Source of the DNA: a virus
Taxonomy: Duplodnaviria; Heunggongvirae; Uroviricota; Caudoviricetes
DNA length: 64,000 nt
Direction: 5' to 3' (one strand)
IMG/VR virus record: IMGVR_UViG_2541047117_000001
Location: 88,841 to 152,840 of that record
Notes under the pieces: model-generated
Seen by the model: the letters and a program-made list of their open reading frames with translations, nothing else
The model's database searches: none
What the model was told of the DNA's origin: nothing
In this document: piece by piece, positions 1 to 64,000 of the stretch
How the letters are laid out: every line of letters begins with the position of its first letter
Numbering within the stretch: position 1 is the first letter of the stretch
Made by a program: the position numbers and the translations under genes

Positions 1-407
1 AGAGCTGTTACCATATCTACGCTAAGTTCAATGCTCTTAGGAAGGACTTGCTTTTCTTCGTAGCGTTGTTTAACTGCCAAACCTGCTAGGAAGCCTAGAG
101 TATTAATAATAGGTAAATCTGATGTATGTTTCTCACTCTTCGTGATTGTTAGAGAGTGTGCGTAATCTGAATTGTAAGCACGTTTCCCGATGAAGTAATC
201 TCCATTGCGTTCAATCGCACTTGATGTGATTGTTACGTATAAGTTGTCCAGTAAAGTAGGAATGAATAATGAAGGGTCTCCTTCAACTACTGTTTTTGGA
301 CGGTCGATAGAGTAGATATTTGGTTGAGTGAATAACTCGCCATTTATTTTTAATGCTTGTTCACTATTACCGTTGTCGTTTGAACCTTTAAAGTACATTT
401 TCACCAT
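1..407 (-). CDS. ParM/StbA-family actin-like ATPase (runs off the window edge)
   Basis: Not in ORF track. Manual translation MVKMYFKGSNDNGNSEQALKING...YFIGKRA...LSVDMVTA. NDNGNSE is the phosphate-1 loop typical of Firmicute ParM/Alp actins. RBS GGAGATGTTTAAAAATG. Confidence 0.8.
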   Translation of the reverse strand, partial: MVKMYFKGSNDNGNSEQALKINGELFTQPNIYSIDRPKTVVEGDPSLFIPTLLDNLYVTITSSAIERNGDYFIGKRAYNSDYAHSLTITKSEKHTSDLPIINTLGFLAGLAVKQRYEEKQVLPKSIELSVDMVTA

Positions 408-448
408 TTTTAAACATCTCCTATGTATATGTGTTAACTACAACTCCA

Positions 449-476
449 ATTATATCAAACTAGAGTGCATAGTCAA
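449..476 (-). promoter_or_regulatory. sigmaA promoter of the parM-like gene
   Basis: TTGACT-16-TATAAT with TGn extension on the minus strand. Confidence 0.6.
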
Positions 477-608
477 TAGATTTTTAATATAATATAAAGT
501 TATTTTATATTATATTACATTATATAATATTATATAATGCTTAATTCACCATTTTTAAACATCTTCGTGATTTAAAATCCCCATTTTATTTAACAGGTTG
601 ATTGAAAT

Positions 609-647
609 TTGGATACCTCAGAGCAGGAAATGCCCTGAGACATCCAA
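609..647. terminator. Hairpin, probable terminator of the small membrane-protein operon
   Basis: Imperfect stem TTGGATACCTCAGAGCA/TGCCCTGAGACATCCAA just past the stop of 658..852. Confidence 0.5.
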
Positions 648-657
648 TTAAAAACTC

Positions 658-852
658 TCATCGCTTAAAGTTCCCTGTTCCTTTATAAATGCTGATTAGA
701 GTATTTATGATGATTAGCACCAAGACAATAATTAATCCTATATTGAGTACTGTTTTTAACCAGTCATCTTGAAAGAACTTCTCGAAAAACAAGAAGTAAG
801 AAAGAATAAACGATGTTAACAATGCATCTGAATACCTCTTGAAAGTCTTCAT
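658..852 (-). CDS. Small two-TM membrane protein, positionally YoyJ-like
   Basis: 64 aa with two hydrophobic segments, directly downstream of the YonT-like peptide. Confidence 0.7.
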   Translation of the reverse strand: MKTFKRYSDALLTSFILSYFLFFEKFFQDDWLKTVLNIGLIIVLVLIIINTLISIYKGTGNFKR

Positions 853-888
853 ATTGTATCTTGAGTGATAAGTTGCTATACTTGTATA

Positions 889-995
889 AACAAGGGGAGG
901 TAAACTCCCCTTGGCTCAAAATCACTGACGTTTATTAACGTCTTGGCTCTCGTCTTGGCGGTCGGTAGCATTGATTTTGGGCTTTTTTACTTTTT
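889..995 (+). ncRNA. Candidate antisense antitoxin RNA (SR6-like)
   Basis: Plus-strand promoter TTGTAT(854-859)-17-TATACT(877-882) with TG extension. 5' hairpin, long-range stem GCTCAAAATCA/TGATTTTGGGC, then a U-run. Complementary to the 3' end of 922..1071. Confidence 0.6.
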
Positions 996-1071
996 CGATT
1001 ATTGTCATGCTCTTTTCGATAATCGTAAGAGCAGTAGCAATAATCCCTAGTATTATAGCAACTTTAGTCAC
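922..1071 (-). CDS. Type I toxin-like peptide, YonT-like (49 aa)
   Basis: Not in track. GTG start after GGAGG; MTKVAIILGIIATALTIIEKSMTIIEKVKKPK... gives one TM helix plus a charged tail. Own promoter TTGACA(1130-1125)-17-TATACT. Confidence 0.7.
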   Translation of the reverse strand: MTKVAIILGIIATALTIIEKSMTIIEKVKKPKINATDRQDESQDVNKRQ

Positions 1072-1177
1072 TCTATTACCTCCTCTCTTTAGGATACTCT
1101 TAGTATACCAGTAATATAATCCACTGTCAATGTACTTATTCGATATTTTTTACATTTATTTGTTGATATAAAAGAAA

Positions 1178-1204
1178 AGAGCATCTGAATTAATCAGATA
1201 CTCT
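1178..1204 (-). terminator. Intrinsic terminator
   Basis: Stem AGAGCATCTGA/TCAGATACTCT with an A-run on its left (U-run on minus). Confidence 0.55.
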
Positions 1205-1210
1205 AGTAGC

Positions 1211-1393
1211 TCACTTACCTCTTAGTTCGGCTAATCTATTAGGACTAAAAACCTCATAGCATTCATTACAAATCTTGTCGCCAGTACTTGTACCGAATAA
1301 GACTTCTTTTTGGAAACTAGGATGCGGACACTCTTTATTAGGGTTCTCCTCTTTCCATTTCTTGTTTAATTCATCGGCTTTCATATAATCCAT
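1211..1393 (-). CDS. Hypothetical protein, possible Zn-binding (CxH...CxxC)
   Basis: ORF track, RBS GGGAG. Confidence 0.7.
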   Translation of the reverse strand: MDYMKADELNKKWKEENPNKECPHPSFQKEVLFGTSTGDKICNECYEVFSPNRLAELRGK

Positions 1394-1505
1394 ATTAACT
1401 CCTCCATTCTTAATTGACTCTATAATCCTATCATCATACTAGACTTCATTCAATACATTTTTCATTATTTTTTGCATTTATTTCAAATAGACAAAGAATA
1501 CCTAA

Positions 1506-1973
1506 TTAGTATTCCTTGTCCATTAATTCTTTTAGAGAGCCTACAACTAGTCTCAGCTTCACAATTTCGTCTTCATCTGCTTTTGTATTTGTTCCAGTTT
1601 TGTAATCACTCTCTGCACGGTTTAACTGCATCTGAGCTTGCTCTAGCGACCATTTCAAAGCCGTGACGTGATGTTTAGCATAGTTTTCTTCAACAATACA
1701 TGTAACCTGTGTCCCGTCCTCTTCAAAATAGTGTTGCTCTACAAATCTTGCTACTGTTTCTGCTTGTTCTTTTGTTCTGTAGGATTGTGCATCTACTTCG
1801 CTACTGATTAGAGTAACGTCCCATACACCTTGCTCTTTGTTGAATCCAACACCTTCTGCTACATATTTACCAAAAACTTTTAACACGTAACTCATATTCT
1901 CTCTCCTCTTATTTAAAATGTTTGCGATAGATATCATTATCACTCTTCGTTCCTTTGATTCCATCTCCATCAT
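1506..1973 (-). CDS. Hypothetical protein
   Basis: ORF track, co-oriented; real start may be the downstream MSYVLK. Confidence 0.65.
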   Translation of the reverse strand: MMEMESKERRVIMISIANILNKRRENMSYVLKVFGKYVAEGVGFNKEQGVWDVTLISSEVDAQSYRTKEQAETVARFVEQHYFEEDGTQVTCIVEENYAKHHVTALKWSLEQAQMQLNRAESDYKTGTNTKADEDEIVKLRLVVGSLKELMDKEY

Positions 1974-2343
1974 AATCTCGATTATAAGGATTATCTTCTT
2001 TCGTGGTAGTATCTGAGTCTAAGTGAGAAACAAACCAGTATCCACAACCTATTATCATGAATACGAATATCAATTTAATTAGATTACTAAATATTTTGGA
2101 ATCAGTTTTAGGTAGATGACCTCTACCCTCTTGTACCTTTATGTATTTAACGACACCTTTATCATTTGATTTCATGAATAGTGTCTTCTGTTTGCCACTC
2201 TGTGTGAAGAGAAAGCGATGATAACCCTCTCTGTCCTCATTAGAGACCTCATTATATCCGAAGTCTCTAAAGTGAGTGAGTACAGCTTCTCTATTGAATG
2301 GCTTGTTGTAGAATGCCTTCTTGATGTTCTGTTGAAAATCCAT
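1909..2343 (-). CDS. Membrane protein with C-terminal TM helix and DxDxDG Ca-binding-like loop
   Basis: LIKLIFVFMIIGCGYWFV followed by DYDGDG. Confidence 0.7.
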   Translation of the reverse strand: MDFQQNIKKAFYNKPFNREAVLTHFRDFGYNEVSNEDREGYHRFLFTQSGKQKTLFMKSNDKGVVKYIKVQEGRGHLPKTDSKIFSNLIKLIFVFMIIGCGYWFVSHLDSDTTTKEDNPYNRDYDGDGIKGTKSDNDIYRKHFK

Positions 2344-2353
2344 TTATAGCTCC

Positions 2354-2725
2354 TTATAGAGAATAATCGTAATAACTAGAAGTTTCGTAATCATAAAGTG
2401 AAATAGAGTTCTTTCTCACTGCACCACTAAAATGTTGGCAAGAATCGTAATCGTATCCCGAAAACTTATCGCCATTAAATTTAATATTGACATGTTTTGA
2501 AGTAGCGTAGTTGAAAAGTGAGAAGTCTCCACTCCGACCGTTTCCACTCATATGTTTATTGGTTCTGTGGTCGAAAACATTTATTTGATTATCTTTCACA
2601 TCACCACTAATACTAATGTAATTATTGTCTTCATAAGAATAGACACTGCTTTTATTTAATTTACTGATGTATCGTCCTACTATATAAGCTACTACATCTC
2701 TTGCTTCTTTAATCATTTGTATCAT
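2354..2725 (-). CDS. Hypothetical protein
   Basis: ORF track, RBS GAAAGGA. Confidence 0.75.
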   Translation of the reverse strand: MIQMIKEARDVVAYIVGRYISKLNKSSVYSYEDNNYISISGDVKDNQINVFDHRTNKHMSGNGRSGDFSLFNYATSKHVNIKFNGDKFSGYDYDSCQHFSGAVRKNSISLYDYETSSYYDYSL

Positions 2726-2741
2726 TTCCTTTCTAAAATTA

Positions 2742-2930
2742 TTATAGTTTTTCAGTGTTAACTAGTTCAACTATTTCTTCTAATGTAAGTTCAGGATGTT
2801 CTTTTTCTAATGTTGTAAGTCGATATAATCCCATTCTACTTAAATCCTCAGGTGTATCACGATATGTGCAAGTGATAAACAAGTCGAACACTTTACCCTT
2901 ATAGAAAACCTCAGCTACTTGACCATACAT
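2742..2930 (-). CDS. Hypothetical protein
   Basis: ORF track. Confidence 0.65.
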   Translation of the reverse strand: MYGQVAEVFYKGKVFDLFITCTYRDTPEDLSRMGLYRLTTLEKEHPELTLEEIVELVNTEKL

Positions 2931-3092
2931 CCTGTATTCTCCTCTAATACATGTTTATTTAATTCTGTAGATTCCTATAATCTCATATTTTGATAGAACT
3001 GCAAAGAAAACTGCGTTGAAATCTTTTGACTTGCTATTGCTATGTCTTCCCTTTATATGAAATCAGACTTTTATCTAATAATGCACTTTTAT

Positions 3093-3296
3093 TTAATCAT
3101 TAATCCAACTTTTATACTCACGTATTAATTTTTGTAAAGCTTCTTTTGTCATATGTGGGGTAAGCTCCCTGTTTACGAACCTTATGAAATCCATAGGTTG
3201 TATATCATATCCTCCACCTACTCCCTCTTCAGCATCCAACCATTTTTCAGCCGATTCACTTGCTTCATGTATTAATTCAGCTTTTGTTTTAGACAA
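3093..3296 (-). CDS. Hypothetical protein
   Basis: ORF track, RBS GAGGTGA. Confidence 0.7.
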   Translation of the reverse strand: MSKTKAELIHEASESAEKWLDAEEGVGGGYDIQPMDFIRFVNRELTPHMTKEALQKLIREYKSWIND

Positions 3297-3337
3297 AATA
3301 ACATCACCTCTTTTGAAATCTAAATAAAATGAGAATT

Positions 3338-3691
3338 TTATGCTACTACTGTAAATTTATCGTATCCATAAAAAGCCAAGTGAATACGATATTTTTCACA
3401 CTTTTTCAGCCAATTATATACTTCTTCTAAAATATCCATTCTGTTTTGTGACTCGTTGAGTTCTCCACAGGATTCTGCTAACTTATTGCACAGAGGACAG
3501 ATTCCATTTTTCTCTTTGATTTCCATCATCCTAATAGTTTTTTGTTTTAAATTAATCCATGCAATAATAGAAAGAGAGTGTGCTGATTTTGTAGTTACTA
3601 TCATTTCAGCAATCTCACCTGGGTTCCAAAAAACACCGTTATCTCTCATATCTACACTGACATCTTGGATATTTAGGTTTACACTCACCAT
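3338..3691 (-). CDS. Hypothetical protein
   Basis: ORF track, RBS AGGGGGA. Confidence 0.7.
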   Translation of the reverse strand: MVSVNLNIQDVSVDMRDNGVFWNPGEIAEMIVTTKSAHSLSIIAWINLKQKTIRMMEIKEKNGICPLCNKLAESCGELNESQNRMDILEEVYNWLKKCEKYRIHLAFYGYDKFTVVA

Positions 3692-3721
3692 AATCCCCCT
3701 TTGTCTAAAACTCTTATTGTA

Positions 3722-4114
3722 TTAAAATTCTTCAATTTCGAAATGATGCGTGTGGTTTGGTCTAATTTTATGTATTTCAGTTAATGTTTTAATTCTTTCC
3801 TCTGCAATGGCTTTATCTTCTATTACAGCTAATTCTCTCATTGGTACAACATCAATGCCTTTGGTATTGAATTGCATGTAGTATCCTTTGAACTCACCGT
3901 CTTCATAACATTTAATAGCATATCTAATAGAGTTATCACTTAGATTATCGTTGTTTTCTGCTTCTTCACCTTGAAAAGTAATTTCTAATGTGAATGCATC
4001 TCCATCTTCGCTTGGCTCAAGTATCACGTTCTTCGGCTTTAGAATTTTATTTTCCCCTACCATACCCATAATCTCATTTACTTCTTCAAAGCTACCTTTA
4101 GCTGTTAACTTCAT
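3722..4114 (-). CDS. Hypothetical protein
   Basis: ORF track, RBS GAAGGAG. Confidence 0.75.
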   Translation of the reverse strand: MKLTAKGSFEEVNEIMGMVGENKILKPKNVILEPSEDGDAFTLEITFQGEEAENNDNLSDNSIRYAIKCYEDGEFKGYYMQFNTKGIDVVPMRELAVIEDKAIAEERIKTLTEIHKIRPNHTHHFEIEEF

Positions 4115-4322
4115 ATAACTTATCTCCTTCTTTTTCGTTGTATTCGGCTTCTAGTTCTCTATCTTTTTTGTCATTACCTAGTTCTCTGCATGACCAACAA
4201 TAAACTTCTGTTTCTTTCTGATTATACCAATCATGACACCATTTACATTTACGCATTCCCATCGTAATCCCTACCTTTAGTATTTTGTTTGCCAATAACC
4301 TTCGATATTGTGAGGACTCCAA
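4098..4322 (-). CDS. Hypothetical Zn-finger protein (CxxC...CxxC)
   Basis: CKWC...CWSC; real start probably at the later MGMRK. Confidence 0.6.
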   Translation of the reverse strand: MESSQYRRLLANKILKVGITMGMRKCKWCHDWYNQKETEVYCWSCRELGNDKKDRELEAEYNEKEGDKLYEVNS

Positions 4323-4582
4323 TAGTCTTTCGCCATATCATGCTTATTCTTGTCTTTATACACTTCTAAGAACTCTAAAGCCTTATCTACAGCTTCTTGG
4401 AAGTTCTCAGTACGATATTCAATATCACAAATACCTAACTGCCCACGTTCATACACTTGAAGGCAGTAGAAACCAATGTATTGCTGTATGTAAGCTACTA
4501 CTCTCCCCTCTGTTTTTTGATAGTAATTCCACTTTTTTGAAAAGTGCCATCCATCTACTTCTTGAAATCCCCACAATACCAT
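4277..4582 (-). CDS. Hypothetical protein
   Basis: ORF track, RBS GAAAGGA. Confidence 0.7.
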   Translation of the reverse strand: MVLWGFQEVDGWHFSKKWNYYQKTEGRVVAYIQQYIGFYCLQVYERGQLGICDIEYRTENFQEAVDKALEFLEVYKDKNKHDMAKDYWSPHNIEGYWQTKY

Positions 4583-4625
4583 TTAAAACAATCCTTTCAT
4601 TGCTCACTTAATCCGAAATATCCAT

Positions 4626-4853
4626 CTAACTGTTAATCCAATTGTTATATTCACCAACAGGAACTTCTCTATATTCTTTCATGTATTGAACTAATAAATC
4701 GGTATTGTATCCACCCTTTATAAGCTCGTCCATGATTTGATTTTGATGCGCTTTTAACTCTGTAATATCTAATTCATTAACGTTTTCTTTCTCTAGGTTA
4801 TCATTTACGAATACTAGGTCTTTAGCAAGCTCTTTTAATCTGTTTCTAGCCAT
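4626..4853 (-). CDS. Hypothetical protein
   Basis: Start moved to MARNRL after GAGGAGGGG. Confidence 0.7.
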   Translation of the reverse strand: MARNRLKELAKDLVFVNDNLEKENVNELDITELKAHQNQIMDELIKGGYNTDLLVQYMKEYREVPVGEYNNWINS

Positions 4854-5029
4854 GTCATTTCCCCTCCTCAATTTCTATATTTAGTATAACATTTTAATAG
4901 TCCACTGTCAATGGACTGTCTAATAAAAATAAAACCTCATAAGAGGAATTATTTTCTTTTAAGTATATAATTTTTACATAATAAACATTGTCAATGGACT
5001 GGTTATCTTTTCTTTTGAAGGTACTTGTA

Positions 5030-6478
5030 TTATTTAACTCCTTTTAACAATCCATATGCAAATAGTACACGATTCTTTGCTTCTGTTGTTCTTAGATATT
5101 TAGTATCTAAATCCTTGATACGAACTCTGTCTAGCCCGTCAGCATCTTTGAAAATCACATATAGATTCCATGTTCTCTCAGTCTTCTCACTGTCCCAGTT
5201 TAGATTGTATAAAGCATCTTTTGATTCTGCATCGCCAATACAATGATACTCCATGATAAATTCGATGATATCAACCTCATCGTCCGTCATATGATGTAAT
5301 TCATATTCTTCACTTGTATCTTCTCTATTTACTACGTCAATACACGTATACGGGAAACTACCTGAGATTTCTTCATGGTGCTTTAATACGCTTAGCTTTC
5401 CGTGTTCTCTGTCTTCATCATCATTCTCACGACCGATATCATGGAAGCAAGCTACATTGCATAGGATTCCTCTGTCTCTCATGTTTAGATTCAGCGCTCG
5501 TGACAACGATAATGCATGGAATAATACACGTTTACAATGTAGAGTGCCATGAATACCCTCAGGATTGTCAAAGTATTTATCTAAGATGAATGTATTCTTG
5601 TATAAGTGATACTCTTCTGCATATTCATCATCTAGCATTGCTCGAATCTCTTCATTTGTTTTAATCATATTATAAGGTTTGATATCTTCTACATGTTGAG
5701 GGAATGCTAGAATCTCCTCTTCGTTTCTTCCTTGTAGATAGTCGATAACGTGTTCTTTCTTCACTTTTGCTTCATAGATATCACCATCTAATCCTCGACG
5801 CATTGCGAAGAATATTGCTGTATCAAGGTTTAGTGTCCAACTCATTGATTCTGTAGGAGCAGTTGATTTGTCACCGCATCCTCGGTAGATAGTAATCATT
5901 TCATCTGTACCGACATTTGATAGAGTGTCATTTAATCGAGATAGCATTTCGTCTTTGTATGCTGTTTGTTGGTGCTTAACTGCATCCTGTATTAACTCTC
6001 TATCAATTAAATGATGTCCATAGTCTTCATGAGTGTAAAACTCGATGAATAACTCGTATCGGTCTTCTACTGGGACATCCCAGTACATTTTGTTCATGAA
6101 CATGAATTTAACATGCGTATTAGTGAATGTTAGGAATCCAAAGTAATCCTTCTTCTCATGAAGCAGTTTATTTGCATGTGCCTCAAGCCATTCAACATGC
6201 TTTTTCAGTGGCGTCATGCCATGAAGACCAAATATTTCTTTTACAGATGTTGTGCCGAAGTATACAGGAAACTTGCAGTAGCAGAACGGCTCGAAAATCT
6301 TATCACATAAATAGAAATCATCAATTGATAAATCTTGACTTTCTGCATCTCGTTTCAATTCCTCACGAGTCGGTAATTTATATCCTTTTTCATTGAATAG
6401 TGCTATGTTTTCCTCTGTTAGAGGGTATAGGTCATCTTTTGTTATCTGCTGATTCGCCATCATAATAATATCGTCCAT
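5030..6478 (-). CDS. ADP-ribosyltransferase-like domain fused to a C-terminal HD-domain phosphohydrolase
   Basis: IYRG...SWT...RNEEEIL (R-S-E ART pattern), then HGxxH...FHDIGR...H...DADGLDR (HD superfamily). Confidence 0.7.
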   Translation of the reverse strand: MDDIIMMANQQITKDDLYPLTEENIALFNEKGYKLPTREELKRDAESQDLSIDDFYLCDKIFEPFCYCKFPVYFGTTSVKEIFGLHGMTPLKKHVEWLEAHANKLLHEKKDYFGFLTFTNTHVKFMFMNKMYWDVPVEDRYELFIEFYTHEDYGHHLIDRELIQDAVKHQQTAYKDEMLSRLNDTLSNVGTDEMITIYRGCGDKSTAPTESMSWTLNLDTAIFFAMRRGLDGDIYEAKVKKEHVIDYLQGRNEEEILAFPQHVEDIKPYNMIKTNEEIRAMLDDEYAEEYHLYKNTFILDKYFDNPEGIHGTLHCKRVLFHALSLSRALNLNMRDRGILCNVACFHDIGRENDDEDREHGKLSVLKHHEEISGSFPYTCIDVVNREDTSEEYELHHMTDDEVDIIEFIMEYHCIGDAESKDALYNLNWDSEKTERTWNLYVIFKDADGLDRVRIKDLDTKYLRTTEAKNRVLFAYGLLKGVK

Positions 6479-6555
6479 CGTATATGCTCCTTAGTGCTGT
6501 TTATTATTTATATTAAGAGGGGAACGTCTCCCCTCCTCTATTCTAATTATTGTAT

Positions 6556-6987
6556 TTATGAAGCTCTTACAGGAATATACTCTTTAATCCCTTTCTCTTC
6601 TAGCTCTTTAGCCATTTTTAAAACTAATGCATAATTCGCATCGTCCTCAGTGCTAGTTTCCTTTAGTATATCTAAAGCTATATTGAATGTTTTTAATTTA
6701 GTTTGGTCATCCGTATCTACTTTGCTAGCATCAATAACTCTGCTCACAGGAAGTGATAACTCTCTGTTGTGGTAATCTGTTCCGATTAGAAGTGTTGTTT
6801 TATTCCCTTGGTATTCTCCTGTTCGGATTGATTCAACGTAGAACTCTTCAACAACACTCTCTGCTGTCATAACGCTTGTGCCTTCTATTTGAGGTCTCCA
6901 ATTACCTTTCATTCTAACATTAAATACTCCATTTAACATATCTACTAATTGGATTCTTTCTTCTACTGCTTTGATTTCGTTTTTCAT
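6556..6987 (-). CDS. Hypothetical protein
   Basis: Start moved to the ATG of the GGAGATGTTTAAAAATG motif. Confidence 0.75.
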   Translation of the reverse strand: MKNEIKAVEERIQLVDMLNGVFNVRMKGNWRPQIEGTSVMTAESVVEEFYVESIRTGEYQGNKTTLLIGTDYHNRELSLPVSRVIDASKVDTDDQTKLKTFNIALDILKETSTEDDANYALVLKMAKELEEKGIKEYIPVRAS

Positions 6988-7103
6988 TTTTAAACATCTC
7001 CTCTTCATCTTATGTACTCATTATAGCATCACATAAAGTCCACTGTCAATGGACTATTTCAGAAAAATAAAAGATAGAATTTTACTTCTATCTTTAGTGC
7101 AAT

Positions 7104-7757
7104 TTACTTATAAAACATTTTATAGATTTCGGGATAACCATTATCATCTATGCTATTCACATCGTGTACAATTCTCTCATTAGCCTCGTTATCTTGAATT
7201 GAGTAATGCCCTTCCACGGTGCTAAGCATTACTCTAAGTTTATTTTTTCGGAAACCAATCATTGTATATGCCTTCGTAGCATCAACTTCCCAATCTTGAC
7301 TAATAGCGATTGACAAGATTTCATCAATATCACGAAGATTCTCATGTTTATCCTGATTTATATTGTAATCCTTTTCTCTTTCTTCTTCTTTTTCTAAGAT
7401 ATCTCTAGCCAATTGTAGAGCAGTCTTACTATCGAGTGTTAGAGTTGATTCAACTCTACCCTCTGAGTTCTTTTTATGAATATTTACTGTTCCATCGGGT
7501 AAGAAATGAGTTCTAATCTTGTATGGATTATCAAAAAGACTGTAAGAAGTAGCTGTATAACCTGTAGTGTGACGGACTGCTCTGATGTTTGATTTTTTAA
7601 GAGTGATTTGTTCACCTACAAATGGTTGGAATACATATTCCCCTGTTTTCTCTAATTGTTCTTTGATTTCCTCGATTGTTTCTAGGTTGTTACCTAAGCC
7701 TTCGAAGTTTGTGTATCTTGTTTTATCTTTTAATTCAATGATGATATGTTTCTCCAA
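7104..7757 (-). CDS. Hypothetical protein
   Basis: ORF track, TTG start after AGGGGAG. Confidence 0.75.
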   Translation of the reverse strand: MEKHIIIELKDKTRYTNFEGLGNNLETIEEIKEQLEKTGEYVFQPFVGEQITLKKSNIRAVRHTTGYTATSYSLFDNPYKIRTHFLPDGTVNIHKKNSEGRVESTLTLDSKTALQLARDILEKEEEREKDYNINQDKHENLRDIDEILSIAISQDWEVDATKAYTMIGFRKNKLRVMLSTVEGHYSIQDNEANERIVHDVNSIDDNGYPEIYKMFYK

Positions 7758-7782
7758 GATTATCTCCCCTTTAATTATCTTT

Positions 7783-7977
7783 TTAATCTGTTATTAGTTC
7801 GACTTCTTCAATCGTGATAGAGTTGAAGTCTTTGTGTGTAATCAAATAGTAGTCCGTATCAATGATTTCATCTAGGTTCATGATGTGAAAACTATCGCCA
7901 CTTGGAATCAAAATTCTTCTGACATTCGGTTTGCTCAAAAACCAAGCTTTTAAAGCACTTCCTTTGTATACCTGCAT
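7783..7977 (-). CDS. Hypothetical protein
   Basis: ORF track. Confidence 0.65.
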   Translation of the reverse strand: MQVYKGSALKAWFLSKPNVRRILIPSGDSFHIMNLDEIIDTDYYLITHKDFNSITIEEVELITD

Positions 7978-7987
7978 CTCTTCACCT

Positions 7988-8290
7988 TCAATCAGTTCCT
8001 TTTTTTGTCGATTCGCACGCTCTAACGATATACTTCATCAATTTCACATCTTCAAATATGCCATAGTTGCCGTCACAATCTACTCCGATTATAGGATTAG
8101 AATCATCTTGCATAGAATAAATCATGTCAATAAGCTCTCTTTTACCGTATCTAGTACCTATACCAATTGCATAAGCAATCTTTCGTAAATGTGCAATATC
8201 AATATTTTGTATCTTATGATTTGGATAAAAATGTTTCAGATAAGCTTTCATTTGTCTTTCTTTTTTTAGAAGTTTGTCTCTAATCACCAC
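7988..8290 (-). CDS. Hypothetical protein
   Basis: ORF track, RBS GAAAGGAG. Confidence 0.7.
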   Translation of the reverse strand: MVIRDKLLKKERQMKAYLKHFYPNHKIQNIDIAHLRKIAYAIGIGTRYGKRELIDMIYSMQDDSNPIIGVDCDGNYGIFEDVKLMKYIVRACESTKKGTD

Positions 8291-8319
8291 AAACCACTCC
8301 TTTCAATCAAATAAATATT

Positions 8320-8610
8320 TTATCCAACAAATCCTTGGATGTACTCTAGTGTACCTTCAGCATTATCTGTCCACAGCAGTACACCTAGAGAATCAATAAT
8401 CGCAAATTCTGTCGTGCTTTCCATTACTGTTGGGATGCCTAAAACGTCCATTACTGCTAAATTACGTGATATCCATAAGTCAGTCGTTCTTGTAGGGCAT
8501 ACGATTCCACTTTTAGTCTTTAAGTTCTCGATGTTCTCCGCTGTTAGTGAAGCAGTTTCGATTTGTTCGAAATTCATTTTTTCAATATAATCTTTTATCA
8601 TTGGATTCAT
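8320..8610 (-). CDS. Hypothetical protein
   Basis: Start moved to MNPMIK after GAGGAGGG. Confidence 0.7.
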   Translation of the reverse strand: MNPMIKDYIEKMNFEQIETASLTAENIENLKTKSGIVCPTRTTDLWISRNLAVMDVLGIPTVMESTTEFAIIDSLGVLLWTDNAEGTLEYIQGFVG

Positions 8611-8623
8611 CCGAATCCCTCCT

Positions 8624-8863
8624 CTATTCAACTTCTTCGACTAAGTAAGATAAAACATAAGGACATCTATCAGCTAACTTCTCAGCCATTGTTTCTGCTC
8701 TCTTCTCTGATTTGTATATCTTTACATCTACTTCAAGGTCAATCCCTATTGTTGGGAAATTCAAACCATCTACAGTATATGTCTTTCCACCCCAGTAGCC
8801 ATATGAATTATGTACATCTTTTGGGTCTCGTTCACTTGAAAGATAAATAACGTATCCACCCAT
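8624..8863 (-). CDS. Hypothetical protein
   Basis: ORF track, coupled to the upstream stop. Confidence 0.7.
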   Translation of the reverse strand: MGGYVIYLSSERDPKDVHNSYGYWGGKTYTVDGLNFPTIGIDLEVDVKIYKSEKRAETMAEKLADRCPYVLSYLVEEVE

Positions 8864-9264
8864 TAGAATCGCTCCTCAATCAAGCGTGGCGACGTTCCGC
8901 TCTCATGCCATTTCTCAGCGTTTTCGCCTGTACATAGCGCACCTGTCATCATTCCTGATACGTGATTTAAAGTGTAGCTCTTGAATGTTTCGGGTACTAT
9001 GACTCCCTGCTCTATCAATCCTTCTAGTTCATCCTCGTTAATCTCATGGATTGCAGGTTGGAATGTTATGTAATTCATACATGCTGACATACTAGCTTCA
9101 TACCCTCTTCTATGAGACTGGTTGTAACCCTTTTGGAAGAAATCTAATGCTTTCTGCTTGTTCTCAAATCCCGAAAGCATTCCTCCGTCTGACATGATGT
9201 AAATTTTATTATCTGCTCTGAATGATATCAATGCTGATTTCACTTTAATCTTCCTCTCTAACAT
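8863..9264 (-). CDS. Hypothetical protein
   Basis: ORF track, GATGTTTAAAAATG start motif. Confidence 0.75.
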   Translation of the reverse strand: MLERKIKVKSALISFRADNKIYIMSDGGMLSGFENKQKALDFFQKGYNQSHRRGYEASMSACMNYITFQPAIHEINEDELEGLIEQGVIVPETFKSYTLNHVSGMMTGALCTGENAEKWHESGTSPRLIEERF

Positions 9265-9280
9265 TTTTAAACATCTTATT

Positions 9281-9781
9281 TTATAATTTGCATGTACTTT
9301 TTAACCCAAATGGAGACTCTGTATATCTCCGCAGAGGCAGGTACTTTGAACCGAATTTTACACGTCTGTTCTTAGGGAAATAAAAGCTTGATTCCCATAA
9401 GAATTGATATTGTCCCCACGGTTGGGCGTATTTCACTTTTAATTGATGATAGTATCTGCAACGCATAGCATGAGAATAAGCTGTACGCTCTAGTACAATA
9501 GTCTGACGCTCTTCATCATTCATAGAGAATACATAGCCACGTTTTTGTACTTCTTTAATGAGTGATACAATTTTATCTCTATCAGTAGATACATGATACT
9601 CTGTAAGACCATAGTGTCTAACATATTCCTCTGACAGAGGCTTACACAACTTGTGTAAAGCTGATTTTTCATCTTCAAATTGATTCTTAGTGGCATGTCT
9701 AACTTGAAAGCCACCATTCTCATCATGGTATTTCCAAAACCCGTCGGTTTTGTCATAACGTGATTCTAACATCTTAAACAT
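9281..9781 (-). CDS. Hypothetical protein
   Basis: ORF track. Confidence 0.7.
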   Translation of the reverse strand: MFKMLESRYDKTDGFWKYHDENGGFQVRHATKNQFEDEKSALHKLCKPLSEEYVRHYGLTEYHVSTDRDKIVSLIKEVQKRGYVFSMNDEERQTIVLERTAYSHAMRCRYYHQLKVKYAQPWGQYQFLWESSFYFPKNRRVKFGSKYLPLRRYTESPFGLKSTCKL

Positions 9782-9801
9782 CTCCCATATCCCTTTATAT
9801 C

Positions 9802-10005
9802 TTAGCTGTACTTTCTCAGAAGCTCCGCATTGCGATTTCTGATTGCTTCTTTATGCTCTTTCGATTTCCTCTCCCAGTCAAAGTCACTTCTCTTTGGAGC
9901 TTGAGGAATCCCTTTCGAGTAGCATGGTAAGCAGAATTTGAGGTTGCCAATCTCTGCAAAAGCGATTGTATCGAGATTTCTTTCACATTCACAACATTTA
10001 AACAT
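9802..10005 (-). CDS. Small Zn-finger protein
   Basis: CCEC...CLPC. Confidence 0.7.
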   Translation of the reverse strand: MFKCCECERNLDTIAFAEIGNLKFCLPCYSKGIPQAPKRSDFDWERKSKEHKEAIRNRNAELLRKYS

Positions 10006-10019
10006 CTTATATCTCCTTC

Positions 10020-10280
10020 TTACTTACTATCTTTACTGTTAATGTCTTTCAACGTGACGTTTAATTCAAGTCCAAGTACATCTAGAACTTTAATTAGAGT
10101 GTCAATGTTGTAGTTCTTTCCGCCTGTGATTCGAGTTAATTGAGGGAAGCTGAAATTTTCAATTAGCTCTGCAACACCTCTTACAGTTAGATTACGGTTT
10201 TTCATTTGCTGTTTAATAATTTTTGCAAATTGCTCTTTTTGCTCTGCAATCATTTGCTCTTGATTTGTTTGATTTTCCAT
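10020..10280 (-). CDS. XRE/Cro-C1 family HTH transcriptional regulator
   Basis: RNLTVRGVAELIENFSFPQLTRITGGKNYNIDTLIKVLDVLGLEL fits HTH_3. Confidence 0.8.
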   Translation of the reverse strand: MENQTNQEQMIAEQKEQFAKIIKQQMKNRNLTVRGVAELIENFSFPQLTRITGGKNYNIDTLIKVLDVLGLELNVTLKDINSKDSK

Positions 10281-10378
10281 AATGTCAACTCCTCATATTG
10301 TTACTATTAATGATAACATAGAAAGTTAGGAAAAGCAACATGTAGAATGTTGCTTTTTATTATTTTTTACAGTTGTAA

Positions 10379-10621
10379 TTAAACTTCCAATTTGATTGGT
10401 GCAGGTCGTACTTCATCTAAACGGTAATGAGTTTCGCCTTCTAATTCCTCAATGTTCACAACGGTAAACAACGCACCATCAAATAAGAATTGATTACCTG
10501 ATTCAATAACCATCGCATCAATATTCTTGATGTCACCGATAAGCTCTTTTTGGTAGCCGTATAACTCCCAACGACGTCCATATAATGCATCCCCTGTTAC
10601 TTTAACCTCTTTAATATACAT
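10379..10621 (-). CDS. Hypothetical protein
   Basis: ORF track. Confidence 0.7.
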   Translation of the reverse strand: MYIKEVKVTGDALYGRRWELYGYQKELIGDIKNIDAMVIESGNQFLFDGALFTVVNIEELEGETHYRLDEVRPAPIKLEV

Positions 10622-10666
10622 AGCCGTATCCCCTTATTCATTATTTTTCTTTTTTGTATTGTTATC

Positions 10667-11011
10667 TTATACTATACCTACCAATGATTGCAAGTAATCT
10701 GCTGATTCCTCAATTCGCTTTGCTGTTAGGAACTCCTCACCCTTGTAGAATGAAACCCATCCTCGTGAATGTGGCTTTACAGTGTAACCATGATACGTAA
10801 GCGCACCATCAAACATAAAGCTACTCTTGATATCGTCTAAGCTTAATACACCATTGAACACTTCTGCTTTGATTTCACTAAAATCATGTTCGGGATACCA
10901 TGAGATAAGACGTGTAATAGCATCTGTTGGACGTTCTGTATTAATGAATTTCACACCTTCATATGTAGTTCTGTGTTTCGTTGCTGTATATGTAACTCTA
11001 TATTCTGTCAT
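10667..11011 (-). CDS. Hypothetical protein
   Basis: ORF track, RBS GGAGGA. Confidence 0.75.
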   Translation of the reverse strand: MTEYRVTYTATKHRTTYEGVKFINTERPTDAITRLISWYPEHDFSEIKAEVFNGVLSLDDIKSSFMFDGALTYHGYTVKPHSRGWVSFYKGEEFLTAKRIEESADYLQSLVGIV

Positions 11012-11045
11012 TGCTTTATCCTCCTGTTTGTTAGTAGAGCGAAGC

Positions 11046-11819
11046 CTAGAGGGGCTTTCCGCCCTTCTCTAGTTTCATTAGCATTTCTGAGCAAAAGTGT
11101 ACCAACTTCCAATCCTCTGCTTCTGTGGACTCCTTCAACAGCTTTACAATGGATTCCTTTTTCTCAAGTGTTGTTTGCTCTTGTTTCTTTGTTGCGTATG
11201 TAACTAATCTATTCTTATCAGTTAGAATACTATAATTCTCTCTGATTTGCTCGAAATACTCTTGGTAATTATCTAAGATATCCTTCTCCATCTCAGCTTT
11301 CTTTTGAGCTAGTCTTGGATGGACATTTTTACCGAAGTATGAACACTTCTCTCTAACACTTTCAATGAACTTACCGTGACTCTTCCATAGTTCATATACA
11401 TGGTGTTCAAAAGAGTTGTCTTTTTTCTTTCCTGCGTCATAGTGTTTACCGAAATCGTCATCCTTGAACATTGTATCTGAATACACTTGGTAGCTTGTTA
11501 TCTCTTTAATGAATAATTGGATTTTCTGTCTCTTCTGTGTTTCTTCAAAGTAGCGCTGTAGCTTCCCTTCTGCGATTGCCTCTTCGACTTTCGCTAGAAG
11601 TTTTTTCGTAATTTTTGGCATCTGATATTTTCTACCTTCACATTTGAAACAAGTAGAACCGTGCATTGGATTGTATGAATAGTTGCCAGTACCGCCACAT
11701 CGTGTACAGCAGTCAGCACATTCAATACCGACCAATCTTGTAAATATTAGTGCGTCCACTTTTGGATGGTCTTCTGAGATTTGTAATGAATCAATCAATT
11801 TCACTCTTAGAGTAGCCAT
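11046..11819 (-). CDS. Protein with DnaJ-type CxxCxGxG zinc finger
   Basis: CTRCGGTG...CFKCEG. Confidence 0.7.
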   Translation of the reverse strand: MATLRVKLIDSLQISEDHPKVDALIFTRLVGIECADCCTRCGGTGNYSYNPMHGSTCFKCEGRKYQMPKITKKLLAKVEEAIAEGKLQRYFEETQKRQKIQLFIKEITSYQVYSDTMFKDDDFGKHYDAGKKKDNSFEHHVYELWKSHGKFIESVREKCSYFGKNVHPRLAQKKAEMEKDILDNYQEYFEQIRENYSILTDKNRLVTYATKKQEQTTLEKKESIVKLLKESTEAEDWKLVHFCSEMLMKLEKGGKPL

Positions 11820-11993
11820 TTTTATAACATCTCCTATAACTTTATTTTATGTTACATTACATGACTATATATTATATAACATTATATAATATTATATAAT
11901 ATAACCGCTAATAACGTAACATCACATAACTTACTCTTATAATATAATACATTATAAGTACACTGTCAATGGACTTTTTAAAACTTTTTCAAT

Positions 11994-12016
11994 AAAAAAG
12001 AAGAGCCGAAGCTCTT
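11994..12016 (-). terminator. Intrinsic terminator
   Basis: AAGAGC-CGAA-GCTCTT with an A-run on its left. Confidence 0.6.
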
Positions 12017-12023
12017 CGATGGT

Positions 12024-12497
12024 TTAAAATTCAGTCTCTACGTATGTATCGTTGAGGAATAAGAACTTTTCTAAGAATTGGATTTCTCCACGTCTCTTGA
12101 GAGATTTGCTTAAAAAGTAATGTTTTTCACCTTTATTGAGATAGTATCCGAATACGACGTCACTATCTACATATTTGACAGTAATTTCATACTGCACTCC
12201 ACCTACAACAAATTCTTCGTCCTGAGTGTGCTTAATTATTAAATCGTCACTACCTGTGTCCAACTCGCCTACTAAGCATCGGAAAATCAAGTCAGCAAAT
12301 TCATCTGTTTCGAAGTAGTTAATCAATTTTGTTGGAGAAATCCCCATCATCTCTAATTCATAGTCAGTTCCATCTACTACAGGTGTTGTCTTACCCATAG
12401 CAGGAATTAACGACTGAAGATATTTGAAATCTCTATCAGAAATGTGTCGGAAATCTTTTGTTCGTGTATCGTTGAATGATTGAGTCTCTTTTAACAT
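12024..12497 (-). CDS. Hypothetical protein
   Basis: ORF track. Confidence 0.75.
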   Translation of the reverse strand: MLKETQSFNDTRTKDFRHISDRDFKYLQSLIPAMGKTTPVVDGTDYELEMMGISPTKLINYFETDEFADLIFRCLVGELDTGSDDLIIKHTQDEEFVVGGVQYEITVKYVDSDVVFGYYLNKGEKHYFLSKSLKRRGEIQFLEKFLFLNDTYVETEF

Positions 12498-12527
12498 AAG
12501 TTGTTCATCTCCTATTTCAAATTGCTA

Positions 12528-12890
12528 TTAGTCTACGATGATTGCCATTAGTTCTTCACCTGTTGGTGTGACTGCTGACATTGTTCTTTTCTTTAAGTCT
12601 TCAATCTGCTCATCGGTTAAAGATACGGTATTTCCTTCATCATCATGTGATGCGAAGAATACGTTACCGTGAACGACATCATATGGACGACCTTTAGTAA
12701 CTAGAACGATAGTTTCCTTTAACTCGTCATCTAGCTTTCCTTCTTCGTTAATCCATAAATCAATCTCAGTTCCGATTGCAACACGTTCTATGTAGCCACC
12801 GACGACTTCCTTTGAAGCCTCTAGAGTATCTTCGATTTCTGTGATTCTTGGCTTCTCGCCCATATTAACTTTTACGACACGTATTTTCAT
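12528..12890 (-). CDS. DUF3846-family protein
   Basis: KPRITEIEDTLEASKEVVGGYIE...WINEEGK...HGNVFF...SLTDEQI. Confidence 0.75.
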   Translation of the reverse strand: MKIRVVKVNMGEKPRITEIEDTLEASKEVVGGYIERVAIGTEIDLWINEEGKLDDELKETIVLVTKGRPYDVVHGNVFFASHDDEGNTVSLTDEQIEDLKKRTMSAVTPTGEELMAIIVD

Positions 12891-12913
12891 TTTTAAACAT
12901 CTCCTATTATGTT

Positions 12914-13276
12914 TTATTGGTCTAAATGGATTGCGAATAACGTTTCGCCTGTGCGTGTTATCACGGGTGTTATTCTGTTCTGTACTTCTGTGATTTGTTT
13001 GTCAGTCAAAGAGTGGATGTCTTTTTCTTTGCTGTATGATGCGAAAAATGCATTACCGCCGATTACTTCCCATTCTTGGTCTTTATACGCTAAGATAAAG
13101 TTATCTTCAAAATCATCTTCTTCATCTTTTTCGTTCTTGTACCATAGATGAATATCGTCCATGACAATAGCACCTTCTATACTTCCATTAATAACCTCTG
13201 AGCTGTCTTCGATTTCTGCGACTACTGGTCGTTCGTTCTCGATGAGTTTGATGATGCGAGTTTTCATCTTTAACAT
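12914..13276 (-). CDS. DUF3846-family paralog (diverged)
   Basis: Collinear with its neighbour: RPVVAEIEDS...GGNAFFAS...SLTDKQI. Confidence 0.7.
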   Translation of the reverse strand: MLKMKTRIIKLIENERPVVAEIEDSSEVINGSIEGAIVMDDIHLWYKNEKDEEDDFEDNFILAYKDQEWEVIGGNAFFASYSKEKDIHSLTDKQITEVQNRITPVITRTGETLFAIHLDQ

Positions 13277-13447
13277 CCCCTAATTCATTATTGTATATTA
13301 TGTTATATACGATTATATAATGATATATAACATCTAATAACATACTATAACATTATCAATCCACTGTCAATGTACTACACTGACATAATATCTTTAAATA
13401 TTATTTTGGAATCCTTTATAGAAATAGTATTCAAAGATACTATGCGA

Positions 13448-14161
13448 CTACAATTTATAAGTAGCTGATTCAATCTCTGCTTCTTTAACGCCTTTTGCTT
13501 TGACAACGGTTGGTTCAATCCAAACACGATTGCCGTTCTTGAGGTATCTAAAGTGACCTCGACGAGTCCAAGCATCTGTATGACGCTCGTAAGGGCGTTT
13601 TTCTAATACTTCACGATTAGCTGTGAGTTTATATGTTGTTCGTCCGATAGTTCTTATAGACCTTTTAATAGGTGTTGCTTTAGGTTTAACTTCTAATAGA
13701 TTAGATGGTTGGTATTGGGGTCTTATCTCACGAACAATTCTCTTCTCTTCTATGAAGTTAGCCATAAAGTACATGATTTGCATGAACATCTTAGCTGTAA
13801 AGCTCATCATACGATTGTTCCTAAAATCCGCCTGAGCTTGTAATGATGGACTCTTCATTTTAAATGAGTCTTTAATTTTATACTTCAATTCACCATTGGT
13901 GTTTCGAATTTCAAATTCTAATAGCTTGTCTTCTTTACTATCATATATTTCAATGTTGATATAGTTCTTATGTAATTCGAACACATTAAACGAAGTTGCG
14001 TCCAACCCGTTAAATTGTGCGTTCATTTGTAGGATGCCTTTCTCTAGTGGGAAAGCTCCATTCTCTGTTTCATAATTGTTATGAACCCAATTTGAGATTC
14101 TTTCAAAATCTTTTTCTTCTACTACTATACGGTCATACTTGTCGTATTTCTTCGTTAACAT
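13448..14161 (-). CDS. Conserved phage protein with C-terminal RRGHFR...VWI motif
   Basis: ORF track, start motif present. Confidence 0.75.
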   Translation of the reverse strand: MLTKKYDKYDRIVVEEKDFERISNWVHNNYETENGAFPLEKGILQMNAQFNGLDATSFNVFELHKNYINIEIYDSKEDKLLEFEIRNTNGELKYKIKDSFKMKSPSLQAQADFRNNRMMSFTAKMFMQIMYFMANFIEEKRIVREIRPQYQPSNLLEVKPKATPIKRSIRTIGRTTYKLTANREVLEKRPYERHTDAWTRRGHFRYLKNGNRVWIEPTVVKAKGVKEAEIESATYKL

Positions 14162-14187
14162 TTTTAAACACCTCTAAATATTATTAT

Positions 14188-14634
14188 TTATGATTTAAGC
14201 AATACTTTATGTTTAGTATATTCGCTTGGGAAATGCCTTTTAATAGCTTCGACACTATCACGGATATCTAGCGCTATTAATTTTGAAGCCTGTGCTTGGT
14301 GATAAGAAAAAGGTATACGTTTGTAGTCAACACCTCTAAATCTTTCGTTTTCAGAGATAGAAACATCTATTTCGTTATTTAAAAATGCGATATAGCTTTG
14401 CACTGTTTTCAAAGGTATATTAAAGTTTTCTATTGCGGATACGTATAATTCTCTAAGCTCCTGAGTAAGTAGGTTTCCATCTGTATCAACGTTTCTTTCT
14501 AAACACTGCTTATGAGTGTCTATATCATTCTTATATTGCTCTTCTAGTTGAGTGAAGTCTTTTCCTGTAACAATCATCATCATTTCACAGTCAAACAAAA
14601 GACTAGAATCAATGGTTTTCATATTAGTTTCCAA
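14188..14634 (-). CDS. Hypothetical protein
   Basis: ORF track, TTG start after GAGGA. Confidence 0.7.
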   Translation of the reverse strand: METNMKTIDSSLLFDCEMMMIVTGKDFTQLEEQYKNDIDTHKQCLERNVDTDGNLLTQELRELYVSAIENFNIPLKTVQSYIAFLNNEIDVSISENERFRGVDYKRIPFSYHQAQASKLIALDIRDSVEAIKRHFPSEYTKHKVLLKS

Positions 14635-14651
14635 TGTAGTTTCCTCTTTTC

Positions 14652-14960
14652 TTATGATGCTAATGTAAAGTTGGATTCTCTCAAACGTCTAAGAGCTTTA
14701 TAGAATCCGATTCCGTGTTGTTTTGCAAATTTTTTAGCGTATTTGGTAAATTTTTGTGTATATTCACATGATACCACAACCATTTTCCCATTTTCATGTT
14801 CTGCAACCACAACAACAAAATCTTTATATGTATATTCGAATGTCCAACGTTTGTTTGCCTTTTCTCGATTTCCATATAATACAGCGCAAACAATTTCTCC
14901 TCTTGTAATATGACGCTCTGTGATACGTTCCTGTGCGTGACGTGAAAATTCTAATTTCAT
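14652..14960 (-). CDS. DUF4258-family (BrnT/RelE-like RNase fold) protein
   Basis: FSRHAQERITERHITRGEIVCAVLYG...VVVSC. Confidence 0.7.
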   Translation of the reverse strand: MKLEFSRHAQERITERHITRGEIVCAVLYGNREKANKRWTFEYTYKDFVVVVAEHENGKMVVVSCEYTQKFTKYAKKFAKQHGIGFYKALRRLRESNFTLAS

Positions 14961-15114
14961 TTTTAAACATCCCCTTAATCCCTAAAATCATTTTTCATTT
15001 CCGTTTTGAGATTTGCCTAGTTAAAGACAAGTAATAAATTAATTATGCTTTCGGGTTTCTTGTTGTTTATCAGCTCCCGTTTGTTGATTACATGGATTAG
15101 TATACATTTCTAAT

Positions 15115-15133
15115 TATCCACTGTCAATGGATA
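15115..15133 (-). promoter_or_regulatory. -35-overlapping palindrome TATCCA-CTGTCAA-TGGATA; leftmost promoter at the divergence point
   Basis: One of 10 clear copies of this 19-bp element (see findings). Confidence 0.75.
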
Positions 15134-15296
15134 TATTATAATATTTTATATTACATTATATAATATTATATAATTCATTTTTGGTTTATGGATTCCAACG
15201 GAGTCCTATTATAGAAGAAACTAGATTCATAGAGCTAAAAGGTATGTAAAAGTATAGAGAATGATTTTCTTTTCGGGATTCTAAAATTGATTTTCT

Positions 15297-15338
15297 TTCT
15301 CGATTTCTTTTGTGATTTCTCGATTTCTTTTGTGATTT
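15297..15338. repeat. Tandem 20-nt repeat within a GATTT-rich tract
   Basis: CGATTTCTTTTGTGATTTCT repeated twice. Confidence 0.85.
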
Positions 15339-16173
15339 GTGGATTGTATAAAACGAAAATTATTTACAAGATGTGTTTTGATTCATGGATTTGCCGTGAA
15401 GAAGTGGGGGACAGGTCTAAAAATCATTTGAGTTTTGCTATTATTCTTGGAGACTCATTTTTGAATTTGGTTTTTGATTTCGGTTTCGGAAACTGATTTC
15501 GAAATTTCTTTTTGATTTCGCAATCTGAATTTGATTTCTGAGTTCAGAATCCGTTGCGAACTAATGGATTTTGATTTGCGGTTTCCATGCTATGTTGAGG
15601 TAAAATCACTCTTTTATACAATCATAGTGACTCCATACAGCTCGATAGGACATGACAGAATACGTCAACGACACGTCGCAAAACATCAACGTTTAGGGAG
15701 GCTTAGGGAGGCTTGTAAATGCTTCGCAACTAAGTGATTTTTACCTCAGCGATTCCATGTGTCTTCGCACCTGCACCGCAAACACACGCATATTTGATTC
15801 TCTCTATATTAATCTATTGATTTGATTTACATTCTAAGCGCTCTATATATAGTTATATACCATTCCATAGCTGATTCGCATGTCCTTGCATACGATATGC
15901 GCCATGCCTAGCCAAGACACTACACAAACGTCTATACATCACCATGTGTGTAACGTACACATGCGTCATTATGCATCACTTCGCATATGTATATTTCTAT
16001 TATTCTTTCTGTTTCTTCTATCAATCTACTTTACAATATTATATATCTTATAAAGTAGTATACTCTTATATAAAATAACCTTATAATATATTACATTATA
16101 TAATGCTATGTCTTATTATGTAATATATACATAGCTACTATAATGATATGTTATGTATGTGCCTATTATATAT

Positions 16174-16446
16174 TATATTGGTGGCAATATTTGAGCGCCT
16201 ATTACTTAATGTGATTTCATTTTAAACTGTAAAAATGGATGCCTAATGCACACTAAAAATATAGGTGTGTAACTCCTATAATAGATGCACAATACATAGT
16301 GTGCGCTAGCGTTAGTGCATATATGTGCCTGCGCCTATACTTGTGTGCATTGTGGTGCATATATTGGTGGGAATATATGAGTGTCTATTACTTAATGCGT
16401 TTTCATTGTAAATCATAGAAATGGATACGAACCGAGCGCCAAAAAT
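16174..16446. repeat. Imperfect direct repeat of about 87 bp, copies 16174-16260 and 16360-16446
   Basis: Both copies read TATATTGGTGG.AATAT.TGAG.G.CTATTACTTAATG....TTCATT.TAAA....AAATGGAT...AAAAAT. Confidence 0.85.
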
Positions 16447-16750
16447 GAACGAGCCGTACAGCCTGCCTATGTCGTCGCTTTGTCTATCATTCTTCCTGTT
16501 GTCTCCGTTCCGATTTTGTTTACTGGTTTTTTGTTATATTCATAGTCAGATAATTATAAATAGTTAGTACGCTGTTGGTCAAAATGCTCTTTAAATAGTA
16601 GTTTCGAGTTTCTTCTATATATATGCGTGATTGAAAACCGCAAACTAAAAATAATTTATGAAATCCATTGACAGTGGTTTCTTTTTCCTGTAGTATTAGG
16701 GACGTAGTAAACAAACGGAAAACAAGTGAAACAAATAATGAAATTAGTTG

Positions 16751-16783
16751 TTGACATATTGTTTTGTTATCATTTATAATAAC
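16751..16783 (+). promoter_or_regulatory. sigmaA promoter with 18-bp operator over -10
   Basis: TTGACA-18-TATAAT; GTTATCATTTATAATAAC at 16766-16783. Confidence 0.85.
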
Positions 16784-16812
16784 AACAGACACAACAAAGG
16801 AGATGTTTATAA

Positions 16813-17250
16813 ATGAAATTAGAAATTAAAGTAGTAGACGGTTTAGAAGTATGTGAAGAAAAGGTAGTATCATTATTGGAAGAACAAGATGTAAATGAAT
16901 CAAATGAAATTTTAGTAGTTGACGAAGAACAACGTTCTGCAATGGTCAAAGAAGAAATTTTACAATCTGTATGGGCTTTCAATCCTACTTTTGTTACTGA
17001 AAATTTAAAAGATGAAATTTGTGATGAGTTATCCTCATATGAATTGGAGCAATTAAGGGATAGTATTAAGGATATGCAAGAAAAAATGTGTGAAGGTTGT
17101 AACGTTGTAATTAAAAGTATGATTGATATTGACACATTTATAGAAAATGCAATTCATAGTGATGGACATGGGCATTTTCTCAACAAGGAAAACGGGGAAG
17201 AATACCAATTAGACTATAACGGAGAAATCTTATTCGCTTATTACAAATAA
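16813..17250 (+). CDS. Acidic hypothetical protein (early cassette)
   Basis: ORF track, RBS GGAG. Confidence 0.8.
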   Translation: MKLEIKVVDGLEVCEEKVVSLLEEQDVNESNEILVVDEEQRSAMVKEEILQSVWAFNPTFVTENLKDEICDELSSYELEQLRDSIKDMQEKMCEGCNVVIKSMIDIDTFIENAIHSDGHGHFLNKENGEEYQLDYNGEILFAYYK

Positions 17251-17254
17251 TGTA

Positions 17255-17287
17255 TTGACATATCAATTTGTTATCATTTATGATAAC
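17255..17287 (+). promoter_or_regulatory. sigmaA promoter with 18-bp operator
   Basis: TTGACA-18-TATGAT; GTTATCATTTATGATAAC at 17270-17287. Confidence 0.85.
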
Positions 17288-17317
17288 GAAAAACACAACA
17301 AAAGGAGATGTTTGAAA

Positions 17318-17599
17318 ATGTTAACTAAAATTACAAAATCACAAGTGAAATCTATCATTAAAAAGGAAGGTGCTTTCAAAGGCTTCCTATGTCCTTCTAA
17401 AAGCTTCCCAAACGTGGGACATCCTTTCAATGTGGCAATGCCTGTAGAATGGACACAAGACGACTTGAAACCCGTTGACGTGTTAGGGAACGAAAAGGAA
17501 GGCGAACCAACTAACATGGAGCGGAAAATAAATGAATTTTCTTATTATAATTGCTCTGCTGAGGTTGGAAAAAGTGTTCATTACTACATTGAAAAATAA
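17318..17599 (+). CDS. Hypothetical protein (early cassette)
   Basis: Start moved to MLTKIT after GGAGATGTTTGAAAATG. Confidence 0.8.
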   Translation: MLTKITKSQVKSIIKKEGAFKGFLCPSKSFPNVGHPFNVAMPVEWTQDDLKPVDVLGNEKEGEPTNMERKINEFSYYNCSAEVGKSVHYYIEK

Positions 17600-17703
17600 A
17601 TGAACAAATTTCATATAATCCATTGACAGTGGATTTGTTATTTGATAGAATTTTAAATGTAGTTGAGGGAAGTGCACCTTTTCTCAACTACAAAAAATAA
17701 GTA

Positions 17704-17736
17704 TTGACATAACTATTAGTTATCATTTATGATAAC
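17704..17736 (+). promoter_or_regulatory. sigmaA promoter with 18-bp operator
   Basis: TTGACA...GTTATCATTTATGATAAC (17719-17736). Confidence 0.85.
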
Positions 17737-17765
17737 TATAGGCACAACAGAGGAGATGTTTAAAA

Positions 17766-18053
17766 GTGGAACGTCAAATGGATTTAAGAGAAGTAAAGAA
17801 AAAGATTAATGAATCAAGAGTGAGTAAATTACAAGTCGAACTTTTCAATTGGAATGGAGACGAAGACGAAAGCGGTTTTGATTTGATGGTAAACCTTTTG
17901 GACAGTGATGGGGATTTAATTAAAGATATGGTTGTAATTGAATACAAGCAAGAGGAAGAAAAACAGGCACAAGCCGAAGCGAAAAAGATTCATAAAAAAT
18001 TATCCGAACATTATACTTGGATGGAAGTAAAATACACGGAGACACACGAATAG
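17766..18053 (+). CDS. Hypothetical protein
   Basis: GTG start after GAGGAGATGTTTAAAA. Confidence 0.8.
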   Translation: MERQMDLREVKKKINESRVSKLQVELFNWNGDEDESGFDLMVNLLDSDGDLIKDMVVIEYKQEEEKQAQAEAKKIHKKLSEHYTWMEVKYTETHE

Positions 18054-18066
18054 GAGGAAACCGAAA

Positions 18067-18393
18067 ATGATACAATTAAGAACTCAAGTGCATGTAATTA
18101 ACGACGAAAAATTTATTTACAAAATTTCACAGTTTCGTGAACTACAAAGTAGTGAACTAGGTTTTACATATGATTTGGATTTGGTGGCGGGATATGATTA
18201 TATAAATCCTGATGAAAACGACATACAAGGCTTTGTGAGCGCTGAGAACTTCACAGACGAGGTTCAAGGTGATATATTAACCGTTTACCCTCTGTCGGAG
18301 TCTTTAGGCGAGAGATTAGAAGAGTTAGGCTACAAAGTGATAGATATTACAAAGTACAAAATTCATAAATCAACTGTCGAAACTGGGGAATAA
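18067..18393 (+). CDS. Hypothetical protein
   Basis: RBS AGGAGG; its stop codon lies in the stem III loop of hammerhead 1. Confidence 0.8.
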   Translation: MIQLRTQVHVINDEKFIYKISQFRELQSSELGFTYDLDLVAGYDYINPDENDIQGFVSAENFTDEVQGDILTVYPLSESLGERLEELGYKVIDITKYKIHKSTVETGE

Positions 18394-18441
18394 TTCCCAG
18401 TCTGTGAAATAGTGGCTCTATTCATACTGATGAGACAAGCC
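18375..18441 (+). ncRNA. Type II hammerhead ribozyme 1
   Basis: TGTC-GAAA-stem III-GTC cleavage triplet-stem I (loop TGGCT)-CTGATGA-GACA; loop GGCT pairs with downstream AGCC. Confidence 0.9.
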
Positions 18442-18478
18442 GAAAAGAAAGTGATTTCACAAATGTAAAAAATAATGA

Positions 18479-18511
18479 TTGACATCTGCAATTGTTATCA
18501 TTTATAATAAC
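18479..18511 (+). promoter_or_regulatory. sigmaA promoter with 18-bp operator
   Basis: TTGACA-18-TATAAT; operator at 18494-18511. Confidence 0.85.
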
Positions 18512-18534
18512 TGTAGATTCAAAAAAATAAAAAG

Positions 18535-18891
18535 GTGGAAATTAAAATGAATTTAAACGAATTTAACAAAGTCGATTCTTTGAGAGTTAAAGAAACTGGG
18601 GAAATCATGAGCCACGAGGAATTTTACACAAATGTTGTAAATGGAATTGGTTTACAGAATTTAATTGGTTTACTACCTGCTACGAAAGAAGAAATTAAAT
18701 TATGTCTTGAAAGAGACGAAAGTTTAAATGGAATTAAATTGAAATACTGGGATGAACGAGCAACAGAATTAAAATTCTATATTGGTAGAATTGGCGTTAA
18801 AAGTATTTCATTGTCACAGGCGGTATGTGTGCTAAAACAAACGGCTCGAATGTATGCAAGAGACTTGGAACAATTGAGTTTTGAAATTTAA
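18535..18891 (+). CDS. Hypothetical protein
   Basis: ORF track; start may be the ATG at 18547. Confidence 0.8.
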   Translation: MEIKMNLNEFNKVDSLRVKETGEIMSHEEFYTNVVNGIGLQNLIGLLPATKEEIKLCLERDESLNGIKLKYWDERATELKFYIGRIGVKSISLSQAVCVLKQTARMYARDLEQLSFEI

Positions 18892-18914
18892 ATAACAGGT
18901 GTAAAAAATAATGA

Positions 18915-18947
18915 TTGACTTTTGAATTAGTTATCATTTATAATAAC
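18915..18947 (+). promoter_or_regulatory. sigmaA promoter with 18-bp operator
   Basis: TTGACT-18-TATAAT; operator at 18930-18947. Confidence 0.85.
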
Positions 18948-18985
18948 ATTAGGTAAAAAAACAACTATTATACAGAAAAGAGGAA

Positions 18986-19309
18986 ATGAAAATGATAGTA
19001 GCACATTTAATTGGCGGAAATGCAATCAAAGGGATTATAGACGGGACTGTAATTATCAACGGTGAACAATTGGAAACTAGTTACGGAGAGTTAGCGTCTG
19101 TATGTGGAAGTATTTCGCTTGGTGATTTGGATACAACTAGAAGTGCGGAGAGAATGGAAAGGGATTATATAGAACTGGTTAGGGAACATGATGAAGATTT
19201 AGACGAGGATTTTGTTCTTGACAATCATTTAACGGCTGAGATTTGTTATAGCGAATATGAAATTGATATAGAGAAAAAAACGCTAACACTAACCATCGGT
19301 ACGTATTAA
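18986..19309 (+). CDS. Acidic hypothetical protein
   Basis: ORF track, RBS GAGG. Confidence 0.8.
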   Translation: MKMIVAHLIGGNAIKGIIDGTVIINGEQLETSYGELASVCGSISLGDLDTTRSAERMERDYIELVREHDEDLDEDFVLDNHLTAEICYSEYEIDIEKKTLTLTIGTY

Positions 19310-19331
19310 TAATAAGTGTAAAAAATAATTA

Positions 19332-19364
19332 TTGACAAAAATATATGTTATCATTTATAATAAC
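19332..19364 (+). promoter_or_regulatory. sigmaA promoter with 18-bp operator
   Basis: TTGACA-18-TATAAT; operator at 19347-19364. Confidence 0.85.
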
Positions 19365-19390
19365 ATTAGGTTGATGAAAGGAGAATAAAA

Positions 19391-19633
19391 ATGGTAATTG
19401 AATTTAAAGAAGCCGTGGAAATGCTAGAAGATGGAATGGAGGTTGTTCTTGAGTGTGACGGTCATGATTATGAAATTTCCGATGCTGAAAATTGGATTGG
19501 TGGCGATGCTCATGATGGATACATAAGCCTTGTTTTGGGAAGCGTGGTCTATGGAAGTGCGGAAACCGCTCTGAGGGAATCTATCGACTTTCTAGAAAAA
19601 AGTGGAAAAAGTGTTACAATTAAAGATTCATAA
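19391..19633 (+). CDS. Acidic hypothetical protein
   Basis: ORF track, RBS AAAGGAG. Confidence 0.8.
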   Translation: MVIEFKEAVEMLEDGMEVVLECDGHDYEISDAENWIGGDAHDGYISLVLGSVVYGSAETALRESIDFLEKSGKSVTIKDS

Positions 19634-19671
19634 CAAATGAAATAATTCTTTTAACAAATGGAGGTAGGGAA

Positions 19672-19887
19672 ATGACTTTCAAAGAGCAAATTGTAGAATG
19701 GAAAAAAATTGTAGGAAATGAAATTCGTAAAAATAAAGATATAATCAATAATTGGGGATTGGATGGAAAAGTATTTTTTCAACTTGATGGAACTGTGATT
19801 GTAAGAAATGAATATTCAACAGAGGATATAATTTTCGAAAATACAATAACACCATTTAAAGAATGGAAAGAGAAAAAGTGTATTTAA
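19672..19887 (+). CDS. Hypothetical protein
   Basis: ORF track, RBS GGAGG. Confidence 0.8.
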   Translation: MTFKEQIVEWKKIVGNEIRKNKDIINNWGLDGKVFFQLDGTVIVRNEYSTEDIIFENTITPFKEWKEKKCI

Positions 19888-19897
19888 ATTTTAAATA

Positions 19898-20205
19898 CAA
19901 ATGTAAAAAATAATGAAATTAACTATTGATTTCTTGTAGTTTGTATGCTCCGTTCATGAATTCGTTATCTAATATGATAACACATAACAAGAGGTAAAAG
20001 CCCATACAAGGCAAAATAAGGCGTCTGATGGCTATGTGTAATGGTTCGAAGTGATAACAAAGTGAAAATTATATGAAAATCAAAAATAATAAACTATTTT
20101 CACATAATGCATTGACAGTGGACTATATTTTTAGTAAAATATTAAATGTAAGGTAGTTGAATAAACGCCTTACAAAAATCTAAAGGAAAAAGGTGTTTAA
20201 AAATG
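19898..20205 (+). repeat. Intergenic regulatory cassette, copy A
   Basis: Collinear with 21102-21388. Confidence 0.75.
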
Positions 20206-20349
20206 AATGAAGATTTTTTCGGGAATTTACTTATTTTATCAGGATTGTTCGCTCCACTTATTACAGTAGGATTAGTTGAAATAATTAGAAATAAAATAAG
20301 AACTGGTGAATTTTTCCCGATTGATACAAGTGAAAAAAATAATGATTGA
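20203..20349 (+). CDS. Small single-TM protein (48 aa)
   Basis: Not in track. MNEDFFGNLLILSGLFAPLITVGLVEIIRNK... after AGGTGTTTAAAAATG. Confidence 0.7.
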   Translation: MNEDFFGNLLILSGLFAPLITVGLVEIIRNKIRTGEFFPIDTSEKNND

Positions 20350-20378
20350 CATATACATTTGTTATCATTTATAATAAC
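20346..20378 (+). promoter_or_regulatory. sigmaA promoter with 18-bp operator
   Basis: TTGACA-18-TATAAT; operator at 20361-20378. Confidence 0.85.
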
Positions 20379-20403
20379 AAATGTAGGGAAGACGTTCCCA
20401 CAA

Positions 20404-20469
20404 GTCGAAACGGGACTTTCGAGTCCCGTCCATGTAAAGTGGTTCTTTACATGCTGATGAGACAAACCA
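20404..20469 (+). ncRNA. Type II hammerhead ribozyme 2
   Basis: GTC-GAAA-CGGGACT(TTCG)AGTCCCG-TC-CATGTAAAG(TGGTT)CTTTACATG-CTGATGA-GAC; loop TGGTT pairs with AACCA. Confidence 0.93.
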
Positions 20470-20499
20470 AAAATAACTTATAGAATAGGATGTTTAAAA

Positions 20500-21117
20500 A
20501 TGACAGACAATTTAACAGTAGCAATCGAAAAACCAGTTTTAAGAAATGAATTTATTCTAATCAAAGATGATATCACAGGCGAACAAAAAGGCGGAAACGC
20601 TTATAACCTTGATAACAAATGTCGTGTAGTACTTTTTGAAACTTCTTTCCGTGCAATTGCGATTGTAGACGAAACAAAGAAAGATGGAATTTATTCTTTC
20701 GTTACAAAATATGTAAATAATAATATTTTCAGTAACATGGTAATAAACGTCCTAATTAATGGAAAGATTTACAAGCGCAAAATTATCAAATTTGAAAACC
20801 GTTTAGCGGTTCGACATAACAATGAAATTTTCGAACTTGGAGAATTTGCAAATGGATTGTATCAAGTGAGAGAGCAATTAACAAGTAACAAATTAGATGT
20901 GGTTTGGACTTTACAAAAGATAGTCGATGTCAGAATGTACCACATGAGCAAATTGTCATTGATGGATAAAAATTTAGTAATGATTCACTTTAGTAATATT
21001 CAGACATCTTACAAAAAGAACAAAGCTGAATTTTCTGAAATTGATAATATTTCTTGTGAGTGTTTAGCGGAGTGGATTGACCACGCCAAAGAAACACTTT
21101 ACAAATGTAAAAAATAA
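20500..21117 (+). CDS. Hypothetical protein
   Basis: ORF track, GGATGTTTAAAAATG start. Confidence 0.8.
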   Translation: MTDNLTVAIEKPVLRNEFILIKDDITGEQKGGNAYNLDNKCRVVLFETSFRAIAIVDETKKDGIYSFVTKYVNNNIFSNMVINVLINGKIYKRKIIKFENRLAVRHNNEIFELGEFANGLYQVREQLTSNKLDVVWTLQKIVDVRMYHMSKLSLMDKNLVMIHFSNIQTSYKKNKAEFSEIDNISCECLAEWIDHAKETLYKCKK

Positions 21118-21388
21118 TGAAAATTGCTCTTGATTTCCTGTAGGATGTATGCTTTTTGTTCTAGAGTGTTATCTAATGTGATTACACGTAGAAGGACAAA
21201 AAGCCCATACAAGGGAATCTGAGTCTTCTCACGTATATATAAATGATAACAAAGTGAAATTGAAATGAATTTAAAAAGATTCACAAAGTGCATTGACAGT
21301 GGATTGATAATTTGATAAGATATTAAATGTAAGGTAGTTGAGACGAACAACACTTACAAATAACAAAAAATGGAGATGTTTAAAAATG
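21102..21388 (+). repeat. Intergenic regulatory cassette, copy B
   Basis: Collinear with 19898-20205. Confidence 0.75.
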
Positions 21389-21487
21389 TTGAGAATTAGA
21401 AAAGTTGAAATGAAAATGGTAATCGTAACAATGGAAGAGGTTATCTTCATCCATTACAAAAAGGTTCAAATTGTTTATTGTTTCTAA
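21386..21487 (+). CDS. Small peptide (33 aa)
   Basis: Not in track. MLRIRKVEMKMVIVTMEEVIFIHYKKVQIVYCF after GGAGATGTTTAAAAATG. Confidence 0.55.
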   Translation: MLRIRKVEMKMVIVTMEEVIFIHYKKVQIVYCF

Positions 21488-21544
21488 AAATATTACAAGT
21501 GTAAAAAATAATGAAATTAAAATTAAAACTAAAACTAAAAATGA

Positions 21545-22126
21545 ATGGAGCAAATTAAAATGAAAAAGTTTATCAAAAAAATGGTTGGAATTGGAATTAT
21601 CGGAGCGGTTTTAGGATTAGGTTTTCTTGCAATGGATTTAGAAATTATTGGTAACGCAAAAGCAGAAGAAAATACGGTTGCACGTTCTACTCATGATTCA
21701 AATAAGGATTTCATTTTCATGCAAGAATTTAAATACAACGGAGAAAGAACAGAAGACGGATATTACAAACTGGATAACATTCATGATAACACTGACTTTG
21801 TTTATGCGAACGCTGAGGAAATGGATTATCATATTCCGATGGTTGGACAAAACGTAACAGTACAATTTAATCATGATGATATTGAAATTGTATATGTTCA
21901 AAACAAAGAAACAATTCAGAATACTTTCATTGTAACGGATGCAAAAGAAAAGGGAATCGAGAATTTTGATAATGAAAAATATATCTTCTTAGTAAATGAA
22001 TTTAATCCGAACGACACTTTTGTTTTAGAAAATGATGGAAGTTACAAGCAAGGCGAAAAGGTAAACGTTGCAACAAGTATCATAAGCGCAACTGATGAAA
22101 TAATAGATGTTCAAAAAGTCAAGTAA
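21545..22126 (+). CDS. Exported or membrane-anchored protein
   Basis: MKKFIKKMVGIGIIGAVLGLGFLA signal/anchor; two similar beta-rich halves. Confidence 0.75.
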   Translation: MEQIKMKKFIKKMVGIGIIGAVLGLGFLAMDLEIIGNAKAEENTVARSTHDSNKDFIFMQEFKYNGERTEDGYYKLDNIHDNTDFVYANAEEMDYHIPMVGQNVTVQFNHDDIEIVYVQNKETIQNTFIVTDAKEKGIENFDNEKYIFLVNEFNPNDTFVLENDGSYKQGEKVNVATSIISATDEIIDVQKVK

Positions 22127-22197
22127 TTTAAACGGAAAATAAAAAGTGAAAACTGGGACTCTCACGAGTCCCGACCAACTAAAAGGAGAATTGAAAA

Positions 22198-22329
22198 ATG
22201 ATTTCTAGAATTAAAAGATTGATAACCAATTATAAAATTAATCGTAAAATCAGCCAAACGAAAAAGCAAATTGATTTCCTTGATGGATTGGAAAAGAACT
22301 GTATAGCAAAGAATTACATAAAGTTATAA
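22198..22329 (+). CDS. Small basic peptide (43 aa)
   Basis: Not in track. RBS AAAGGAG; MISRIKRLITNYKINRKISQ... Confidence 0.6.
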   Translation: MISRIKRLITNYKINRKISQTKKQIDFLDGLEKNCIAKNYIKL

Positions 22330-22407
22330 ATCATTCTTGATTTATGAAATATCTGATAATTAAAAAGTAGGAAAATAAACAGATGGAAATAAAAGGAGAC
22401 AAACAAC

Positions 22408-22818
22408 ATGACAACAATCACAACAACATCACAAGCAATCAAGGCAGTGACAGACGCACTAGAAGGACATGACAACATCACTTTAGCCAAGTTGGAAGCC
22501 GATGGTATAGAAGTAAGTGAAAGAACGTTATACAAGGTGTTAGACGTGTTAAAAGATAATAGGTTATTTAATGCAGTGAAAGGAACGGCATATTTAACGA
22601 ACGGGTTTACAGTAGTGTATGAAGAGAAGGGTTTCAAGTATTGCAGAATGGAGCAAATAGTATTTATCGGGAACAATCACAATATAGTGTTGAAAGACCA
22701 ACCAAGAATAAAGGTTTATATATCCTCTGCTATGTGGGTAGATGTTTCCATATCATACAGTGACAGAACATTCATTAACATGTGTCTGACACCACACGAG
22801 CGATTAACAAGAGAATAA
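22408..22818 (+). CDS. Hypothetical protein, possible N-terminal wHTH
   Basis: ORF track, RBS AAAGGAG. Confidence 0.75.
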   Translation: MTTITTTSQAIKAVTDALEGHDNITLAKLEADGIEVSERTLYKVLDVLKDNRLFNAVKGTAYLTNGFTVVYEEKGFKYCRMEQIVFIGNNHNIVLKDQPRIKVYISSAMWVDVSISYSDRTFINMCLTPHERLTRE

Positions 22819-23049
22819 GAGGAATCGGAAAGGGATAGTGATATAGATGTCACTGTCTCTTTTGCTATGCATGTAGATAGATTGAATGAGAGAGAGAATA
22901 ACAACCGAGATAATGGAAGGGAATAGAGTTAGACTGTTGCCTCTTATCTATCGTTGTTGTATTGATGCATCCCCATATAAGCCCATCATATAAACCCACT
23001 GTATAACCTACCCTATTACCCATATAGAAACCAACAGGAGAACCATACC

Positions 23050-23330
23050 ACATGACCACATCATAACACCACATGTATAACACTACATGTACATGACACA
23101 CACACACACACACCAAGACGACCACACCAACACATGACAGCGTGACGCACACACGCACACACACCACACGCACAAGCAAGCGAGCCAACAGCACAAGGCA
23201 CGACACGACAAGAGAGAGTGACAGACACAAGAGACATGACAAGACACATACACATAACAGGTGAGACGAGCCAACCCAACCGAGGCAAGGCAGAGCCGAC
23301 CAACCCAACCATGCACACGACACGTATAAT
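23050..23330. repeat. T-depleted CA/AG-rich low-complexity tract
   Basis: 8 T in 224 nt (23101-23324), (CA)n runs, CCAACCCAACC twice. Confidence 0.9.
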
Positions 23331-24320
23331 TGTAGTGATGGTATTATGTGGTAAATTTCAAGCGGTTTCGCTATTCCCTATGGGCAATTCTGAGAGAGTT
23401 AGCAAGGTGGTAGTACGTGAAATGAAAGATAATCGCCTCAGAGAGCGCCACAGGGAGTGGTGTTTGGTGGCAAATTTGGTTGATATAGTGTTCGACGGAT
23501 AGACATATGTTATAGTGCAACCGATAACCGACACGGAACGGCAACCCGTGGCGAATCTCAAACCCAACCGCAAACCGTGGCAAATTCGCTTGCCATCTCG
23601 TGGCGAATCCGCACGAAGCCGAGCCGAGCCGACGAGCCGACGACCACGGAGACGAGCGACGCCAACAAGTGCAACCGAGCCGAACCACGACACCCATAAA
23701 GGCAAGTGTCCCACAAGTAAAGTTATAGGACGGGGATAGTTTACAATCTCGAACCGCCACCAACAATAGAACAGCCACGCAACTGTACATCACCTAGACC
23801 CACTTTTCTGTGGGGACTCGATGTCAGCCAACTTTGTTGCATTTCCTATTACTTTGTCCGATTTTACCCTATATTTAGATGCTATCGAAACGCTATCGCT
23901 AAACCACTTATTTTCCTATTATTTTGCTCTCAACTCAAACCTCGATTTTGTCCGATAACCAACCGATTCAAATCTATCAATCTTATAATCCATAAATAAA
24001 AACGATGACTCCTTAAATTTTCCCTTATTTTAGGATTCATCGTTAGCTAAATTCCGTATTCAATTCTATCATTTTGGCTTACATTTTATTTCTCAGCTCT
24101 CACAGGCATTAATTTCGAATCTATTAATCTTTGATTCCCTTCAATTTTGGCTTCAACTGTTAGCCAACTCGATAACCAAATCGTTAATAATCTTATAGTT
24201 TCATTTTATTAATTTCGCAAACTCAAAAATTTCCCCGATTAGCTGATTCAATTATCCGTAGATACAGCAATGCCCCACGCCTAAATCGACGAGGGGTGGG
24301 GGTGCGATAAACAATTTCCG

Positions 24321-24977
24321 TTACTGCATCAACGCTTCTGCGATGCACGTATCCTTATCTAGCTCAAAATTATTTGGCTTCAACTGCTCAGGTTCGGTAG
24401 CCCAGTAGCCTCTAAACATAACGGGCATTCTGCGACTCCCATCTAACTTTGGCTGTGGCTTGATAATTGCATCAATCTGAACCTCACGAGCTATTCTTCT
24501 CAACGGCTGATTGGTTGACTTCGACAAATCTAAAGCTCTATTGTCGGTTTGTACATCCAACGAATCAGGCTTCTTGAAATGCATCGGACTAAGACGTATG
24601 AATTTCAATGCAACAGCACTTCTGACACTGTTCTGGAAGTGATACAGCTTAATTACTAGTTGCTTATGTTCGTTGAATAACAGTTCCATTGAATCAATAG
24701 TAGTGATATTGAACACAGACTCGCCGATTCGTAGAAATATGCCACCTTCTACTCCTGTGGCTTTGAAGAATGTATCCTCATATAAAGAACCGTTATTCTC
24801 CATTTGAGCCTTGCATTGTAGCTTATGCATTTTACTCAGGATTCCAACGAATATTAGGCTAGCAAGTTCACTAAACTCGTGGAATGTTAGCGAAGTGTCC
24901 GTTACTTGCAACATGTCGATTCCTAATTCTTCGTGTAAATGCACTGATTTACCAGTGTCTCGTTTTATGTATTTCAT
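24321..24977 (-). CDS. Hypothetical protein
   Basis: ORF track, RBS GAAAGGA. Confidence 0.75.
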   Translation of the reverse strand: MKYIKRDTGKSVHLHEELGIDMLQVTDTSLTFHEFSELASLIFVGILSKMHKLQCKAQMENNGSLYEDTFFKATGVEGGIFLRIGESVFNITTIDSMELLFNEHKQLVIKLYHFQNSVRSAVALKFIRLSPMHFKKPDSLDVQTDNRALDLSKSTNQPLRRIAREVQIDAIIKPQPKLDGSRRMPVMFRGYWATEPEQLKPNNFELDKDTCIAEALMQ

Positions 24978-25114
24978 AGTGTAATATCCTTTCTAACGAC
25001 GCAATGTATTGCAATAACATTATATCATTAATTTTTATATTAATAAATATTGACATTCATTATTTTTTACATTAGTATAAAAGTACAAAATGTTAACCTA
25101 TTACAACGAGAGGA

Positions 25115-25867
25115 TTGGTGTCAGTCAACATGATTGTGTATTTACCTAATGAAGTTTTTAAGGACTTTTCGAGTCATTTCACGAACGCTAGTAAGTTCGG
25201 ATTTGCTTATTCATATTATACGTATATTAATTTCCTGTATAAGTATTGCTTGCATTTTGATGATAACAACGAGTTTGTAAGCCAACGGAGGATTAAGGAG
25301 TTTTTAGGCTACAACCCTGACAACAAAACTGTAAACAGTATTATTAAGGATAATGGTGTTCTTGATAGTATCGGATACACAAAAAGCACTAGTGAGTATC
25401 CCGTCAGAGCTATCTTCGACGAGGAAGGTAATCTCTTTGACTTCGAAACTGCTAGTGACATTCGTAAGAATATTCCGAATAAGAATATTATATCATATCG
25501 AGGCATAAAAGTCAAATCGCCTTTACTCGCACATACACGGTATGAAGAGGGGGTACTGGACGGTACTTTCTACCAAGTAGAGTATACCCATTCTGTTGAT
25601 TTTGAAGTGTTCAAGTCCATCGTCCAAGACGAGGATTTAGGCTGTGTAGGCTTCTTAATTTACGGATTTATAAAATATCAAAATGGTATCAGAAAAGGAT
25701 ACATGCAAAGTACATACGATTACATGACAGGGGTTTTAAAAATGAGCAGGAGGACGATTAGAAAATATACTGCACTGCTAGAAACGAAAGGGTACTTAGC
25801 TGTTAAAAGAGAGACAATCGCTGACAGTAATCGTCATTGTCCAAATATCTATCTCGTAATAAAGTGA
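25115..25867 (+). CDS. Putative replication initiator / HTH DNA-binding protein
   Basis: C-terminal wHTH (STYDYMTGVLKMSRRTIRKYTALLETKGYL...NIY), adjacent to an origin-like element. Confidence 0.6.
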   Translation: MVSVNMIVYLPNEVFKDFSSHFTNASKFGFAYSYYTYINFLYKYCLHFDDNNEFVSQRRIKEFLGYNPDNKTVNSIIKDNGVLDSIGYTKSTSEYPVRAIFDEEGNLFDFETASDIRKNIPNKNIISYRGIKVKSPLLAHTRYEEGVLDGTFYQVEYTHSVDFEVFKSIVQDEDLGCVGFLIYGFIKYQNGIRKGYMQSTYDYMTGVLKMSRRTIRKYTALLETKGYLAVKRETIADSNRHCPNIYLVIK

Positions 25868-25910
25868 GGGTTTCCCTTGCTTTATTTTTGTTTTTAGAGA
25901 TTTAAAATCC

Positions 25911-26057
25911 AATAGGTTAACATTTGAGACTGACATATAATAAAGAGAGATGTATATATATTACTATTAATTATTTAATATATATTATATATATAACTAA
26001 TAATAATATATAAAGTATATCTATTTATTAATAGTCGTTCTCAAATGTTAACCTATT
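25911..26057. other. Candidate replication origin: 19-bp perfect inverted repeats around a very AT-rich core
   Basis: AATAGGTTAACATTTGAGA (25911-25929) / TCTCAAATGTTAACCTATT (26039-26057); a 15-bp copy at 25088-25102. Confidence 0.65.
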
Positions 26058-26482
26058 AAAAAAATAACTGGTACGACTTGTTCAAATTGTCGGTTTTTAA
26101 TATAATAGAGTCTGTGGGTGATAGGATTTGCAACCCTGTACGGTGTAAACCCTTACAGAGTGTTCCTCAGACGTATGAGAATGGCGTGTAATGTCGATTC
26201 TTGTAGGAGTGAGTGCAAAACTATTCGTGCATATGGATGTGTGTTACGCAGGGTCATAGATGCGTTAAAATAAGCTTGTCAAGAACTGACGGGTACACAT
26301 ACTAACAACTCCACCTCCGCATGGAGTGTATATTAGCCTCATAGAGAGCTAATGTTATATTTGTACCTAAATATATTCAGAGAAGGAAAACGCCTCTTAG
26401 GAATAAATCTGACGAGTCTGAGGGGTATATTTGACGTTCTCACACATGACAAGTGTTAGTAATAATGAACAGAGGTGACAAC

Positions 26483-26869
26483 ATGAGTGAAGTATTTGAT
26501 GAAAGAATGGCTATAAAGATGAGTTTAATTGCCATAGAAAAAGAAAAGATGAGATTAGATGACCGTAGAAAAGAAATGATAGAACGATTAAGAGAGATAG
26601 ATGAAGAGGATGCTAAAGTTGTAGTAGAGCAAGTAAAAGAAGAAGTGCGTCCTACAATAACTCCAAAGGAAATTGCGGAATCAGTGTATCAAATCATATT
26701 AACGTTAAACGGTGGGGAAGCTGTTTTACTTGATGACATATCTAATGTATTGAATGAGCAGTATAAAGGCGTAGACCAAGCTTCATTGAGAGATAGTCTA
26801 TTAAATGTATTAACTAAAGACAAGAGAATAAAGAAAGCAAGACGTGGATTCTATCATATAAAAGGGTAA
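26483..26869 (+). CDS. Coiled-coil plus C-terminal wHTH-like protein
   Basis: Start moved to MSEVF after GAGGTGA. Confidence 0.65.
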   Translation: MSEVFDERMAIKMSLIAIEKEKMRLDDRRKEMIERLREIDEEDAKVVVEQVKEEVRPTITPKEIAESVYQIILTLNGGEAVLLDDISNVLNEQYKGVDQASLRDSLLNVLTKDKRIKKARRGFYHIKG

Positions 26870-26891
26870 GGGGAGCTGATATTAGCTCCCT

Positions 26892-27956
26892 TTAATTTTG
26901 CTCTGTTGCCTCAAAAGTCTGCATTAACTTTGTTTGCACATCACGACCGCTACTCATGATTAACTTAATTAATTCGTCCTTATCTAAACTCTCTAATGGT
27001 GATAAATCAACTTGCTCACCAATTTGTAGACATGGCATCTGAGATAAGTCTTTACTCTGTTCCATATAGAATTTAAGAGGCGTCAATTCAGAAGAGTGAT
27101 TACCTTGACGTTGAATCTCTTTGATGTCTCCGCCAGTAATAACATTTACCTCATACATTCCACACTTCTTAAAGCTATGGAACGTTAAGTTCTTATCGAC
27201 GATACCCAATTCCTTTTTAAGTTTATCCATCATTCTTGTTACAGCTCTAGCGTATAGATTTGCAGGGAATACTCTATCAGAATCAGACTGTTTCTTTAAC
27301 TCCATAAAACGCTCAAAAAGTTCATTTTTTATAGGTTTTTCGTCCCATTTTTGTCCTTTTCCTAGTACTTTTACGCATTTAACACCATTTTTCTCACCGA
27401 AGGAATCCCACGTCATTTCAAGCATAGAATCCAATCTGTAGCTTGTTACAACTGCTAATTCGATTAGTAGAGACTTCATTTCTCCATCCTTATGTCCTTT
27501 AACGGCATTGATGAATTGCTCTGCAACCTCCCAAGTGATAACTGAGTAGCTATCAGAGTCGAACTCAGTTAGATTATCAATGTCAAACCATGCACGTTTA
27601 ACAGGATAGTCATTAGACATTAGGTATTTATATAAACTTCTTACAGCATCAATCTTGCCGTTAATCGTTTTGTTCTTATACTTTCTTACTTTACCTTCAT
27701 CGTCCTTCATTACTTTAGTTAAAGCGATTTGATAGTTCTGTACTTCTTCGAATGTGAATACTAAATCAGTCATTACAAGTTCATCTAACTTCTTACCTCT
27801 TGTATCTTCAAAGAACTGACCAATAGACTTAGTGTATGTAGTCTTCGTGTTCGTACTCTTTAAGCCTTTACCTTCTAAGAATGTCTCGATTGAGTTAGTG
27901 ATACGTTCGTTCTCTGATTTAAGTCCTGTGTGTAATTCTAATACTGTTGCTGTCAT
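26892..27956 (-). CDS. Tyrosine recombinase/integrase family protein 1
   Basis: SYRLDS, GKGQK, FHSFKK, GNH, KFY catalytic positions. Confidence 0.85.
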   Translation of the reverse strand: MTATVLELHTGLKSENERITNSIETFLEGKGLKSTNTKTTYTKSIGQFFEDTRGKKLDELVMTDLVFTFEEVQNYQIALTKVMKDDEGKVRKYKNKTINGKIDAVRSLYKYLMSNDYPVKRAWFDIDNLTEFDSDSYSVITWEVAEQFINAVKGHKDGEMKSLLIELAVVTSYRLDSMLEMTWDSFGEKNGVKCVKVLGKGQKWDEKPIKNELFERFMELKKQSDSDRVFPANLYARAVTRMMDKLKKELGIVDKNLTFHSFKKCGMYEVNVITGGDIKEIQRQGNHSSELTPLKFYMEQSKDLSQMPCLQIGEQVDLSPLESLDKDELIKLIMSSGRDVQTKLMQTFEATEQN

Positions 27957-28178
27957 TTTTAAACATCTCCATTTTCCTAGTTATTATTCCGTTACACTTA
28001 CGTCTAAGTGTCATCGTTATGTCTGATAAGTTAATTATAGGACAAATGTAATACATTGTCAATGCGTTAAATGTATAAAATAACGAAAAATGAAAGAAGA
28101 TAACTTTTCTCCTATAATGTATTGACTTTGTACAGTTTGAATGATATATTTAACTTAACATTTTTAAACATCTTATGA

Positions 28179-28208
28179 GGGAAGTAGCCGACGGGTTGCT
28201 TCCCTTTC
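28179..28208 (+). terminator. Hairpin / terminator-like element
   Basis: GGGAAGTAGCC-GAC-GGGTTGCTTCCC followed by TTT. Confidence 0.45.
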
Positions 28209-28313
28209 CTATTTATATAGGTGTAATAAATAATGGATAAACCACACTTTGACAAGTGTGAAAAATAATGATAAAATAAGGTAGTATTATGGAATTTTGA
28301 AGGGAGAGGTTAG

Positions 28314-30542
28314 ATGGAAGAGGTGTTAGAGTTAGCCGTAACACCCGAAAAGAGATTGTATTACAATGAGGATTCATCATTTGGCATTTACTCATTCACA
28401 GTAGATTTTGAGGATATTCATAAGGTAAGACTAAACTCTTATGGGAACATTACAGCTAAGGGTTCAATGCCCGAATTAGAAATAGGAGCATCTTATACTG
28501 CACGACTAACAGAATACAAAGACCCTAAGTATGGATTTGGGTATCAGTTAGAGTCGATTAAGCAGGAGCTTCCTACTACAATAGAAGGGCAGATAGCTTT
28601 CTTAAAACAAGTTCTAACTGCATTGCAGGTAGAAAATATCTATAAAGCTTACCCTGACCAAGATGTAATCAAGCTAATCCAAGAGGATGAATTTGATTTC
28701 AACAAGGTTAAAGGCTTAGGCGAGAAGATGTATCAGAAGATTAAAAAGAAGATTGAAGACAATCTAGAGCTAGAAGAGTTATTTGTTTGGCTCAATAAAT
28801 ATGATATAAAGTTCAGCATGGTAGCAAAACTAGTTAAGGAGTTTGAGTCTCCTGCACTGTTAATTCAGAAGTTAGAAGAGAACCCATATATGTTAACTAG
28901 GGTTCAAGGTATTGGATTTACTAAAGCAGATGCCATAGCTAAACAAATGGGTATTCCCCTTGAAAGTCCACATCGTATCAAGGCGTGTATCGTCTACTGT
29001 ATCGGTGAAGAGAATGGAAAAGGTAATGCCTATATTAATAGGAAGATACTCATTCAAGAGGCACAGAAGCTACTCTCAATCAACAAATCAATCATCGAAG
29101 AATGCCTTATTTCTTTCTCAGAAGGAGATAAGAGTATTGTAATGATTATTGATGAACGTAGAGTAACGCTACGAAGAGTCTATGAAGCTGAACAATTTGT
29201 TGCAGAGTCATTAACCGCTCGACATTTTGAATCAAAGGCAATTGAAGGATTCGATGTAGATGCATTTTTAGATGGATATTGTAAAGAGCAAGATATTTCT
29301 CTTACAGATGAACAGAGAAGTTTCTTCCATAACTTTACGAAGTACAACATCAATTTCCTTATCGGATACGCAGGTTGTGGTAAATCATTCCTACAAACTA
29401 TCCTATTAGAAATGACTAAGAAGTTAGGGTTGAATGTTAAACTTCTTGCACCAACTGGGAAGGCAAGTAAAGTACTTTCAGCTTACACAGGTCGAGATGC
29501 TTTTACTATACATAGAGCATTAGGTGTACGTGACATGGGTGACGAACCATCTATGATTTCACATGATGTAATCATTGTAGATGAATCATCTATGTGTGAC
29601 ATCTTCCTTGTACAGCAGTTGCTAAAAGGTATTGATAACTCGAATGCACGCATCGTATTTATCGGTGATGACTTCCAGTTACCATCTGTACAAATCGGCA
29701 ACTTCCTATATGATTGCATCAATTCAGATGTATTCCCAGTGACGAAGCTGACAGTAGTATTCCGTCAAAAAGATGGCGGTATCTTAGATATTGCAACTAA
29801 GATACGTGAAGGTGAGAAGTTCTTATCTACTGGTCAGAGTGGTAAACTTCGATTTGGTAAGGATGCAATTGTCCATCTTGCTAAGCCAAACCACATGGCT
29901 GACGGGTATAAGTTCTATTATAAGAAGATGCTTGAGAGGTTCGATGCTGAGGAAATCATGGTTCTATCTCCACCGAGAAAAGGTGACTTAGGTGTATTTG
30001 AGATTAATAAGAACCTACAAGAGCTTGCTAATCCTCCGAGTAATAATAAGAAAGAACATACGGTCAATACTAAAATGGGTGAGGTCACGTACCGAGTAGG
30101 GGATTTCGTAATGAATATCGCCAATACATATGACCTTGAAATTTCAGAAGGTGTTACAGTTGATATCTTTAATGGAGATACAGGAAAGATTGCAGACATC
30201 AACAAGGAAGATAAAGTAGTAATCATCGACTTTGCTGACTGCTCAAACGTTCCAATCAGCTTCAATGATATCTCTAAGATTGTACATTCTTATTGTATGA
30301 CCATTCATAAATCGCAAGGAAGTGGTTCACCAGTTGTTATGGTAATAGCCGACAAGTCACACACGTACCAATTGAATGCCAACCTATTATATACAGGATT
30401 GACACGAGCTAAGAAGTATTTGATTGCACTCACACAGGTTGATGCTATGAACAGTGGAATCAGAAAAGTGGCTAGTACGAAACGTAAAAGCTTCTTAGGA
30501 GAGTTACTACAAGAATTAGGTACATTGGCAAAAACGGCTTAA
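28314..30542 (+). CDS. recD2: RecD2-like ATP-dependent SF1B helicase
   Basis: N-terminal OB plus HhH, GYAGCGKS Walker A, IVDESSM, GDDFQLPSV, TIHKSQGS, LLYTGLTRAK. Confidence 0.92.
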   Translation: MEEVLELAVTPEKRLYYNEDSSFGIYSFTVDFEDIHKVRLNSYGNITAKGSMPELEIGASYTARLTEYKDPKYGFGYQLESIKQELPTTIEGQIAFLKQVLTALQVENIYKAYPDQDVIKLIQEDEFDFNKVKGLGEKMYQKIKKKIEDNLELEELFVWLNKYDIKFSMVAKLVKEFESPALLIQKLEENPYMLTRVQGIGFTKADAIAKQMGIPLESPHRIKACIVYCIGEENGKGNAYINRKILIQEAQKLLSINKSIIEECLISFSEGDKSIVMIIDERRVTLRRVYEAEQFVAESLTARHFESKAIEGFDVDAFLDGYCKEQDISLTDEQRSFFHNFTKYNINFLIGYAGCGKSFLQTILLEMTKKLGLNVKLLAPTGKASKVLSAYTGRDAFTIHRALGVRDMGDEPSMISHDVIIVDESSMCDIFLVQQLLKGIDNSNARIVFIGDDFQLPSVQIGNFLYDCINSDVFPVTKLTVVFRQKDGGILDIATKIREGEKFLSTGQSGKLRFGKDAIVHLAKPNHMADGYKFYYKKMLERFDAEEIMVLSPPRKGDLGVFEINKNLQELANPPSNNKKEHTVNTKMGEVTYRVGDFVMNIANTYDLEISEGVTVDIFNGDTGKIADINKEDKVVIIDFADCSNVPISFNDISKIVHSYCMTIHKSQGSGSPVVMVIADKSHTYQLNANLLYTGLTRAKKYLIALTQVDAMNSGIRKVASTKRKSFLGELLQELGTLAKTA

Positions 30543-30682
30543 AACACTGTGAATCAAAGCTCGTTTGACAAGTGTAAAAAATAATGATAATATTAATTTA
30601 ACAAATGAAACGAATAATAAACATTAAGAGAGCGATATCATTTCGGTCTCTTTTTGTTATGGATTGAAGGGAGAGGGTTATC

Positions 30683-31234
30683 ATAGGTGCGGTAAGCATA
30701 GATATCCATGCAAGAGAGCGTAACTTTCAACAAGTAAACCTCTCTGATGAAAATGCAATTAGATGGTTAATAGAGTTTATGGATACGGTTAATCCGTATT
30801 TTGATGATGAGAAAGACGATAACTTCGATGTTGCAGGTAATTCACAACATCTAAATCAGGAGTTAGTTGCACTATATGCTTCATTAGAAACATTAATTAA
30901 GAAGTGTAACTTCAACGAACGTCAAATGATGCTAATCGACTTGGTATCAAGAGGCTACTCATTCGCTGACATTGGTAGGATGGAAACAGGTGTGGATGAG
31001 AGTAGCGCTAGAAAAATGTTAAATACAATCTACAAATCAATCGCAAAAGAGAATGAGTTAGAGTGGAAGAAGTACATTAACAATACTATTTTGAAAGCGG
31101 TTACAAAGAAGTGTCGAATGTGTGAAGAGGAGCTACCAGTTACAGAAAGTTTCTTCGCAAAAGACAAGAAGAGTAAAGACGGTTTTAAGCATGATTGTAA
31201 GAGGTGTAAAAAAGTGCGACAAAAAACTGCCTGA
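30683..31234 (+). CDS. Sigma-region-4/LuxR-like HTH protein with C-terminal Zn ribbon
   Basis: LVSRGYSFADIGRM...SARKML; CRMC...CKRC. Frame is open back to ATA 30683 behind GGAGAGG (track start is 30779). Confidence 0.7.
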   Translation: MGAVSIDIHARERNFQQVNLSDENAIRWLIEFMDTVNPYFDDEKDDNFDVAGNSQHLNQELVALYASLETLIKKCNFNERQMMLIDLVSRGYSFADIGRMETGVDESSARKMLNTIYKSIAKENELEWKKYINNTILKAVTKKCRMCEEELPVTESFFAKDKKSKDGFKHDCKRCKKVRQKTA

Positions 31235-31260
31235 AACATACCTACAAAATGACATAATAA

Positions 31261-31617
31261 ATGAGAGGGTTAAATAAAATGAAGATTTTATCACCAATTG
31301 GAGAAACTATCGAACTTAAAACTTCCATTACTTTAGAGGAGAAGATGATGAAAGTTAACGAGTTGATTGGAAAGTATGAAACTGAAATCAACAAAAACTG
31401 GAATAGTAATCCTGTTAAGTACTTCTTAGACAGCCTATCCAATTACATTGTATGGCACAAAGAAGAGGATATGAAGAATAAGGAAGATAAAGAAGTTATG
31501 TCTCACAACAAAGTGAGAAAGTTACATAAGTTTGATGATAAAAACATCAACTTCTCAACTCTATCTGAATCTGATAAATCAGCAATCGGTTTAGAGAGTG
31601 ACAAGTTTGATTCTTAA
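31261..31617 (+). CDS. Conserved hypothetical phage protein
   Basis: ORF track. Confidence 0.75.
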   Translation: MRGLNKMKILSPIGETIELKTSITLEEKMMKVNELIGKYETEINKNWNSNPVKYFLDSLSNYIVWHKEEDMKNKEDKEVMSHNKVRKLHKFDDKNINFSTLSESDKSAIGLESDKFDS

Positions 31618-31689
31618 TTTGTCGCAAGTGCAATAAATAATGAATTTTAATAACTACAAAATACTAAATTTTAATGAGAAAAAGGAGAA

Positions 31690-31989
31690 ATGAAAAAAAT
31701 GAATACACAATTATTATCTAAAGAGGTACAAGGAACTTTACGTGAGGAAATGGGTCTTAAATTAAATCAAACTGACGCTCGTCGTGTAGTAGATGCAGTA
31801 ACAGGTGCTATCGTTGAAGGTATGAAAGAACACGGTGCAGTTAAAGTTGCAGGTTTAGGAACGTTCACACGTCAATTCAAAGAAGCAGGTACAGCACGTA
31901 ACCCGAAAACTGGTGAAGAAGTACAAGTTGCTGAAAAGCACGTACCTAAGTTCAAGGCTTCTCAAGCTTTAAAAGATTCAGTACGTTAA
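31690..31989 (+). CDS. hup: HU-family histone-like DNA-binding protein
   Basis: VKVAGLGTF...ARNPKTGEEVQV...PKFKASQALKDSV. Confidence 0.95.
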   Translation: MKKMNTQLLSKEVQGTLREEMGLKLNQTDARRVVDAVTGAIVEGMKEHGAVKVAGLGTFTRQFKEAGTARNPKTGEEVQVAEKHVPKFKASQALKDSVR

Positions 31990-32022
31990 TTCACAATTAA
32001 ATCTCATAGAGATTACAAGTTA

Positions 32023-32059
32023 ACGAGGTAGTAGAGATAACTCTATTATCTCGTTTTTT
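32023..32059 (+). terminator. Intrinsic terminator after HU
   Basis: ACGAGGTAGTAGAG/CTCTATTATCTCGT plus T-run. Confidence 0.75.
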
Positions 32060-32132
32060 GCACCTATAGCTCCAATGGTAGAGCAGAGAGCTGTTAACTC
32101 TTTGGTTGGTGGTTCGAGTCCATCTAGGTGCG
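32060..32132 (+). tRNA. trnN: tRNA-Asn(GTT)
   Basis: Cloverleaf; GAGAG-CTGTTAA-CTCTT. Confidence 0.93.
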
Positions 32133-32174
32133 TCATTGTTTTTAAAGAGAAAAGAGAAAAAGGGGATAGGGATT

Positions 32175-32417
32175 ATGTTTAATAAAGATGTACACGGTAA
32201 AAGAATCAGAAAAGCTCAAGCTAAAACGCAATCCGCTCAAGAGGTATTTGTAAAAGCGATTGAAGATATTGATGCGTCTGATGAGCATTTAGATGAAGTA
32301 ATCAAAGAAGCTCAAGCTGAAATTACTAATCTACAATCCTTTGTAGAAGATGCAAAAACAAGTAAAGCTGAGAATGATGTTTTAAGAAAGAATATTCAAG
32401 GCTTAGTTAGTATTTAA
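32175..32417 (+). CDS. Small coiled-coil protein inside the tRNA island
   Basis: Start moved to MFNKD after AGGGA. Confidence 0.75.
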   Translation: MFNKDVHGKRIRKAQAKTQSAQEVFVKAIEDIDASDEHLDEVIKEAQAEITNLQSFVEDAKTSKAENDVLRKNIQGLVSI

Positions 32418-32446
32418 TATTTCGCATCCTTAGTGGATGCTTTTAT

Positions 32447-32521
32447 GGTGTATTAGTGTAGCGGTTAACACGCTAGCCTGTCACGCTAGTAGCACGGGTT
32501 CGATTCCCGTATACACCGCCA
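32447..32521 (+). tRNA. trnD: tRNA-Asp(GTC)
   Basis: Cloverleaf, encoded CCA. Confidence 0.95.
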
Positions 32522-32524
32522 TTA

Positions 32525-32600
32525 TTTCCGAGTAGACGAACTGGTAAAGTCACTAGTCTTTGAAGCTAGAGTTTGGAGGTTCGAAGCCTTCCTTGGAAAT
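32525..32600 (+). tRNA. trnQ: tRNA-Gln(TTG)
   Basis: CTAGT-CTTTGAA-GCTAG. Confidence 0.85.
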
Positions 32601-32610
32601 CGACCAAAGT

Positions 32611-32687
32611 CCATGCTTTGGAAACTAGATATTAGTTTAGTTTAGTTTAGTTTAGTCTAGTATTAGTATCTAGTTTCCAGTGTGTGG
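32611..32687 (+). promoter_or_regulatory. UAG-repeat hairpin overlapping the 5' end of tRNA-His
   Basis: 13-bp perfect arms at 32619-32631 and 32667-32679; (TTTAG)4 interior; 9 TAG triplets. Confidence 0.7.
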
Positions 32688-32748
32688 CGTAATGGTAACG
32701 CAGTGGACTGTGAATCCATGAATGAGAGTTCGATTCTCTCCATGCTGA
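32678..32748 (+). tRNA. trnH: tRNA-His(GTG), non-canonical identity (C-1, A73)
   Basis: GTGGA-CTGTGAA-TCCAT; acceptor stem CAGTGTG/CATGCTG. Confidence 0.85.
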
Positions 32749-32749
32749 T

Positions 32750-32878
32750 TGTTGGTGAGCAACATAAAAACTCAATACACATTCTAGACGTAGGAGCTAG
32801 ACGTTGACAAGCAACATAAAAACTTGAATGATGTGGACGCAGGGGAGTAGCGCCACGTAAAAAACATAACAGCTCCTT
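32750..32878 (+). ncRNA. Three tandem H-type pseudoknots (PK1-3)
   Basis: Manual pairing; compensatory stem-2 change between PK1 and PK2. Confidence 0.65.
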
Positions 32879-32881
32879 TAA

Positions 32882-32955
32882 GCCGACTTAGCTCAGCAGG
32901 TTAGAGCGGTTGCCTTGTAAGCAACAGGTCGTGGGTTCGATTCCTACAGTCGGCA
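32882..32955 (+). tRNA. trnT: tRNA-Thr(TGT)
   Basis: GTTGC-CTTGTAA-GCAAC. Confidence 0.95.
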
Positions 32956-32957
32956 TT

Positions 32958-33044
32958 GACGTTTTTACCGAGTCCACGTCGTTAATCTACGATTCGGTAC
33001 GCAAAGCGGTAGGTTCTGCTTGACCTATGATATCAAAACAAGCA
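32958..33044 (+). ncRNA. Two tandem H-type pseudoknots (PK4-5)
   Basis: GACGT/ACGTC + TACCGAGT/ATTCGGTA; GTAGGT/ACCTAT + TGCTTG/CAAGCA. Confidence 0.7.
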
Positions 33045-33052
33045 TCCATTAT

Positions 33053-33202
<150 letters not shown>

Positions 33203-33210
33203 TCATTTAT

Positions 33211-33284
33211 GAGGAGATGGTGAAGAGGCTTAACACGGTAGGTTGCAACCCTATTATTCGTGGGTTCAAATCCCACTCTTCTCT
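33211..33284 (+). tRNA. trnC: tRNA-Cys(GCA)
   Basis: GTAGG-TTGCAAC-CCTAT; U73. Confidence 0.92.
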
Positions 33285-33298
33285 TAGTTTTGTAGCAT

Positions 33299-33370
33299 GT
33301 GGTATTGGTCTAATGGCTATGATTTCTGACTTCCAATCAGAAGATGAGAGTTCGATTCTCTCATACCACA
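33299..33370 (+). tRNA. trnG: tRNA-Gly(TCC)
   Basis: TCTGA-CTTCCAA-TCAGA. Confidence 0.9.
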
Positions 33371-33379
33371 TCATTTTTT

Positions 33380-33453
33380 ACCCCTATCGCCAAGTGGATT
33401 AAGGCAACGGGCTTCTATCCCGTTATTCGGGAGTTCGAATCTCTCTAGGGGTG
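33380..33453 (+). tRNA. trnR: tRNA-Arg(TCT)
   Basis: ACGGG-CTTCTAT-CCCGT. Confidence 0.92.
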
Positions 33454-33578
33454 TTAGAACTTAATCAGTTTCTTTCTAATGGAAGGCATGGGTCATGCCC
33501 TAATCCAAATATTCCATGTGAAAGTTTTATCTTCGAAAGGCGTTCGAATAAAAAACCAAATGAACCTTTAAGCAATAT

Positions 33579-33663
33579 GGCAGGGTAGTCTAGTGGCAAT
33601 GACAGGAGACTGTAAATCTCCCCTCAATCGAGTTCGTAGGTTCGAGTCCTACCCCTGCCACCA
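33579..33663 (+). tRNA. trnY: tRNA-Tyr(GTA)
   Basis: Long variable arm, CCA. Confidence 0.95.
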
Positions 33664-33666
33664 TAT

Positions 33667-33737
33667 GGAGTTTTAGTTTAACTGGCAAAACACTTGGCGT
33701 AGTCAAGGCGTAATCGGTTCGAGTCCGATAAACTCCT
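33667..33737 (+). pseudogene. Aberrant tRNA with a 5-nt anticodon loop (CGTAG)
   Basis: Intact acceptor, D and T arms; stem CTTGG/TCAAG closes only 5 nt. Confidence 0.7.
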
Positions 33738-33750
33738 CCCTCCCTTCAAT

Positions 33751-33822
33751 GCATCCTTAGTTTAAAGTGAAAACGGACTGCTTAAAAGCCGTTGTATGTG
33801 GGTTCGAACCCCACAGGGTGCA
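33751..33822 (+). pseudogene. Aberrant tRNA with an irregular anticodon arm
   Basis: GCATCCT/AGGGTGC acceptor, TTCGAAC T-loop, no canonical 5-bp/7-nt anticodon arm. Confidence 0.65.
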
Positions 33823-33827
33823 TCTTT

Positions 33828-34640
33828 ACTTCGAGGTTTGGCTCTGATAGCGTAACGTGAGTTGCGTAAAGGCAATGTGACAAGTTGCCACCGTGTAAAC
33901 GGTCAATCCAAGCACAATCGACACTCCTAAGTCATCATTATGATGGTGATAGTTTCATGAAATTACGGAGAAAACGCTACGAGGTCAACGATGTAGTAGC
34001 AGTATTGGTTAGCACCAATACACTCCACGCTAAGGTAATGAAGAAGCGAGAGTGAATCGAGAGATTGTACAGTCCGAGTTTAACAAGCAAGGGCGACAAT
34101 CAGTAATGAAAGAGAAATGGTCGAAAGCCAAAGTAACTTTGATTACGGTTTGAGTAGCTAGTTGGCGAAAGAACATGAAGGCGTGTGGTATTTTGTAATC
34201 CAAAAGATTACGAAGCCACTGAGACAGCACGTCTTCTGTCACACAGACTAATAAGATGTTAGATATGGTAATCCAAAGAGATGATTAAAATATGACTAAT
34301 TAAAATTCATACATACAAGCGAAAGCCTGTCTCCTTACATTACGAAGGCAACCTAAATCCCCACAAGAAGTTGAATGGGGAGCATGATGAGTTCGCAAAA
34401 CTCTGATTGTTTGATAGTGAATTGCATGGTTCTCTTAGCAGAGATTAATAGCGTGGCAACGTTGACAGAATCGGAACTATTGAGTAGTAGTGTAACAGGT
34501 CGCAGAATGCACAGCGACTAATTAAAACGTGCGGTTGTGAGTGATACGTAGTTGCTCCAAAAGAGGATTACGTGGATAAGAGAGGAAGATATAATCTTTC
34601 TAAAGGCACTCAATGCGAGGTTTAATCTCAGCCTACGCAA
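33828..34640 (+). ncRNA. GOLLD-like giant structured RNA (about 810 nt)
   Basis: No credible ORF, dense GNRA-capped stems, lies in a tRNA cluster. Motifs GAGTAGC...GAAAGAACATGA...TGTGGTATTTTG...CAAAAG...CCACTG and 3' TAATCTCAGCCTA match GOLLD as I recall it. Boundaries approximate. Confidence 0.7.
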
Positions 34641-34676
34641 GACCAGTTCTGTTTTTACGGGATTGGATTTTATCTT

Positions 34677-34765
34677 GGAGAGGTACTCAAGTGGCTCAAG
34701 AGGCTTCCCTGCTAAGGAAGTAGGACGCATTGTGCGTTGCGTGGGTTCGAATCCCACCCTCTCCA
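34677..34765 (+). tRNA. trnS: tRNA-Ser(GCT)
   Basis: CTTCC-CTGCTAA-GGAAG, long variable arm. Confidence 0.93.
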
Positions 34766-34769
34766 TTAA

Positions 34770-35125
34770 AGGTGGACTAAGCCTACAAATTAGTCAGGTG
34801 CAAAGGCAACTGCATCATTCCCGAATGGGGGACGATTAAAAATACCATTATCTATCCCGATAAGAGATTGTCTTATCTGATTGCTATCATCGCAGTCACC
34901 GTTGAAGATATCACAACGGTAGACATTGGAAAGTCGCTCTGTTTCTCATATTGAAGGCAAGTGTGGGAGCGATAGAGTTCGTTGACGATGGTTTATGCGA
35001 ACATTATAGACAACTAAATATGAAAAAGTGCAACCTCACATGAGTTTCTTGCACTTCTTATGTGAGTTTTTTCAAATGTATGTAGGTTTCTACCCTAAGC
35101 GTTCCTACTAAATATAAACGGTAAG
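34770..35125 (+). ncRNA. Candidate structured non-coding RNA(s)
   Basis: About 10 consecutive hairpins or pseudoknot-like pairings; no ORF. Confidence 0.45.
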
Positions 35126-35132
35126 GTGACAT

Positions 35133-35207
35133 GCGCCTTTAGTGTAATTGGCAACACAGAAGTCTCCAAAACTTCTATTCTAGGTTCGAGTCCTAGAGGG
35201 CGTGCCA
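35133..35207 (+). tRNA. trnW: tRNA-Trp(CCA)
   Basis: GAAGT-CTCCAAA-ACTTC, encoded CCA. Confidence 0.95.
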
Positions 35208-35212
35208 AATAT

Positions 35213-35255
35213 GTAGGTTGTGGTTTTAATAGTGGTTCGACTCCGCTAACCTGCA
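35213..35255 (+). ncRNA. tRNA minihelix (acceptor stem plus T arm only)
   Basis: GTAGGTT/AACCTGC, AGTGG-TTCGACT-CCGCT, 11-nt linker. Confidence 0.7.
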
Positions 35256-35333
35256 CTCTTAATTAGAATTTAAATGTACGAATACATTATATAATATTAT
35301 ATACAATAACATAATATATTTTCTGTATTATAC

Positions 35334-35357
35334 GACACCGAGATAGGTGTCTTTTTT
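35334..35357 (+). terminator. Terminator closing the RNA island
   Basis: GACACC-GAGATA-GGTGTC plus T-run. Confidence 0.8.
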
Positions 35358-35423
35358 GTTGTATATAGGTCGGTAAAATTTCATTTACCGCAATGGATTA
35401 TGAGAAAAAGGGGAAATGTAGAC

Positions 35424-35627
35424 ATGGCAAAAGAGACACATACAATTAATGTAAAAGGTTTACTAGATGCTGAGAATCGCATTATCACAGAATATGATAA
35501 AAAAGGTGTTTGCCTTGGAGATGTTCATATTGATAGTGAATTAGCTAAATTTAATGGAGCTGAAATTTCGTTAACTCTAAAATTGGACAAAGTTTTAAAT
35601 GAGCCAAATGATGAGGCGGAATACTAA
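35424..35627 (+). CDS. YonK-family protein
   Basis: HTINVKGLLD...ITEYDK...FNGAEISLTLK resembles SPbeta YonK; start moved. Confidence 0.65.
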   Translation: MAKETHTINVKGLLDAENRIITEYDKKGVCLGDVHIDSELAKFNGAEISLTLKLDKVLNEPNDEAEY

Positions 35628-35628
35628 G

Positions 35629-36891
35629 ATGAGAAGCTACACGAATAGAAAGGACGAAGTAATTGAAGTATCACAGGAACACTTAGAAACAGCAGTGGAA
35701 ATCAAACTTCAATTACAAGAAATGAGTCCTAGTAGACGTGTTGTTTGGTCAAAACATCGTGAACTTATGAGACAAGAAGGATTCGACAATTCTGATGTAA
35801 GTGAGGCATATCGTTGCCTAGTTAAATCATATCAAAACAAGATTGGTAAGCTTCCAAAAGCTCAATCACATGCTGATATGGTTTCTACATCTAAATTAGA
35901 ATCTATTCGCAATATGGTTGGTGAAATATATCAAGAGAAACGTGAAAACCAACATGTTCTTCGTGATTTGAATAAGGCTAAGCGTGAGCTAGCTGACTTC
36001 CATACAATTGCAGAAGAAGTTCGAGATGCGATGTTAGATAACTGTGTTATTGAAGTTCCCGAATATGCTTACAAAGGTAAATTAGAGAGACGTGAAAACG
36101 AATTAGTAGTTTGCTTACAAGATTGGCATGTAGGAGCAGTTGTCGAGGGTGTTTATGGAAATGACTACAACTTCGAAATCGCTAAGAAGCGTTTAGAGAA
36201 GATGAAAGAAGAAGTGCTTTACTACGTTAAGACATTCAATGTCAATGACGTAACAGTAATACATAATGGTGATATCATCGAGCAAATCTCAATGAGACCT
36301 ACAAACCAACCATTTGAATGTGAGTTCAATATGGCGGAACAAATCAATAAAGCAACACGCTTAGTAATTGATTTCGTAGTATCTCTAACAGCTTACTGTA
36401 ATGTAGAGCTTGGTTTGACAAGTGGTAATCACGACAGAATGCAGTCACACAAAGACAGTGTAATCACAGGTGATAATGTGACAGCAGTTATTTATGAGAG
36501 CATTAAAACGTTTGTTGAGATGGCGAATATTCCACGATTAAGTTTAATTGATAACACGGATTACAATTATTCAATCTTGAAGAAATTCGGGAAAGATACT
36601 TACATCAAATTCGTTCATGGAGACAAAGAGAAGCAAGCTGATGCCAACAAAATCGCATCGCATGAATCTATGGATAACGTTGAGTTAACAGCTCTTGTAA
36701 TGGGACACTTCCACAGTCACAAAGTTATCGACCGTAACTTCTCTAAGAAAGAGATTTACTTTGGTAGCCTAATGGGGCGTAATGACTACGCACGAAACTT
36801 TAAAGGGATGTCTGATGCATCTCAAGGAGTTATTGTTGTACGTGGTGATGGAAAGATTATTCCAATTGAAGTAAACCTACAAATGAATTAG
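35629..36891 (+). CDS. Calcineurin-like metallophosphoesterase (SPbeta YonJ-like)
   Basis: DWH, NGD, GNHDR, HGD, GHFH motifs. Confidence 0.85.
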   Translation: MRSYTNRKDEVIEVSQEHLETAVEIKLQLQEMSPSRRVVWSKHRELMRQEGFDNSDVSEAYRCLVKSYQNKIGKLPKAQSHADMVSTSKLESIRNMVGEIYQEKRENQHVLRDLNKAKRELADFHTIAEEVRDAMLDNCVIEVPEYAYKGKLERRENELVVCLQDWHVGAVVEGVYGNDYNFEIAKKRLEKMKEEVLYYVKTFNVNDVTVIHNGDIIEQISMRPTNQPFECEFNMAEQINKATRLVIDFVVSLTAYCNVELGLTSGNHDRMQSHKDSVITGDNVTAVIYESIKTFVEMANIPRLSLIDNTDYNYSILKKFGKDTYIKFVHGDKEKQADANKIASHESMDNVELTALVMGHFHSHKVIDRNFSKKEIYFGSLMGRNDYARNFKGMSDASQGVIVVRGDGKIIPIEVNLQMN

Positions 36892-36901
36892 AAGTATTTT
36901 C

Positions 36902-36932
36902 AAGTACATGAGGTTATCTCGTGTGCTTTTTT
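36902..36932 (+). terminator. Intrinsic terminator
   Basis: AAGTACATGAG/CTCGTGTGCTT plus T-run. Confidence 0.65.
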
Positions 36933-36961
36933 AATGCTTTTAACGGAAAGGAAGATTAACT

Positions 36962-37852
36962 ATGGCGAAGGTCACAGTCAAAAAGGGGGTTAACAAACCC
37001 ACTAAAAAAGCTTGTTCTAAATGTACAAATGAGATGGCGGTGCGTAACTTCTATAAGTCACAGAGTCCGTTATTTGCAGATGGATATGTTTCTATGTGTA
37101 AAGGATGTCTGTTCTCTCTAGTAGATGAGCGAGACTTAGTAGGAAGCTTAAAATCCATCCTAATGAAGATGGATAAACCGTATTTACATGATACATGGGA
37201 ATCAACATTGGAGAGTGAACCAACTAATCCAATTGGAGTGTATATCAAGAATATTAATTCACTTCCTCAATATAGGAAGATGTCATATGAAGATAGCACA
37301 TTTGAGGATGTAGAGGTTATAACACAGGAATCTCCTAAATTAGTAATTTCAGATGACAGTATCCAAATTACAAATGAATTAAAGCTCAAATGGGGCTTAA
37401 AGTACACAGATTATGAACTGCTTGTGTTAGAGAAGTTCTATAAAGACATGGAGAAATCCTATGATATGTCTACTCCACAGCATAGACGATTATTAATTCA
37501 ATTGTCCAAGATGAATATCGAATTAGATAAATACCTTGAGCGTGGAGCTGTTACAGAGTATACGAAGATGTCTAAGACCTATGATGAAACAATGAAATCA
37601 GCAGGTTTCAGACCAGTAGACCGTAAGAGTTCAGATGAAGCAAGTGGTATCCGAACGTTCAGTCAGATTTTCGAAGAAGTAGAACGTGAAGGATTTATCG
37701 AACCTGCTCCAATTACAGAACATAAAGACTTAGCAGATGAAACGCTGTTAATTCTATTAAATTATTCAAGAACCTTATTTAGTATGGAGCAACTTACCGA
37801 ACTTCCTGCTGAGCTTGAAAAACAGCTCGATGATTTTAGGGAAGGTGATTAA
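36962..37852 (+). CDS. Probable terminase small subunit / packaging protein with N-terminal Zn finger
   Basis: CSKC...CKGC; directly upstream of TerL. Confidence 0.6.
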   Translation: MAKVTVKKGVNKPTKKACSKCTNEMAVRNFYKSQSPLFADGYVSMCKGCLFSLVDERDLVGSLKSILMKMDKPYLHDTWESTLESEPTNPIGVYIKNINSLPQYRKMSYEDSTFEDVEVITQESPKLVISDDSIQITNELKLKWGLKYTDYELLVLEKFYKDMEKSYDMSTPQHRRLLIQLSKMNIELDKYLERGAVTEYTKMSKTYDETMKSAGFRPVDRKSSDEASGIRTFSQIFEEVEREGFIEPAPITEHKDLADETLLILLNYSRTLFSMEQLTELPAELEKQLDDFREGD

Positions 37853-37855
37853 TGA

Positions 37856-39613
37856 GTGGCTTCTAAGAAGACAAATAATAAGAAATTAGGCTTTGATGCT
37901 AGGAGCATTCCTGATAATGACCCTAGTAAAAAGCAAACATCGGTAAAATCATTCAAAGAGACCTTACCCGATTGGCGTAAGTGGTGTGAATATTGGCGAA
38001 GCTATCCCGATAGATTCGTAGACCACATTAGACCTCCTAATAGCAAGGTTAAGCTTTATTTCTACCAAAGGATAATGCTTAGAATCCTATTCCGCTATCA
38101 GAAGGTTTATTTCGTTTTAACCCGTGGTTCTGCAAAATCATACACACAGATTTTAGCGATGTATCTGAAATGCGTAATGTACCCTGATACGCACTTGTTT
38201 ATCGCCGCACCAACGAAACAGCAGGCGTCAAACATTGCGAAAGAGAACATTGAGCGGATTTGGGAGCATTTACCTCTACTACAGAAGGAAGTAAAGCAAA
38301 CTATCTTCCAAAATGATTATACGAAGCTTATTTTCCATAATGGCTCATCACTAGACGTAGTACAAGTAGCACAGAGTTCTCGTGGTGGTCGTCGTAACGG
38401 TGGAGCAGTTGAGGAGATTGTCGATGATTCGATGAAGAAAGACGTCCTTAACGAAGTAGTAATTCCTATGATGGCAAATGACCGTATCGCAACATGCGGT
38501 GGTAAAGACCCGAATGAGCCACATAAATTCCAGTTCTATATTACAACGAGTGGTACAAAGCAAAGTTTCGCTTATGAAAAACTACAAGAAGTAATAGATG
38601 AAATGGTGAATCCAAGTAATTTAAATTACGGAAAATCATTCGTACTTGGTGCAGGATACAGATTAGGTTGCTTATATGGTCAGTTAGATGAAGAGTTCAT
38701 TCAGAGCTTAAAGCTACAGCCTACATTCAATCCTATGTCATTCGCACGAGAATACGAATCTATATGGACAGGTACTAGTGATAACTCACTGGTTACAATT
38801 GAAGATTTACAAAAATGTAGAACGTTAACTAAAGCAGAGTACCGCAATATGGATAGGTCAGCAGAATACATTCTGAGCTATGACGTTGCCCGTTCTGAGG
38901 GTAATGCCAATGCAACATCTGCATTATGTGTATTTAAAATAACCCCTCGTGGTGATGGTACATATATCAAGCACTTAGTAAACGTATTTAGCATGGAAGG
39001 AACGCACTTCTTGGAGCAAGCATTGTTCCTCAAGAAGAAAGTAAATGAATACAAAGCATCAATGGTAGTAGTCGATGCCAACGGTTTAGGTACTGGTTTA
39101 ATTGACCAATTAGTATTAGAGGTTGATGAAAATCCACCGTACTCAGTTGTTAACGATGAGCGTTATGACCGATTCAAACGTCAGAACAGTATTCCAATGG
39201 TGTTCGCTTTGAAATCTACAAACAAAGATACAAAGTCGAGTGACATTCACAACGTATTCATGAACTCTATTGCGAACCATGATATTAAAATTCCACACAC
39301 TGAGTCACAAGCTCGATTAGATATTCATAAGAAGAGCGATTCAGTACAGGTAGCTAAGCAATTACTACCATTCGTTATGACAGACAGATTAGCTGATGAA
39401 ATTATGAACCTTGAGTATTCACAGTCGGGTAATAACACGATTGTTAAGCAGATTTCAAAGAAAATCAACAAGGATAAATTCTCAGCGATGGAATACGGAT
39501 TATTCTACATTCACTTATTGGAACGTAAAAATAAATCGAGACAAAGAGAGACAATCACTGACATCTCGAAGATGTTTGCGTTCAAAGCACCAAAATACAA
39601 ATTGCATAGATAG
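37856..39613 (+). CDS. terL: Terminase large subunit
   Basis: TRGSAKS Walker A, VEE Walker B, YDVAR nuclease domain, KDKFSAMEYG. Confidence 0.92.
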   Translation: MASKKTNNKKLGFDARSIPDNDPSKKQTSVKSFKETLPDWRKWCEYWRSYPDRFVDHIRPPNSKVKLYFYQRIMLRILFRYQKVYFVLTRGSAKSYTQILAMYLKCVMYPDTHLFIAAPTKQQASNIAKENIERIWEHLPLLQKEVKQTIFQNDYTKLIFHNGSSLDVVQVAQSSRGGRRNGGAVEEIVDDSMKKDVLNEVVIPMMANDRIATCGGKDPNEPHKFQFYITTSGTKQSFAYEKLQEVIDEMVNPSNLNYGKSFVLGAGYRLGCLYGQLDEEFIQSLKLQPTFNPMSFAREYESIWTGTSDNSLVTIEDLQKCRTLTKAEYRNMDRSAEYILSYDVARSEGNANATSALCVFKITPRGDGTYIKHLVNVFSMEGTHFLEQALFLKKKVNEYKASMVVVDANGLGTGLIDQLVLEVDENPPYSVVNDERYDRFKRQNSIPMVFALKSTNKDTKSSDIHNVFMNSIANHDIKIPHTESQARLDIHKKSDSVQVAKQLLPFVMTDRLADEIMNLEYSQSGNNTIVKQISKKINKDKFSAMEYGLFYIHLLERKNKSRQRETITDISKMFAFKAPKYKLHR

Positions 39614-39624
39614 GAGGTGGATGT

Positions 39625-41121
39625 GTGAAAAGAAAGAGTCCTAACTTAAATGAAAAGAATCAGAGATTTAGTGCAATGGATACGACAGCTATTAACTTTG
39701 CTAAGTTGGTAGAACAATACATTGATATTAATGAGAGTTCTAGAACTAAATCACTTAATTTTACTAAGGATGATATTCGTAGGTGGATTGAAAACCCCGA
39801 CAAAAATGAAGACAAGCTAATTGAGGTATCACGTTACTTATACACGTTTAGTTCACCGTATAAGAGATTAATTGATTACTTCTCACAATTACCGCTATGG
39901 ACATACGTTGTAGAGCCATATGGTATTGATGTAGATAAGCTTGATTCGCAAAAAGAGAAGATTATGAAGAACTACAATAAAGCTCTCAGAATGCTTTCTA
40001 ATATGAATATCCGACATGAGATGGCTAAGATTGCTAAGACGTGTTTCAGAGAGGACGTATTCTATGGATACGAACATGAAATAGGCGATTCTTATTACAT
40101 TCAAAAGTTGAATCCGAAGTACTGCAAGATTATTGCTATTGAAGATGGATGTTATTCATTCGCTTTCGACTTCTCTTACTTTGATAGTAGAAAGAAAGTT
40201 ATTCGATTATATCCGAATGAGTTCCGTGAGAAGTATGTTGCTTATACAAAAGATAAGAAGAATCTACGATGGCAAAAGTTAGATACATATCAAACGATTT
40301 GTATTAAGGCTAACGAAGATTTGGAGTTTGTTATGCCTCCATTCGCTTCTACTTTTGAAAGCGTTTACGACATTGATGTTGCTAAGAAACTTCGTGATAC
40401 GAAGGACGAACTAGGAAACTACAAAATCTTAGTACAGAAGCTTCCTATCCGAAAAGATAGTGAGTTAAACAATGACTTCGCTATTGATTACGACACAATG
40501 ATGCTGTTCCACAATCAGATTTCACAGGTTGTTCCTGAGCAGGTTGGAGTAATCACTACTCCGATGGAAGTAGATGAATTTAAGTTTGACAATGAGAAGA
40601 TGGATATCGACAAAGTTTCTAAAACAGAAACAGGATTTTGGAATACAAGTGGTGTTCCACAGACGTTATTCGGTGCAGATAAGATGACATCGGGTGCGTT
40701 AGATAAGTCGGTTAAGACGGATGAAATGATTGCATTCGCCTTCCTGAGACAAGTAGAGAGATGGATTAATAGGAAGCTCAAGAACAGAGCTAAGAATATG
40801 AAAATCACTCTATTAGATATCACTCATTACAACAAAGACGATGTATTTGATAAAGCATTGATGGGTGGACAATATGGTATGCCACTAAGAAATGTTATTG
40901 CAAGTACATTAGGACTAAATCCAAGTTCATTATTAACAATGGCATGGTTAGAGAATGAAGTTCTAAATCTTGATGAAAAACTTGTTCCATTAATTAGTAG
41001 CCATACTCAATCTGCAAATGATGCCTCAGATAAAGGTGGACGACCTGAGAAAGAAGGTAGTGACCTAACTGAGTCAGCAGAGAAGAGTAAAGAGCGAGAA
41101 GCGAACGAGTTCAAGAAATAA
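39625..41121 (+). CDS. Portal protein (SPbeta YonE-like)
   Basis: Position, size, C-terminal GGRP motif. Confidence 0.85.
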   Translation: MKRKSPNLNEKNQRFSAMDTTAINFAKLVEQYIDINESSRTKSLNFTKDDIRRWIENPDKNEDKLIEVSRYLYTFSSPYKRLIDYFSQLPLWTYVVEPYGIDVDKLDSQKEKIMKNYNKALRMLSNMNIRHEMAKIAKTCFREDVFYGYEHEIGDSYYIQKLNPKYCKIIAIEDGCYSFAFDFSYFDSRKKVIRLYPNEFREKYVAYTKDKKNLRWQKLDTYQTICIKANEDLEFVMPPFASTFESVYDIDVAKKLRDTKDELGNYKILVQKLPIRKDSELNNDFAIDYDTMMLFHNQISQVVPEQVGVITTPMEVDEFKFDNEKMDIDKVSKTETGFWNTSGVPQTLFGADKMTSGALDKSVKTDEMIAFAFLRQVERWINRKLKNRAKNMKITLLDITHYNKDDVFDKALMGGQYGMPLRNVIASTLGLNPSSLLTMAWLENEVLNLDEKLVPLISSHTQSANDASDKGGRPEKEGSDLTESAEKSKEREANEFKK

Positions 41122-41134
41122 AAGGAGTGATTTT

Positions 41135-41554
41135 TTGATTCAACACTTTAACGATAGGATTGAAATCAAAAATATTAAGAGTGTCCATAAAGAAGGAAAC
41201 AACATCATCATTTCTTTGAAGGTTGATATTAATATAGCAGACTATATCAAAGATGCGTTAATTAAAGCTTTAGAAGATGCCTCAAAGAATAAACAATTAA
41301 TTCAAGTTTACGAACACATGAGACAAATTGGTAAAACAACTGCTCTCATAGAGTTTGCAAAGAAACATGACTATTATGTAGTGACTCACAATGCAACTAT
41401 AGCTAGAGAGCTATCATTGAAATTTAATTATGCTAAAGTCACTTGTAGTTCAATGAATCTAAGAGGAATTAAAGGTGTTGTTGTCGATGAGAATGTCGAT
41501 GCAAGCAGATTACATGACATGGGTATCAATGTAGTTACTGGATTTAAAAATTAG
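41135..41554 (+). CDS. Hypothetical protein with a P-loop-like RQIGKTT
   Basis: TTG start after AAAGGAGTGA. Confidence 0.65.
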   Translation: MIQHFNDRIEIKNIKSVHKEGNNIIISLKVDINIADYIKDALIKALEDASKNKQLIQVYEHMRQIGKTTALIEFAKKHDYYVVTHNATIARELSLKFNYAKVTCSSMNLRGIKGVVVDENVDASRLHDMGINVVTGFKN

Positions 41555-41598
41555 ATAAAATTCATATTTTACTCAATCACTTGAAAGGAGGTGAATGG

Positions 41599-42978
41599 AT
41601 GACAAAGACGATTAAACGCATGGAATTTAACGCAAAATTCTACGAGGTTGAGGAAGTCAACCCACAGTTCTCTAGAGCGAAATGTCGTGTAATGTACACG
41701 GGTGATAATTTTAACAAAACTATTATCAATAAAGATGCTGTAGAGAAAGCACTACCTTCCATTTATAACATTCCTGTAGTTGGTGAGTTCTCCACTGAGA
41801 AAGAAGATTTCAAAGGTCATGGAGGAAAAATCGAAATTACAGAAGATGATTACAGAATGGTTCAGACGACTGTTCCTTATGGTGTTGTTCCTGAGTCAGC
41901 GAAAGTTTACTGGGAAGAAGTAGAGGAAAAGAACGGTAAGAAGAACGATTACTTATGTATCGAAGGTATTTACCTATGGACGGGACGTTATCCCGAAGCG
42001 AAGAAAGTAGTAGACGAAGGAAAAGGTCAATCAATGGAGATTGATATTAAAGATGGAAACTATGTATCTGAAAAAGATATGTATGACATCACTAATTTCA
42101 ACTTCCAAGCATTATGCATCCTTGGTGATGATGTTCGACCGTGCTTCGAATCTGCTGATATTAAAGCTTACAGCCTAGACCGAGATAGATTTAAGGATGA
42201 GCTTGCTGAAATGTTAGGCGAGTTAAAGTTCTCATTGAAACCTGAGTCTGAGGAAACGGAGGTGTCAGAAGTGAAGTGTGAGAAATGCACTCAAGAAGAA
42301 TGCATTTGCGAAACTGTTGAGGAAACGGTTGTTGAGGAAGTAGCTACAGAAGAAGTTACTGAGGAAACTGTTGAGACAGAAGAAGTCGTAGAAGAAACTC
42401 AAGAAGTTCAAGAAGAAGTTCAAGAAGAAGTTCAAGAAGTTGAAACTGAGGAAACTCAAGAAGTTGAAGTAGAAGAGGAAGTAGTTGAAGAAACACAAGA
42501 AGAAGCTACTACTGAAATTACTGAAACTGTAGAAGAGGAAACTACAGAGGAAGTTGTTGAGGAAGTTCAAGAAGTAGATTATCAAGCTCTTTATACAGAA
42601 GCACGAGCTGAGTTAGAGAGGGTTCAAACAGAACGTGATAGCTTACTAACTTCTAATACTGAGTTAGAGACTTTCAAAGCAAATGTATTGAGAGAAAAGC
42701 ACGAAACTAGTGTTAAAGAACTAATCAAAAATGAAGAGTTCACTAGTTTAGAGCAAGGTGATATTCAAGACTTAATTGATAGTGTTCATGAGTATTCTCT
42801 AGAGCAAATTCAATCTAAGCTGTATGAGCGAGTTGGTAAGAAATTAGCCAAGTTCTCATTACAAAATAAAACTCGTAAAGATAAGTCGATTGTGACTTTA
42901 GAGTTTAGCAAAGAAGAAGATGCTAACGAATCAAAATCTGCTTATGGTGGATTGTTCGATAAGCATTTAACTAAATAA
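41599..42978 (+). CDS. Prohead protease/scaffold (YonD-like) with Glu-rich linker
   Basis: N-terminal protease-like domain, E/V/T-rich tract, coiled coil. Confidence 0.8.
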   Translation: MTKTIKRMEFNAKFYEVEEVNPQFSRAKCRVMYTGDNFNKTIINKDAVEKALPSIYNIPVVGEFSTEKEDFKGHGGKIEITEDDYRMVQTTVPYGVVPESAKVYWEEVEEKNGKKNDYLCIEGIYLWTGRYPEAKKVVDEGKGQSMEIDIKDGNYVSEKDMYDITNFNFQALCILGDDVRPCFESADIKAYSLDRDRFKDELAEMLGELKFSLKPESEETEVSEVKCEKCTQEECICETVEETVVEEVATEEVTEETVETEEVVEETQEVQEEVQEEVQEVETEETQEVEVEEEVVEETQEEATTEITETVEEETTEEVVEEVQEVDYQALYTEARAELERVQTERDSLLTSNTELETFKANVLREKHETSVKELIKNEEFTSLEQGDIQDLIDSVHEYSLEQIQSKLYERVGKKLAKFSLQNKTRKDKSIVTLEFSKEEDANESKSAYGGLFDKHLTK

Positions 42979-43022
42979 TTACAAATGTAATAAATAATGA
43001 AAATAATAGGAGGAAAAATTAC

Positions 43023-43511
43023 ATGGCAATTGTAAGAAAAGATAAGGTACTTAGTGGTTACAACGGTAACTTAGAATCTGTTGTTCACACTAAAGAAATG
43101 ACAAATGGTTTATTCACAGTAGTAGGAAAGAAAGTTGCTGACAGCCGTGAGGTACATGAAGTTGTAGTTCCAACTGCTGAAAATATCGCAACAGAGGAAG
43201 TTCTATTAATCCACGCACCTGAGGTGATGTACGACGAGCGTAAATATCGTCTACGTGATTTCCGTATCCCTGCAAATCAACTTGCACGAGCTTACCGCAT
43301 GTCTAAAGGTGATGTAATCACATTAACTAAAGACTTATTCGTTGGTGCTGTTAAAGTAGGCGACGAAGTAATCCCTGCTGTAGATGGTTCTATGAAGTTA
43401 ACAAAAGCAGGTAAAGATGCTAAGTCAACTCTAGTATTTGAAGTAATCGAAGAAGATAGCTTAGATGTAATCGACGGAGAAGCTTTAGTACTAAAAGTAA
43501 AACGTGCTTAA
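43023..43511 (+). CDS. Capsid decoration/stabilisation protein
   Basis: Position between scaffold and major capsid protein. Confidence 0.65.
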   Translation: MAIVRKDKVLSGYNGNLESVVHTKEMTNGLFTVVGKKVADSREVHEVVVPTAENIATEEVLLIHAPEVMYDERKYRLRDFRIPANQLARAYRMSKGDVITLTKDLFVGAVKVGDEVIPAVDGSMKLTKAGKDAKSTLVFEVIEEDSLDVIDGEALVLKVKRA

Positions 43512-43571
43512 TCACTAGCACGTCAAGTGTAAAAAATAATGGAAATTAATTATTAGGAGGAAAAATTAATA

Positions 43572-44552
43572 ATGAACGCAATTGTAAAATTAGGTATTGA
43601 TTTATACCACAACCGTGTGTCTAACTACACGGCAACAGAAGCACAAGAAGTATTACGAAAGGAAATGCTTGAGAAAATCGGGTGTGAAGATGGCAAATTT
43701 AGCTATAAGAAATTCCGTAAAAACAAGAATGACCTTTTCGAATTAATCGAAGAAACTTTAGAAGTACTAGTAAGTGAAGGATTAGAAGAACAGTTCTCAG
43801 GTTTCGCTGAAATCCGTAACTTAAAAATGGGAGATACTAACGTATTCAAAGTACCTTCTAACCACATGTTCAAAATTAGTACAACTGCTGACGGTCACGG
43901 CAACCACAGACGTCAACGCTTAATCGACGACAGCGAGTTCACAGTTACACCAGTAACTTACCAAGTTAAAGTGTACGAAGAACTTCACCGTTTCTTAGCA
44001 GGACGTGTAGATTGGAGCGAATTAGTAAACGCAATCTCTAAATCATTCGTAGTTAAATTACGTAACGATGTTTATGAAGCAGTTTACAATTCTTACGACC
44101 AATTAAAAGCACCTTACCAACGTAGCGGTAACTTTGAGTTAGATACATTAACAGACATCGTTTCTCACGTTGAAACTGCTACTGACTCTGAAGCTATCGT
44201 TTTAGGTACTAAGAAAGCATTAAGTAAAATTGCTCCTGCTTTACTATCTGACCGCATGAAAGATGAGTTCAACGCAACTGGCTTCTTCGGTCGTATCGCA
44301 GGTATCGAATTACGTGAAATTCCACAATCTCACAAAATCGGTACTCACGAATTTGCGATTGACGATAACTTCTTAATGGTTGTTCCAACAAGCATTGACA
44401 AGTTCGTTAAAATCGTTAACGAAGGTGAAGCAATCATCATGGAAACAGAAGCAGGTAAAAATGCTGACCAAACTGCTGAGTACGACTTCATCATGAAGCA
44501 AGGTATCTCAGTAATGAGTTCTACACACTACGGTATCTACCGTCTAGCTTAA
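43572..44552 (+). CDS. Major capsid protein
   Basis: 326 aa, strongly biased codons, position. Confidence 0.85.
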   Translation: MNAIVKLGIDLYHNRVSNYTATEAQEVLRKEMLEKIGCEDGKFSYKKFRKNKNDLFELIEETLEVLVSEGLEEQFSGFAEIRNLKMGDTNVFKVPSNHMFKISTTADGHGNHRRQRLIDDSEFTVTPVTYQVKVYEELHRFLAGRVDWSELVNAISKSFVVKLRNDVYEAVYNSYDQLKAPYQRSGNFELDTLTDIVSHVETATDSEAIVLGTKKALSKIAPALLSDRMKDEFNATGFFGRIAGIELREIPQSHKIGTHEFAIDDNFLMVVPTSIDKFVKIVNEGEAIIMETEAGKNADQTAEYDFIMKQGISVMSSTHYGIYRLA

Positions 44553-44569
44553 TCTTAAAGATTGGCACG

Positions 44570-44605
44570 CTACGCTCAGCTAATAGTTGGGCGTAGTTTT
44601 ATTTT
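44570..44605 (+). terminator. Terminator after the major capsid gene
   Basis: CTACGCTCAGC/GTTGGGCGTAG plus T-run. Confidence 0.75.
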
Positions 44606-44637
44606 ACAGACTTATGAGGCAAAAGGGGAAAGGAATT

Positions 44638-45282
44638 ATGAAAGAACTTACAGAGTTAAAAACTATGAAAAAAGCTGAACTCGTACAGTTTATGGTTGAT
44701 GAGTTTGGTTATGAAGAATCAGATGTTAAATCTCTCACAATACCAAAATTAATTAAGGCTATCCAAGAATCACAAACAGAGATGGCAGAAATCGAAAGAG
44801 ATATTAAGAGAGGTTCAGCTCCGAAGATGCGACAGATTGACCGTGAGCGCATGATTACTATCATGAATGGAACTATGGGACATGTTGAGTATACATCTTC
44901 TAAAACTGGTGAGACTTGGGCATTCACTGATTATGGACAAACCAATGAGATGAGTGTCGGAGAATTAATCACAGTTAAGAACCAATTCCCACGATATTTA
45001 CGAGATAACTGGTTCATTATGTTAGACGATGAAGTTGTTAACTACTTAGGATATTCAGAGCTGTACAAGCGTGTTTTAAATGAAAAGCAATTAGAAGAGT
45101 TCTTCGAACTAGATGTTGAAGAAATGGTTGCGATTATGAAGAAAGCTCCACTTGGTATGGCGCAATTAATCGCAGGTATGTCAACAAGAAAGTTTGAAAG
45201 CGGTGAATTAAAGGATATCTATAAGATTAAAGCGATTCAAGACACTTTAGGTATCACGATTGACATCGACACAATTCAGTAA
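44638..45282 (+). CDS. Conserved virion-module protein (YonA-like)
   Basis: Start moved to MKELT after AAAGGA. Confidence 0.7.
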   Translation: MKELTELKTMKKAELVQFMVDEFGYEESDVKSLTIPKLIKAIQESQTEMAEIERDIKRGSAPKMRQIDRERMITIMNGTMGHVEYTSSKTGETWAFTDYGQTNEMSVGELITVKNQFPRYLRDNWFIMLDDEVVNYLGYSELYKRVLNEKQLEEFFELDVEEMVAIMKKAPLGMAQLIAGMSTRKFESGELKDIYKIKAIQDTLGITIDIDTIQ

Positions 45283-45295
45283 GGGGTGAACACAT

Positions 45296-45715
45296 ATGGC
45301 AACCCCATTCTCAGAGATTTACAAACTATTTTTAGGTAAAATTGATAGCTATGATTTTGCGAAGCTGACAAAAGAGGAATTAGAGGAAGATTTAAAAGAT
45401 TACTTAGATTTAGCGATTAGCAATTTTATAGTATGCACAAAAGACTTAGAAGACATGACCGATGAAGGATTCAATGAGAAGTTAACGATGAAAGAAAAAG
45501 ATATCTTGGCAACGTTGATGGTACTCGAATTTCTAAAGCCAAAAATGGCTACAGATGAGCTTATCATCCAAGCCTTGACCGATAAGGACATCCGAATGAC
45601 TTCACAGGCGAATCACTTAAAGCTAGTTATGGAATTATCTAAGCAAATTGAAAGACGTGTGCAGACTGCTATGAACAGTTACGCTATCAGAAATACGGAG
45701 GACAAGGCGAAATGA
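45296..45715 (+). CDS. Head-tail adaptor
   Basis: MATPFSEIY...FL start; position. Confidence 0.7.
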   Translation: MATPFSEIYKLFLGKIDSYDFAKLTKEELEEDLKDYLDLAISNFIVCTKDLEDMTDEGFNEKLTMKEKDILATLMVLEFLKPKMATDELIIQALTDKDIRMTSQANHLKLVMELSKQIERRVQTAMNSYAIRNTEDKAK

Positions 45716-46038
45716 TTGATGTTAAAGACCCAGTATTCATCTCGTATTGCGAATCGTTGATTGATAAGACTTATAAAATACTCCCTCTATATGAAGAGAA
45801 AAATGTCGGATTAGCATCTAACATCGAATCACTAGTTATTGAGGTATTTGGTTTACATCGTGTGATTGATAAACTTCGCTTGAGTGCAGAGTACGTTACG
45901 TTAGTTTCTACTTTAAAAGCTCTAGAGATTTATATCAAAGAGGATGTTATTTCTCACCGTGAAATCAAACGTGAAGTATTCAAATGTATTGGTCTTATTA
46001 AGAAAATACGTGAAGTCGCTATGCAAAGCGGTGAGTAA
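45712..46038 (+). CDS. Hypothetical virion-module protein
   Basis: ORF track. Confidence 0.7.
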   Translation: MIDVKDPVFISYCESLIDKTYKILPLYEEKNVGLASNIESLVIEVFGLHRVIDKLRLSAEYVTLVSTLKALEIYIKEDVISHREIKREVFKCIGLIKKIREVAMQSGE

Positions 46039-46040
46039 AA

Positions 46041-46709
46041 ATGAGCGATTACTTTGAGAAATACAAAAGACGTGCAGGTGAACCGTTCGGTAGAAGATTA
46101 AGAACAAATGCTGATGACTTCTATCATAGGAAGTTGATGGAGAGTTCAAATGCTCAAATTATACATATTGATGGTGAAGAGCATCAAGCTCGTGTAGCCA
46201 AAGGTAATAGAATTGAAGATTTGGAAGCACTGTTTCTCCCAAATACGAAGCTACCTCTTGGTGGTGTCGTAGAACTTAATGATGATTCTACTTGGCTTAT
46301 TTTCAATACGCAAAAGGTTGGTATCCTACCGAAAGCATTGTTGAAGAGAGCTAACTATGACCTTGAATGGGAAAAGAATGGTATTAAGTACAAGCAACCT
46401 GCAAAAGTACAAGTGTACTACACGCTCGATATGTACGATATCGAAGCAAAAACCAAAATGGATATGGATGTACCAAAGGGTGGTATGTTCGCTTATATGC
46501 AAATTAATGATGATACGAGAACGCTAGAAATTGACGATACATTCGTCATCCAAGGTCAGAGATACGAGATTTCGGGTATGGATAACATTACTCATACAAT
46601 CGAGGGAATCGGACTTTGTAAGTACACGTTGGATATCGTTGTTAATGCACCCGACAAAGAGACAGAAAACAAAGAGCAAGATGAGAATAAAGGAGGTTGG
46701 TGGAATTGA
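46041..46709 (+). CDS. Head completion/stopper-like protein
   Basis: Position, beta-rich sequence. Confidence 0.6.
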   Translation: MSDYFEKYKRRAGEPFGRRLRTNADDFYHRKLMESSNAQIIHIDGEEHQARVAKGNRIEDLEALFLPNTKLPLGGVVELNDDSTWLIFNTQKVGILPKALLKRANYDLEWEKNGIKYKQPAKVQVYYTLDMYDIEAKTKMDMDVPKGGMFAYMQINDDTRTLEIDDTFVIQGQRYEISGMDNITHTIEGIGLCKYTLDIVVNAPDKETENKEQDENKGGWWN

Positions 46710-47215
46710 TGCAAAACCGATTATCTACAAACCTAATTGGAATCATTGAAGGTCTTGTTAAAGATAATAAGACACTAGCGAAATATCTAGAGAATAATGT
46801 TTCCAACCCTTTGACTTGTAAGAGCTTTGTTGACAGTGAAAAGTACGATTGTACGAAACTCATTATGACGAAAGTATTCCCTTTTCCTTTTGATGTTGAC
46901 TCTACACTTCAAGAAGGCTCTCAAGTCCGTGTCTTCTATTACAGTGGAGAAATGAACACTGACACAGTTGTTCGTGATTCGCTAGTAGTATTTGATATTA
47001 TCTTGGCTAAATCATTATGGCTTATTAATGATGGGAAACCATCGTTGAGACCATATGACATCGCTGATGAGATTATGAAGCATTTCAGAGATAAAAGTAT
47101 CACTGGTGTAGGTAGACTTCATTTCATAGAATTTTCTCACCTAATGGTTAACGAGAAATTTTCGGGAATTAGATTATTTGCTGAGGTAACAGACTTTGTT
47201 GCAAATGACATCTAG
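46709..47215 (+). CDS. Tail terminator/completion-like protein
   Basis: Position; start moved to MQNR. Confidence 0.55.
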   Translation: MQNRLSTNLIGIIEGLVKDNKTLAKYLENNVSNPLTCKSFVDSEKYDCTKLIMTKVFPFPFDVDSTLQEGSQVRVFYYSGEMNTDTVVRDSLVVFDIILAKSLWLINDGKPSLRPYDIADEIMKHFRDKSITGVGRLHFIEFSHLMVNEKFSGIRLFAEVTDFVANDI

Positions 47216-47948
47216 AAGTCCATTTGATGATAAGTTAAGACGCCTTATGGGTGACGGGTTCTATGTAGGAAACGCTCTCCTCAAGCCTAAATCTCTTAGA
47301 GAAATAGTGCGAAGAGGGTATTTGAACCACATGTCTTTATTAAGAACATTGTTGATTACTAAAGAAGATTTAATAGATAGTGAGACTTTACATGAATTTA
47401 AAGACTTTACAATCTATGAGATTATCCTTGGTTCACAGGAAGATAACGAGTTCCAAGCTACATACATAGAGGCTTTAGAGTACTTTTTCAATGCTTCATA
47501 CATGGCTATCGACTTAGAGACTCATACCATTGCTTTTGAAGAAGGTTTATTCATTGATGAAATCGCTTTCAATGAAGCTGTGCTTATATTGAAACAGCAA
47601 AATATGATTCAAGATGAAACCGTCAAGCAGACAAATGAGAACCCTGTCGATGAGAAGACAAGAAAGATTTTAGAGAAGCTTAACAAAGGGAAGAAAAAGG
47701 TAGAAGAGGTCAAAAGAAAAGAGAATCAATCGTCTCAGAATATTGATTTCTATTCAATCGTAAGTGCAGTAAGCACGAAATCTAATACAATCTCAAAATT
47801 AAATGTTTGGGATTTAACTCTTGTACAACTATATGACGAGTACGAGAGATTACAACTTATTGATGGTTATGATACTTCAATTCTAGCAATGACTCAAGGT
47901 GCTGAGATTAAGAACTTACAGCATTGGTCAAGCGTGGTTGAAGAGTAA
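47196..47948 (+). CDS. Conserved tail-region protein
   Basis: ORF track. Confidence 0.65.
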   Translation: MLQMTSRSPFDDKLRRLMGDGFYVGNALLKPKSLREIVRRGYLNHMSLLRTLLITKEDLIDSETLHEFKDFTIYEIILGSQEDNEFQATYIEALEYFFNASYMAIDLETHTIAFEEGLFIDEIAFNEAVLILKQQNMIQDETVKQTNENPVDEKTRKILEKLNKGKKKVEEVKRKENQSSQNIDFYSIVSAVSTKSNTISKLNVWDLTLVQLYDEYERLQLIDGYDTSILAMTQGAEIKNLQHWSSVVEE

Positions 47949-47979
47949 TAAATAATGAAATTTTAGGAGGAAATAATTT

Positions 47980-48729
47980 ATGTTAAACAAATACGGTGCT
48001 AAAGAAGTATGTGACGTTACATTCTTCGCAATCGGTGGAGCAAATGCAGGAAAACCAGAAATTTTCCTAGACACACTTAAAACAAGTGGTGTTGAGACAA
48101 AGGCAGGGGAATCTTCTGCAAAAGGTGGAAAAGGTAACTCAAAGCTGTTAACTTGGTCTCACAGTAAGGAAGCAAATATGAAAATGCAGGATGCTTTAGT
48201 ATCTATGAAAACATTAGCTATGCTTAACGGTACTGGCGTTGTTACTGGTGCTACAAACATCTTCAAAACAGAGACAATGGTGTTAGGAACTACAAAGGCT
48301 TCTCTAGCTGAAACACCAATCGCTGATACAGTAGTTGCATTAGACGAAGAAGGTAACACAATTGATGTTACTGTAACAGGTAAAGAGATTTCTCTTAAAG
48401 CTCCTGTACAAAAAGGAGAAGGCGCACAAGCTCCTGCTTCAACAGTTAAAGCTCGTGTGTTCTATCAGTTCGCAAAAGCTACTGGTGCTGAGAAAATCGT
48501 AGTAAGTGCTAACAAGTTCGCAGGTTACTACAAAGTTGTTGGTGACACTGTATTACGTAACGCTGACTCAGGTCAAGATGAAGCGTTCCAAATCGTAATC
48601 CACAAAGCTAAAATGAAATCTGATATCAACTTAGAGTTCAAAGCTGATGGTGAACCATCTGTGTTCAACCTTGACTTAGAGGTATTCCCTAACGAAAACG
48701 GTGACATGGTAGAGTACATCAAATACTAA
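47980..48729 (+). CDS. Major tail tube protein
   Basis: YGAKEVCDVTFF start, biased codons, followed by a terminator. Confidence 0.8.
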   Translation: MLNKYGAKEVCDVTFFAIGGANAGKPEIFLDTLKTSGVETKAGESSAKGGKGNSKLLTWSHSKEANMKMQDALVSMKTLAMLNGTGVVTGATNIFKTETMVLGTTKASLAETPIADTVVALDEEGNTIDVTVTGKEISLKAPVQKGEGAQAPASTVKARVFYQFAKATGAEKIVVSANKFAGYYKVVGDTVLRNADSGQDEAFQIVIHKAKMKSDINLEFKADGEPSVFNLDLEVFPNENGDMVEYIKY

Positions 48730-48764
48730 GTTGCACTACAAGTGTAATAAATAATGAATCTAGT

Positions 48765-48797
48765 GAGAGGTAGGATAGCCCTATCTCTCATTTTCTT
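48765..48797 (+). terminator. Terminator after the tail tube gene
   Basis: GAGAGGGTAGG/CCCTATCTCTC plus T-rich tail. Confidence 0.65.
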
Positions 48798-48875
48798 CAT
48801 ACCCTCAAATTGAATAAAAGTCACATTTTACTCTACAAGAGTACTAAATGAATGAGAGAAAAGGAGTTAATTTTT

Positions 48876-49448
48876 ATGACAAAAGAGACTATTAAAAAAG
48901 AAATCACTAAAACTACTAAGGGAGCTAAGGCTACTAAACCAGTAGTGACTAAGCCTAAGGCTACTAAACCAAAAGCCTTAAATCTTACGAATATCAAGAA
49001 GGACGTTAAAGAACTTGACGAGATGATTGATGTAACTGTAGGCGAGTACTCATTAAAAGTGAATAAGCATTTCAAAGCTAGTGCTATTTCCGAAGCTGTA
49101 TTTGAGTTTCTTTCTGATAGAGACGAAGCTTTCAAGACTGGCAAATCTATCGACGAAGTATTGGCAACATACATGCTTGTAATCATCATCAAGAAATTCA
49201 CATCTCTAAATGTTCCCGACAGCATTGATGGCAAGATTGATACTTTAAAAGTCCTATTAGACTTAGAGCTTGTTGGTGAAATCATGGATAACCTACCTCA
49301 AGGTGAGTTAGAAAAATTCTATGGAACACTTGATAAAACTTTAGATGAAATGAAGCGAAATCTAGATGCTCTTGATAATGAGTTAGATGAGATGGATATC
49401 AAGAATGAAGAAGTTCGAAAGTTAGTTACGCCAAAAAAAGCTGAGTGA
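48876..49448 (+). CDS. Probable tail assembly chaperone
   Basis: Follows the tail tube gene; K/T/A-rich N-terminus with TKPKA repeats. Confidence 0.6.
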   Translation: MTKETIKKEITKTTKGAKATKPVVTKPKATKPKALNLTNIKKDVKELDEMIDVTVGEYSLKVNKHFKASAISEAVFEFLSDRDEAFKTGKSIDEVLATYMLVIIIKKFTSLNVPDSIDGKIDTLKVLLDLELVGEIMDNLPQGELEKFYGTLDKTLDEMKRNLDALDNELDEMDIKNEEVRKLVTPKKAE

Positions 49449-49921
49449 TAATTATGGATTTCAACAGTATCGCTGAATTGGAAAGATATCTAATGGGTGA
49501 GCTACAAAAAACGATGGAATCTCAGGTAGTTAAAGAAGTGCGAGATACCATGCGAGAGAGCATTGTAGCTCATGTATATAGTTTTCCACCTAGCTCACGT
49601 TACACAAGACGTAAAGAGCAAGGTGGTTTATTAGATTACAAGAACATGCCGTACAAAGTCTCAAGAGGTTCTAATTCGGTTGCAATTAACCTAAAGAACG
49701 ATACAAGAGCAAGTACGATGTCATTTAAGAACGTAGCAAACATAGTTGAAACAGGTAAAGGCTACACATGGACAACTTCTGAGTATTACAGAAAAGAACA
49801 CATGGGAGACCCAATAGCAAGGAAATTTACAATGCCAACTGCTATTAAATTGCAGACATCAAAACGACATGTTGATGCTCTCAAAAAAGGATTACGAAAT
49901 AAAGGAATTACAGTAACTTAG
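49445..49921 (+). CDS. HK97 gp10-like tail completion protein
   Basis: Position and size. Confidence 0.5.
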   Translation: MIIMDFNSIAELERYLMGELQKTMESQVVKEVRDTMRESIVAHVYSFPPSSRYTRRKEQGGLLDYKNMPYKVSRGSNSVAINLKNDTRASTMSFKNVANIVETGKGYTWTTSEYYRKEHMGDPIARKFTMPTAIKLQTSKRHVDALKKGLRNKGITVT

Positions 49922-49934
49922 GAGGTGAGTACTC

Positions 49935-50909
49935 GTGGCTAAAAGATTGCCCGAAGTAACCAAAGACATATGGGAAAACGAAATCGACCCATTTAATAGA
50001 CAACTTACAGAGGAGTTCTTGACTCAAGGTCATTTATCTCCGCAAACATTAAAACAATATCGCTCTGCATTGATGCAATTCTTCATGTGGGTGAAAAACA
50101 ATTGTATGAACAAACCACTACATAAATTGAAACCAAGGGACGCACTTAGATATCAGAACTATTTAATTCAAGAAGGACTATCATCCTCTGCAATTAAATT
50201 TAAACGTTCTGCTGTATCAAGTATATGTGGATATCTAGAAATCTACTACCTTGATGAATATGAAACATTCCGCAATATCTACAACAAAAACATTCCCAAT
50301 CCACCAAACGTAAAGAAACATGAGAAAGTCCCATTAACAAAAGAACAGTTTGAAACTCTAGTCAAAGAATTAGAGAAGCGTGAAAGATATCAAGAGGTTG
50401 CATACTTACTTTATACATATGCGACAGGTTGTCGAAGAGAAGAGAGTCGTCAATTACTAAAAGAAGTAGTTGATTATTCGAAAGCGAAAGACAAAGAAGG
50501 AAATGATAAACCGTTCTACATTACGCATTCTATTCGTGCGAAAGGTAGAGGTAAAGAAGGTAAGGTTCGTAAGTTCACATTTGATGAACGAGCGATGAAA
50601 GCTATGAAGCGTTGGCTTGAGTTAAGAGGAGAAGATGATTGTCCTTATTTATTCGTAGCACGTAGCAAAGAAGGCTACAGACAAATTTCAGCTAACATGT
50701 TTAATCATTGGTGTAGCGCATTGTTCTCAGATATTTTAGGAGTTCGTGTTCATCCCCATTTAATCCGTTCTACAAGAGCGACACACATTGTTGCAATAGA
50801 CGGGAAAGACATTAAATCGGCTCAGAAACTATTAGGTCACGCTAGTAGTGAGACGACAGAAATCTATGTTGTACGTGACGACAGTGAAGATTTAGACGAT
50901 ATTTTCTAA
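49935..50909 (+). CDS. Tyrosine recombinase family protein 2 (in tail module)
   Basis: TGCRREE, AKGRG, HPHLIR, LLGH...TTEIY. Confidence 0.9.
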   Translation: MAKRLPEVTKDIWENEIDPFNRQLTEEFLTQGHLSPQTLKQYRSALMQFFMWVKNNCMNKPLHKLKPRDALRYQNYLIQEGLSSSAIKFKRSAVSSICGYLEIYYLDEYETFRNIYNKNIPNPPNVKKHEKVPLTKEQFETLVKELEKRERYQEVAYLLYTYATGCRREESRQLLKEVVDYSKAKDKEGNDKPFYITHSIRAKGRGKEGKVRKFTFDERAMKAMKRWLELRGEDDCPYLFVARSKEGYRQISANMFNHWCSALFSDILGVRVHPHLIRSTRATHIVAIDGKDIKSAQKLLGHASSETTEIYVVRDDSEDLDDIF

Positions 50910-51055
50910 GAAAAACTAATCAATATATGCATATATTACCATTTTAAATCACTTTGTACAAAGTGCTTTTTTTATTGCCAAAAACTAATTAGGACAGTTA
51001 AAGAATTTGCAAATTTTTTAAACCTGCAATCTACTACAAAGGAGCGTGAGAAAGA

Positions 51056-54000
51056 ATGGCAGGAGATTTAAATATTAAAGTTAAAGCTACCTTGGACACC
51101 AAAGACCTACAGAGTAAGCTTAATAGTCATAAAGGGTTAAATGCTGAGGTTTCTAAGTTAAAGTTAGATAACGAAGCGTGGAAGAATTTTAAGAGTAGTT
51201 TAGAGAAGAAAATGGTCTCCATTAAAGCGAAGTTAAAGCTTGATGGTGAATCTTGGAATACATTTAAAGGTAGCATTGAGAAAAAGCACGTTACATTAGC
51301 AGTAAAAACAAAGCTAGACCAAGACTCTTTCAAAAGACTTTCTGACTCAATTGCTAATAAATCTGTAAAAGTTAAAGTTGAATCAGATAAGGCACAGGCT
51401 GAAAAAGTTGGGAAGAATGCAGGTAAGACAATCGGTGAAGAAGTAAATAAGTCTGTTAAAAGTTCTCTGAGTAGAACATTTAAAGATGCAGATTTTGGTG
51501 AAGACCAATTGAAGAAAAAGGCTCAGAACCTTAGTCGTATGGTTGACCGTGATTTCTTTAAAAATGCAAAAGTTGGATATACATTCGATAAAGATGCAGA
51601 GGGAAATCTAAAGAGAATTACTGTAGCAGGTGAAAAAGCTGACGGAACGATGAAGAAATTAACGTTCGCAGTTGATAGCTTCTACAAGAAATTAAAAGGC
51701 GAAGACCAACTACGTCACACAGTTTCATTAATCAATGATAAAGACATAGATAAGTCTGAGAAAGCTCTAAAGAGACTAGAACAGTCCGTAATTGAATTTA
51801 AACGTCAATTAAGAGCAAGTGGTGATACAGGTCTTATTAAAGAAGTAGAGAAGTTACAGCAACTAGGTAAGCTAGATAAGGACTCTCTACAGACATTGAA
51901 AAATAAGCAAGCATTATATCAAGAGAGTCGTCAAAAGCTTGAGCAAATGCATACTGTTCAAAATAAGATGCTTGGACTACAACAAAAGCTTAACATCGCT
52001 CAGGAGAAGGGTACATTATCTCGTGAGAAAGAATTAGAGTTCACCAAGAGATTACAGGCTATTGGTGGATTAGATAACAATGACAAGAAGCTAAAATCTT
52101 TAACAAGAGTCAATCAAGAGATTCAAAGAGAGATTGAACTACAACGTGAACTTAACAGACAACGTACCGCTTCTATCGCTGAGCAAAAGAAAGAAGAAGC
52201 ATTCTTACGTCGTAAGATTCAATTAGAACAACAAGTTCAACAATTGAGAGCTAAAGCTTCAACTGAAAGTTATAGCACAGATAAGTACTTGCAACATCTA
52301 TCTAGATTGCAAGGTATTACAACTTCTAAACAAGTTCAAGAGCTTGATAAATTAGATAGAGAACTACTAAAAGTAAGTAAGTCACTGCAAACTGTGAATA
52401 CTTCCATTGGTCAAACGAATAAATTTGAAACATTGAGTAGACGTTTAGAAGCACTAGCTCCTAAGTTGAAAAATGTAGACCAAGAATTTACTCGTATGTC
52501 TCATTCTATCTCGAACTCAATGAAGACGGATAGAAGTGTTGAAAATCTTAAACGATTAGAAAGTGAACTGGGACGACTAGAACAGAAGGTTAATAGTGCT
52601 GTTAAATCGTTAAAAGCAGGAGAAACAATCAACGTTGGAGATAAGATTAATTTTGGTAGTTTCAAAAATAACGTTCAATCCTTTGAGAGAGACGTTCAAA
52701 ATCTATCAAGAACAATGCATGGAGCTAAAGCTAATATTGTTAGCATGAGCAACGAAATCGGTCGAGATGGACAGCAAATGTCTAAGTTTAAAGTTCGTAT
52801 CGACGATGGTAAAAAGAGTGTTCAAGAGTTTGCCTATGTATTAAATCATGCTTCTAGAGAACTTACTCGTATGGGTAGCGAACTTAGAAACAATGCAAAC
52901 AAAAACTTGGGTGTTTTAGAGCAGTTAAAAATCGCTTTAGAACGTGTACCAGTTTGGTTTGCTAGTACAACATTATTCTATGGTTCTGTTCAAGGTATCA
53001 AAACTTTAACGAAAGAAATTGTAGAACTAGATAAAGCTATGACAGACTTACGTCGTGTTGCTAGTGATGGTGTAGATACTAATGCTCTATTCGAGGGCGG
53101 TATCAAAATGGCATCTGAGCTTGGTAACAGTGCGAAAGATGTATTAAACACAATCTCAGAGATTAGTCGTTCTTATGACCAATTATCTGAACAGCAACAG
53201 ATTTCATTAGCTCGTACAGCAACGATAGCCTCAAACGTATCTGACCTAAAAGCAGATGATGCGATGAAATCATTAATCGCAACACTGAACGGTTACAACT
53301 TTGAAGTAGAAAAATCTATTGACCTTGTAGATAAAATGAATGAAGTCGATAACAATAACTCGATTTCAACTCAACAATTATCAGAGGCAATGATGAAAGC
53401 ATCGGCAACAGCTAAGACGTTTGGAGTAGATATTGATAGTTTACTTGGACATGTAACAGCAATTGGTGCTACTACGATGGAATCAGGTAAGCAAATTGGT
53501 AACTCTCTTAAAACAATTTATTCTCGTGTAACAACACTTCCCGATGTAGAAACAGCACTTAAAGGTGTAGGTGTTTCTATTCGTACAGCAGGTGGAGATG
53601 CACGTAAAGTAGAGAGTGTATTTGGTGATTTAGCAGGTAAATGGAAATACATGACTGATATGGAACGACAAAACATTGCCGTTAAAGTAGCAGGACGTAA
53701 CCATTTAACTCGTTTCTTAGCTTTGATGAATAACTGGGATTTAGCGATTAAAGCGACAAATGATTCATTAAATTCTCAAGGTTCAGCAATGCGTGAGAAT
53801 GCTGAGTACCAAAAATCTTTAGAAGCTCGAATTAACCGATTAAAGAACTCATTATCTGAGATGGCATTGGCATTCGGTGATGCATTTCTAAGTGGTGGAT
53901 TCATGTTGGCGTTAGACTTGACACAAAGCCTAATGCAAGGTGTATCGGCTCTTGCTCAAAACTTCGGTATACTAGGTGTTGTACTAGGTGCGGTTGGCGC

Positions 54001-57000
54001 AGGTTTAGTAGCATATAAAATGAAAGCTAACTATGGAGACCAAGCTACTTCACAATTGGTTCAACGTGGTGAAAAGGCTGTTGGTACGTTTGGAAGAATG
54101 GCAAAAGCTATTCACGGTATTCCGAAGCTTGATAATAAATTTACAGGATTTAACTATAGAGCAATTGAACAAGCAACTACAAGAATGGAACGTTTTGAGG
54201 CTACTCAAGGAAGAGCGAGACAAGCAACTGTTCAACTTGCAGATGCTCAAACAAAACTAGGACAAGCAATTAACGCACAAGCAACTAAAAAACTTGATAG
54301 ATACTACGAACAAAGCGCACAGCAGATGATGAAATATCATGATGCGATTCAAAAAGTAAAACAAGCAAAAGTAGAAAATGGTAAAGCAGGAATGTTAGAT
54401 GTTGCAAAGATGAACATGGCTAACGTGGCTTTAGCTACAACTACAGCTAAAATCAATGGCGTAGCAATGGCAACGAATATTGCAACAAAAGGTATTGGAT
54501 TAATGAAAGCAGGATTCATGGGGCTAGTAGGCTTTATGAGTACAGCAATTCTTCCAACTCTTGCTTTTATGGCATTAGGAATTGCTATTGAGAAAACAAT
54601 AAATTACTTCGCCAAAATGAAAAAAGAGCAAGAAGAGTTCAACAAGCGTGTAGAAGAAGCAAGTGATGCAATTGGAAATCATGGCTCTGAATTAGAAGAC
54701 CTTGTAGAAGATTATGATTTACTTTCTAGAAGTCGAAAAGAAGCTTTGAGTCCAAAAGATGCAAAAAAACTAGAGGAAACTCAAAATAAAATTAATAAAT
54801 TGCTTCCAACAGCAACAAAAGAGATTGATGCACAGGGTAATGCTCGACTAAAAAGTGTTGAGGCTGTTAAAGAAGAATTAACACTAGCAAAAGCCCTTGC
54901 TCAAGAAGAGAAGAAAATCTCATTAGAAAGAGCGCAACAAAAACAAAAGAAATCAAACGAAAAGCTTTCAGATGTCTTAGGTGACTACAATAAGAAAAAG
55001 AAAGATTATAATTACAAAAAAGAAGGCAAGGTAATTGGTTCGGGAATGGGAGCTACAGTTAAAAAAGACACTCTAGAGATTGCCGAAGCCAACATGAAAT
55101 TGTTCGAATCTGAGAAAAAAGTTAAAGAAGCATTTAAACAAAGTGGCACAGCTATCTTAGGTGTTACAAAAGAACAAGTCAAACTATCAAATGAAAGAGA
55201 TAGAGCTAAAAAGAAAAATTCAGACCAAACAAACTCAATTCGTGATTTGACAGCAGAAGATGAAAAGTTAATTCAAAAAATGATTCAATCTAAAAACGCA
55301 TCTGCTGATTGGACTAAAGAAGGTTTCAAATTAGAAGAGCATACTGAAAAAGTTACGAAAGAAGCAACTTCATATGGACAAGCTTTAACAAGGCTTCCAC
55401 CTGTTCTAAGAAATTCATTCACTGCATCTCAAACAGCGTCAAAAGGTTTTGATAAACAAGCTGAGGCTACAAGAGGTGTTCAAAGAGAATTGAAAGACTA
55501 TGTTGGTGGATTAGTAGATAGTGGTCAAAAATTCAGCATGAATAGTGACAAAGCGAAAGAGTTAACAAAGCAGTTAGAAGGTCAGGGTATCAGTTCTAAC
55601 AAAGCGAAGGCTATGGTTCAAAACTTAGCTGACGCAGTTGCGAAACAAGCTAAAGAAGCCAAAAATGGAGCGAAAGATAACAAAGACTTAGCAGATAGCA
55701 TTGAGGACGTTGATAAAAAGAGTTCGGATTTAGCAGGTACATTAGAAGCTATCACTGGTTTGAGTGCAGACCAAGTAAAATCAACCGAAGAATTAATTGC
55801 CTCCTCTGATAGATTAGGGCAAATGACTTCTCGAAACGAGAAACAAGAAGCGCAATATAAACAAGTAAGAGAAGAGTTGGCGAAGCAATTCCCCGACCTT
55901 GTGACAGGTTACAATTCACAGACTGGTGCAGTTGAATTGAACATGAGCGCAATTAGAGAAGAACAAGGTTTGCAAAAAGAGTACGCAGGTTTATACGAAA
56001 AAAATATTTCGGATTTATCTGAGAGCGAAAAAGCAAGAATGAGAGAAATTGAAGCGATTTTCAATAAAAACAATGCTTCAAGAGAAGAAGTTCTTCAACA
56101 GGATGCTTATATCCGAAAAACAGATGAAGAAATCGGTAAGAGACGTGATGCATTGGCGACATTTGAAGATGCAAACGCAAAACTGGTTTCGGGTAAACAA
56201 TTAGATAAATCAGAAACAGAAGCACTCGAAGATGCAATTAATGTCTTAGGAGACGCATACGGTGATTGTGTTGTAGATGGTAAGCTACAAGCAGACCAAG
56301 TTCAAGAAAACATTAACAAAGACCAAGAGATGCTTGAAACAGTAACAATTACGTCTAACGGTATGGTTGTTAAAAGTGGCGAATATACACAGAAACATGG
56401 CGAAGGTGTAAAACAACGAGTTGATGCCAACAAGAAGAACCAAGAGAGTGAACAAGAACTTGGTGATAAAACAAAAGAAGTTATGGATAACATGAAAAAA
56501 GATGCTGAAAATGGAAGTAAAGGTGTTCAAGACGGAGCTAAAAATGCAGGAGATGCAATGAAAAAAGCTGGTCAAGAAGGTCAAGAGGGTGCATCTATGG
56601 CTCAGAAAGCATGGGAAACTTTCTCAGGAGTATTCAAAGGTATCTATAACAGTGCTGTAGAGAAGTGGAACGATTGGACAGGTAAGAAGAATGAAATGCA
56701 ATCTGCCCCTGCTCCTAGAATGGCTAGTGTGGAATCCCCTGTATACTATTCATTTGCCTCAGCTCCAACGAGTCTAAGTGGTATGGAGATAATGCCTAAA
56801 TTCTACGCAATGCCTCCAATGTCTCCAATGTCTGTCTCAGCAGTACAACCAGTATCAGTACGTTCAAGCTTCGATGTTGACCATTCATATGATGATTGGA
56901 AAGATTCACAAACGCTCTATGGTGAATATGAAACACCTCCAATGTTAGCTTACAGTCGAACTAGTGAATCTATGCAAGAGGCATTTAAGCCTGATTTATT

Positions 57001-59173
57001 CGATAGATTGATGGGTGATTTATCTACTCAAGCAGGTATTCTTGAAGCCCATATGAATCGTGTCAAAGAGTTATCGGCTGAATACAGAACCCTTTTAATT
57101 CAAATTGCAGGAATCGAAGAGAAGAAACGTAAAGAATCAGAGAAACAATTACAAACACTTATCAGTAAAAACAGTCAACTTCAATATGAATTATCTACAC
57201 TTCAAAACATTAGTTCTCATACAGAACAGCAACGTGAAAGATATAACAAATTAGCTCAAGATTTAGATGGAAACATCAAACAAATCCAATCGTTGAGAGT
57301 TGAAATTGAGAATCTAAAGAACTCTGTAAGTGAAAAGATGAACGAATCAATTACGAATTACTTAGATGAGATTATCAATAAGTATGAAGAAGTTGTTAAG
57401 AAAATCGAACACTATAAAACAGGTAAATTGGATTTCCAAAAAGAGATTATCAACTTAACAGATGAAGACAAAATCGGTGAGATTGTTAACTTAAATGTTT
57501 ACAAAATGAACTGGTTAGAAACAATTAAAGGTCATTATGAAAATCTAAACGATGAGTTGCAAAAACAACTGAAATTAAATGAAGGTAACGTAGAAATTGT
57601 TGAAAAGCTAAACGAGCAAATCATGACAAATGAAAAAGCTTGGCGTGATGTTACAATCAGCATCCTTCAAACTCAAAAAGAGATTAAGGATATTCGTGCA
57701 AGCGTAGCTGACCAAGCAATTGAAGAGATGCGTAAGTATTATGAGAAAGCTAAAGAGATTGCTTTTAAAGCGATTGAAGAAGAGAAGAAAGCCCTTGAAA
57801 AAGCTCATAACCAAAAGTTGAAAAACTACGATGAGGAAATCGCTAAAATAACAAAGTTATACGATGACAAATTGAAACTAATGACAGGAGACAAAGAAGA
57901 GGAAGACTTCAACTCTAGTCTTGGGGCATTACAAAAAGAACGTTCAGAAATGTTAAAACATATTTCTCTGCTGTCTCTCGACGACTCATTAGATGCTAGA
58001 AAGAAAAAAGAACAATTACTACGAGAATTAGCTGAAAAAGAAACAGAAATTAACAACATGGTACGAGAGCGAGAGAGAGAATTAGCACAGAAAGCATTGG
58101 AAGACCAAAGAGATGCGGAAATTCAAGCCCTAGAAGACAGAAAACAACAAGAAGATGACGCTTACAATGACAAGGTTGAAAAACTTGATTTGGAAGCAGA
58201 AGAGATTGAGAAACATTATAACAAAATTCTAGATAACGAAAAGTACTGGGCTGACCTTCGTGATGAGTTCATCAAAGGGAATTTTGAAACAATTCGTAAA
58301 GAATTAGAAAAAATGAACGATACAATGAACGAAGTTATGGAAGGGAAATTCGGAGATATCTCGATTAAAATCGGTGAGTTCTCTGAGGAAGCAAGAAACA
58401 ATTTGGAGGAATTTAGTAAGTCGATTTCTGAGAATCTAATTTACACTATCGACAAAGCGATTGAGAAAGTGAATCAGCTTAATAATGCTAAAATTCATAA
58501 CCCATATGATGGCAAAGACAATGGTATTAGTGGAAGCAACATCGAGAAGCCAAAACCGATTGAAACAACAAAACCACCTGTAACAACAAAACCACAGCCA
58601 CCGCCTCCTCCACCGCCACCACCGCCACCACCACCAAAGCCACCGATGCCAACAAAAGGTAGAGTGGTTAAGGTTACTGACGATAGCTACTTGCATATCC
58701 GTAACAACCCAAATATGCAAGGGGAAATCATTCGTAGAATCTTGCAGGGTGCAAACCTTCAAATCTTAGGTGAAAGCGGAGATTGGTGGAAAGTTAGATT
58801 CTCTAACGCACGAGGAACAACAGAAGGATGGTCTCATAAAGATTACATCCAAGCGTTTGATACTGGTGGCTATACTGGTGATTGGGGAGGTAACGAAGGT
58901 AAAATGGCAATGCTTCATAAGAAGGAGTTAGTTCTTAACCAAGAGCAAACTGGTGACATTTTACGTAGTGCCGAAATCATGAAAGAAGTTAAACAATTTA
59001 TGCCACAAATCCCTGCTTTATTATCAGGTTTCAATGGCGGTACACCTGCTGTAGCAGGAGCTAGCAACTCATATGAGATTAACTTGTATGTAGATAAAAT
59101 GACAGGAGATAAAAAAGGTGGAGAAACAGTACTGAAAACAGTAGTTGGAGGATTAAAGAAACTTGGAAGATAG
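51056..59173 (+). CDS. Tail tape measure protein (2705 aa) with C-terminal polyproline linker and SH3b domain
   Basis: TP901-type core (ELDKAMTDLRRV...NNSIST...GNSLKTI), coiled coils, LHIRNNPN...WWKV...GWSHKDYI. Confidence 0.92.
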   Translation: MAGDLNIKVKATLDTKDLQSKLNSHKGLNAEVSKLKLDNEAWKNFKSSLEKKMVSIKAKLKLDGESWNTFKGSIEKKHVTLAVKTKLDQDSFKRLSDSIANKSVKVKVESDKAQAEKVGKNAGKTIGEEVNKSVKSSLSRTFKDADFGEDQLKKKAQNLSRMVDRDFFKNAKVGYTFDKDAEGNLKRITVAGEKADGTMKKLTFAVDSFYKKLKGEDQLRHTVSLINDKDIDKSEKALKRLEQSVIEFKRQLRASGDTGLIKEVEKLQQLGKLDKDSLQTLKNKQALYQESRQKLEQMHTVQNKMLGLQQKLNIAQEKGTLSREKELEFTKRLQAIGGLDNNDKKLKSLTRVNQEIQREIELQRELNRQRTASIAEQKKEEAFLRRKIQLEQQVQQLRAKASTESYSTDKYLQHLSRLQGITTSKQVQELDKLDRELLKVSKSLQTVNTSIGQTNKFETLSRRLEALAPKLKNVDQEFTRMSHSISNSMKTDRSVENLKRLESELGRLEQKVNSAVKSLKAGETINVGDKINFGSFKNNVQSFERDVQNLSRTMHGAKANIVSMSNEIGRDGQQMSKFKVRIDDGKKSVQEFAYVLNHASRELTRMGSELRNNANKNLGVLEQLKIALERVPVWFASTTLFYGSVQGIKTLTKEIVELDKAMTDLRRVASDGVDTNALFEGGIKMASELGNSAKDVLNTISEISRSYDQLSEQQQISLARTATIASNVSDLKADDAMKSLIATLNGYNFEVEKSIDLVDKMNEVDNNNSISTQQLSEAMMKASATAKTFGVDIDSLLGHVTAIGATTMESGKQIGNSLKTIYSRVTTLPDVETALKGVGVSIRTAGGDARKVESVFGDLAGKWKYMTDMERQNIAVKVAGRNHLTRFLALMNNWDLAIKATNDSLNSQGSAMRENAEYQKSLEARINRLKNSLSEMALAFGDAFLSGGFMLALDLTQSLMQGVSALAQNFGILGVVLGAVGAGLVAYKMKANYGDQATSQLVQRGEKAVGTFGRMAKAIHGIPKLDNKFTGFNYRAIEQATTRMERFEATQGRARQATVQLADAQTKLGQAINAQATKKLDRYYEQSAQQMMKYHDAIQKVKQAKVENGKAGMLDVAKMNMANVALATTTAKINGVAMATNIATKGIGLMKAGFMGLVGFMSTAILPTLAFMALGIAIEKTINYFAKMKKEQEEFNKRVEEASDAIGNHGSELEDLVEDYDLLSRSRKEALSPKDAKKLEETQNKINKLLPTATKEIDAQGNARLKSVEAVKEELTLAKALAQEEKKISLERAQQKQKKSNEKLSDVLGDYNKKKKDYNYKKEGKVIGSGMGATVKKDTLEIAEANMKLFESEKKVKEAFKQSGTAILGVTKEQVKLSNERDRAKKKNSDQTNSIRDLTAEDEKLIQKMIQSKNASADWTKEGFKLEEHTEKVTKEATSYGQALTRLPPVLRNSFTASQTASKGFDKQAEATRGVQRELKDYVGGLVDSGQKFSMNSDKAKELTKQLEGQGISSNKAKAMVQNLADAVAKQAKEAKNGAKDNKDLADSIEDVDKKSSDLAGTLEAITGLSADQVKSTEELIASSDRLGQMTSRNEKQEAQYKQVREELAKQFPDLVTGYNSQTGAVELNMSAIREEQGLQKEYAGLYEKNISDLSESEKARMREIEAIFNKNNASREEVLQQDAYIRKTDEEIGKRRDALATFEDANAKLVSGKQLDKSETEALEDAINVLGDAYGDCVVDGKLQADQVQENINKDQEMLETVTITSNGMVVKSGEYTQKHGEGVKQRVDANKKNQESEQELGDKTKEVMDNMKKDAENGSKGVQDGAKNAGDAMKKAGQEGQEGASMAQKAWETFSGVFKGIYNSAVEKWNDWTGKKNEMQSAPAPRMASVESPVYYSFASAPTSLSGMEIMPKFYAMPPMSPMSVSAVQPVSVRSSFDVDHSYDDWKDSQTLYGEYETPPMLAYSRTSESMQEAFKPDLFDRLMGDLSTQAGILEAHMNRVKELSAEYRTLLIQIAGIEEKKRKESEKQLQTLISKNSQLQYELSTLQNISSHTEQQRERYNKLAQDLDGNIKQIQSLRVEIENLKNSVSEKMNESITNYLDEIINKYEEVVKKIEHYKTGKLDFQKEIINLTDEDKIGEIVNLNVYKMNWLETIKGHYENLNDELQKQLKLNEGNVEIVEKLNEQIMTNEKAWRDVTISILQTQKEIKDIRASVADQAIEEMRKYYEKAKEIAFKAIEEEKKALEKAHNQKLKNYDEEIAKITKLYDDKLKLMTGDKEEEDFNSSLGALQKERSEMLKHISLLSLDDSLDARKKKEQLLRELAEKETEINNMVRERERELAQKALEDQRDAEIQALEDRKQQEDDAYNDKVEKLDLEAEEIEKHYNKILDNEKYWADLRDEFIKGNFETIRKELEKMNDTMNEVMEGKFGDISIKIGEFSEEARNNLEEFSKSISENLIYTIDKAIEKVNQLNNAKIHNPYDGKDNGISGSNIEKPKPIETTKPPVTTKPQPPPPPPPPPPPPPKPPMPTKGRVVKVTDDSYLHIRNNPNMQGEIIRRILQGANLQILGESGDWWKVRFSNARGTTEGWSHKDYIQAFDTGGYTGDWGGNEGKMAMLHKKELVLNQEQTGDILRSAEIMKEVKQFMPQIPALLSGFNGGTPAVAGASNSYEINLYVDKMTGDKKGGETVLKTVVGGLKKLGR

Positions 59174-59241
59174 GGAAACCTATCTTCTTTGTTTTTCTCT
59201 TTTTTACAAGTGAAATAAATAATGAATTGAGAGGTGAAAAG

Positions 59242-60018
59242 ATGGCAACTAAAAAGGAGAGTCTTTATTTTAATTACGCAGGACAATGGTCTTCTGAATT
59301 TGGAATTGTGAATATCAACATGAGTGATGGTATGTATCAAGAACAATTCGTAGCTAATAGAAGTATTGTAGAACAAAAAGTAAAAGGGAATCCAAATCCT
59401 TATCTATTCAGAGTCGATGAAGAACCGCTTGAGTTTGAATTAACATTCGCTTTTGAGGAGACTTACGATGAGAAGAAGATGAGAGAAGTAATCCAATGGT
59501 TGTATCAAGATTATTATCAGCCGTTATACTTCTCTGAGGAGTTTGACAAGATTTATTACTGTATGCCTGTAAACGACTCAAACATCATTCACAACGGGTT
59601 AAAAGAAGGGTATGTCACGCTGAAAATGCGATGTAATTCACCATACTTATACAGTCCGATGTACATGACCGACGTCTATGATTTAAGTGAGAGTAAAGGG
59701 AAAACTAAAGTAGTCCTTCGTAATACAGGAGATGTAACGACAATGCCCGAAATTTCACTTACCAAAATTGGAGATGGAAAAGTTACTTTTATAAACCACA
59801 GTGACCACGGACGTATCTTTGAATTAATCAATCTCAAAGATAAAGAAGATATTTATGTGAACTGTGAAAAAGAATTGATAGAGACAAGCCATATGGGTGT
59901 GTATAGATATGACAGTATGATTGGTGATATCCCTGCACTTTTATATGGAGATAATCATTTCGAAATCGAAGGTAATTGTAAGGTTCGATTTAGGTATCAA
60001 AATAAATTCAGATTCTAA
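59242..60018 (+). CDS. Distal tail protein (Dit)
   Basis: Follows the tape measure gene; FNYAGQWSSEFG...RCNSPYLYS. Confidence 0.85.
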   Translation: MATKKESLYFNYAGQWSSEFGIVNINMSDGMYQEQFVANRSIVEQKVKGNPNPYLFRVDEEPLEFELTFAFEETYDEKKMREVIQWLYQDYYQPLYFSEEFDKIYYCMPVNDSNIIHNGLKEGYVTLKMRCNSPYLYSPMYMTDVYDLSESKGKTKVVLRNTGDVTTMPEISLTKIGDGKVTFINHSDHGRIFELINLKDKEDIYVNCEKELIETSHMGVYRYDSMIGDIPALLYGDNHFEIEGNCKVRFRYQNKFRF

Positions 60019-60036
60019 TGAAAGGAAGGTGAGAGT

Positions 60037-61317
60037 ATGCCGAAATTTGCTCATGAGGGTAATATCCCCGAAGGTTCACCGTTGCATTATATTAAGCGTA
60101 AAGGTGATTCGAGTGACCCATATTTAGATATTACAGAGATGATAGTAGTTCAAAATGGACGTGCGCCACTTAAAGAAGTTCCCGATAGAATGAACAGAGT
60201 TGTAGTTAGTGATGCAAAAGATGTTCTTTGGAATGAAGTTAAGACTAAGAATGAAATCAAGAATGCTACTGATTATAGCGTTGATTATCGTGACGGTGTA
60301 GTTTATTTCCATGAATCTGCTCATGGTAAGAGATTGAAATTTAAGTTTATGGGTACTGGGGTTTTCTTAATGCCTATGAGTCGTATTTGGACTGAGTACG
60401 AAGGTGGTAAACCTACTGATACATTGAAGACACTGGTTGATGAGACCTATTCAATGTTAGACAGAGGGAATAAGAAAATCACAGAAACAGAGAGTGCTAG
60501 ACAAGAGTCTATTAAAACTACAAACAATGCCAATGCGAAAATCACTGATATTGAAAACCGTACTAAGGCTAGTGAAAAGAAAATCACAGATAAGATTGTA
60601 GAAGTTGAAAATAGAACAGTAGCTAGTGAAAAGAAAATGAATGACAAAATCGCAGATGTTGATACAAAAACCAATGCTGTGATTACCAAGTCTGATACAT
60701 TTGTTAACACTAAAAAAGCTGAGTATGAAAAGTATGTAGCAACTAAACAAGCCGAATATGAAAAATATAAAACAGATAAGAATGCTGAAATAGACACGAA
60801 ATTCGCCAATAAGTCTAGTGAAATAGATACAAGGGTTAATAATAAAATTACAGAAGTTGACAATAAAACGAATGCAAAAATAACTGAGGTAAATACAACG
60901 CTTACGAAAAAGGTCGGAGAGTTCGATGCGAAAGTTAAAGAGGTGGATACGAAAGTAAACGCTAAAGTGCTTGAGGCTACGAACAAAATTGCAGAGACCG
61001 AAAAGGCTAGAGCCGATGCTGTAACTGCTACTAATAATGCAAATACAGCAACTAAGAACGCAAATGACCAAGCAACTTATGCTAAACAGCAAGGCGATTA
61101 TGCTAAAGCACAGGGAGACTATGCTAAAGCTCAAGGTGCAAATGCCAAAACACAAGCCGACTATGCGAAAGGTCAGGGTGATTATGCTAAGAAGCAAGGT
61201 GAAAATGCTCTTGGTATTCAAAAAGAATATTTAGCCAAAGAAGGATTCAATATTGTTGTTTCTGCTACAGAGCCGAAGACAGACAATTTGAATACGTTTT
61301 GGTTTCAAGAAGGTTAA
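60037..61317 (+). CDS. Tail/baseplate-associated coiled-coil protein with AKxQGDY heptad repeats
   Basis: YAKQQGDYAKAQGDYAKAQGANAKTQADYAKGQGDYAKKQG. Confidence 0.75.
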   Translation: MPKFAHEGNIPEGSPLHYIKRKGDSSDPYLDITEMIVVQNGRAPLKEVPDRMNRVVVSDAKDVLWNEVKTKNEIKNATDYSVDYRDGVVYFHESAHGKRLKFKFMGTGVFLMPMSRIWTEYEGGKPTDTLKTLVDETYSMLDRGNKKITETESARQESIKTTNNANAKITDIENRTKASEKKITDKIVEVENRTVASEKKMNDKIADVDTKTNAVITKSDTFVNTKKAEYEKYVATKQAEYEKYKTDKNAEIDTKFANKSSEIDTRVNNKITEVDNKTNAKITEVNTTLTKKVGEFDAKVKEVDTKVNAKVLEATNKIAETEKARADAVTATNNANTATKNANDQATYAKQQGDYAKAQGDYAKAQGANAKTQADYAKGQGDYAKKQGENALGIQKEYLAKEGFNIVVSATEPKTDNLNTFWFQEG

Positions 61318-61369
61318 GGTGTGAGACTATTGTTTCACGCCTATTTTAATAGGAATGGAAGGTGTAAAA

Positions 61370-64000
61370 ATGGCTGAGAAAAATATTACGATGAAGCGTA
61401 AGACAGCTCAAGGGTGGGATGTTTATTACCCTAAAACTAAAGGTGGAAACATCATTCAAGATGGTAATAATAGATTAGTAACTGATGAAGAAAAGAAAGT
61501 GTGGAATGACACTCTAACTAAAGCAAATAAGTACACAGATGAACGAATCGAATCAATGTATCGAATTGATTTAACGAAGTTAGACCCAAAGAAAGCATAT
61601 CCTGTTTCTTTTGATGGATATACAGAAGTGTTAATTCGAAGAAAGGCACATCAAGACGGTGATAAGAATCCTAATTTATCACTTTACTTACATACGATGC
61701 CTAGCAACTGGGGAGGAGACGCCCCTTTCTACGAGGTTATTCACAGACACACATATGCGCCTGAGAAGATTCTAGTAAAGAAAATCTTCGCAAATATGGA
61801 GAGTAGCCTTACTCATGTGTATTTAGCAGGTGGATATACATATGACATCGTGAATCTATTGAAGCATGGTAAAAAAGCAGTTGTTCAAGAGAAAGATTTC
61901 ACAGACCCAAGAGGGAATAAAGTTGTTCCAGTAGAGAATCTTGATTCTGCTATGGCGCAAGGTCACTTCCGTGAGACTACTGAGTGCAATATTACGAAAG
62001 ATACTTCACCTGAAGCTTTACTTACTAAAAAGGAAAAAGACGAATTTGATAAGATAAAGCAAAAACATAAAGTAACAGAAGACAACGGTACAGCAATTGG
62101 TCTAAATGCTAAAACGGATTTAAACACAGTTTTAGATACAGGGTTTTATCGAGGAAATCAACTTGTTAATGCTCCAACATCGGATGCATGGCACTATTTG
62201 ATGGTAACAAAACACACAGAATCGTATGTGATGCAAGTAGCATCTGTTTTAGATAGTGGTTTTAACAAAGATAAAAACACATTATTTATTCGTCATATGA
62301 TTAATAAGGTGTGGACTACATGGAGAGCTGTGTCTCTACGTGAAGACTGGGGATTATGGAGTACAAATGGTGGACAAGATTTACTGGTTCATGACAAAAG
62401 AGCGTTAGTAGGATTTAATTCAAATGGCGAGGATAAATTACATATCAACTATGGTAATGATTTTAAGAATGGAGTAAATGTCCAAGGTAGATTAACGATT
62501 GATGGAAATGACGTAATCCACAAAGGATGGAATGTCATGAGAGATAGTTCGACAACTGTTACTCTACAACAAGACTGGAACGCTGTTACTGAATCAGGGC
62601 TATATCTTGTTTCGGATGGGACAGGAGCTAAACATGCTAGTACACCACCTAATTGTTACCCATATGGCGTTTTAGAAGTTTATCGAAGTGGAAGTAACCA
62701 AGCATTATTCCAACGCTATACTTCACATCAAAATTCTCAAGTCTTCGTTCGCTCTGCATGGGCAAAAGCTTCATGGTCAGCATGGAGACGATTAGCAGAT
62801 GAGGATGCTGTTAATACAAGACTTCCACTTACTGGCGGTACTGTGACTGGTGATATCACTTCAAAAGGGAGAGATTATATAGTACAAGCTCCTAGTGTAG
62901 AAGGTGGATGGGCTAGAGGTTTACGTTTCTACAATACAGATGGGAAGACTGATTTTGGAGGCGTTGGATTGTATGGTTCGGGCGCAAACTCAGACTACTT
63001 GTATATGTCTGCTACATCCTCTCCTTGGAGTATTGATAAAGGTCTCTTTGTTTACAAAGACGGTACAATAAAAGCCAAAGGAAACTTGACATTCAATGAT
63101 AAGAAAGTAGCAACAGTGGACGATGTGGTTACAGGAGATGCCAAGCAAGTTTCTAAGACTGGTGACACAATGAGTGGTAATTTAAACTTTGATAAAACTC
63201 TAAACGGTATTACATGGAATATGAATACTGACTATGCCAAAGTTTACTTCAAGAATGATAGTGATGCTGACACAAACAGTTACTTAGCTTTTGAGACTGG
63301 CGACAATGGAAATGAACATTTCAAATGGTTGACTAAAAATAGTACAACTACTAGTGAGATGATGACACTAAACCAAGATGGTCTAAAAGTAAAAGGCAAA
63401 GCTGTTGCTATTAATGAAGAAGTAGATGCAAAGCTAAATAAAAAGCTAAACAAAACAAGTGATACTACTGATGACCTTCACATGATTAACCCAAAAGTCG
63501 TAGCAGGTTCGTCAGACCACGGATATCTCTCTTTCTTCCCTAGAACAAAAGAACCAACAAAGCGTGGAGCTTATATGGGATTTGGAGGAGCAGGTTCAGA
63601 CCTAATGACAATCAACAATGAAACAGGCGGAGATTTAAACCTTGTTGGTAAGAAGGTTCTTGTTAACAGTAAAGAAATTGCTATGAAAGATGAAGTTTCA
63701 TCACTTGTTGCAGGTATTGGTCAGAAACACAAACTAACACAAGATGATGGAAGACCTATTTCAGTAAGTGACCAAAGTTTCAATAGTCTTCAAGCAGGTG
63801 GATATTACATGGGTGCTGAAATGAAAGATGCACCACTGCCAAATACAAGTAATTGGTGGTTCATCGAAATCATGCGTCATGGGGATGGATGGGTTCATCA
63901 ACGTGCTACATGGTTCAATACTACTACAGTAGAAACATATGAACGTCAGATGTACAATAAAGCATGGCAAAACTGGAAGAAGACAGTTACACCGCACGGT
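61370..64000 (+). CDS. Tail fibre / receptor-binding protein with pyocin-knob-like repeats (runs off the window edge)
   Basis: Not in track. MAEKNITMKRKTAQGWDVYYPKT...; DLNTVLDTGFY, DWNAVTESGLY and FNSLQAGGYY knob motifs. Confidence 0.85.
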   Translation, partial: MAEKNITMKRKTAQGWDVYYPKTKGGNIIQDGNNRLVTDEEKKVWNDTLTKANKYTDERIESMYRIDLTKLDPKKAYPVSFDGYTEVLIRRKAHQDGDKNPNLSLYLHTMPSNWGGDAPFYEVIHRHTYAPEKILVKKIFANMESSLTHVYLAGGYTYDIVNLLKHGKKAVVQEKDFTDPRGNKVVPVENLDSAMAQGHFRETTECNITKDTSPEALLTKKEKDEFDKIKQKHKVTEDNGTAIGLNAKTDLNTVLDTGFYRGNQLVNAPTSDAWHYLMVTKHTESYVMQVASVLDSGFNKDKNTLFIRHMINKVWTTWRAVSLREDWGLWSTNGGQDLLVHDKRALVGFNSNGEDKLHINYGNDFKNGVNVQGRLTIDGNDVIHKGWNVMRDSSTTVTLQQDWNAVTESGLYLVSDGTGAKHASTPPNCYPYGVLEVYRSGSNQALFQRYTSHQNSQVFVRSAWAKASWSAWRRLADEDAVNTRLPLTGGTVTGDITSKGRDYIVQAPSVEGGWARGLRFYNTDGKTDFGGVGLYGSGANSDYLYMSATSSPWSIDKGLFVYKDGTIKAKGNLTFNDKKVATVDDVVTGDAKQVSKTGDTMSGNLNFDKTLNGITWNMNTDYAKVYFKNDSDADTNSYLAFETGDNGNEHFKWLTKNSTTTSEMMTLNQDGLKVKGKAVAINEEVDAKLNKKLNKTSDTTDDLHMINPKVVAGSSDHGYLSFFPRTKEPTKRGAYMGFGGAGSDLMTINNETGGDLNLVGKKVLVNSKEIAMKDEVSSLVAGIGQKHKLTQDDGRPISVSDQSFNSLQAGGYYMGAEMKDAPLPNTSNWWFIEIMRHGDGWVHQRATWFNTTTVETYERQMYNKAWQNWKKTVTPHG

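Follow-up and report, generated by a model that had tools for sequence, protein, structure and literature searches.

The closest described counterparts of the ribozyme reported here are the clustered hammerhead ribozymes of prophages, which cleave in vivo as well as in vitro (Perreault et al. 2011, PMC3088659). In that work the pseudoknot was required for fast cleavage, the processing of long transcripts at gene boundaries was proposed as the role of the clustered copies, and splicing or circularization was raised as a possibility, with ligated products going undetected. Type II hammerheads of Desulfovibrio vulgaris are active in vivo, as established by cyPhyRNA-seq (PMC8782182), and the biological role of the phage hammerhead ribozyme family is still unproven (PMC6765202). 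Here, we describe a type II hammerhead, HH1, in a 64,000-nucleotide stretch of phage DNA (the window), together with a second copy, HH2. The window corresponds to positions 88841–152840 of an IMG/VR phage record of 152,852 bp with direct terminal repeats (G000), the portal of which shares ∼40% identity with those of large Bacillus siphoviruses, Tsamsa and vB_BcoS-136 among them.

HH1 resembles the type II ribozymes of RF02276 and of Perreault et al. in topology, core, 3-bp stem II, the pairing of a UGGYU loop I with an ARCCN tail and its location in phage DNA, as well as in being present in more than one copy flanking a short gene block. It differs from them in its A/U-rich stems, with a score 6 bits below the gathering value, in an upstream reading frame that reaches the stem III loop, and in the presence of a strong promoter, not an RBS alone, between the ribozyme and the next gene. 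The prophage-like D. vulgaris ribozymes share the class of HH1 and its proximity to phage-like genes, whereas they reside in a G+C-rich bacterial chromosome and no coding overlap has been reported for them. The hammerhead of the sister phage G001 (L002:1934–2004) and the typical intercistronic members match HH1 in family, in pseudoknot and in directly following a gene; in G001 a gap of 4 nt separates the stop codon from the ribozyme, and translation can start again ∼25 nt past the tail, an arrangement that is the family norm, whereas the stop of HH1 lies 18 nt further in. Judged from its sequence, HH1 is a new, A/U-rich, sub-threshold member of the known phage-borne family RF02276, it occupies a type of location already familiar for such ribozymes, and its unusual trait is an ORF that reaches the stem III loop.

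The elements of HH1 are listed in Table 1. Along the RNA they follow the order stem II 3′ strand, GAAA, stem III, UC, stem I, CUGAUGA and stem II 5′ strand; stem I and stem III are each capped by a loop and stem II is open, which is the type II topology. The first-pass annotation had described a complete type II core, with GAAA at 18379–82, cleavage after 18402 and CUGAUGA at 18427–33, and all three are present. Stem III, as read from the sequence, pairs 18382–89 with 18394–18401 and contains one G–U among its eight pairs; U16.1 is 18401 and C17 is 18402. The A/U-rich stem I is formed by 18403–08 with 18421–26, then by 18410–12 with 18418–20, and the 5′ strand of stem II (GAC, 18434–36) is followed by one A and then the tail. 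An optional fourth stem II pair, U18375–A18437 in HH1, is no feature of the family, as 39 of 134 copies form a pair there. The loop I pseudoknot that had been noted as GGCU with AGCC is present, with its extent amended: it comprises five pairs, between UGGCU (18413–17) and AGCCG (18438–42), so that the element ends at 18442, not 18441.

Table 1 Features of the two hammerheads and their surroundings (positions are those of the window)
Feature	Position	Strand	Basis
HH1, complete type II hammerhead with pseudoknot tail	18375..18442	+	sequence, descriptor scans, RF02276 31.2 bits, own model R1 93.4 bits
HH1 stem II 3′ strand GUC (C11.1 = 18378), paired with GAC 18434–36	18376..18378	+	sequence
HH1 core GAAA (G12 A13 A14 A15.1)	18379..18382	+	sequence; invariant in 135 distinct family members
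HH1 stem III hairpin, 8 pairs, loop AUAA 18390–93	18382..18401	+	sequence, folding
HH1 predicted cleavage site, C17 (18402)/U1.1 (18403)	18402..18403	+	hammerhead consensus
HH1 stem I hairpin: 6 bp, bulged A18409, 3 bp, loop UGGCU 18413–17	18403..18426	+	folding
HH1 core CUGAUGA (C3–A9)	18427..18433	+	sequence and family alignment
HH1 3′ tail AGCCG, pseudoknot with loop I	18438..18442	+	sequence and family covariation
Gene, phrog_3653, function unknown, 108 aa	18067..18393	+	PHROG E 2.3e-32, residues 3–104
HH2, type II hammerhead	20404..20469	+	RF02276 43.2 bits; descriptors; predicted cleavage after C20430
Nearest strong promoter upstream of HH1	17704..17733	+	consensus scan 11/12; repeated early-promoter family
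Sigma-A-type consensus promoter of gene 18547–18891, 37 nt 3′ of HH1	18479..18508	+	12/12 consensus matches
Cassette of gene remnant, HH1, promoter, RBS and ATG, conserved in both G000 and G002	18352..18549	+	alignment, G002 sequence and ORFs

HH1 qualifies as a hammerhead by the criteria of Perreault et al. 2011: the conserved core (C3 U4 G5 A6 N7 G8 A9, G12 A13 A14, A15.1, U16.1, H17) is found in full. There is no mispair next to the core, as G18434–C18378, U18403–A18426 and A18382–U18401 are all paired, and the short stems are free of multiple mispairs, the single irregularity being one bulged A (18409) in the 9-bp stem I. The pseudoknot, with five pairs between loop I and the bases just 3′ of stem II, exceeds the minimum of four expected of a type II hammerhead. 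In minimum free energy (MFE) folding, which does not model the pseudoknot, the hammerhead fold comes out at −17.3 kcal/mol, less stable by 2.7 kcal/mol than an alternative (−20.0 kcal/mol) in which GGCU and AGCC form a plain helix and part of CUGAUGA is paired. Because the pseudoknot is left out of the calculation, the non-MFE character of the hammerhead fold was set aside as evidence against HH1.

Descriptor searches set HH1 and HH2 apart from chance. A strict descriptor that includes the pseudoknot matched the window twice (HH1 and HH2), against no match in 1000 shuffles, and a relaxed one that requires the core and three helices also gave two window matches (HH1 and 20404–20463), against a mean of 0.07 per dinucleotide shuffle. 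Descriptors for type I, II and III hammerheads found none besides these two in the whole 152,852-bp genome. The first-pass annotation had proposed the Infernal Hammerhead_II model as a check: an 83-nt slice containing HH1 aligns to RF02276 over the full model (1–66) with 31.2 bits (E = 3e-05) and no non-canonical pair flagged, and this score falls ∼6 bits short of the gathering score of 37 bits. HH2, likewise searched as an 83-nt slice, gives a full-length model match without mispairs at 43.2 bits, above the gathering score; with slices of this length the search filters are lenient. Rfam searches of the whole window (at the gathering threshold), of a 401-nt stretch (E ≤ 10) and of the whole genome (with RF02276) returned nothing. 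We attribute this silence on the larger stretches to a filter effect, since the slices score 31.2 and 43.2 bits and even the above-threshold HH2 was missed. The low score of HH1 itself arises because its A/U-rich stems meet a G+C-rich model consensus, and no feature is missing.

To place HH1 within its family, a seed pattern was used in which the core and ARCC were fixed and the stems and loop I left free. This core-plus-tail pattern matched at least 120 stretches of viral contigs, many of which are recognized by RF02276. The model R1, for which HH1, HH2 and one hammerhead from a related phage served as input, recovered 159 copies in 100 sources. Among 135 distinct phage copies, 92.4% of pair cells are paired, against 67.5% in shuffles and 28–44% in slid controls, and the covariation score is 0.576 against 0.145; both sets of figures are to be read with the caveat that the family alignment was fitted to model R1 itself. 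The pseudoknot helix is 90% paired in the family, and its variable pair (90–126) is C–G in 97 copies and U–A in 26, with five exceptions; HH1 carries C–G and HH2 U–A. H17 is C in 132 of the 135 members, the core columns are invariant or nearly so, and stem II has 3 bp. The stem I geometry of HH1 (10/5/9, including an additional 5′ nucleotide) belongs to one of the two classes that dominate the family (51/135), its loop I sequence UGGCU is the commonest (56/135), and its 20-nt stem III hairpin falls in the family range of 14–41 nt. Two weak R1 matches, at G000:31064–31102 (E = 0.34) and G001:121720–121779 (E = 0.17), were taken as noise. R1 matched none of five cultured relatives (Flapjack, pW4, Izhevsk, vB_BcoS-136 and Tsamsa), and when the HH1 cassette was compared by BLAST with 50,697 phage records, the RBS region was the sole match.

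HH1 lies within an early run of small plus-strand genes, each preceded by a near-consensus promoter. The promoters belong to one repeated family that occurs seven times between 16751 and 20375. In it an A-rich tract lies upstream of TTGACA, a spacer of 18 nt leads to TATAAT, and the −10 box is overlaid by an inverted repeat, GTTATC…RATAAC; there is about one promoter per small gene. The nearest strong promoter upstream of HH1 would transcribe 17766–18053, then 18067–18393, then the ribozyme, and the promoter downstream of it, one of the seven copies, is conserved together with HH1 in the sister phage G002. Between 15000 and 23000 no terminator-like site was found on the plus strand, against nine strong plus-strand promoters. 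A ribozyme is present in just two of the approximately nine promoter units of the region. The same part of the genome holds other repeated DNA: a non-coding block of ∼140 nt occurs twice, at 19896–20035 and 21100–21238 (D6 and D14; 75–87% identical), with a different promoter-like core, and direct repeats of 87 nt (16174–16260 and 16360–16446; 77% identical) occupy a stretch without a long ORF. Elsewhere in the window, a GOLLD RNA (RF02032, 204.6 bits) is located at 34176–34634, inside an array of at least 15 tRNA genes (32060–35204).

The loop of stem III holds the UAA stop codon of the upstream gene (18391–93), which ends 9 nt ahead of the predicted cut after C18402; both points had been made in the first-pass annotation and are upheld. 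The reading frame enters the ribozyme by 17 nt, and the 5′ half of HH1 encodes the last six codons and the stop, and the resulting tail, TVETGE, is encoded by the 3′ strand of stem II, GAAA and the 5′ strand of stem III. Homologues in phrog_3653 end at a conserved …KIH[KQE], after which they carry 0–4 variable residues or an unrelated extension; TVETGE falls past this conserved end, and its residues are not conserved in the homologues. In the closest homologue, that of G001 (83% identical), there is no ribozyme at the corresponding place. A split-gene origin was considered and rejected, as the C-terminal extension of the G001 homologue shows no similarity to the gene downstream of HH1. The frame runs 17 nt into HH1 because the ribozyme directly follows the conserved end of the gene, and the UAA in the stem III loop would just happen to be the first in-frame stop. 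The stop-codon overlap looks like a tolerated accident, not a regulatory device.

The position of stop codons across phage hammerheads provides the context for this overlap. The fetched viral loci yielded 178 distinct type II hammerheads. In 85 of them the 3′ end of an ORF of 60 aa or longer falls between −10 and +6 nt relative to the ribozyme 5′ edge, against 4.4% of random positions drawn from the same loci, and the upstream stop is usually no more than ∼6 nt from that edge. Where both neighboring genes are close, the median gap is 2 nt upstream vs 18 nt downstream (Wilcoxon p = 3e-4). The norm in the family is a stop just before or in stem II, whereas that of HH1 lies in stem III, and among the 177 others there is one other credible case of a stop in the stem III loop. 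This case, L108:11830–11905(−), is on an unrelated viral contig, where the UAA of an upstream ORF of 137 aa falls within the loop of stem III, with the offset and frame of HH1; the ORF has no PHROG match and the gene is putative. An apparent deep overlap in a further locus, L120, was rejected, the hammerhead being doubtful with an oversized stem I.

The near-identical sister phage G002, whose portal is 99% identical to that of G000, carries both ribozymes and separates HH1 from the overlapping gene. At its HH1 locus (L006 1395–1592(−)) the body of the gene is deleted, and only its last 23 nt are kept, directly after the stop codon of the upstream gene; no ORF enters HH1 in G002. The ribozyme differs by one change in 74 nt, U18375 to G, at the dispensable fourth pair of stem II. 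The structure is accordingly conserved in relatives, on the basis of one close relative with the locus and with no covariation within the HH1 orthologues. HH1 is maintained without the overlapping ORF, because G002 has lost the gene body yet keeps the ribozyme, the promoter and the RBS. The gene that follows the ATG of the cassette also differs between G000 and G002, and, from this arrangement of the sequences, the repeated promoter cassettes resemble junctions at which genes have been shuffled.

HH2 offers a comparison within the same genome. It sits in a 5′ leader, between a promoter (20346–75) and the gene at 20500–21117, ∼30 nt before the start codon, and no ORF runs into it. In G002 it is identical, with no changes in 68 nt. 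The 3′ halves of HH1 and HH2 are 82% identical (repeat family D12), stems I and III as well as the pseudoknot differ between them by compensatory changes, and the two are probably paralogues. HH2 differs from HH1 in lying 3′ of its promoter, in being free of an ORF, in scoring above the Rfam threshold, and in that its hammerhead fold is the MFE structure (−22.9 kcal/mol).

Our preferred reading, to which we assign a probability of roughly 80%, is that HH1 is a functional, pseudoknot-stabilized type II hammerhead that would cut read-through early transcripts, and that the overlap with the gene is tolerated. Transcripts from upstream promoters (the nearest at 17704) would run through 17766–18053 and 18067–18393, beyond which there is no intrinsic terminator. 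After the polymerase has cleared 18427–42 (CUGAUGA, stem II and the tail), the RNA would fold and cut itself after C18402. This would give the upstream message a 3′ end that lies in the stem III hairpin, 9 nt past the stop codon, and carries a 2′,3′-cyclic phosphate; the downstream RNA would start with a 5′-OH at the base of the stem I hairpin and would be uncoupled from the unit driven by the promoter at 18479. To judge from ribosome footprints, the 9 nt left behind the stop codon ought to be enough for translation of the cleaved mRNA to terminate normally. The RNA ends and the effects on message stability are deduced from the known chemistry of the hammerhead class. The earlier proposal that the cut defines the 3′ end of the upstream mRNA is plausible, there being no intrinsic terminator between the gene and the next promoter, and it stands as a prediction.

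The depth of the overlap could instead mean that translation gates the ribozyme, with ribosomes on the last six codons and the stop unfolding stems II and III, so that cleavage and the fate of the message would depend on translation. The ORF truly covers the 3′ strand of stem II, GAAA and the 5′ strand of stem III, and the independent copy in L108 shares the frame and stem III loop stop position of HH1. A ribosome footprint extends ∼15 nt from the first P-site base, which would place a ribosome with UAA in its A site out to ∼18402, the cleavage site. In G002, however, HH1 is retained although the gene is gone and no ORF reads into it, homologues do not share the encoded tail, and deep overlap is rare, with one other credible case among 177. 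Cleavage is also irreversible, so a passing ribosome could merely delay the cut, and transcription in Bacillus is reported to outrun translation; if this applies here, folding would usually precede the first ribosome. Translational gating is thus unlikely, and the claim of the first-pass annotation that translation could modulate the folding of HH1 is not supported by the comparison with G002, with the G001 homologue that has no ribozyme, and with the stops of the family, which lie elsewhere. A functional stop position, in which the cut falls at the leading edge of the terminating ribosome to leave a minimal, ribosome-sized 3′ end with translation-gated cleavage or decay, would imply two or more origins (HH1 and the copy in L108), and we regard it as distinctly unlikely.

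It is very unlikely that HH1 is a decaying or inactive relic, kept merely because it belongs to a recently shared cassette. Its sub-threshold Rfam score and non-MFE hammerhead fold would be in keeping with decay, and G000 and G002 are so close that conservation over 74 nt is weak evidence alone. Yet the core, the three closing pairs and the pseudoknot are all intact, loop I and the stem I geometry are those most typical of the family, the low score comes from A/U-rich stems set against a G+C-rich model with no mispair, and the sole difference between the two phages falls on the dispensable fourth pair of stem II. Most improbable of all is that HH1 acts through the fate of its cleaved ends, either as a substitute terminator, its 5′-OH end admitting an RNase J1-type 5′–3′ exonuclease that dislodges the polymerase, or by providing ligatable ends, such that the 2-kb RNA between HH1 and HH2 is joined or circularized. 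The lack of intrinsic terminators in the region would suit the former, and cuts at HH1 and HH2 would bracket 18403–20430. The genome encodes two proteins of the RNA_ligase family (PF09414), in ORFs of 294 and 433 aa outside the window (G000:19149–19625(−), 95.9 bits; G000:37238–37774(−), 30.4 bits), and splicing or circularization was among the possibilities raised by Perreault et al. (PMC3088659). Against this, stem I hides the 5′ end of the downstream fragment, RtcB, which joins a 2′,3′-cyclic phosphate to a 5′-OH directly, is absent from the genome, and Perreault et al. (PMC3088659) could not detect ligated products; termination at HH1 would in any case achieve little, because a strong promoter lies immediately downstream.

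HH1, read as a functional hammerhead with a tolerated overlap, adds an A/U-rich example from a Bacillus-type phage to the ribozyme family. Rfam scans with default filters miss such copies, even one that scores above the threshold, so hammerheads of low-G+C phages are probably under-counted. The G000 and G002 loci, with and without the overlapping gene, constitute a natural experiment, which argues that the ribozyme works independently of the gene. For the family as a whole, the bias of ribozymes toward abutting the stop codon points to selection for forming the 3′ end of the upstream message.

Follow-up and report, generated by a model that had tools for sequence, protein, structure and literature searches.

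According to Weinberg et al. 2019 (PMC6765202), the function of bacterial ribozymes, including the hammerheads of bacteria and phages, is largely elusive. A hammerhead ribozyme that lies in the leader of a small phage gene, just downstream of what looks like the gene's own promoter, raises this question for a single transcript: what would the gene gain from an RNA that cuts its own message? We addressed it for a locus in a viral genome of IMG/VR. The window, i.e. the whole stretch of DNA that was analysed, is 64,000 nt long and comprises bases 88,841-152,840 of a 152,852-bp virus record with direct terminal repeats and a G+C content of 36%. It contains two hammerheads, here called ribozyme 1 and ribozyme 2; the second is the main subject of this study.

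Architecture of ribozyme 2 and its sister element

At 20404-20469, the plus strand carries every sequence and structural feature by which type II pseudoknotted hammerheads are defined. This identification is confirmed at the level of sequence and predicted fold, and self-cleavage itself is predicted. The elements of the locus are listed below; bit scores refer to the covariance model R1, which is based on an alignment (A1) of 88 distinct IMG/VR copies, with the present phage and its close relative excluded.

20346..20375, plus strand: sigma-A-type promoter, TTGACA (20346-51), 18-nt spacer, TATAAT (20370-75); 12/12 consensus match
20354..20385, no strand assigned: operator-like inverted repeat over the -10 box, 15-nt arms 2 nt apart, 93% complementary
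20386..20399, plus strand: leader hairpin GGGAA/GACG/UUCCC, close to where the primary transcript is predicted to begin; present in both the MFE and the centroid structure
20404-20469, plus strand: ribozyme 2, a complete type II hammerhead with its pseudoknot tail, 66 nt, all core bases present; R1 75.5 bits
20404-06, plus strand: stem II 3' strand GUC, read from the sequence
20407-09, plus strand: G12A13A14 of the core, read from the sequence
20410..20429, plus strand: stem III, 8 bp including A15.1:U16.1 (strands 20410-17 and 20422-29); predicted -12.1 kcal/mol
20418-21, plus strand: stem III loop UUCG, read from the sequence
20430, plus strand: C17, with cleavage predicted between 20430 and 20431 from its position within the conserved core
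20431..20453, plus strand: stem I hairpin, perfect 9 bp (strands 20431-39 and 20445-53); predicted -8.6 kcal/mol, z -5.5
20440-44, plus strand: loop I UGGUU, read from the sequence
20454-60, plus strand: core CUGAUGA (C3-U4-G5-A6-N7-G8-A9), read from the sequence
20461-63, plus strand: stem II 5' strand GAC, 3 bp with GUC at 20404-06, read from the sequence
20464, plus strand: linker A, read from the sequence
20465-20469, plus strand: pseudoknot tail AACCA, complementary to all five bases of loop I, read from the sequence and supported by covariation
20500..21117, plus strand: downstream gene, 205 aa, from the ORF list
18376-18442, plus strand: type II hammerhead ribozyme 1, cleavage predicted after 18402; R1 63.5 bits, E 4.8e-14

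[quoted passage not shown] The pair A15.1:U16.1 is made by A 20410 and U 20429, and the residue that follows at position 17 is not a G (C17, 20430). The core is flanked by the Watson-Crick pairs C 20431:G 20453 (N1.1:N2.1) and G 20461:C 20406 (N10.1:N11.1). Loop I can form 5 bp with the nucleotides that follow stem II on its 3' side, where at least 4 bp are expected of the class; fast cleavage was shown to depend on pseudoknots of this kind (Perreault et al. 2011; PMC3088659). Stems I and III of ribozyme 2 appear in the MFE fold as well as in the centroid fold and face no strong competing structure, and no aptamer-like extra domain, ligand or switch is apparent at ribozyme 2.

A preliminary description of this DNA had proposed a type II hammerhead with a 9-bp stem I and a UUCG-capped stem III, which our reading of the sequence bears out base for base, and a UGGUU/AACCA pseudoknot that covaries with ribozyme 1, where the strands are indeed UGGCU/AGCCG (C:G in place of U:A). 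Its cleavage site after 20430, leaving a 5'-OH mRNA for gene 20500..21117, agrees with the site predicted here from the position within the core. The operator-controlled promoter that it placed upstream is recognisable as a perfect TTGACA-18-TATAAT with the 15-nt inverted repeat, to which a repressor presumably binds, and the leader does have a hairpin of its own at 20386-20399. Transcription is predicted from the promoter at 20346-20375 to start near 20382; given this start, the released leader would measure about 48 nt (45-50). The likely ribosome-binding site of the gene is AGGA at 20487-90, and its start codon lies 30 nt past the pseudoknot tail.

Ribozyme 1 has the layout of ribozyme 2 with different stem sequences. 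The two are co-oriented and 2,028 nt apart, with a block of small genes between them. The stop codon of ORF 18067..18393 sits within the stem III loop of ribozyme 1, and the predicted cut falls 9 nt past this codon. Whereas ribozyme 2 has its promoter upstream, the 12/12 promoter next to ribozyme 1 (18479-18508) lies downstream, and none precedes it. The 5' strand of stem I of ribozyme 1 (18403-18410) is perfectly complementary to 18453-18460, just 3' of the ribozyme, and the MFE fold favours this 8-bp helix over stem I. The helix could compete with folding of ribozyme 1 or cap its cleaved 5' end; the segment 18403-18460 is identical in the relative L205 and hence gives no covariation signal for it.

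Conservation, host and the viral family

Ribozyme 2 is found upstream of the same gene in four to five related records, one of which is a contig of a Bacillus cereus assembly. Its sequence is identical in four related records and differs in L219. There, loop I reads UGACU and the tail AGUCA, which amounts to two doubly compensatory pseudoknot pairs, and the leader hairpin GGGAA/UUCCC has become GAGAA/UUCUC, a compensatory change from G:C to A:U. Six out of six substitutions at paired positions in L219 (two pseudoknot pairs, one leader-hairpin pair) are compensatory. A protein-coding reading of 20404-20469, as offered by the mechanical ORFs 20346..20483 (plus strand) and 20142..20465 (minus strand), was ruled out, because the region falls between the gene calls of the relatives and its substitutions are compensatory at the RNA level. 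In the Bacillus cereus relative (L217), the two arms of the inverted repeat at 20354-20385 have changed symmetrically, the pattern one would expect of an operator to which a protein binds; binding of a repressor at this site is plausible.

A block of 1189 nt can be compared with the IMG/VR relative L205, from which it is 14% diverged. The longest identical run in this block, 108 nt (20369-20476), covers the -10 box together with the leader hairpin and all of ribozyme 2. Furthermore, whole promoter-gene cassettes have been gained or lost between the two genomes, with indels at 18053-18351 and 19646-20081; both segments are small-gene cassettes present here and absent from L205. The cassette at 18053-18351 ends 24 nt before ribozyme 1, so ORF 18067..18393 reaches its stop codon within the shared ribozyme sequence.

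A Bacillus host, as suggested in the preliminary description, is supported: the sole named homolog of the downstream protein comes from the Bacillus cereus assembly, where it is annotated as a hypothetical protein on a contig of 153,205 bp. The large terminase is about 50% identical to those of Brevibacillus phage Sundance and of the Tsamsa group of Bacillus phages, and an SPbeta YonF-like similarity is seen as well. The cultured distant relatives Sundance, Tsamsa and KoopaTroopa contain no match to R1, and cultured phages gave no match either by megablast with 19800-21200 or by tblastn with the downstream protein. These data are best explained by a temperate-type siphophage of about 153 kb that belongs to the Bacillus cereus group. 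On the minus strand, 26892-27956 is an ORF of the integrase family (phrog_1, E 2e-16), and the Bacillus cereus relative of this integrase-bearing phage appears as a separate 153-kb contig.

The match is far from what chance would produce. When both strands of the 152,852-bp genome were searched with a loose type II descriptor (the core, with a minimum of 4 bp in stems I and III and of 2 bp in stem II), the matches genome-wide were ribozymes 1 and 2 only, compared with a mean of 0.06 in 200 shuffled genomes. R1 scores ribozyme 2 with 75.5 bits (E 4.6e-17) and finds nothing significant besides the two ribozymes in the window and in the whole genome. By pattern search, at least 120 stretches of IMG/VR contain type II hammerheads, and 97 contain the exact subtype, defined by a stem I of 9 bp with the 5-nt loop UGGYU, a stem II of 3 bp, a single linker A and the tail ARCC. 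The same subtype pattern yields three matches in 185,579 species genomes, all of them metagenome-assembled genomes. The subtype is almost confined to viral contigs. Half of the contigs that carry the family have a G+C content above 53%.

Alignment A1 supports the predicted helices. Its paired cells are compatible with pairing in 94.7% of cases, compared with 71% in shuffles and 33-44% when the partners are slid. Both sides change at 14 of 23 pairs, and none of 500 shuffles reached the observed covariation score. Covariation is seen at all nine pairs of stem I and at four of the six scored pairs of stem III, the other two and stem II, which never varies in A1, being fixed by the search pattern. 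C17 is present in 88 of 88 sequences, as a base that the pattern likewise fixes. The one pseudoknot pair that the pattern leaves open (Y with R) is C:G in 63 copies and U:A in 25, with no mismatch. Taken over these 88 sequences, the three-helix arrangement has the support of covariation.

The Rfam model for this class, RF02276 (gathering threshold 37 bits), is an operational model and does not define the class. It reports neither ribozyme 1 nor ribozyme 2, even at E <= 10, whether the query is the window, a slice of 171 nt or the full genome. It does report the relatives L047 and L192, at 39-43 bits; the identical copy in L205 escapes it as well, and so do A+U-rich members in L189, L147 and L180. 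Because these further copies are missed too, the result looks like a sensitivity gap and not like evidence against ribozyme 2. Masking was considered as a cause and dropped: the L205 copy and the A+U-rich members are missed, and L047 and L192 are reported. Since the model overlooks A+U-rich members of the family, the hammerheads of Firmicute phages are probably under-annotated. One unrelated IMG/VR contig with a subtype hammerhead (L180:3489-6813) also carries three pistol ribozymes above threshold within 3.5 kb, and below threshold a type III hammerhead and RAGATH-1-hammerhead-like matches; it illustrates the known co-occurrence of self-cleaving classes in phages.

Out of 215 distinct viral type II hammerheads, 171 are followed within 40 nt by a Shine-Dalgarno (SD) sequence and a start codon that begins an ORF of 50 aa or more, with a median spacing of 21 nt from the pseudoknot tail; the same test succeeds at 68 of 645 random positions and at 2 of 215 sites on the antisense strand. 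On the other side, the median distance from the upstream stop codon to the ribozyme is 1 nt. Since a stop codon and an SD sequence with start codon flank the ribozyme so closely in this set, the family is a co-oriented, tightly packed intercistronic element, and in some clusters it precedes most genes. A promoter match of at least 10/12 within 90 nt upstream occurs in 1 of 210 viral copies and one of at least 11/12 in none, with the reservation that other hosts may use other promoter types. The promoter-proximal position of ribozyme 2 is unusual for the family, and given the adjacent consensus promoter, the family-wide intercistronic logic may not be fully transferable to it.

The early region and the proposed role of cleavage

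The region from 16.7 to 22 kb is a series of small plus-strand ORFs of unknown function. No match to the 205-aa protein of gene 20500..21117 was found in Pfam and PHROG, and only four homologs exist in 5.8 billion clusters, one from Bacillus cereus. For ten neighbouring ORFs, the same two databases returned only families of unknown function. Among the plus-strand promoters, four are perfect TTGACA-18-TATAAT and five are 11/12 matches. Seven promoters (16751-20385) have GTTATCATT-TATAAT-AAC in common, a palindrome over the -10 box. In a second promoter type the palindrome surrounds the -35 box, and the leaders open with hairpins about 7 nt after the -10 box; inverted repeats at 17658-17692, 20147-20174 and 21323-21363 are the predicted 5'-terminal hairpins of such leaders. 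The leader hairpin at 20386-20399 is similar, which suggests that hairpin-capped 5' ends may be a theme of the early region. A crude scan for plus-strand terminator-like sites returned one in 15000-25000 and none in 15000-24900. Read-through is expected because this single site is set against nine plus-strand promoters of 11/12 or 12/12. Farther downstream, a full-length GOLLD RNA (204.6 bits, 34176-34634) lies inside an array of 16 tRNA genes (32060-35204).

Our analysis covers sequence, fold, conservation and covariation, from which we infer that the RNA is cut, how fast this happens and what it does to stability or expression. On this basis we consider it probable that ribozyme 2 is a functional type II hammerhead which processes transcripts constitutively, serving as punctuation and as 5'-end insulation of gene 20500..21117. 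Constitutive processing is the most likely mode because the 215 viral hammerheads occupy the space from a stop codon to the ribosome-binding site that follows. It also fits the proposal of Perreault et al. 2011 (PMC3088659) that hammerheads process long phage transcripts into gene-length mRNAs.

In this model, every RNA that crosses ribozyme 2 would be cut co-transcriptionally after C17 (20430). The substrates would be transcripts from the promoter at 20346-20375 as well as read-through transcripts from the many early promoters upstream, and the cut would sever the gene from all upstream sequence. Hammerhead cleavage leaves a 2',3'-cyclic phosphate on the upstream product and a 5'-OH on the downstream one. 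Here the upstream product would end with the 8-bp UUCG stem III hairpin and its cyclic phosphate, and in its promoter-proximal version it would comprise about 48 nt and two hairpins. The mRNA on the other side of the cut would begin with a constant 5'-OH end, flush with the 9-bp stem I hairpin and about 57 nt before the ribosome-binding site. After the cut, the products would be joined by the 3-bp stem II alone; owing to the type II permutation, both would keep a closed hairpin at the new end. The gene would thereby receive one defined 5' end whatever promoter made the RNA. Protection or normalisation of the mRNA seems to us more likely than its marking for decay.

The opposite fate is implied by the preliminary description, which took 5'-OH products of glmS to be RNase J1 substrates in Bacillus and suggested that cleavage could set a short expression pulse. 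Spelled out, RNase J1 would attack the exposed 5'-OH, the mRNA of gene 20500..21117 would be short-lived, and expression would be confined to a brief pulse for as long as the promoter is open. Degradation by RNase J1 of the 5'-OH RNA that glmS self-cleavage produces is documented (PMC3997798), and the host belongs to the Bacillus cereus group; the early-type region with operator-like control is one where quick shut-off would make sense, and the kinase-HD protein of the phage (see below) could even turn the 5'-OH into a 5'-P, the preferred substrate of RNase J1. At the predicted new 5' end, however, the very first nucleotide is already paired, as part of a 9-bp hairpin that is also able to form the pseudoknot, and Bacillus mRNAs are stabilised by hairpins located at the 5' end or close to it (PMC3997798). 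The occurrence of the family before most genes of some clusters, and in contigs of which half exceed 53% G+C, argues against Bacillus-specific decay as its general logic, and no ligand or switch points to regulated cleavage. The decay pulse appears unlikely to us, and with regard to mRNA stability we lean towards protection and insulation, the RNase J1 decay of the glmS product pointing the other way. It is less probable again that the useful product lies upstream, be it hairpin-protected 3' ends for early mRNAs or the ~48-nt leader as a stable small RNA. The leader fragment is predicted to form two hairpins (-20.3 kcal/mol, z -3.0), the first of which carries the compensatory change in L219; 15000-24900 is without plus-strand terminator-like sites, and the predicted cut of ribozyme 1 lies 9 nt beyond a stop codon. 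Against this stand the crudeness of the terminator scan, the lack of any known target or partner for the leader RNA and the tight family-wide spacing to the downstream ribosome-binding site, which marks the downstream mRNA as the constrained side.

Cleavage could also be conditional, with folding gated by the leader hairpin, by the read-through context or by ribosomes, such that the fraction cut tunes expression. Allosteric control via the pseudoknots was raised by Perreault et al. (PMC3088659), and at ribozyme 1 there is both a competing 8-bp helix (18403-10/18453-60), preferred in the MFE fold, and a stop codon in the stem III loop. Ribozyme 2 differs in these respects: its MFE and centroid folds both have stems I and III and no strong competitor, an aptamer-like extra domain is absent, and the start codon lies 30 nt beyond the pseudoknot. 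We therefore rate gating of ribozyme 2 as highly improbable. As for an inactive relic or a functionless chance match, for which one might cite the silence of the Rfam model, the R1 E-value of 5e-17, the 0.06 chance matches in shuffled genomes, the perfect core, the compensatory changes and the 108-nt conserved island across relatives leave it next to no credence. The preferred reading is still constitutive processing with insulation of the downstream gene.

Outside the window, the genome encodes RNA repair enzymes (L223:793-2926 and L221:1177-2043, both on the minus strand). A kinase (AAA_33) and HD-domain protein adjoins a T4 Rnl1-type RNA ligase, and a separate Rnl2-type RNA ligase is encoded elsewhere in the genome; RtcB is absent from the phage genome. 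The substrates of the kinase-HD protein and ligases are 5'-OH and 2',3'-cyclic-phosphate ends, such as hammerheads make, and the enzymes probably serve tRNA repair. There is a slim chance that the two ribozymes excise a 2,028-nt RNA (18403-20430, with five small early genes) whose termini would be a 5'-OH and a 2',3'-cyclic phosphate, and that the phage enzymes re-phosphorylate, re-join or circularise the cut mRNAs. If this were true, ribozyme cleavage would be more than a simple cut: early gene control would include a step that is reversible or coupled to enzymes.

Otherwise, ribozyme 2 is unremarkable for its kind; the class, its pseudoknot and its clustering around phage genes have all been on record since 2011 (PMC3088659). 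The promoter-proximal leader position, the conserved leader hairpin, the culturable Bacillus host and the Rfam miss are modest additions. They make for a simple and tractable case, with two ribozymes only, a culturable host group and well-studied decay enzymes (RNase J1/J2, RNase Y and RppH), and the leader position of ribozyme 2 means that its effect on a single gene can be isolated.

Comparison with known self-cleaving and stabilising RNAs

With the type II hammerheads of Perreault et al. 2011 and RF02276, ribozyme 2 shares the permutation and the invariant core; in both, stem II is short and loop I pairs with the tail in a pseudoknot. It differs in its A+U-rich stems, in the negative result with RF02276 and in its occurrence in a phage of the Bacillus cereus group. 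As in the clustered prophage hammerheads (Perreault et al. 2011, Figure 3), a co-oriented pair brackets a block of small genes, and neighbouring genes vary between relatives. In contrast to those clusters, both ribozymes here adjoin a perfect consensus promoter, a situation that is rare among the 210 viral copies. Because its promoter adjoins it upstream, ribozyme 2 would trim a promoter-proximal 5' leader in addition to cutting read-through transcripts.

The glmS ribozyme (Collins et al. 2007, as reviewed in PMC3997798) is likewise a self-cleaving RNA of a 5' leader in a Bacillus-type host that yields a 5'-OH coding fragment. Its fold is different, it depends on a ligand and it controls one metabolic gene, whereas ribozyme 2 is without a sensor domain and is predicted to leave a flush terminal hairpin. 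The likeness is one of mechanism only and not of family membership, and the outcome may be the opposite. Stabilisers of the aprE-leader type (PMC3997798) present the arrangement predicted for the cleaved mRNA, i.e. a hairpin-capped 5' end followed by the ribosome-binding site. These natural 5' stabilisers carry a 5'-PPP or 5'-P from transcription or RNases, compared with the 5'-OH predicted for ribozyme 2. To our knowledge, a stabiliser or insulator function has been demonstrated for no natural phage hammerhead. A synthetic counterpart is the RiboJ insulator, which was reportedly engineered from a satellite-RNA hammerhead by Lou et al. in 2012. The likeness between the two lies in the 5' end after cleavage, which at ribozyme 2 would be independent of the promoter, defined, capped by a hairpin and then followed by the ribosome-binding site.

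Follow-up and report, generated by a model that had tools for sequence, protein, structure and literature searches.

Comparison of the tRNA-His locus of this phage with those of its relatives indicates that leader and tRNA together form a conserved, bistable precursor RNA. In one of its two states, as the alignments show for the pairing partners, a long leader helix covers the RNase P site together with all of the 5' acceptor strand of tRNA-His. The helix that takes nucleotides 1–10 of the tRNA holds, with compensatory changes, across several Bacillus-phage lineages, and judged by sequence comparison the conserved part of the locus is the hairpin and not the array of UAG triplets that it contains. 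We propose, with moderate confidence, that the hairpin is a duplex processing gate, probably cut by host RNase III, which would govern the 5' maturation of tRNA-His and release a small hairpin RNA.

The tRNA cluster and its leader hairpin

The 64,000 nt analysed here (the window) come from a phage genome of 152,852 bp in IMG/VR, which is complete and has terminal repeats, and the closest database relatives of this phage are phages of the Bacillus cereus group. A cluster of 15 tRNAs on the plus strand contains the leader hairpin and a GOLLD RNA (ARAGORN, Rfam). It is flanked by a RecD2-like helicase gene and an HU-like gene on one side and by a YonK-like gene and structural genes on the other. 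Synteny in the order tRNA-Gln, hairpin, tRNA-His is preserved in most relatives. The features of the locus are:

32525..32601, plus strand: tRNA-Gln(UUG), the next tRNA upstream within this precursor (ARAGORN, Rfam)
32604..32621, plus strand: P0, an upstream "anti-sequestor" hairpin, CCAAAG (32604–32609) pairing with CUUUGG (32616–32621)
32611..32621, plus strand: 5' extension (anti-acceptor segment), pairing with tRNA-His positions +10 to -1, with U32617 opposite U4 as a mismatch
32622..32635, plus strand: 5' arm of the upper hairpin (AAACUAG...), with double compensatory changes at -8, -9, -11, -13 and -15
32632..32667, plus strand: pentanucleotide array (TTAGT/TAGTT, about 7 copies; Tandem Repeats Finder: period 5, 7.0 copies, 90% matches, score 56)
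32663..32677, plus strand: 3' arm of the upper hairpin (...CUAGUUUC), whose last nucleotide is tRNA position -1
32678..32748, plus strand: tRNA-His(GUG) (ARAGORN; Rfam tRNA, 66.8 bits), with C1:G72 and A73

A first-pass annotation of this DNA had described a perfect hairpin of 13 bp, which is real and close to what is found: G32620–A32631 and U32667–C32678 form 12 Watson–Crick pairs, after which the helix runs on via G.U to about 32635/32663. At the base, C32611–U32619 pairs with nucleotides 2–10 of tRNA-His, with a U.U mismatch at nucleotide 4. The 3' arm and its extension do take the first ten nucleotides of the tRNA, as had been noticed there, and the CATGCT at 32612–32617 is indeed a copy of the acceptor 3' strand, where it recurs at 32741–32746. 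The result is a near-continuous duplex of about 26 bp from +10 to -16, with the one U.U mismatch and an additional apical extension, and this has the length of an RNase III stem (about 20 bp or more).

The leader with tRNA nucleotides 1–13 folds at -35.0 kcal/mol (z = -8.2), a value that none of 200 shuffles reached, whereas the opposite strand of the same segment attains only -18.4 kcal/mol. When the whole tRNA is included, the leader helix is retained and the acceptor stem is lost in the minimum-energy fold (-51.8 kcal/mol, z = -6.7). Among the 15 tRNAs of the cluster, pairing between leader and tRNA is significant only for tRNA-His; the tRNA-Glu leader, which was checked as a second example, gave no significant pairing (z = -0.38). 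Directly downstream of the hairpin follows CAGUGUGUGG, the start of the tRNA, with no U-tract and no terminator called. A terminator reading of the hairpin was ruled out, as the U-tract is absent.

Rfam was searched in E-value mode with the window region and five relatives, and no family was found over the hairpin or the large apex domains, where just chance miRNA-like matches of 21–25 bits appeared. The tRNA-His leader element is absent from Rfam and no description of it was found in the literature, nor was any paper found on phage tRNA-His leaders or on phage tRNA-His without G-1.

The base of the hairpin (CUUUGGAAAC...GUUUCCAG, 32616–32680) resembles a permuted tRNA-Gln acceptor stem (3' strand CUUGGAAA, 5' strand UUUCCGAG). 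This likeness could be a coincidence or a trace of the origin of the element; it is not evident in the TsarBomba group.

Conservation and covariation of the hairpin

The same hairpin architecture was identified before tRNA-His in at least 27 distinct Bacillus-phage sequences, belonging to siphoviruses (Tsamsa-, Kirov-, Nate- and Skywalker-type phages and Thrax1–4) as well as to myoviruses of the Bastillevirinae (Deep Blue, CM1, Thurquoise, TsarBomba, BCP78 and McCartney). It was also found in the B. cohnii phage BcoS-136 and in IMG/VR and metagenome contigs. A degenerate pattern applied to IMG/VR returned 77 loci, which are mostly chance matches; a tRNA lies at the site in only 28 of them, and 26 of these 28 are tRNA-His.

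Pairing was scored in an ungapped register, with the 5' arm anchored on the AAAC motif and the 3' arm on tRNA +1 (26 positions from -16 to +10, 20 distinct arm sets). Standard pairs fill 93.3% of the 520 cells, as against 31–48% when the partner strand is slid, and double compensatory changes occur at nine positions. A MAFFT alignment of 17 sequences (A1) gave a similar picture: 99.0% of helix cells pair (31–45% in slid controls), and two-sided changes are present in 7 pairs and 38 cells, which was matched by none of 500 shuffles. Without constraints, RNAalifold returned the helix between the leader and the 5' strand together with the D, anticodon and T arms, and left the acceptor 3' strand unpaired.

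Where the tRNA base is invariant, the leader base facing it varies almost exclusively between U and C opposite G, or between A and G opposite U, and the pair is kept. The base of the hairpin stem is conserved in sequence (RAAACU/AGUUUY). The upper stems are wholly different in contig L114, Deep Blue, TsarBomba and BcoS-136, yet 93–99% paired. G.U pairs account for 87 of the 520 helix cells, and pairing drops to 76.5% on the other strand; because of these many G.U pairs and the weak fold of the minus strand, the structure can be assigned to the tRNA-sense RNA.

Two alternative folds of the precursor

Nucleotides 1–10 of tRNA-His (32678–32687) have two possible partners, the leader or the cloverleaf. 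The cloverleaf is conserved as well, with 98.8% of its cells paired and 8 pairs doubly changed in the alignment of relatives, and tRNA nucleotides 2, 4 and 7 covary with both alternative partners, the leader and the acceptor 3' strand. Variants of the 5' strand in which both partners still pair are A2 to G2 with U4 to G4 in the TsarBomba group, G7 to A7 in McCartney and G3 to A3 in BcoS-136. Position -1 also covaries with the leader, being C:G in most relatives, A:U in the TsarBomba group and Nate, and U:A in KoopaTroopa. As one and the same 5' strand covaries with the leader and with the acceptor 3' strand, the RNA is bistable, and the helix masking the 5' end of tRNA-His is conserved with covariation in three ways, between leader, 5' strand and 3' strand.

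A further hairpin, P0, enters this competition. Its loop (32610–32615) contains most of the anti-acceptor segment, and in about half of the relatives it competes, as the comparison shows, with the masking helix for this segment of the leader. P0 is a perfect helix of 6–7 bp in 13 of 23 relatives, where it occurs in covarying versions (CCAAAG/CUUUGG, CCAAGG/CCUUGG and ACGAAG/CUUCGU), and it is missing in about 10 of the 23.

According to nearest-neighbour energies, the masked state is favoured across the relatives by 3.8–16.7 kcal/mol in folds without P0. Once 22 nt of upstream sequence are added, the advantage is 0.8–11.9 kcal/mol, and 0.8–6.0 kcal/mol in the relatives that possess P0. These energies omit the tertiary structure and modifications of the tRNA, and the margin of the masked state is small enough for tertiary structure to matter. 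The cloverleaf might prevail even in the uncut precursor, which RNase P would then process directly.

The idea that the leader serves as a chaperone against misfolding is not needed, as tRNA-His alone folds its full acceptor stem at minimum energy in 20 usable relatives. A score of 0/7 for the acceptor stem in TsarBomba arose because the ARAGORN call is one base too long.

Maturation of tRNA-His

Among tRNAs, tRNA-His is the one whose 5' end needs special handling, as it carries an extra nucleotide at -1. The canonical bacterial feature, an encoded G-1 paired with C73, is absent from the window, where N-1 is C and thus no G-1 is encoded; CCA is not encoded either. All hairpin-linked tRNA-His genes have C1:G72 and A73, and their position -1 is C, A or U but never G. 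In the two G-1-encoding lineages that were sampled (Enterococcus Schiekvirus and Erwinia phiEa21-4), no long leader helix was found. These lineages are too few to call an association between the absence of G-1 and the leader helix, but they motivate the reading, described below, in which RNase III would leave the tRNA with an extra 5' nucleotide. A Thg1-like enzyme, which could add G-1, was not found in the phage genome.

As a processing gate, the element would work as follows. The masking helix would form first during transcription, so that the precursor would be trapped. The long helix would then be cut by a nuclease specific for double strands, most likely RNase III of the host, and the leader would lose its intramolecular advantage, whereupon the upstream piece would snap into P0 and the cloverleaf could form. 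A small hairpin RNA of about 50–75 nt would be released, like the stable RNA III before the tRNA-His of phage T5. The host enzyme would have to act here, because no RNase III was found in the phage genome. For a modelled RNase III-type cut with the geometry of T5 RNA III, the two-piece complex (-28.2 kcal/mol) and P0 plus cloverleaf (-27.8 kcal/mol) are equal in energy, which suggests that cutting would release the tRNA.

The RNase III step in phage T4 was reportedly shown genetically and biochemically, whereas in Bacillus phages we infer it. A participation of RNase III in T4 tRNA maturation is mentioned in PMC4810235, which cites McClain 1979, and the likeness lies in the reported use of a host nuclease specific for double strands to process phage tRNAs out of a polycistronic precursor. 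The effect of a masking helix on RNase P is known from an engineered RNase P riboswitch, in which a hairpin over positions -1 to -4 blocks RNase P and its opening allows processing (PMC7897497). Both the synthetic riboswitch and the phage element place a sequestor hairpin over the 5' leader of a pre-tRNA; unlike the phage element, the riboswitch is engineered, is controlled by a ligand and masks only the leader, whereas the phage element occurs in nature, is not known to bind a ligand and takes nucleotides 1–10 of the tRNA as well. Should the helix determine or gate the 5' end of the tRNA, the phages would have a natural equivalent of this riboswitch, the unexplained "stable RNA III" of T5 would gain a function, and there would be an explanation of how odd phage tRNA-His species become usable.

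Comparison with RNA III of phage T5

RNA III of T5 (rnaIII, T5s01; L095:6285–6390, minus strand) ends exactly at tRNA-His, and its closing helix enters the tRNA by 5–7 nt. The ends annotated in GenBank leave a 2-nt 3' overhang, which is a signature of RNase III, and the next base is U-1 of tRNA-His. The annotated ends thus fit a model in which RNase III would make the 5' end of tRNA-His, at -1. The same helix before tRNA-His is present in two divergent Demerecviridae, PRF-SP12 and Erwinia phage KEY. In the window and its relatives too, the element adjoins tRNA-His and its closing helix includes the first tRNA nucleotides.

The two systems also share a tRNA-His without encoded G-1 (U-1 and C73 in T5) and an upstream partner strand that lies in the preceding spacer or RNA. 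They differ in that T5 RNA III is a structured RNA of 106–150 nt from phages of Gram-negative hosts, whereas the apex of the Bacillus-phage array hairpin is a simple loop or repeat. BLAST in either direction between the Bacillus-phage element and T5 RNA III gave no cross-hits, and no Rfam family covers either of them. Since no sequence homology can be detected between the Bacillus-phage helices and those of T5, their likeness may reflect convergence or a coincidence in two lineages. In T5, the strand that pairs with the start of tRNA-His consists of the 3' CCA end of RNA I and four spacer bases.

Alternative explanations

A tentative alternative to the processing gate is that the hairpin is the gene of a small stable RNA, which would be freed by RNase P and RNase Z without RNase III, while its pairing with the start of the tRNA would just delay or order processing. 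Small stable non-tRNA RNAs are known between phage tRNA genes from species 1 and 2 of T4, which are liberated by tRNA processing; we know of no pairing of these with the acceptor strand of a neighbouring tRNA. Several observations would be explained by a stable RNA: T5 RNA III occupies the same position and is annotated as such, the base of the stem is conserved in sequence, and four or five relatives have a structured, covarying apex domain of about 105 nt. In addition, the hairpin is intact beside a damaged tRNA-His in Thurquoise, where the D arm of the tRNA is deleted, and in Izhevsk, where its 3' acceptor strand is replaced, and the hairpin RNA could have a job of its own. However, the apex, which would be the likeliest trans-acting part, is hypervariable, and the extension into tRNA nucleotides 1–10 and the competing P0 are selected features that a free-standing small RNA would not need. 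Furthermore, a helix starting at -1 should hinder RNase P (PMC7897497).

Somewhat more doubtful is a variant in which RNase III would cut the helix overlapping the start of the tRNA 1 nt before +1, so that the tRNA would keep an extra 5' nucleotide and RNase P would be bypassed. A -1 nucleotide made by RNase III would carry the 5'-phosphate needed by HisRS, whereas RNase P would otherwise trim the tRNA to +1. In the Bacillus phages, formation of P0 would pull the severed leader fragment off the tRNA, and the UAG array would be a bystander.

It might also be argued that the leader is a neutral by-product, kept only because horizontal transfer has recently spread a Gln–His cassette, and that it pairs with the tRNA by accident. 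The tRNA-His genes are 92–98% identical among many of the hairpin-bearing phages, and part of the conservation is therefore due to shared ancestry. Against an accidental pairing stand the unrelated upper stems described above, in which pairing persists, and the finding that the leader has changed to match an altered tRNA 5' strand in the TsarBomba group, BcoS-136, McCartney and Nate. This explanation is thus regarded as improbable, and the gate is preferred.

The UAG array and the apex of the hairpin

The nine UAG triplets are located where the first-pass annotation had placed them, with TAG starts at 32626, 32633, 32638, 32643, 32648, 32653, 32658, 32664 and 32671 and spacers of 4, 2, 2, 2, 2, 2, 3 and 4 nt. 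Four TAGs with 2-nt spacers occur at a single site of the window (3 overlapping matches against 0.01 expected), and an array of at least four TAGs at a single site of the whole 152,852-bp genome, which upholds and extends the earlier statement that no other such array was seen in the window. Clusters of three TAGs elsewhere in the genome are as frequent as matches to a reversed-pattern control.

The pentamer array forms the apex of the hairpin and overlaps the inner ends of both arms. A sister phage (L009, IMGVR_UViG_2822641076), which is 91–96% identical over 13.5 kb of aligned DNA, has an identical stem with an apex of 5 nt and a single TAGTT unit, and the array was found in none of the other relatives (26 or more distinct) in which it was sought. 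The array thus shows what characterises a microsatellite, namely short head-to-tail units that close relatives have in different numbers. Of the nine UAGs, four lie in the stem, in a CUAG palindrome and a G.U-paired UUAG/UUAG motif, and five were added by the pentamer expansion. The CUAG and UUAG stem motifs are common to siphovirus-type relatives, while myovirus-type stems have other letters there.

Because the sister and all relatives are without the array and four UAGs belong to the stem, the array is a recent product of slippage, a microsatellite that arose in a hypervariable apex, and the nine UAGs have no conserved role. The apex ranges from 5 to 114 nt with unrelated sequences, and measures about 5–30 nt outside the members with a large domain. 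The sole predicted effect of the array is a longer helix, with a modelled hairpin stability of -35.0 kcal/mol in the array phage and -29.7 kcal/mol in the sister phage. The locus also illustrates how a conspicuous array of repeats may amount to no more than a stutter on top of a functional element.

A structured, covarying domain of about 105 nt is located at the apex in Skywalker, Thrax3, BcoS-136 and two contigs, and it has no match in Rfam. It was found only at the apex position of the hairpin (Skywalker, L007:197–299; also L006, L011, L017, L109 and L111), has several covarying pairs and is common to B. anthracis phages and a B. cohnii phage.

The first-pass annotation had read the array as a histidine switch, in which HutP would free tRNA-His, or as a sponge for HutP or TRAP. 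On this explanation, host HutP with histidine, or TRAP with tryptophan, would bind the array, open the hairpin and release the tRNA, or the RNA would titrate these proteins. TRAP sites, as in the trp leader, trpG and trpP, consist of nine to eleven (G/U)AG triplets 2–3 nt apart, HutP sites overlap an intrinsic terminator (hairpin and U-tract) that gates downstream genes, and both proteins bind single strands. The spacing in the phage has some resemblance to both. Seven consecutive UAGs have spacers of 2–3 nt, a period like that of TRAP sites, with one more UAG on each side at 4 nt, and for HutP a permissive reading takes the UAGs at 32626/33/38 and 32658/64/71 on either side of a 17-nt gap, the array being in fact continuous with a period of 5 nt. 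In the model site of HutP, XAG triplets spaced by U4 (4 nt, in the crystal RNA) stand in two groups of three on either side of a 17-nt linker (PMC2425495). A review gives spacers of 2–4 nt and a linker of 20 nt, and also reports HutP orthologues in B. cereus and B. anthracis (PMC12591593). Moreover, UAG-N4-UAG is often kept on each arm in siphovirus-type relatives, and the array is unique in the genome. Read permissively, spacing alone does not exclude putative HutP binding in the array phage.

Nevertheless, a role of HutP or TRAP is judged very unlikely, both as a switch and as a sponge. The triplets are predicted to be base-paired within the hairpin, which does not suit two single-strand binders, and no terminator overlaps the site, as no U-tract lies downstream. 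Clusters of triplets are not conserved in the homologous leaders: besides the absence of the array from the close sister and from every other relative, these have 1–5 UAGs each and none in a 3 + 3 arrangement, and the myovirus- and Skywalker-type hairpins hold just 1–3 scattered in the stem. Searches of the phage genome for HutP (PF09021) and TRAP (PF02081) gave no match. In hosts of the B. cereus group, trp is regulated through T-boxes, and to our knowledge mtrB, the gene for TRAP, is lacking. The HutP-responsive hut terminator and the TRAP-binding trp leader of B. subtilis resemble the phage locus in having spaced (N/U/G)AG triplets with a hairpin in a Bacillus-related RNA; unlike them, the phage array is unconserved, predicted to be paired and without a terminator, would control a tRNA and not an operon, and has no cognate gene in the phage. 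It had been proposed to check whether relatives keep UAG arrays linked to tRNA-His; they lack the linkage of the array, but that of the hairpin is kept. Nothing links the hairpin to histidine sensing.

A DNA palindrome without RNA function, be it a cruciform, a target of recombination or of a homing endonuclease, or the remains of a mobile element, is hardly credible as an explanation of the locus, since the G.U cells of the helix (87 of 520) turn into C.A mismatches in DNA or in the opposite strand, the minus strand folds at only half the energy and the compensatory changes follow the tRNA 5' strand, although an HNH endonuclease gene is located just upstream in Thrax1, a NinG gene splits the cluster in CM1 and the apex is a hotspot of insertions and repeats.

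Other elements of the tRNA clusters

A 15-nt direct repeat, AGCAACATAAAAACT, is present in two copies (32758–32772 and 32810–32824, plus strand) in the 133-nt spacer between tRNA-His and tRNA-Thr. Straight after two tRNA-Tyr genes, ARAGORN called a "tRNA-???" at 33750–33824 (plus strand), which has an irregular anticodon loop with the anticodon "aa" and a score of 44.5 bits against the Rfam tRNA model. In Thrax3, a weak match to YrlA (Y RNA-like) was found 3' of tRNA-Met in the tRNA cluster (L006:1072–1175; 37.5 bits against a gathering score of 69, E = 8e-6). The GOLLD RNA of the window is full-length (34176–34634, plus strand; Rfam RF02032, 204.6 bits, E = 2.8e-57) and lies amid the tRNA cluster, between the irregular tRNA and tRNA-Ser.

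Follow-up and report, generated by a model that had tools for sequence, protein, structure and literature searches.

In the window (the whole 64,000-nt stretch of viral DNA that was analyzed), positions 33835 to 34634 on the plus strand very probably contain the gene for a complete GOLLD RNA of about 800 nt (our own estimate is a probability of about 0.85). The carrier is a phage or phage-plasmid of 153 kb. The 3´ domain of this RNA is a bona fide member of the GOLLD family. GOLLD belongs to the small number of large RNAs of bacteria and phages for which a striking structure has been solved; it forms a cage of RNA alone that is larger than the ribosome. We know of no published work that shows its function. 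The literature places GOLLD in phage tRNA clusters, regards its function as not established and describes RNA-only multimers (PMC12286853), which agrees with the background given in the preliminary description of this DNA. The identification is correct, yet the copy is already catalogued and is no new kind of object, because the same locus is a row in the retrieved part of the alignment of Kretsch et al. 2025. The present analysis makes modest additions: it assigns a type to the 5´ domain and describes the mixed make-up of the two domains and the setting in which the RNA would be processed.

The 3´ domain and the published record

RF02032 (GOLLD) was matched over its entire model (positions 1–416 of 416) at 34176–34634 on the plus strand by Rfam cmscan, with 204.6 bits (E 2.6e-56) compared with an Rfam gathering cut-off of 150 bits. 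The model spans the conserved 3´ domain of GOLLD only. It aligned without truncation, and the first hairpin, the multi-helix core and the 3´ end UAAUCUCAGCCU are all present. This is the single GOLLD match in the whole virus record, and the RF02032 search of 14 control genomes returned zero matches. In a permissive scan of 31900–35450 with all Rfam families, the only other matches were tRNAs and sub-threshold noise. The preliminary description had pointed to GOLLD motifs in this stretch and had named GOLLD and ROOL as the covariance models to compare; the former exceeds its gathering score, and the latter has no match at E ≤ 1 in 31900–35450. ROOL is likewise a large, ornate, phage-associated RNA-only cage without an established function (PMC12286853). 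Its cages are octameric or hexameric and are also tied to phages and tRNAs, but its sequence and fold are unrelated to those of GOLLD. The score of 204.6 bits is low for GOLLD: one other fetched copy reaches 198.6 bits, and the remainder score 260–322 bits. Several conserved GOLLD positions are changed in the present copy.

The 800 nt from 33835 to 34634 (+) show no sign of coding. The fold z-score is −3.81 for 33825–34175 and −3.44 for 33825–34640, and in both cases 0 shuffles fold equally well. The stretch of about 810 nt (33828–34640) that had been described as highly structured and free of ORFs is therefore predicted to fold strongly, and its ends were right within 7 nt.

The carrier record is 152,852 bp long, has direct terminal repeats and is rated complete by CheckV. 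The GOLLD alignment of Kretsch et al. 2025 (PMC12286853, Supplementary File 3), which covers the 3´ domain only, contains in its retrieved part the row "KB976126.1:123016-123474, Bacillus cereus HuA3-9". The coordinates 123016–123474 of this row are those of the RF02032 match in its own record, and the first block of the row, UGAAGGCGUGUGGUAUUUUGUAAUCCAAAAGAUUACG (37 bases), is identical to the window from 34176 on. By the accession in that part of the alignment, the record belongs to Bacillus cereus HuA3-9, and the virus is referred to below as the HuA3-9 phage. A sister phage (IMG/VR contig 2822641076_000001), the exonuclease protein of which is 96% identical, carries its GOLLD at 23651–24108 (−); this copy is the row "NVFN01000012.1:c24108-23651 Bacillus toyonensis AFS083349" among the retrieved rows. 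About twenty further B. cereus-group rows in the same material have the same first hairpin, which is identical or nearly so in B. thuringiensis, B. toyonensis, B. bombysepticus and Bacillus sp. REN51N.

Both hairpins inside P21 were aligned by cmscan in the core of the 3´ domain, with the loops UUAGCA and UGGCAA. Each loop holds a self-complementary GC, as located by our own position count and not by the numbering of the published structure; a self-complementary GC is reported for loop L21a of env-38. The env-38 RNA, a GOLLD from a marine metagenome, has the same 3´ plan, which includes both P21 hairpins, the CAAAA loop, the variable linker and the conserved 3´ end. An env-type locus (L117) also contains both P21 hairpins, whereas one is deleted in the GOLLD of the Streptococcus agalactiae phage LYGO9 (JX409894.1). 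The aligned sequence thus makes the 3´ domain of the HuA3-9 copy env-like in its predicted P21 make-up. The deletion in LYGO9 agrees with the statement in a review that S. agalactiae GOLLD lacks P21b (PMC12990946); with both hairpins present, the HuA3-9 copy differs from the S. agalactiae subclass, for which the absence of P21b is the criterion. The 3´ domain of LYGO9 is 376 nt long and scores 260.6 bits, compared with 459 nt, 204.6 bits and a longer linker in the HuA3-9 copy. No tRNA is predicted inside the linker at 34238–34318. In the env-38 structure, this linker lacks order and points into the cage interior (PMC12286853).

Table 1. Features of the GOLLD locus and its flanks, with window positions and identity to the sister phage.
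Feature	Position	Strand	Basis and remarks	Identity to sister phage
tRNA-like gene upstream of GOLLD	33750..33824	+	Rfam tRNA, 44.5 bits; ends 10 nt before GOLLD	86.7%
GOLLD 5´ domain, predicted Streptococcus-like type, 341 nt	33835..34175	+	models R2 and R3 in expected order; fold z −3.81	97.7%
First half of 5´ domain	33835..33988	+	closing helix, three hairpins (GUGA loop, 7-nt loop, GUAA loop), UCAAUCCAAGCA strand, fourth hairpin	
Small hairpin, motif GAGGnnAACnnnGUAG	33979..34003	+	17-nt exact match to env-type loci	
5´ domain hairpin, internal loops AGUCCGAG / CAAGGGCG	34060..34101	+	R3 positions 50–90, 13.2 bits; common to Streptococcus type	
GOLLD conserved 3´ domain	34176..34634	+	RF02032, 459 nt, 204.6 bits	
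First hairpin of 3´ domain (P13/P14), conserved CAAAA loop	34176..34237	+	cmscan alignment	98.4%
A/U-rich variable linker (J13/15)	34238..34318	+	low posterior probability, 25-nt insertion in cmscan alignment	92.2% and 5 indel columns; least conserved GOLLD segment
3´ domain core, conserved 3´ end ...UAAUCUCAGCCU	34319..34634	+	cmscan alignment	98.4%
Weak terminator-like hairpin and U-rich run	34643..34666	+	10 pairs, 4 G-C; in 41-nt spacer after GOLLD	
tRNA-Ser(GCU)	34676..34766	+	ARAGORN and Rfam, 60 bits; begins 41 nt after GOLLD	65.9%
Likely terminator closing tRNA/GOLLD island	35334..35351	+	G+C-rich hairpin, then TTTTTTG	

The 5´ domain

The Rfam model and the published alignment both end at the 3´ domain, so the 341 nt upstream were tested separately. 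The likeness to streptococcal GOLLDs (taken from the phages LYGO9, UPM1, Javan565, Javan584, Javan636 and IC1) was first recognized by eye and then modeled. LYGO9 and the HuA3-9 copy have the same 5´ plan, in which a GGYUURGC...GAUA strand, a GNRA hairpin, AAAG and a second hairpin are followed by a 4-bp hairpin, a UCAAUCYAAGCA strand and a further hairpin. The hairpin AGUYCRAG/CAAGRGCG is also common to both. The covariance model R2, which has 150 positions and was built only from five Streptococcus-phage 5´ domain sequences, matches 33835–33988 over model positions 1–150 with 21.6 bits (E 6.3e-4, a rough value, as for all models R1–R3), at the position and on the strand where it is expected. 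It matches the equivalent place in the sister phage with 20.3 bits. In the 8-sequence R2 alignment, 90% of the cells are paired and 19 of the 35 pairs show compensatory changes, compared with 29–38% paired in slid controls, although the alignment was fitted to R2. R3, which covers the second half of this 5´ domain type, follows R2 in the right order; its match at 34060–34101 has an E-value of 0.08 over 82 kb and of 6e-4 over 601 nt. The 5´ domain is contiguous with the 3´ domain, with no tRNA or predicted terminator between them, and its length compares with 310–324 nt in streptococcal GOLLDs. Across the family, the 5´ domain measures about 300–420 nt and varies more than the 3´ domain.

From viral and genome contigs, 63 distinct GOLLD 3´ domains were gathered with their flanks. 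In 45 of these, the 5´ domain is of the marine/lake "env-38" type, which is well conserved and about 400 nt long. R2 has no match in the 5´ domains of these 45 loci (643 kb background). Conversely, the env-type 5´ domain was detected in the HuA3-9 copy neither by HMM nor by covariance model, except for the hairpin at 33979–34003: the 45-sequence env-type profile returned nothing in 33000–35500 (nhmmer, E ≤ 10), and R1, the covariance model of the first half of the env-type 5´ domain, gave in the window only a local match to this 25-nt hairpin (9.8 bits, E 0.19). The hairpin is the one small 5´ element that the env-38 type and the HuA3-9 copy have in common. Its motif GAGGnnAACnnnGUAG is conserved across the 45 env-type sequences, and a similar stretch is seen by eye in Streptococcus. 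The model matches show the predicted 5´ domain to be of the Streptococcus agalactiae-like type and not of the marine env-38 type.

The sequence-only Streptococcus 5´ profile found nothing with nhmmer, in contrast to the structure-aware R2, which alone succeeded, and no blastn-level similarity to streptococcal GOLLD was detected. About 145 nt of the HuA3-9 5´ domain (33989–34059 and 34102–34175) match no model and have no streptococcal counterpart; their structure is a prediction only, because two near-identical sequences lie behind it. R2 also matches two high-GC phage contigs upstream of a GOLLD 3´ domain, where a 5´ domain would be expected, with 36 and 30 bits. The Streptococcus-type 5´ domain is therefore not confined to phages of Firmicutes. 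The 5´ start fits R2 at 6452–6593 in L191 and at 3050–3192 in L150, both phage contigs of about 80 kb with a GC content of about 0.6. A further R2 match of 20 bits, at 8063–8153 (−) in L156, lies about 3 kb from the GOLLD of that contig and is either a chance match or a second, partial element; at such a score, R2 is near noise on score alone.

The sister phage is the one close relative that was retrieved. The blastn search of 33700–34800 against 50,697 phage records gave tRNA-Ser matches only, and the search against plasmids gave a single irrelevant 69-nt match. A Bacillus-specific 27-mer was found in the sister phage alone among viral contigs and in none of the metagenome contigs, in which the 5´-domain pattern also gave nothing. 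One scan of genome contigs returned no Bacillus or Lactobacillales genome. Two 3´-domain motif patterns located about 90 GOLLD loci on viral contigs, all of which, with the exception of the sister phage, are environmental or high-GC.

The tRNA island

The GOLLD gene lies in an island of 15 tRNA genes (32059–35207, ARAGORN/Rfam), all on the plus strand. The island is preceded by genes for an exonuclease V/helicase, a sigma-factor-like protein and a DNA-binding protein. It is followed by exonuclease, terminase, portal and tail genes, including an ORF of 2705 aa at the position of the tape-measure gene. The last tRNA is tRNA-Trp (35133–35207), which precedes the terminator-like site at 35334–35351. 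Directly after it, at 35208–35260, a T-arm-like GGTTCGACTCC can be read; this is the element that had been called a minihelix. Between 33257 and GOLLD, a simple scan detected nothing that resembles a promoter. The putative terminator-like hairpin at 34643–34666 has only one change in the sister phage.

The two tRNA genes next to GOLLD differ in character. ARAGORN reports 33750–33824 as an undetermined tRNA with a two-base "anticodon". Its equivalent in the sister phage, with a loop of 7 nt, is called a tRNA-Phe with the unusual anticodon AAA (ARAGORN); compared with the sister, one base of the anticodon loop has been lost. This tRNA-like gene may be a processing signal rather than a decoder, and it probably supplies the processing site that sets the 5´ end of GOLLD. 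On the other side, tRNA-Ser(GCU) probably supplies the RNase P site that sets the 3´ side. The flanks of this tRNA-Ser gene are 97–100% identical to the sister, so that the gene itself resembles an allele swap.

The comparison of the two phages extends over the whole island. At about 32100, 32750, 33450–33550 and 34900, the sister has different sequence or lacks the block (10–29% identity). By this alignment, the tRNA island is a mosaic, and GOLLD is its best-kept element, because its domains are about 98% identical, in contrast to the replaced blocks and the less conserved flanking tRNA genes.

Tight tRNA flanks are usual for GOLLD and recur around other copies. Among the streptococcal copies fetched, those from phages of S. 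agalactiae, S. suis and S. uberis adjoin a tRNA within about 10 nt at one or both ends. In LYGO9 and UPM1, tRNA-Ser(GCU) begins 8–9 nt after GOLLD; LYGO9 shares with the HuA3-9 phage both this tRNA directly 3´ of GOLLD and the position ahead of the packaging genes. The order is GOLLD, tRNA-Phe and tRNA-Trp in Javan565, and tRNA-Ser(GCU), GOLLD and a tRNA with the anticodon UUA in Javan636. The last gene (1120–1197 in L230, the Javan636 locus; 10 nt after GOLLD) is of the ochre-suppressor type according to ARAGORN. The S. pneumoniae phage IC1 has no tRNA near its GOLLD. Five of seven environmental loci have a nearby tRNA, which is within 10 nt of the 3´ end in two. Across phages, the tRNAs adjoining GOLLD are those for Met, Gly, Leu, Phe, Trp and Ser.

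The nearest named relatives of the HuA3-9 phage are Tsamsa and vB_BcoS-136. These large Bacillus siphophages, the portal of which is about 40% identical, have a syntenic tRNA island in which GOLLD is absent. A PhoH-like gene flanks the tRNA island in Tsamsa (L224) and in vB_BcoS-136 (L223). In Tsamsa, a gene of about 480 aa annotated as "RNA-binding protein" (gp247) is a further flanking gene (positions noted in L224: 1271–2506 and 5404–6846), and vB_BcoS-136 has a homologue of it without a name. Beside the island of the HuA3-9 phage, neither position is occupied by an ORF of similar size.

Alternative explanations and a putative RNA cage

The preliminary description proposed a larger RNA-based system, in which GOLLD would be one module of a machine that also includes spacer pseudoknots, aberrant tRNAs and the minihelix. 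All of these elements share a strand within a 3.1-kb island without a family-matching ORF, promoter-like sites are absent after 33257 in the simple scan, which shows a terminator-like site only at 35334–35351, and the tRNA-like gene abutting GOLLD is indeed aberrant. The island, however, is a mosaic between the sister phages (66% identity for tRNA-Ser, about 98% for GOLLD), GOLLD relatives adjoin differing tRNAs, and the syntenic islands of Tsamsa and vB_BcoS-136 do without GOLLD; the neighbors are therefore interchangeable. In support of a larger machine, nothing was found beyond the known association of the family with tRNA arrays, and such a machine is unlikely. Less probable still is a decaying, nonfunctional GOLLD relic that is kept only by the recent common descent of two phages. 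The RF02032 score is among the lowest of the copies examined, and only two close sequences are at hand; yet the full model is matched without truncation, the divergence falls mostly in the linker that varies family-wide, both domains outconserve the flanking tRNA genes, and the changes that set the helices apart from those of the streptococcal copies are compensatory. The roughly 20 additional B. cereus-group copies with the same first hairpin in the retrieved rows of the alignment also speak against decay.

It is just as improbable as a relic that the 5´ 340 nt are a separate structured RNA or leader upstream of a GOLLD that consists of the 3´ domain only. Rfam models only this domain, and neither the env-type 5´ profiles nor the sequence-only Streptococcus profile match; against this, R2 aligns over its full length in both phages, with the spacing and strand that a GOLLD 5´ domain should have, the R3 element comes next in the right order, no tRNA or predicted terminator precedes the 3´ domain, and 341 nt is close to the streptococcal lengths. 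The least probable reading is that the region encodes small proteins instead of, or besides, an RNA. The longest ORFs overlapping GOLLD, called mechanically on both strands, have 40–95 aa. Five of them (48–95 aa) were tested and belong to no Pfam or PHROG family at E ≤ 0.1; moreover, the starts are mostly TTG or GTG, two of the ORFs extend into the tRNA-Ser gene, and the conservation is explained by the RNA model.

As a full-length GOLLD, the RNA would be transcribed within the precursor of the tRNA island, because no promoter-like site lies between 33257 and the gene and the only clear terminator-like site is at 35334–35351. It would then be released by tRNA-processing enzymes, with RNase Z or another 3´ activity acting upstream and RNase P acting at the downstream tRNA; the tight tRNA flanks, which the HuA3-9 copy has in common with those fetched from phages of S. 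agalactiae, S. suis and S. uberis, support such a release by the tRNA-processing machinery. In the solved GOLLDs, the 5´ domain forms the cap, the 3´ domain forms the ring and the linker is located inside (PMC12286853, PMC12990946). By analogy with these two structures, the HuA3-9 RNA would fold into a 5´ "cap" and a 3´ "ring" domain, and its copies may join by loop-loop and A-minor contacts to give a closed, RNA-only dihedral cage with the linker pointing inwards. The number of copies would be on the order of 12–14, as judged from relatives: the full-length S. agalactiae GOLLD is a dodecamer by cryo-EM (PDB 9L0R; PMC12990946), and the env-38 GOLLD is a 14-mer with D7 symmetry (PDB 9MEE; PMC12286853).

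The B. cereus-group GOLLD may be a natural mix that combines a Streptococcus-type cap, a ring with both P21 hairpins and about 145 nt of lineage-specific 5´ sequence. A review proposes that the cap domain sets the copy number (PMC12990946). If so, the cage of the HuA3-9 RNA may differ in stoichiometry or geometry from any seen so far; we consider this reading, mixed make-up included, a real prospect that falls somewhat short of even odds. With a Streptococcus-like 5´ domain and an env-like 3´ domain, it offers a useful third test case for the cap domain as the determinant of cage size. The source is also of practical value, as it is a complete (CheckV) 153-kb phage of the B. cereus group, and this host is cultivable and open to phage genetics. 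The expression of another GOLLD is reported to rise during lytic growth (cited in PMC12286853). The cage might serve the late, translation-heavy phase of phage growth and might hold or shield an RNA or a translation component. This most speculative of our proposals, which we regard as doubtful, is drawn from the neighborhood, in which the only constant neighbor is the tRNA array, ahead of the packaging and structural genes.

The HuA3-9 phage has a single GOLLD, unlike several B. cereus-group genomes among the retrieved rows of the published alignment. In these, two copies lie 3–6 kb apart on one contig, as in B. thuringiensis SRCM116092, B. cereus group sp. TH152-1LC, B. cereus AFS048015 and Bacillus sp. 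REN51N.
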